This document shows positions 1-5,906 of a DNA stretch of 5,906 nt, piece after piece. The stretch is taken from IMG/VR virus record IMGVR_UViG_2648501392_000003. One strand, given 5' to 3'. The notes under the pieces are model-generated. The model was not told the DNA's origin, made no database searches, and was given only the letters and a program-made list of their open reading frames with translations. Made by a program: the position numbers and the translations under genes. The stretch's first letter is position 1; every line of letters begins with the position of its first letter. The DNA comes from a virus (taxonomy: Duplodnaviria; Heunggongvirae; Uroviricota; Caudoviricetes).

Positions 1-42
1 CCGTTGACGGACTTCAGGGGAAAAACGAGTATTTTTAGTCAT
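1..42 (-). CDS. IS3-family transposase OrfA, 5' fragment (first 14 codons; remainder lies beyond the window)
   Basis: ATG at 42..40 preceded by GAGAAAGAGGTAAACAGG; translation MTKNTRFSPEVRQR continues open to position 1. Too short for the ORF track. Confidence 0.6.
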   Translation of the reverse strand, partial: MTKNTRFSPEVRQR

Positions 43-96
43 CCTGTTTACCTCTTTCTCAGGAAGTTTAGTCTCCAGGATTCCCGGGGCGGTTCA
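1..96 (-). mobile_element. Terminal portion of an IS3-family insertion sequence (IS629/IS1203-like), truncated by the window start
   Basis: On the minus strand the sequence begins TGAACCGCCCCGGGAATCCTGGAGACTAAACTTCCT at 96..61 (TGAACC end, typical of IS3-family inverted repeats), followed by an SD (AAGAGGT) and ATG at 42..40. The terminus and the OrfA N-terminus match my recollection of IS629; not database-verified. Confidence 0.65.
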
Positions 97-166
97 TAAC
101 GCCTCTGCCACGCGCGTAACGTGACAGGGATTAAGGGTAAACTAACTGATTTTACAAGTTTTTATT
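97..166. other. Short non-coding spacer between integrase stop and IS terminus; possible remnant of the phage attachment-site arm
   Basis: No ORF and no tRNA-like sequence. Position immediately 3' of int is where the att arm and core lie in lambda-type phages. Assignment is positional inference only. Confidence 0.25.
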
Positions 167-1453
167 TTACCCCACTTTCTTATGGGGCATACATGGGACA
201 CTTTCAGATAGTCTTTTGTTAAGGAGTTCTATCTGTTCGTGATTGTTGTCTTTCATCCATGCTCCGTAAACATTGAATACCATTTGTGCGTTTGTGTGGC
301 CCATCTGGCTTGCGATAAAACTAGGATTAGCTCCAGCGGCAAGTGACCAGCATGCATAAGTATGCCTGGATTGGTACGATTTTCTGTGTCTCAGACCTGC
401 GCGTTTTAAGATACTTGTCCATGACTCCCTGATGGAGTCAACTTTGTAGTGAGGTCCAGACAACAGCTGCTGTTTTATTACCTGAGGGCTAAAAACAAAA
501 GTACATTTATGCACAGCAGTTCTCCCATATTCCCTCTGCTTTACCTCTACAGAATGTTGCTTTCCAAGCATGGTCATTTCCGCTTGGCTTTTAAGAGCAT
601 CAATAGCTGGTTGAACCAGATGAATTGTCCTTCCGGTGCCAGCATCGGTTTTTGGTGGAGTGAATTCGCCAAGTTTTGTATAATTTCTACGGATGGTTAT
701 AGTCCTTGCTTTAAGGTCTATATCTTCCCATGCCAGCGATACCAACTCCCCGTGACGAATACCCGTGTATACAGCGAGAATCCACAGGTTTTTTGTTTGT
801 TGATGACGGCAAGCCTCAATAAAACGAATAAATTCGTCACGGGTGAGAGGATCTGGTTTTACCTTGGACTTTTTTAAGGGAGCCAGACCGTTAAATGGGT
901 TTCCTGAGGTATAACCATTATCTGTTGCAAATTGAAACATTCCAGCTATGGTTGTCATATAGTAGTTTACCGTGACCACTGAGCGCCCTTTTATGGAAGA
1001 AGTCTTTCCATTAGAAAGCTTTTGGTAACCGGTCAACAAATCTCTCCTTACGAAAAGTAAATCCTCTTTTGTTATGGATGAAACCAGTTTTTTTTCACCT
1101 AACATTGGTAACATGTTTTTAATTACTGACTGGTAACGGTTAAGTGCATTCGCACAAATCTCAATTTTCTTAAGGTCCAACCATTTTTCCGAAAGTGCCT
1201 TAACGGTTATCTCTCTTTTTCCCAGACCAAAGTGTTTCAGGTTAGGGGAATTAGGGAACTGCGCGGCGTAGTCGAAACTCCCCATTCTGATTGCAAAACA
1301 AACGGAAGTGCGAAGTTCACCAGCGATCTTCCGGTTTTTGGCTGTGTCAGGAACACCGAGGTTTTCTCTGACACGTTTGCCATTATAGTGAAACCATATA
1401 CGGAGTGATCCTCCATGGTTTTCAACGCCTGTCGGGTATGATGCGTTACTCAT
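167..1453 (-). CDS. int: Phage tyrosine integrase (site-specific recombinase) with N-terminal arm-type DNA-binding domain
   Basis: 428-aa ORF; ATG at 1453 with SD GGGAGG 4 nt upstream. C-terminal catalytic motifs are visible: TGIRHGEL (box I Arg), SRHTYACW (His-x-x-Arg region) and MGHTNAQMVFNVYGAW (His and the catalytic Tyr). N-terminus GSLRIWFHYNGKRVRENLG resembles integrase arm-binding domains. Not lambda Int (different length and sequence). Confidence 0.95.
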   Translation of the reverse strand: MSNASYPTGVENHGGSLRIWFHYNGKRVRENLGVPDTAKNRKIAGELRTSVCFAIRMGSFDYAAQFPNSPNLKHFGLGKREITVKALSEKWLDLKKIEICANALNRYQSVIKNMLPMLGEKKLVSSITKEDLLFVRRDLLTGYQKLSNGKTSSIKGRSVVTVNYYMTTIAGMFQFATDNGYTSGNPFNGLAPLKKSKVKPDPLTRDEFIRFIEACRHQQTKNLWILAVYTGIRHGELVSLAWEDIDLKARTITIRRNYTKLGEFTPPKTDAGTGRTIHLVQPAIDALKSQAEMTMLGKQHSVEVKQREYGRTAVHKCTFVFSPQVIKQQLLSGPHYKVDSIRESWTSILKRAGLRHRKSYQSRHTYACWSLAAGANPSFIASQMGHTNAQMVFNVYGAWMKDNNHEQIELLNKRLSESVPCMPHKKVG

Positions 1454-1486
1454 TAAACCTCCCAGACGTCCAGGAGCATTAACAGG

Positions 1487-1741
1487 TTAACCGGAACTTG
1501 CATTTTTGGCACCTGGTTGTTTCTGGTTTTCGATCCATCGCATAATTTCTTCGATGTTGTACAGGCATTCACTGTAATGCCCAGGATCACCTTCTACAGC
1601 GTAATGGCGGTATTCTCTTCCCTGCATCCATGACTTTCTTCTGGCCCGCTCGATGGTGCCGGGCTTTAGCCCTGTTGATGCAATAAGGACTCTCTCCGTA
1701 CACCATTTGCTGGGGGTTATCTGATAGATGATTGTCTGCAT
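1487..1741 (-). CDS. xis: Excisionase-like / recombination directionality factor (small winged-helix DNA-binding protein)
   Basis: 84-aa ORF immediately upstream of int on the same strand, with a 33-nt gap. Motifs W..E......GL.P.T..R and GREY resemble lambda Xis-type excisionases. Assignment by position plus motif, not by search. Confidence 0.6.
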   Translation of the reverse strand: MQTIIYQITPSKWCTERVLIASTGLKPGTIERARRKSWMQGREYRHYAVEGDPGHYSECLYNIEEIMRWIENQKQPGAKNASSG

Positions 1742-1759
1742 GCCAACCTCATAAAACTT

Positions 1760-1894
1760 TCATCCACGGCAGTGGAACCACACGTCAAACATTCGTTTCA
1801 CAACTTCACGGCAGTAGAAGCCGTCGACATCACGGGTCAGGTCGTAGCGATTGCCGAATGTCTTGCGAACCCAGAACTCAAAAGCCGTATGCAT
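1760..1894 (-). CDS. Hypothetical small protein, 44 aa (MHTAFEFWVRKTFGNRYDLTRDVDGFYCREVVKRMFDVWFHCRG)
   Basis: Absent from the ORF track (too short). ATG at 1894..1892 preceded by a strong SD (GGAGGTGA, 5-nt spacer), 1 codon after the stop of the 80-aa gene. Stop TGA at 1762..1760, 18 nt before the xis start. Confidence 0.5.
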   Translation of the reverse strand: MHTAFEFWVRKTFGNRYDLTRDVDGFYCREVVKRMFDVWFHCRG

Positions 1895-1897
1895 GTA

Positions 1898-2140
1898 TCA
1901 CCTCCGTTGTATTGCGCGTAATTTTTTCAGGCGCATTTCCTGCTCAGTGCCCGCCAGAATTTTGCGGTACTCCTGTTGGTCAATATGTTCGAACAGGTTG
2001 TTGAACTCACCAATGCGTACCCGTCCGGAGCGCCCGTCCATGCGTCGAAAGAACACTGAGTGCTGAGTACTGCGAGTAATCACCACAGGGTATCCGGCTC
2101 TGTCCGTGTATATCTGACCACGTTGAATCAGAGCGAACAT
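1898..2140 (-). CDS. Hypothetical basic protein, 80 aa, arginine-rich C-terminus
   Basis: Track ORF; ATG at 2140 lies 4 nt after the TAA of the 27-aa peptide gene (TAAAGGAATG), so reinitiation/coupling is plausible, though the SD spacing is poor. No family recognised. Confidence 0.5.
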   Translation of the reverse strand: MFALIQRGQIYTDRAGYPVVITRSTQHSVFFRRMDGRSGRVRIGEFNNLFEHIDQQEYRKILAGTEQEMRLKKLRAIQRR

Positions 2141-2144
2141 TCCT

Positions 2145-2228
2145 TTATCCCCAGCGGAAAAGCGAATACAGAATAAATGCCACCGCTATTGCAACTCCTA
2201 CAGCGGTGAATGCTTCAGGCCAATTCAT
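2145..2228 (-). CDS. Hypothetical 27-aa hydrophobic single-pass membrane peptide (MNWPEAFTAVGVAIAVAFILYSLFRWG)
   Basis: Absent from the ORF track. ATG at 2228..2226 overlaps the TGA of the upstream DUF551 gene (TGATG) and is preceded by GGAGGT with a 6-nt spacer. An 18-residue apolar core is flanked by Trp/Arg. Confidence 0.5.
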   Translation of the reverse strand: MNWPEAFTAVGVAIAVAFILYSLFRWG

Positions 2229-2731
2229 CACTTCACCTCCTGCGGCGGTTCCGGTAGCGGCATCCAGTGGGTTACCTCTTTGAGATACAGGTCTTCGCCA
2301 TCACCGTCATCCCAAGTGGGATTGCCATCATTAAACCAGTCGCCATATACGCCGACCTGAGTGTTGGGGATGTTTGGCGGGTAGTTGTTTTTAAAGTCAG
2401 CCGCTAACACATAGCATTGTCGCTCTCCCATTTCTGGCATTTGCTCACTACAGCTTATCCAACCATCCGGAGTTACCGGAACTGGCGGCGCGGCATATAG
2501 TGGTTTAGGTGATATCTCCGCACGTTTTGCGTATGCTTCAACTGTGTCAGGATTAAACAGGATTATGTTTTCGCCGCATTCCCACGCTATTGGTTTTGCT
2601 TCCAGCGATGCCAGAGCAATTCGTGCCAGTTCTTCCGCTTCTTCTGCTGGCAGTACAACGTTGCTACCAGGTCCGTATGTTTCGCGCCACTGCTTGATTG
2701 TCAGTAGTCGCTCTTTGGTAATAGTGGTCAT
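2228..2731 (-). CDS. DUF551-type phage protein (167 aa)
   Basis: C-terminal HWMPLPEPP motif is characteristic of DUF551 as I recall it. I place the start at the internal ATG 2731..2729 (SD AAGGAGAG, 4-nt spacer), 1 nt after the Ea22-like stop, rather than at the track's upstream ATG at 2893, which lies inside the Ea22-like gene. Confidence 0.75.
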   Translation of the reverse strand: MTTITKERLLTIKQWRETYGPGSNVVLPAEEAEELARIALASLEAKPIAWECGENIILFNPDTVEAYAKRAEISPKPLYAAPPVPVTPDGWISCSEQMPEMGERQCYVLAADFKNNYPPNIPNTQVGVYGDWFNDGNPTWDDGDGEDLYLKEVTHWMPLPEPPQEVK

Positions 2732-2732
2732 A

Positions 2733-3503
2733 TCACTCTCCTTTGATGCAAATGCCAGCGGCGTGCTCGGCTTCACTTTGTTCCCAAAACCACTTGTGAA
2801 GCGCCATAAGCTTTTCGTCAATCGGTGCATATTTGCGATTAAAGTAGGCCTGAGCATCTTTCTCAGATTCGTCCGGCAATTCGCCTGGGCCAAACAGTGT
2901 GTTATAAATCCATGCTAGTCCGCTCTTAGCGTCGCCAGTTGCCTGCCATTCGATAATGGCAGCCTGCATGACCAGAATGTTTTTCCCGATTAACAGGTCC
3001 AGTTCTTTGTACCGGTTGCGGATGTATGCATTCTCGCTTTGTAATTTTGCGTTGCGCTTTTCTGAGGCTTCAAGTAACGCCTGCTTATCGCGTAGCGCTT
3101 CTTCCAGTTCAGCAACATGGCATTCGCTATCAATAAGGTTGTTCTCTGCTGCTTCAAGCTCAACACGCAGCTTCCCTACTGTTAGCGCAATATCCTCGTT
3201 CTCCTGGTCACGGCGTTTGATGTATTGCTGGTTTCTTTCCTGTTCATCCAGCAGTGCCAGCACGGTAGCCGGGTTAGCCTCTGCTATGAATTCAGCGTTT
3301 GCATAAGCCTGAGCATCTGATTCAATCAGGCAGTTAACATGACATTCCGCAATCACGCCACCGGGTTCTCCTTTCCATTTTTGGCAAACAAAAACTCCTG
3401 TTAAATTGCCGTGCTGGTTAACAGATGTATGCCCTACGATGTAGCTTCCTTTAGTTGCTTTCTCTGCCTTTTCACGCAGTGCCTGATAATTAATTTCGCT
3501 CAC
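2733..3503 (-). CDS. Ead/Ea22-like protein with central coiled-coil (256 aa)
   Basis: GTG start at 3503..3501 overlaps the TGA of the upstream gene (GTGA), with SD AGAGGT and a 5-nt spacer. Central region has heptad-like E/K/L/A-rich sequence; the C-terminal LAWIYNTLFGPGELPDESEKDAQAYFNRKYAPIDEKLMALHKWFWEQ resembles lambda Ea22 as I recall it. Longer than lambda Ea22. Confidence 0.75.
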   Translation of the reverse strand: MSEINYQALREKAEKATKGSYIVGHTSVNQHGNLTGVFVCQKWKGEPGGVIAECHVNCLIESDAQAYANAEFIAEANPATVLALLDEQERNQQYIKRRDQENEDIALTVGKLRVELEAAENNLIDSECHVAELEEALRDKQALLEASEKRNAKLQSENAYIRNRYKELDLLIGKNILVMQAAIIEWQATGDAKSGLAWIYNTLFGPGELPDESEKDAQAYFNRKYAPIDEKLMALHKWFWEQSEAEHAAGICIKGE

Positions 3504-3721
3504 TTCGAACCTCTCTGTTTACTGATAAGCTCCAGATCCTCCTGGCAACTTGCACAAGTCCGACAACCCTGAACTGCCAGGCGTCTTCGTTCATCTATGG
3601 GATCGCCACACTCACAACAATGAGTGGCAGATATAGCCTGGTGGTTCAGGCGGTGCATTTTTATTGCTGTGTTGCGCTGTAATTCTTCAATTTCTGATGC
3701 TGAATCAATGATGTCTGCCAT
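3500..3721 (-). CDS. TraR/DksA-family C4 zinc-finger protein (73 aa), lambda Orf73-like
   Basis: Four-Cys zinc-ribbon arrangement (CCEC ... CRTCASC) ending ASCQEDLE, typical of TraR/DksA-family proteins. Size and position match lambda orf73 as I recall it. Confidence 0.8.
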   Translation of the reverse strand: MADIIDSASEIEELQRNTAIKMHRLNHQAISATHCCECGDPIDERRRLAVQGCRTCASCQEDLELISKQRGSK

Positions 3722-3770
3722 CTTCCATTAATCCCTGAATTGTTGGTTAATACGCTTGAGGGTGAATGCG

Positions 3771-3799
3771 AACAATAAAAAAGGAGCCTGTAGCTCCCT
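3771..3799 (-). terminator. Candidate Rho-independent terminator within the leftward operon
   Basis: Minus-strand read GGAGC-TACAG-GCTCC (stem at 3797..3793 / 3787..3783, 5 bp plus a possible 2-bp extension) followed directly by TTTTTTATTGTT (3782..3771). Sits in the only sizeable intergenic gap (3722..3819) of the operon. Stem is short, so strength is uncertain. Confidence 0.3.
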
Positions 3800-3819
3800 G
3801 ATGATTTTGCTTTTCATGT

Positions 3820-4035
3820 TCATCGCTCCTTAAAGACGCCGTTTAACATGCCGATCGCCAGACTTAAATGAGTCGGTGTGAATCCCATTAGCGTTACCGT
3901 TTCGCGGTGCTTCTTCAGTACGCTACGGCAAATGTCATCGACGTTTTTATCCGGAAACTGCTGTCTGGCTTTTTTGATTTCAGAATTAGCCTGACGGGCA
4001 ATGCTGCGAAGGGCGTTTTCCTGCTGAGGTGTCAT
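3820..4035 (-). CDS. Hypothetical small protein, 71 aa from ATG 4035 (alternative 93 aa from ATG 4101); possibly lambda orf61-like by position
   Basis: Track ORF 3820..4101. Neither start has a good SD: 4101 sits 10 nt after the orf63-like stop with none, and 4035 has only a weak GGGA at about -13. The extra 22 N-terminal residues (MHFSGSRLHILCAYACRHGTCS) are Cys/His-rich and atypical, so I favour 4035 weakly. Confidence 0.5.
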   Translation of the reverse strand: MTPQQENALRSIARQANSEIKKARQQFPDKNVDDICRSVLKKHRETVTLMGFTPTHLSLAIGMLNGVFKER

Positions 4036-4111
4036 TGAACAAGTCCCATGTCGGCAAGCATAAGCACACAGAATATGAAGCCTGCTGCCAGAAAAATGCA
4101 TTCTGTTGTTG

Positions 4112-4303
4112 TCATGCCGGGTCTCTCTCGTTTGCTTCTGCTTTCGCCGCCATCATTTCCAGCTTTTGTGAAAGGGATGTGGCTAACGTATGAAATTCTT
4201 CGTCTGTTTCTACTGGTATTGGCACAAACCTGACTCCAATTTGAGCGAGGCTATGTGCCATCCCGATACTCGTTCTTAATTCAACAGGAGATGCTTTGTG
4301 CAT
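4112..4303 (-). CDS. orf63: Uncharacterised small phage protein, 63 aa (lambda orf63-like)
   Basis: ATG at 4303 with SD GAGGGG and a 4-nt spacer. Same size and same position relative to exo as lambda orf63; sequence identity not verified. Confidence 0.7.
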   Translation of the reverse strand: MHKASPVELRTSIGMAHSLAQIGVRFVPIPVETDEEFHTLATSLSQKLEMMAAKAEANERDPA

Positions 4304-4458
4304 ACAGCCCCTCGTTTATTATTTATCTCTTCAGCCAGCCGCTGTGCTTTCAGTGGATTTCGGATAACAGAAAGGCCGGGAAATACCCAGCCTCGCTTTG
4401 TAACGGAGTAGACGAAAGTGATCGTGCCTACCCGGATATTATCGTGAGGATGCTTCAT
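4276..4458 (-). CDS. orf60a: Uncharacterised small phage protein, 60 aa (lambda orf60a-like)
   Basis: I place the start at ATG 4458..4456 (third codon of the track ORF), where GGAGCA sits 8 nt upstream and the ATG overlaps the exo stop (ATGA). This gives 60 aa immediately downstream of exo, as for lambda orf60a. Confidence 0.7.
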
Positions 4459-5135
4459 TGCCATTGCTCCCCAAATGCAAAACCAATTTCAGCCAGTGCC
4501 TCGTCCATTTTTTCGATGAACTCCGGCACCATCTCGTCAAAACTCGCCATGTACTTTTCATTCCGCTCAATCACGACATAATGCAGGCCTTCACGCTTCA
4601 TGCGCGGGTCATAGTTGGCAAAGTACCAGGCATCTTTTCGTGTCACCCACATGCTGTACTGCACCTGGGCCATGTAAGCCGATTTTATGGCCTCGAAACC
4701 ACCGAGCCGGAACTTCATGAAATCCCGGGAGGTAAACGGGCATTTCAGCTCAAGGCCATTGCCGTCACTGCATAAACCATCGGGAGAGCAGGCGGTGCGC
4801 ATACTTTCGTCGCGATAGATGATCGGGGATTCAGTAACATTCACGCCGGAAGTGAACTCAAAGAGGGTTCTGGCGTCGTTCTCGTACTGTTTTCCCCAGG
4901 CCAGAGCCTTAGCGTTAACTTCCGGAGCCACACCGGTGCAAACCTCAGCCAGCAGGGTGTGGAAGTAGGACATTTTCATGTCAGGCCACTTCTTTCCTGA
5001 TCGGGGTTTTGCTATTACGTTGTGAATTTCTGAAGCTGTGATGACGCCGAGCCGTAATTTGTGCCACGCATCATCTCCCTGTTCGACAGCTCTCACGTCG
5101 ATCCCAGTACGCTGCAGGATAATGTCCGGTGTCAT
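4455..5135 (-). CDS. exo: Lambda-type exonuclease (Red-alpha), 226 aa
   Basis: Translation [36 protein letters not shown]... matches lambda Exo nearly residue for residue from memory, with the same length. Its ATG overlaps the bet stop (ATGA), as in lambda. Confidence 0.97.
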
Positions 5136-5906
5136 GCTGCCACCTTCTGTTCAGTGGCTTTTTGTTTCAGGAATCCAAGAGCTTTTACTGCTTCGGCCTG
5201 TGTCAGTTCTGACGATGCACGAATGTCGCGGCGAAATATCTGGGAACAGAGCGGCAATAAGTCGTCATCCCATGTTTTATCCAGGGCGATCAGCAGAGTG
5301 TTAATTTCCTGCATGGTTTCATCGTTAACCGGAGTGATGTCGCGTTCCGGCTGACGTTCTGCAGTGTATGCGGTATTTTCGACAATGCGCTCGGCTTCAT
5401 CCTTGTCATAGATACCAGCAAATCCGAAGGCGAGACGGGCACACTGAATCATGGCTTTATGACGTAACATCCGTTTGGGATGCGACTGCCACGGCCCCGT
5501 GATTTCTCTGCCTTCGCGGGTTTTGAATGGTTCGCGGCGGCATTCATCCATCCACTCGGTAACGCAGATCGGATGATTACGGTCCTTGCGGTAAATCCGG
5601 CATGTGCAGGATTCATTGTCCTGCTCAAAGTCCATGCCATCAAAATGCTGGTTTTCATTGATGATGCGGGACCAGCCATCAACGCCCACCACCGGAACGA
5701 TGCCGTTCTGCTTATCAGGGAAGGCGTAAATTTCTTTCGTCCACGGATTAAGGCCGTACTGGTTGGCGACGATCAACAATGCGATGAACTGCGCATCGCT
5801 GGCATCGCCTTTAAATGCCGTCTGGCGAAGAGTGGTGATCAGTTCCTGTGGGTCGACAGAATCCATGCCGACACGTTCAGCCAGCTTCCCTGCCAGCGTT
5901 GCGAGT
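5132..5906 (-). CDS. bet: Lambda-type single-strand annealing protein Bet (Red-beta), 5' end truncated by the window edge
   Basis: The track ORF starts at an internal Met (5866). The frame stays open to 5906 and encodes [13 protein letters not shown] before [20 protein letters not shown]..., matching the lambda Bet N-terminus [22 protein letters not shown]; only about 4 codons lie outside the window. Confidence 0.95.

Follow-up and report, generated by a model that had tools for sequence, protein, structure and literature searches.

Between the excisionase gene and a DUF551 gene of a lambdoid, Stx1-phage-like prophage lie three very small open reading frames, and the question raised by this locus is whether they constitute one system or three independent genes. 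A preliminary description of the sequence had proposed a single toxin/antitoxin-like or anti-defence module. [quoted passage not shown]

Gene order and coding potential

The stretch of DNA that was analysed (the window, 5,906 nucleotides) represents the early-left end of the prophage and all of its genes are on the minus strand. The features that bear on the question are as follows.

167-1453, minus strand: int, which follows xis
1487-1741, minus strand: xis, an excisionase gene of the DUF1233 type and the downstream neighbour (Pfam DUF1233, E 4.8e-30; RefSeq name xisR)
1760-1894, minus strand: gene for a 44-aa predicted helix-hairpin-helix miniprotein, phrog_3871 (ORF and PHROG match)
1898-2140, minus strand: gene for an 80-aa DUF4222/RgdR-family protein (ORF and Pfam match)
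1901-1905, minus strand: Shine-Dalgarno site GGAGG of the 44-aa gene, within the 3' end of the 80-aa gene and 6 nt from the ATG (read from the sequence)
2145-2228, minus strand: gene for a 27-aa predicted single-pass membrane micropeptide, MNWPEAFTAVGVAIAVAFILYSLFRWG (ORF, junctions, retained length, selection and hydropathy)
2228-2734, minus strand: DUF551 gene, the upstream neighbour, outside the cassette (Pfam DUF551, E 3e-20; stop TGA at 2230-2228)
2236-2241, minus strand: Shine-Dalgarno site AGGAGG of the 27-aa ORF, within the 3' end of the DUF551 gene and 7 nt from the ATG (read from the sequence)

Beyond the DUF551 gene come, in order, ea22, a TraR/DksA zinc-finger gene, a 71/93-aa gene, DUF1382 (orf63-like), DUF1317 (orf60a-like), exo and bet. 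The three small ORFs thus occupy the xis-proximal, variable and non-essential part of the exo-xis region, which agrees with the earlier placing of them in a slot for variable non-essential genes. The pL promoter drives transcription of this region, and in lysogens cI represses it (PMC10789677; PMC8614690). Deletion of the region changed how SOS-regulon and phage lytic genes are expressed (PMC10789677), and both host and phage gene expression were altered by its deletion or over-expression (PMC10789677; PMC8614690). The DNA of the cassette was present in 76 phage records; among complete E. coli genomes, 1316 of 5426 carry it. A scan of species-representative genomes for the locus recovered it from E. 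coli and Shigella only.

The tight packing of the three genes that had been described was confirmed along with their coordinates, the junctions being either gaps of 3-4 nt or a 1-nt overlap. The ATG of the 27-aa ORF (2228-2226) has one base in common with the TGA that ends the DUF551 gene. Between the TAA of this ORF and the start of the 80-aa gene there are 4 nt, between the TGA of the 80-aa gene and the start of the 44-aa gene there are 3 nt, and a further 18 nt separate the 44-aa gene from the start of xis. A Shine-Dalgarno site is present for each of the three ORFs. They would be translated in turn from the polycistronic pL early transcript, with initiation probably coupled, given that each Shine-Dalgarno site falls at the 3' end of the gene before it and that stops and starts are 0-4 nt apart. 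A second hydrophobic ORF of 27 codons, at 4032-4115, bridges two genes in the same manner.

No promoter-like or terminator-like site was found on the coding strand of the cassette between 1400 and 2800 (promoters being sought by a simple consensus scan); the sole promoter-like site in that interval is on the plus strand at 2698-2725, outside the cassette. A search of the window against Rfam gave zero families at E <= 1. All three genes are real and under purifying selection. Summed Nei-Gojobori pN/pS was 0.18 for the 80-aa gene and 0.21 for the 44-aa gene, and for the 27-aa ORF its own frame gave 0.41 and the two alternative frames 1.04 and 1.62. RefSeq annotates the 80-aa gene as DUF4222, the 44-aa gene as hypothetical and the 27-aa ORF not at all, the last appearing as a 'hypothetical protein' in a few submitter (GenBank) annotations.

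Distribution and exchange of the three genes

The association of the genes was examined in a set of 163 close-subgroup E. coli loci that carry both the DUF4222 and the 44-aa genes. The small ORF upstream was missing from 33 of these. Inspection of 13 distinct contexts lacking the peptide showed that three were truncated, decayed or split, and that the other ten had intact genes and no peptide ORF; in these the upstream gene stops ~37 nt sooner, and a separate Shine-Dalgarno site serves the DUF4222 gene. The reverse was also found, with homologues of the 27-aa peptide occurring without a DUF4222 or 44-aa gene in 933W, ArgO145, vB_EcoS-666R9 and Av-05, the last a virulent phage of the Vequintavirinae. 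In all four the ATG of the peptide gene lies on the stop codon of a gene of the Ea22/EaA/DUF551-N type, and in 933W the gene is just upstream of hokW/sokW and is unannotated. The peptide travels with upstream genes of the Ea22/EaA/DUF551 type. A fusion of DUF551 and the peptide, suggested by a shared protein cluster, was rejected as a cluster artefact, the DUF551 proteins concerned being of 121 aa and without the peptide.

The 44-aa gene is similarly mobile. In prophages of Salmonella and E. coli it was found behind unrelated genes with products of 109 aa, 119 aa (Cys-rich), 71 aa (Zn-ribbon-like), 157 aa and 230 aa, it adjoins two different types of excisionase, and in Enterobacter it is located in the nin region, between ninG and Q. 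For the DUF4222 gene, 99 loci with short-type members 33-60% identical to the 80-aa protein had neither the 44-aa gene nor the peptide. An integrase gene lay 0.2-1.8 kb downstream in 77 of these 99 distant loci, and in more than half it was only ~0.4 kb away, which is roughly room for xis. Both the DUF4222 and the 44-aa genes strongly prefer the last position or positions ahead of xis-int; this may reflect a favoured insertion point or a role linked to excision.

Alleles were exchanged gene by gene. Between loci L088 and L096 dS was only 0.02-0.04 for the 80-aa and 44-aa genes and 1.18 for the peptide gene, and between L121 and L138 it was 0.04 for the 44-aa gene and 0.62 for the 80-aa gene. 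Junctions at gene boundaries of this kind are typical of lambdoid mosaicism and are the opposite of the co-variation of a toxin with its antidote. The proposal of a single toxin/antitoxin-like or anti-defence module was not sustained, since the genes occur apart, their alleles exchange separately and there is no match to PADLOC, to a Pfam toxin or antitoxin family or to Rfam. The preliminary description had itself named a lack of co-occurrence in other genomes as evidence against a module, and each gene does occur without the other two. Tight packing and translational coupling in a phage operon do not amount to a functional module; considered as a system, the cassette represents ordinary lambdoid mosaicism, a set of mosaic exo-xis accessory genes.

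Predicted products of the three genes

Searches with the 80-aa protein placed it in Pfam DUF4222 (PF13973) with a score of 57.6 bits, where the family cut-off is 27, and an E-value of 9.3e-16; the match spans positions 2-53 of the 53 in the profile. There was a further match to phrog_285. On sequence grounds it is a new and distant member of the known DUF4222/RgdR family. It is small and strongly basic, with a pI of 11.1 and Lys or Arg at 8 of its last 26 residues, and its context is a lambdoid prophage. A profile search of 1.84 billion representative proteins identified 103 representatives of the DUF4222 family, nearly all of them stand-alone proteins of 40-136 aa. Two multi-repeat matches to the profile, of 797 and 594 aa, were rejected as unrelated repeat proteins, and a 179-aa protein combining DUF4222 with a primase zinc ribbon may result from reading through the junction at which rgdR and the primase gene overlap. 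Because a broad alignment of DUF4222 proteins diverged too much to support a pattern scan, single distant members were used as queries instead; the C-terminal helix of the short subfamily follows the pattern E-x-E-Q-x-x-H/R-L-K-K-L-R. A sequence search of the PDB gave no meaningful match for either the 80-aa or the 44-aa protein, and the cassette proteins had no matches in NCBIfam.

The AlphaFold model of the 80-aa protein (pLDDT 82) has a small five-stranded barrel at residues ~10-53, followed by a long helix at 55-79, so that the protein is predicted to be a small Tudor/SH3-like beta-barrel with a basic, amphipathic C-terminal helix. Taken together with what has been reported for RgdR, this fold suggests that it most likely binds nucleic acid and/or the transcription machinery, and it would modulate host and phage transcription once the operon is expressed, in the way that RgdR acts on LEE1/type III secretion and motility.

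The 44-aa protein matched phrog_3871 at E 1.5e-31 and had no match among Pfam, NCBIfam or PADLOC models. Its 49 cluster representatives were from Enterobacteriaceae in every case. The conserved pattern is F-E-x-W-V...G-x-R-Y-D-L-T-R-D-x-D-G-x-Y-C-R-E-V-V-K-R-M-F-E-V-W, and the model (pLDDT 88.5) consists of a helix, a hairpin-like loop and a second helix. The product would be a soluble helix-hairpin-helix miniprotein whose gene is usually placed right ahead of xis. Only one Cys is nearly invariant and the C-terminal Cys and His residues vary, which makes a metal site unlikely; a metal-binding role for these residues was rejected on the ground that they are not conserved. The earlier characterization of the products stands for the hydrophobic peptide and for the basic, Arg-rich protein.

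The 27-aa peptide matched zero families of Pfam, NCBIfam or PHROG at a meaningful E-value, and literature searches on its sequence and on that of the 44-aa protein found nothing. Its length of 27 codons, its start and its stop are kept in alleles that are only ~50% identical at the protein level, e.g. MSWPDAIVTLGVVFAAAFVVFSICRWG and MTWPEALTTVGIAMAVALVVYSICRWG. The two ends are conserved across alleles (M-x-W-P-[DE]-A ... [CF]-R-W-G), and between them substitutions are conservative and hydrophobic, with ~19 consecutive hydrophobic residues and a mean hydropathy of 1.1-1.6. The product would span the inner membrane once, in an orientation that the positive-inside rule suggests to be N-out, C-in, and it probably acts on a membrane target. 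Its homologues range from those of Stx phages such as 933W to that of a virulent phage. Here, then, is a gene for a putative membrane peptide that shows codon-level selection and that RefSeq does not annotate, in phage 933W or elsewhere. The 27-aa peptide and the 44-aa protein belong to small, uncharacterised families of enterobacterial phages. The preliminary view of the cassette as a candidate undescribed system does not hold in full, the 80-aa protein being a member of Pfam DUF4222 and the RgdR family, and nothing points to a novel type of system.

Alternative explanations and comparison with known systems

Several explanations other than three independent genes have to be considered. The 80-aa and 44-aa proteins could be a functional pair, for instance a regulator and its modulator, to which the peptide is an optional addition. 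Nearly all of the 163 close-subgroup loci have the two genes side by side, mostly with a 3-nt gap and with the Shine-Dalgarno site inside the 80-aa gene, and the adjacency holds with or without the peptide and across deep allele divergence (dS near 1). Homologous recombination between syntenic prophages would, however, preserve adjacency equally well with no functional link. The pair is also broken up in Salmonella and E. coli prophages, where five or more unrelated genes can precede the 44-aa gene, and in the nin region of Enterobacter, and the 44-aa gene is missing from the 99 distant DUF4222 loci, from phi24B and from the RgdR locus. In L145 the two genes are 675 nt apart, and their alleles were exchanged independently between L121 and L138. 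Such a pair is unlikely. Far less probable still, to the point of being very nearly dismissed, is a toxin/antitoxin system that stabilises the prophage, either with the peptide as a type I-like membrane toxin or with the 80-aa and 44-aa proteins as a type II-like pair. The peptide is indeed a small hydrophobic membrane peptide, as expected of a type I toxin, but neither a transcription unit of its own nor an antisense RNA was found (simple scans being a weak negative), no antisense RNA family and no promoter-like or terminator-like site was detected on the coding strand, and its ATG overlaps the upstream stop. Coupling to the upstream gene in an operon that cI represses in lysogens (PMC10789677) is the opposite of a constitutive, free-standing toxin/antitoxin unit. 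As for a type II pair, no similarity to a toxin or antitoxin fold, family or domain was found in Pfam or PADLOC, co-occurrence does not extend beyond close relatives, and co-variation of alleles is lacking, each gene being found alone and the alleles assorting independently.

It could also be that one or more of the genes, most plausibly that of the peptide or of the 44-aa protein, acts by itself as a moron, in superinfection exclusion or anti-defence. Each of the three is small, mobile and non-essential, is expressed early and lies in a variable region, neither the peptide nor the 44-aa protein has an annotated relative, and carriage of the peptide by the virulent phage Av-05 implies that it is useful outside lysogeny. 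Against this, the three proteins and their DUF551 neighbour matched 0 families of PADLOC-DB at E <= 1, there was no defence island among the contexts examined and the literature search on the sequences found nothing relevant; we consider an activity of this sort improbable. The 27-aa ORF might, finally, serve only as a translational coupling or leader element that sets downstream expression, the peptide itself being functionless. The overlap of its start with the upstream stop, the placing of its own stop 4 nt ahead of the next start and the similar bridging of two genes by the hydrophobic ORF at 4032-4115 are all as a leader would have them. A leader does not account for purifying selection on amino acids in its own frame only, for conserved ends and a constant 27 residues at ~50% identity, or for 933W, ArgO145 and 666R9, which have no annotated same-strand gene start within ~100 nt downstream of the peptide, and this explanation is accordingly very unlikely. 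Three independent accessory genes, the peptide being one of them in its own right, remains the preferred reading.

The slot between ea22 and xis is occupied in lambda by orf55 and ea8.5, which resemble the genes described here in being small, non-essential and expressed early from pL. In sequence they are not related. The cassette proteins had no Pfam match in common with ea8.5 or orf55, and alignment of the 44-aa and DUF4222 profiles with lambda orf55 by hhalign gave a probability of 0.2% for each, on which homology of either protein to orf55 was rejected; the earlier statement that none of the genes resembles a recognised lambda gene was upheld as regards ea8.5 and orf55. Type I toxin peptides such as Hok, and small membrane proteins, are like the 27-aa peptide in size and in having a single hydrophobic helix. 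Other type I toxin peptides include TisB, Ibs and Ldr, and bacterial small membrane proteins include AcrZ, MgrB and KdpF. The 27-aa peptide differs from the type I toxins in that no antisense RNA or transcription unit of its own was found, and in being coupled within an operon.

For the 80-aa protein, whose model has the five-stranded barrel of a Tudor/SH3-like domain, the closest known domains are the Tudor-like ones of CarD and of the C-terminus of UvrD/PcrA, and the KOW domains of NusG/Spt5; structural alignments of the model with the CarD and UvrD/PcrA C-terminal domains had 6-9% identity. CarD and the C-terminal domains of UvrD/PcrA dock on RNA polymerase, and entry 7egs shows this for UvrD. 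A speculative and rather doubtful proposal combines two claims, namely that DUF4222 proteins (RgdR, vb_24B_1c and the 80-aa protein) are miniature CarD-like factors and that the 27-aa peptide is a functional, membrane-acting phage micropeptide. On the first of these, the predicted barrel would dock on RNA polymerase and the conserved basic C-terminal helix would contact DNA; if true, this would explain the pleiotropic and sequence-non-specific effects of RgdR on virulence and motility genes. The predicted Tudor-like barrel and basic helix provide a concrete and testable lead on how the RgdR family acts.

RgdR (ECs1581) itself, a virulence regulator of EHEC, is an activator of LEE1 and type III secretion and a repressor of motility, and its binding to DNA is not sequence-specific (PMC3378721; PMC10877973). 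Its RGD tripeptide has been reported to be important for the activation of type III secretion. It is carried on O-island 51/prophage Sp7 of E. coli O157:H7, an element later classed as a PICI (PMC3378721; PMC10877973; PMC6092414), and PICIs encode RgdR (PMC6092414). The Sakai copy is 99 aa long and has the same Pfam domain, PF13973, at 82 bits; its gene overlaps the start of the primase gene in the PICI and is accompanied by neither the 44-aa gene nor the peptide. Identity with the 80-aa protein is 37% over 27 residues (BLASTP E 0.009) and ~20% overall. Both proteins are small and very basic (the pI of RgdR is 10.1) and are encoded by mobile elements of E. coli, and they have in common an Arg-Gly where the first strand begins, together with the aligned pattern IY.D..G..V.I....V.Y.R. 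In place of RGD (residues 20-22 of RgdR), however, the 80-aa protein has R7-G8-Q9, with the Arg and Gly kept and the Asp replaced by Gln. Distant short-type members have PNT at this place, so RGD defines the RgdR subgroup and not the Pfam family. The 80-aa protein also lacks the 13-residue N-terminal extension, has Thr at the position of RgdR Lys35 and has a different C-terminal helix. With RGQ, no N-terminal extension and Lys35 replaced by Thr, an RgdR-like activity is not assured. The genomic settings differ as well, a lambdoid pL operon adjoining xis for the 80-aa gene and the primase gene of a PICI for rgdR.

A counterpart in position is vb_24B_1c of Stx phage phi24B, an 83-aa DUF4222 protein of the short type. 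Like the 80-aa gene it belongs to the exo-xis region and is among the last genes of the pL operon ahead of xis, which it abuts directly, with neither the 44-aa gene nor the peptide; it differs in being only ~35% identical to the 80-aa protein. A literature search for vb_24B_1c found no gene-specific experiment. About a quarter of complete E. coli genomes contain Stx-type prophages with an RgdR paralogue in their early operon. The model phage phi24B has one as well, within the exo-xis region, the loss of which affects host and phage gene expression in ways that are unexplained.

Homologues of the 27-aa peptide and their companions

The 27-aa membrane micropeptide was found to have homologues in phage 933W and in a virulent phage:

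L179:1501-1584 (NC_000924 58829-58912), minus strand: homologue of the 27-aa peptide, MTWPEAFANVGTVMAVVLVVYSICRWR, phage 933W
L180:1501-1584: peptide homologue, 70% identical, in Av-05, a virulent phage of the Vequintavirinae (121 kb)

The RefSeq record of 933W carries no annotation for the homologue, which begins at the ST933Wp77 stop codon and has the hokW/sokW locus just downstream. The gene directly before the peptide in Av-05 encodes a product whose N-terminal 45 residues are very similar to the beginning of the DUF551 protein encoded in the window (MSILTKERLLTIKQWRETYGLGSNVVLPAEEA...). It seems that the travelling companion of the peptide is a gene with a DUF551-like N-terminus, rather than DUF4222. 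The cassette was also found in decay on one viral contig (L131, 2256-2393 and the peptide ORF just upstream), where an internal deletion affects the peptide ORF (MSWPDAFAIYHWG) and a frameshift the DUF4222 gene; the 44-aa gene is still intact.

Gene order around the 44-aa and DUF4222 families

Short-type DUF4222 genes were very frequently the final gene ahead of xis-int in the distant loci and phi24B (L183-L281 and L283), with an integrase 0.2-1.8 kb downstream of the DUF4222 gene in 77 of the 99 distant loci. The adjoining excisionases are of at least two unrelated types. The same positional preference was observed for the 44-aa gene.

Relatives of the 44-aa gene in the nin region of Enterobacter prophage have a small ORF of their own as neighbour:

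L017:2909-3004 and L018:2909-3004: hydrophobic 31-aa ORF, MSIETIYCIGYVALIATLAIGDFLYSRMDSR

This unrelated ORF is followed by a 44/48-aa homologue, to which it is joined by an ATGA overlap. It is a second instance of a hydrophobic micro-ORF immediately 5' of this gene family.

Other features of the window

A second hydrophobic ORF of 27 codons and an insertion sequence were also located:

4032-4115, minus strand: putative hydrophobic 27-codon ORF, MTTTECIFLAAGFIFCVLMLADMGLVQ
1-113: match to the end of an IS3-family insertion sequence, at the left end
from 42 and continuing off the window, minus strand: transposase ORF (MTKNTRFSPEVRQR...)

The putative ORF occupies a gap left 'intergenic' by RefSeq, with the DUF1382 (orf63-like) gene on one side and the 71-aa gene on the other, has ATGA overlaps at both ends and is at least 92% identical across 175 phage records, lambda-type phages among them. 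In the conserved block that holds this ORF, ribosome profiling of lambda has reportedly revealed additional peptide ORFs (7 and 31 aa; PMC8614690). The IS3-family element, which occurs in nearly all E. coli genomes, lies just past int and close to the expected prophage end.

DUF4222 and primase

In one protein from the representative search (P0302, 179 aa), a DUF4222 domain at the N-terminus is joined to a primase-helicase zinc-ribbon. In PICIs the genes for the DUF4222 regulator RgdR and primase overlap (L008:4305-4604 and 4601-6733), and P0302 may be a read-through fusion across such an overlapping PICI rgdR-primase junction.

Follow-up and report, generated by a model that had tools for sequence, protein, structure and literature searches.

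An overlooked small gene for a predicted inner-membrane microprotein in the early-left operon of lambdoid prophages

The exo-xis region is known to affect lysogenization, induction, and host survival through genes that are poorly understood. In lambda and phage 24B, expression of its genes has been recorded following infection and following induction (PMC4195576). This article examines a window (the whole stretch of DNA analyzed, 5,906 nt of the Caudoviricetes record IMGVR_UViG_2648501392_000003) in which an 87-nt "intergenic" gap lies between the genes for a DUF551 protein and a DUF4222 protein. The gap is exactly filled by a small open reading frame (ORF), since 4 nt separate its stop codon from the downstream DUF4222 ATG at 2140. 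The question raised by the locus is whether the frame is a gene and, if it is, what a peptide of 27 residues might do for a phage.

The reading frame, its translation signals, and its operon

The window belongs to the pL early-left (exo-xis) operon of a lambdoid prophage inserted at or next to mlrA, in which the gene order is cIII-kil-gam-bet-exo-...-Ea22-DUF551-[ORF]-DUF4222-xis-int. The features of the locus are as follows.

2733-3503, minus strand: Ea22-like gene, the next upstream cistron of this tightly packed operon (Pfam Ead_Ea22, E = 4e-36), with a TGATATG junction to the DUF551 gene; its product matches a PADLOC model
2228-2731, minus strand: gene for a DUF551 domain protein of 167 aa (Pfam PF04448, E = 3e-20; PGAP annotation of the identical E. 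coli 14EC001 locus)
2233-2241, minus strand: Shine-Dalgarno site AGGAGGTGA, a 9-nt match to the anti-Shine-Dalgarno sequence, within the last codons of the DUF551 gene
2226-2230, minus strand: TGATG stop/start overlap, the coupling junction (DUF551 TGA at 2228-2230, small-ORF ATG at 2226-2228)
2145-2228, minus strand: small ORF of 27 codons plus a TAA stop, product MNWPEAFTAVGVAIAVAFILYSLFRWG (evidence from an island of homology, 58 alleles, and neutral simulations)
1898-2140, minus strand: gene for a DUF4222 protein of 80 aa (Pfam PF13973, E = 9e-16), starting 4 nt past the small-ORF stop
167-1741, minus strand: genes for integrase (167-1453) and excisionase (1487-1741), with which the early-left arm ends, mapped from a 100% identical locus (L250)

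A first-pass annotation of this DNA had proposed a 27-codon ORF at 2145-2228 with its ATG at 2228, and the letters of the window bear this out, with the ATG at 2228-2226 and the TAA at 2147-2145 of the minus strand. Its assignment of the upstream gene to DUF551 agrees with the Pfam match, and the accessory early slot beside int and xis to which it assigned the ORF is indeed found between exo and xis in the pL operon. In the exo-xis segment of the window, the small ORF encodes the only predicted membrane peptide. Transcription would take place within the delayed-early (exo-xis) part of the pL operon, and early expression is suggested by this position.

The translation signals described in the first reading, a GGAGGT followed by a 6-nt spacer and a start overlapping the upstream stop, were recovered in full. 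The GGAGGT (2240-2235), with its spacer GAAGTG, forms part of the longer site AGGAGGTGA, which ends 4 nt before the ATG, and the A of this ATG is shared with the TGA of the DUF551 gene. An alternative ORF of 28 aa, present in the ORF listing, starts from a GTG at 2231 that follows GGAGGT by only 3 nt; it is the ATG that is kept as a start in homologues, and the GTG is not. A Shine-Dalgarno site (at least 4 nt, with a spacing of 3-12 nt) is retained in 40 of 43 distinct upstream contexts, and 120 of 128 loci show the stop/start overlap, as ATGA in 97 and as TGATG in 23. Ribosomes would thus be expected to initiate at the small ORF's own strong Shine-Dalgarno site or to re-initiate after translating the upstream gene.

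The coupling to DUF551 that was originally proposed stands as stop/start coupling, but DUF551 is not an obligatory partner. The gene upstream of the homologues encodes either a DUF551 protein or one of at least four unrelated products, and in 933W, ArgO145, phi467, TH18, and L248 the upstream genes lack DUF551. Conversely, fewer than half of 80 DUF551-anchored loci hold a recognizable copy of the small ORF, about 24 of these copies being intact. A programmed -1 frameshift fusing the helix to DUF551 was also considered, the small ORF always being in frame -1 relative to the gene upstream. It was rejected on the grounds that there is no slippery heptamer, that the upstream genes are unrelated, that the Shine-Dalgarno site and ATG are kept, and that a stop closes the frame 6 codons upstream in 933W.

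Coding evidence, distribution, and the wider family

Comparison with 933W, ArgO145, and the virulent Vequintavirus TH18 places the ORF in an island of homology: identity to the window reaches 0.57-0.90 across the 84 nt, against a background of about 0.1-0.4 in the unrelated flanks on both sides, with the rise beginning no more than about 21 nt before the ATG and ending at the stop codon. Two parts of the encoded peptide recur in what follows.

2208-2222, minus strand: W-P-E-A-F motif, codons 3-7, at the predicted periplasmic interface, the family hallmark in an alignment of 87 sequences
2157-2213, minus strand: predicted transmembrane helix, codons 6-24, with a mean Kyte-Doolittle hydropathy of 2.28 over 19 residues

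Fifty-eight distinct intact alleles, all retrieved as 27-codon alleles, encode 34 distinct peptides, whose replacements are nearly all among A, V, I, L, M, F, and T. Column entropy at codon positions 1, 2, and 3 is 0.36, 0.26, and 0.78, a bias that none of 20,000 permutations reached, and under neutral simulation at the observed divergence the open frame and the observed hydrophobicity were kept in only 0.03-3% of runs. The conservation that had been suggested as a check on the ORF is thus seen: the frame is kept among relatives, and variation falls mostly at third codon positions. Pairwise dN/dS within the helix is only about 0.5, a point against the reading favored below. Judged from these alignments, the hydrophobic helix and the motif W-P-E-A-F-x-x-V-G-x-A-x-A-x-A are under purifying selection. 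Inactivated copies occur in several lineages: POCJ13-like phages have an amber at codon 3, another copy has lost 1 nt by deletion, and another survives as a decayed remnant. The small gene is therefore dispensable. Of 5,000 dinucleotide shuffles of the 110-nt region, 0.04% yielded an ATG-initiated ORF of 25 codons or more that also had a Shine-Dalgarno site and a hydrophobic stretch of transmembrane grade; a chance ORF is excluded, and the comparative evidence is much stronger than the shuffle test.

Two readings would deprive the peptide of a function of its own. According to one, the segment is not translated at all and is a conserved DNA or RNA element or a chance frame, which would agree with the lack of any report of translation in the literature and profiling supplements searched. 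The 933W/Sakai copy (Sakai NC_002695.2, 1305785-1305868) does not appear in the published Sakai ribosome-profiling list of novel genes, a weak negative because the entries seen there are of at least 117 nt and the cultures were uninduced; neither the peptide nor its coordinates occur in the supplement of "The Cryptic Bacterial Microproteome," and a full-text literature search for peptide strings gave no match. The third-position bias, the neutral simulations, and the shuffle test nevertheless speak for translation, as do the retained Shine-Dalgarno site and start and the existence of protein-level relatives at 29-56% GC. An RNA element was rejected: Rfam searches of both strands returned no family at E <= 1, the fold z-score of the region is an unexceptional -0.38, no terminator was found near the ORF in the window, and no promoter-like site was found on either strand near 2145-2260, although a consensus scan of this kind is weak evidence. 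The untranslated reading is thus exceedingly improbable. According to the other, the ORF merely relays ribosomes to the DUF4222 gene, or encodes a leader or arrest peptide that regulates downstream expression. Its position, wedged between the upstream stop/start overlap and the 4-nt downstream spacer, is what a relay would call for, and its last codons, TGG GGA, supply the only Shine-Dalgarno-like element (GGGGA) for DUF4222. However, what follows the homologues may be DUF4222, a terminator-like hairpin, hok/sok, or other genes, and since a hairpin resembling an intrinsic terminator, or hok/sok, lies directly downstream in many phages, the ORF is not merely a DUF4222 coupler. Sequence, length, and hydrophobicity are kept at the ArgO145-type loci, where the hairpin follows directly, and equally where unrelated genes follow, and remote relatives keep the motif in wholly different operons. 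Conservation is highest in the N-terminal motif, well away from the stop codon, and a pattern of conserved residues 3-17 with no constant downstream gene is not that of a leader or arrest peptide. We consider a relay or leader very unlikely. On the comparative evidence, then, 2145-2228 of the minus strand is a real protein-coding gene that annotation has overlooked.

The small gene is present in 1655 of 5426 complete E. coli genomes (about 30%), in up to seven copies per genome, and its carriers include the Shiga-toxin phages 933W, VT1-Sakai, and VT2-Sakai as well as the obligately lytic Vequintavirinae. In a strict pattern scan of species-representative genomes, true members were confined to Escherichia and Shigella apart from two tiny contigs, which are probably contaminants; as a negative control, none of 27 chance matches in the same scan had an open hydrophobic frame of 27 codons. 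No consistently co-occurring gene was found. The ORF is absent from the RefSeq/PGAP, GenBank, and phage annotations inspected, and its first description as unannotated was essentially right, apart from a handful of GenBank entries that record the exact peptide as a "hypothetical protein." Searches of curated families and solved structures gave no significant Pfam, NCBIfam, PHROG, or PDB match for the window peptide, and likewise none for 29 family members.

A profile built solely from E. coli-type sequences found 55 representatives among 1.84 billion entries, which define a family of proteins 27-45 aa long that share the motif W-P-E/Q-A-F-x-x-V-G-x-A-x-A-x-A and have a variable C-terminal half. 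Among 87 family sequences, the W is found in 87, the P in 84, E or Q in 76, the A in 84, and the F in 77. The genes sit in tightly packed arrays of small genes on phage contigs with a GC content of 29-56%, and they span temperate and virulent phages of siphovirus, podovirus, and myovirus type. The DNA polymerases of two family contigs have their nearest relatives in phages of Acinetobacter, Shewanella, Pseudomonas, Aeromonas, and Vibrio, and of Rhizobium and Ralstonia; three remote family contigs had no blastn match in the phage collection, and a tblastn search with an ITNWPQAF-type peptide gave no match. Rare in-frame fusions join the family helix to an Ea22-like N-terminal domain. As far as can be judged from these sequences, the family is broad, has not previously been described, and extends through phages of many Gram-negative hosts.

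Predicted topology and candidate functions

The apolar helix with a Trp/Arg anchor that the first-pass annotation had recognized is supported by the hydropathy of residues 6-24, which are flanked by aromatic residues on both sides (W3 and F7, Y21 and W26) with R25 at the C-terminal end; median hydropathy across the family is 2.22 on the Kyte-Doolittle scale. Hydropathy points to insertion into the membrane, and the distribution of charge to its direction. Across the 87 family sequences, the N-terminal flank holds 3 K/R against 98 D/E and the C-terminal flank 117 K/R against 34 D/E, because of which the N-terminus is predicted to lie outside and the C-terminus inside, so that the short acidic N-terminal end (M-N-W-P-E) would face the periplasm and R25-W26-G27 the cytoplasm. 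The Ea22-like fusions would require the opposite topology and count against this prediction. Within the helix, a ladder of small residues (G11, A13, A15, and A17) is conserved. A one-sided conserved face was rejected, the helical moment of sequence variability not being significant (p = 0.42), as was a lipoprotein or signal peptide, there being no lipobox and Cys24 being replaced by Phe in the window allele.

The reading that we favor, with moderate confidence, is that the product is a single-pass inner-membrane microprotein of 27 residues that binds and modulates a host inner-membrane partner during early lytic growth. Its outer-leaflet half (W-P-E-A-F-x-x-V-G-x-A-x-A-x-A) would pack against a transmembrane helix of the partner, most likely a conserved inner-membrane protein of the host. 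Helix-helix binding of this kind is suggested by the pattern of conservation and by analogy with other small membrane proteins. The motif is kept across phages of very different GC, which points to a specific interaction rather than to generic membrane damage. A more far-reaching version, possible but doubtful, is that the E. coli ORF represents a large new microprotein family (motif [T/S/N]-W-P-[E/Q]-A-F-x-x-V-G-x-A-x-A-x-A) of phages of Gamma-, Beta-, and Alphaproteobacteria, the periplasm-proximal half-helix of which seizes one conserved inner-membrane machine early in infection.

The first-pass annotation had looked instead to host killing, holin-like activity, superinfection exclusion, or abortive infection. 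A membrane-damaging toxin would oligomerize and dissipate the proton-motive force, as Ibs, TisB, DinQ, and Hok do, leading to host shut-off, killing, or abortive infection. Type I toxins are similar to the peptide in size and hydrophobicity, and ladders of the G/A-xxx-G/A kind also occur in pore-forming "glycine zipper" peptides. A toxin is further favored by the host protein YohP, likewise of 27 aa, which lowers the membrane potential when produced (PMC12719787), and by hok/sok, which adjoins the small gene in 933W-type phages, although this adjacency is one of several downstream contexts. Against killing stand the strong translation signals, which are constitutive within the coupled operon and not occluded, the lack of an antitoxin (antisense) RNA family, promoter-like site, or unusual RNA structure nearby, a helix nearly devoid of charged or polar residues with a tail of 3 residues, and an operon that already encodes Kil. 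Neither an antisense RNA antitoxin nor a separate transcript with structure-blocked translation, as in type I systems, was found at the locus, and an interfacial motif kept so sharply among phages of 29-56% GC is more typical of specific recognition; a toxin is rather unlikely. A holin or antiholin is unlikely because the gene lies outside the lysis cassette, between the Ea22/DUF551 genes and xis/int, and only R-W-G follows the helix. Early superinfection exclusion, a special case of partner binding, would have the peptide act shortly after infection or induction by blocking an inner-membrane component that other phages need for DNA entry, or else a pilus or a transport machine. It has a precedent in PfsE, a tiny phage inner-membrane peptide that binds PilC (PMC8764522), and the spread among siphoviruses, podoviruses, and myoviruses fits a benefit independent of the structural module of the phage. 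However, a gene that lies between exo and xis in the pL operon, and for which no separate promoter was detected, should be silent in the lysogen, where it would give no protection, and this silence argues against exclusion or abortive infection in the prophage state; PADLOC models matched neither the peptide nor its DUF551, DUF4222, and 44-aa neighbor proteins. Abortive infection is thus not supported, the gene being carried also by lytic Vequintavirinae, and of the exclusion proposal only an early-lytic form stands, which we regard as unlikely.

The locus matters in several respects. Small membrane proteins are a recognized but under-annotated class, and the early operon of medically important Shiga-toxin phages (933W, VT1-Sakai, and VT2-Sakai) appears to hold one that was overlooked, a concrete new candidate in or beside the exo-xis region. 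The interfacial motif shared across hosts of very different GC suggests a common host target; if the more far-reaching version were true, the family would be a new general phage-host interface and might explain part of the unexplained effects of exo-xis genes on Stx-phage development. The practical yield is a correction of annotation, a set of targets for point mutation (W3, P4, E5, and G11), and a natural null allele, the W3 amber.

Comparison with known systems

The exo-xis genes ea22, ea8.5, orf60a, orf61, orf63, and orf73 (PMC4195576, PMC8614690) share with the small ORF the operon segment and an accessory, non-essential, early character. The small ORF is not among the exo-xis genes listed or modeled in those two papers; in PMC8614690, the word "transmembrane" does not occur and "membrane" occurs three times, each time in matters unrelated to it. 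Hok/Gef, Ibs, TisB, DinQ, and ShoB are, like the predicted product, small hydrophobic inner-membrane peptides, whereas the small ORF has neither an antisense RNA nor translational occlusion, is coupled, and encodes no charged tail.

The closest phage parallel in kind is PfsE of the Pseudomonas filamentous phage Pf4, an inner-membrane peptide and the smallest protein of its phage, which binds host PilC (PMC8764522). Smallest size, inner-membrane location, and a conserved aromatic cluster are common to both, but no homology was detected, the N-terminus of PfsE is reported to be cytoplasmic (PMC8764522) whereas that of the small ORF's product is predicted to be outside, and the phage type and host are different; exclusion is for the small ORF no more than a candidate function. 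YohP, a 27-aa membrane protein of E. coli whose production alters membrane properties and lowers the membrane potential (PMC12719787), is identical in length and likewise has a single helix. It differs in being chromosomal and stress-induced, in its unrelated sequence, and in lacking the W-P-E-A-F motif.

The class of small (50 aa or fewer) enterobacterial inner-membrane proteins was reportedly defined by Hemm, Storz, and colleagues, and members such as KdpF, MgtS, MgrB, AcrZ, PmrR, and CydX act by binding a larger membrane protein. The small ORF differs from them in being phage-encoded, in lying in an early lytic operon with coupling to an upstream gene, and in showing no sequence similarity. 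It resembles them in size, in its one predicted helix, in having almost no soluble part, and in having been missed by gene callers and found through a ribosome-binding site and conservation. With a ribosome-binding site and start, a conserved coding frame, and a hydrophobic stretch of bilayer length, the predicted product would belong to this recognized class of small membrane proteins.

The small ORF and its setting

Every gene of the 5.9-kb window lies on the minus strand, and the set makes up the early-left arm of a lambdoid prophage.

Genes of the window
167-1453, minus strand, integrase gene
1487-1741, minus strand, excisionase gene
1760-1894, minus strand, 44-aa ORF
1898-2140, minus strand, DUF4222 gene
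2145-2228, minus strand, small ORF (product MNWPEAFTAVGVAIAVAFILYSLFRWG)
2228-2731, minus strand, DUF551 gene (TGA at 2230-2228)
2733-3503, minus strand, Ea22-like gene (N-terminal part, Pfam Ead_Ea22)
beyond the Ea22-like gene, minus strand, other exo-xis genes, then exo and bet

At the small ORF the minus strand reads ...CAGGAGGTGAAGTGATGAATTGG..., and the A of its ATG (2228-2226) is common to the TGA of the DUF551 gene. The sequence AGGAGGTGA at 2241-2233 pairs with the anti-Shine-Dalgarno over 9 nt and contains the GGAGGT with 6-nt spacer that the first-pass annotation had described along with the ORF and its TGATG overlap, every detail of which is borne out. The ORF ends at TAA (2147-2145), and the ATG of the DUF4222 gene lies 4 nt further on. 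Residues 6-24 of the peptide have a mean Kyte-Doolittle hydropathy of 2.28, and a comparable small ORF (25 or more codons from an ATG, with both a Shine-Dalgarno site and a transmembrane-grade stretch) arises in 0.04% of cases when the 110-nt region is dinucleotide-shuffled 5000 times. The earlier structural reading, a coupled small gene encoding a hydrophobic peptide, was right.

Window positions 2140-2250 are 100% identical to the mlrA-adjacent prophage of E. coli 14EC001, whose operon is given by PGAP as cIII-kil-gam-bet-exo-...-Ea22-DUF551-(87-nt gap)-DUF4222-hypothetical-xis-int. In this prophage (L250), a TraR/DksA-family (lambda Orf73-like) gene at 4614-4832, equivalent to window ~3419-3637, is listed by PGAP as an incomplete pseudogene without its C-terminus. 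Residues 145-249, in the C-terminal part of the Ea22-like protein of the window, match the PADLOC model PDLC02890 'DpdH' (E = 5.6e-37).

The small ORF had been called unannotated, which holds for all RefSeq/PGAP and phage records inspected, but a few GenBank entries do contain the exact peptide, labelled 'hypothetical protein' or, wrongly, 'DUF551, partial'. In Stx2 converting phage I (AP004402.1; L251:301-1050) the small ORF was missed and a long antisense ORF-38, likely an over-annotation, covers the region. Among 5.8 billion proteins, a word-indexed search returned three clusters only, and the peptide has no significant match in Pfam, PHROG, NCBIfam, PADLOC or PDB; PHROGs exist for all neighbouring genes, even for a 40-aa membrane ORF found at this position in another phage. 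The peptide string is absent from papers in a full-text literature search, and the small ORF (Sakai v2 1305785-1305868; the coordinates of the profiling paper are shifted by -142 relative to Sakai v2) is absent from the Sakai ribosome-profiling list and from the supplements of an Enterobacteriaceae microproteome study.

Of 5426 complete E. coli genomes, 1655 contain the small-ORF region by blastn. A single genome can hold as many as 7 copies, 162 places are on plasmids, and many matches span exactly the ORF (query positions 22-107). One plasmid copy is that of E. coli MINF_9A plasmid 3 (98.8 kb; L249:2523-2606); such ~98-kb plasmids also encode Ea22-like, DUF551, and Phd/YefM genes and are presumably phage-plasmids.

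Conservation, coding signature and loss

A tblastn search with the peptide recovered 27-aa homologues with 48-70% identity among 50,697 phage records, carried by 933W, VT2-Sakai, ArgO145, Stx2a_WGPS2, PhiR12, and virulent Vequintavirinae; the copies in VT1-Sakai, YYZ-2008, BP-4795, and others are identical. In ATG-anchored alignments of the window with 933W, ArgO145, and TH18, identity is 0.57-0.90 over the 84 nt and at background in both flanks, climbing inside the last 21 nt 5' of the ATG and dropping at the stop, so that the conserved unit consists of the Shine-Dalgarno site plus the ORF. The start overlaps an upstream stop in 120 of 128 loci (ATGA 97, TGATG 23; upstream ORFs of at least 50 aa), and 40 of 43 distinct upstream contexts have a Shine-Dalgarno match of 4 nt or more at suitable spacing. 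The upstream gene encodes a DUF551 domain in the window, in WGPS2 and PhiR12, and on a 98-kb plasmid, but not in 933W (p77), ArgO145 (gp10), phi467, TH18 (the 'EaA' gene), or locus L248. Unrelated as these proteins are, their last residues converge (…EVNQ, …EVK), since the codons for them hold the Shine-Dalgarno site of the small ORF.

A degenerate DNA pattern retrieved 120 viral contigs, which were pooled with other loci into a set of 58 distinct intact alleles for 34 different peptides; retrieval was of 27-codon alleles throughout. Column entropy at codon positions 1/2/3 is 0.36/0.26/0.78, the third-position excess being matched in 0 of 20000 permutations, and the ordering is the same in the 17 codons left free by the retrieval pattern. 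Amino-acid replacements fall nearly all within A, V, I, L, M, F, and T. When the observed number of substitutions was placed randomly on the window allele in a neutral simulation, the open frame and observed hydrophobicity were retained in 0.03-3% of trials, according to lineage. Pairwise dN/dS in the helix is ~0.5, modest, as expected of a helix tolerating conservative changes. The small ORF is very probably a real translated gene, and that it goes untranslated is unlikely. A looser pattern, scanned against one genome per species, found true members in Escherichia and Shigella only, plus two tiny contigs; its 27 chance matches, which serve as a negative control, include none with an open hydrophobic 27-codon frame. 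E. coli-phage-type copies, one of them peptide-identical to the 933W allele, lie on contigs assigned to Xanthomonas pisi (L142, 431 bp) and Acinetobacter idrijaensis (L160, 369 bp), most likely through contamination of those assemblies.

Among 80 loci sampled by anchoring on DUF551 rather than on the small ORF, ~24 hold it intact and coupled, ten closely related POCJ13-like loci (within L168-L246) have codon 3 changed from TGG to TAG, one has a frameshift that joins it to DUF4222, two retain a decayed remnant, and in the remainder the slot is empty or filled by other genes. Elsewhere, the phiSTEC1589 copy carries an amber codon and the vB_EcoS-689R5 copy, at which a 36-aa CDS is annotated in the wrong frame, a 1-nt deletion. 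The small ORF is thus accessory and sometimes lost, but is nonetheless maintained across much deeper divergence. The codon-3 amber alleles (L129, L130, ~1501-1581; ~10 contigs of L168-L246) leave the rest of the frame intact and provide experimentally useful natural null alleles; their occurrence on two rather different 3' halves (POCJ13, phiSTEC1589) suggests recombination inside the ORF. Within L168-L246, the same coupled slot after the DUF551 stop holds a 40-aa membrane ORF, MNKCNALLYAMVIGFGLAAGIRVYITWESLINLAWSAIRG (phrog_5525), in some phages and a 94-aa ORF with an N-terminal helix (phrog_667) in others. In virulent rV5-like Vequintavirinae (vB_EcoM_TH18, L131:1501-1584; also Av-05, 24-2-1, 19-1-2), the small ORF is accompanied by genes annotated 'EaA protein' and 'ea22 protein', and a lambdoid accessory piece has therefore moved into lytic myoviruses.

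A wider family of short peptides

A profile built from E. coli-type sequences alone and searched exhaustively against 1.84 billion representatives gave 55 proteins at E <= 0.001. A second profile search gave 65 clusters, and no cluster carries a Pfam domain or functional name; nor did 29 family members have meaningful matches in Pfam or PHROG. Beyond the E. coli variants, the family comprises proteins of 27-45 aa, such as MNWPEAFATVGVAFAVVLFFYILFKYIERAIK, MNITNWPEAFTYIGCAFAIAIIFYSMFRWG, MSEITNWPQAFAIVGVAVCIAAVFIAICINR, and MSWPEAFAQVGVAFAVAVVVVCLAALMYGNRKP.

Conserved positions in 87 sequences anchored on Trp (alignment A2 of the wider family)
0: W, 87/87
+1: P, 84/87
+2: E or Q, 76/87
+3: A, 84/87
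+4: F, 77/87
+7: V, 77/87
+8: G, 87/87
+10: A, 73/87
+12: A, 71/87
+14: A, 79/87

Sequence varies in the C-terminal half, where basic and aromatic residues come last. The remote members occupy dense arrays of small genes on phage contigs of 29-56% GC, with starts that overlap upstream stops and Shine-Dalgarno sites of their own; the DNA polymerase of one such contig is closest to those of phages of Acinetobacter, Shewanella, Pseudomonas, Aeromonas, and Vibrio, and that of another to those of phages of Rhizobium and Ralstonia. Short hydrophobic profiles may draw compositional false positives, but homology is made credible by the interfacial motif together with the genomic setting that the members share.

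Some E. coli-type members (P0014, P0015, P0017, P0019, P0071, P0072) have in-frame (Ala-Met or Ala-Val)n expansions within the helix (…AMAMAMAMAV…, …AVAVAVAL…), giving peptides of 29-35 aa, which looks like frame-keeping slippage of hexanucleotide repeats. In P0027 and in P0029 (the latter at L253:3001-3432), an Ea22-like N-terminal domain is fused in frame to the peptide (junction ...GAGAGTAATAAAATGAGC...), with no stop between (...PPLESNK-MSWPDAF...), on 6 contigs; a tail-anchored fusion of this kind would need the topology opposite to that predicted for the free peptide.

Predicted topology, proposed action and alternatives

The window holds a small hydrophobic-peptide gene that is conserved, coupled to its upstream neighbour, and part of an early operon. 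The product is probably a single-pass membrane protein. Across the 87 sequences the N-flank has 3 K/R against 98 D/E and the C-flank 117 K/R against 34 D/E, and by the positive-inside rule this charge bias places the N-terminus outside and the C-terminus inside, an orientation predicted with reasonable though lesser confidence. The peptide would insert into the inner membrane so that W-P-E-A-F lies at the periplasmic interface and R-W-G on the inner side, and the invariant glycine and alternating alanines would form small-residue (G/A-xxx-A) ladders on the outer-leaflet half of the helix. Such ladder surfaces serve tight helix-helix packing. The outer half may bind a conserved membrane partner: its conservation across phages of distant hosts, beside a C-terminal half that is free to vary, fits recognition of such a partner; judged from sequence and analogy, action through partner binding has roughly an even chance of being correct.

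As a gene of the pL operon, the small ORF should be expressed delayed-early, and presence in virulent Vequintavirinae points the same way; in lambda and phage 24B, exo-xis gene expression follows infection and induction (PMC4195576). A role purely as coupler or leader would suit the overlapping start, but what lies downstream varies, from DUF4222 4 nt past the stop to an intrinsic-terminator-like hairpin directly past it or a hok/sok module; the small ORF is therefore more than a coupling device for DUF4222, and such a role is unlikely. At the small ORF, Rfam gave no match, no promoter- or terminator-like site was found nearby, and the RNA fold of the region is ordinary (z = -0.38). A depolarising membrane toxin is possible, as YohP, likewise of 27 aa, reduces membrane potential (PMC12719787), but none of the regulatory hallmarks of type I toxins is present at the small ORF. 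Superinfection exclusion at an early stage would be a special case of binding to a host membrane partner, and some of the functions first proposed (host killing, holin-like activity, exclusion, abortive infection) are disfavoured.

The finding is real, and the element is of a known kind, a small phage membrane protein, in a family that is new to the databases and literature searched, widespread, and present in medically relevant phages. Enterobacterial small membrane proteins act by binding a membrane partner. The action proposed here, partner binding, resembles that of PfsE of phage Pf4, which binds PilC (PMC8764522).
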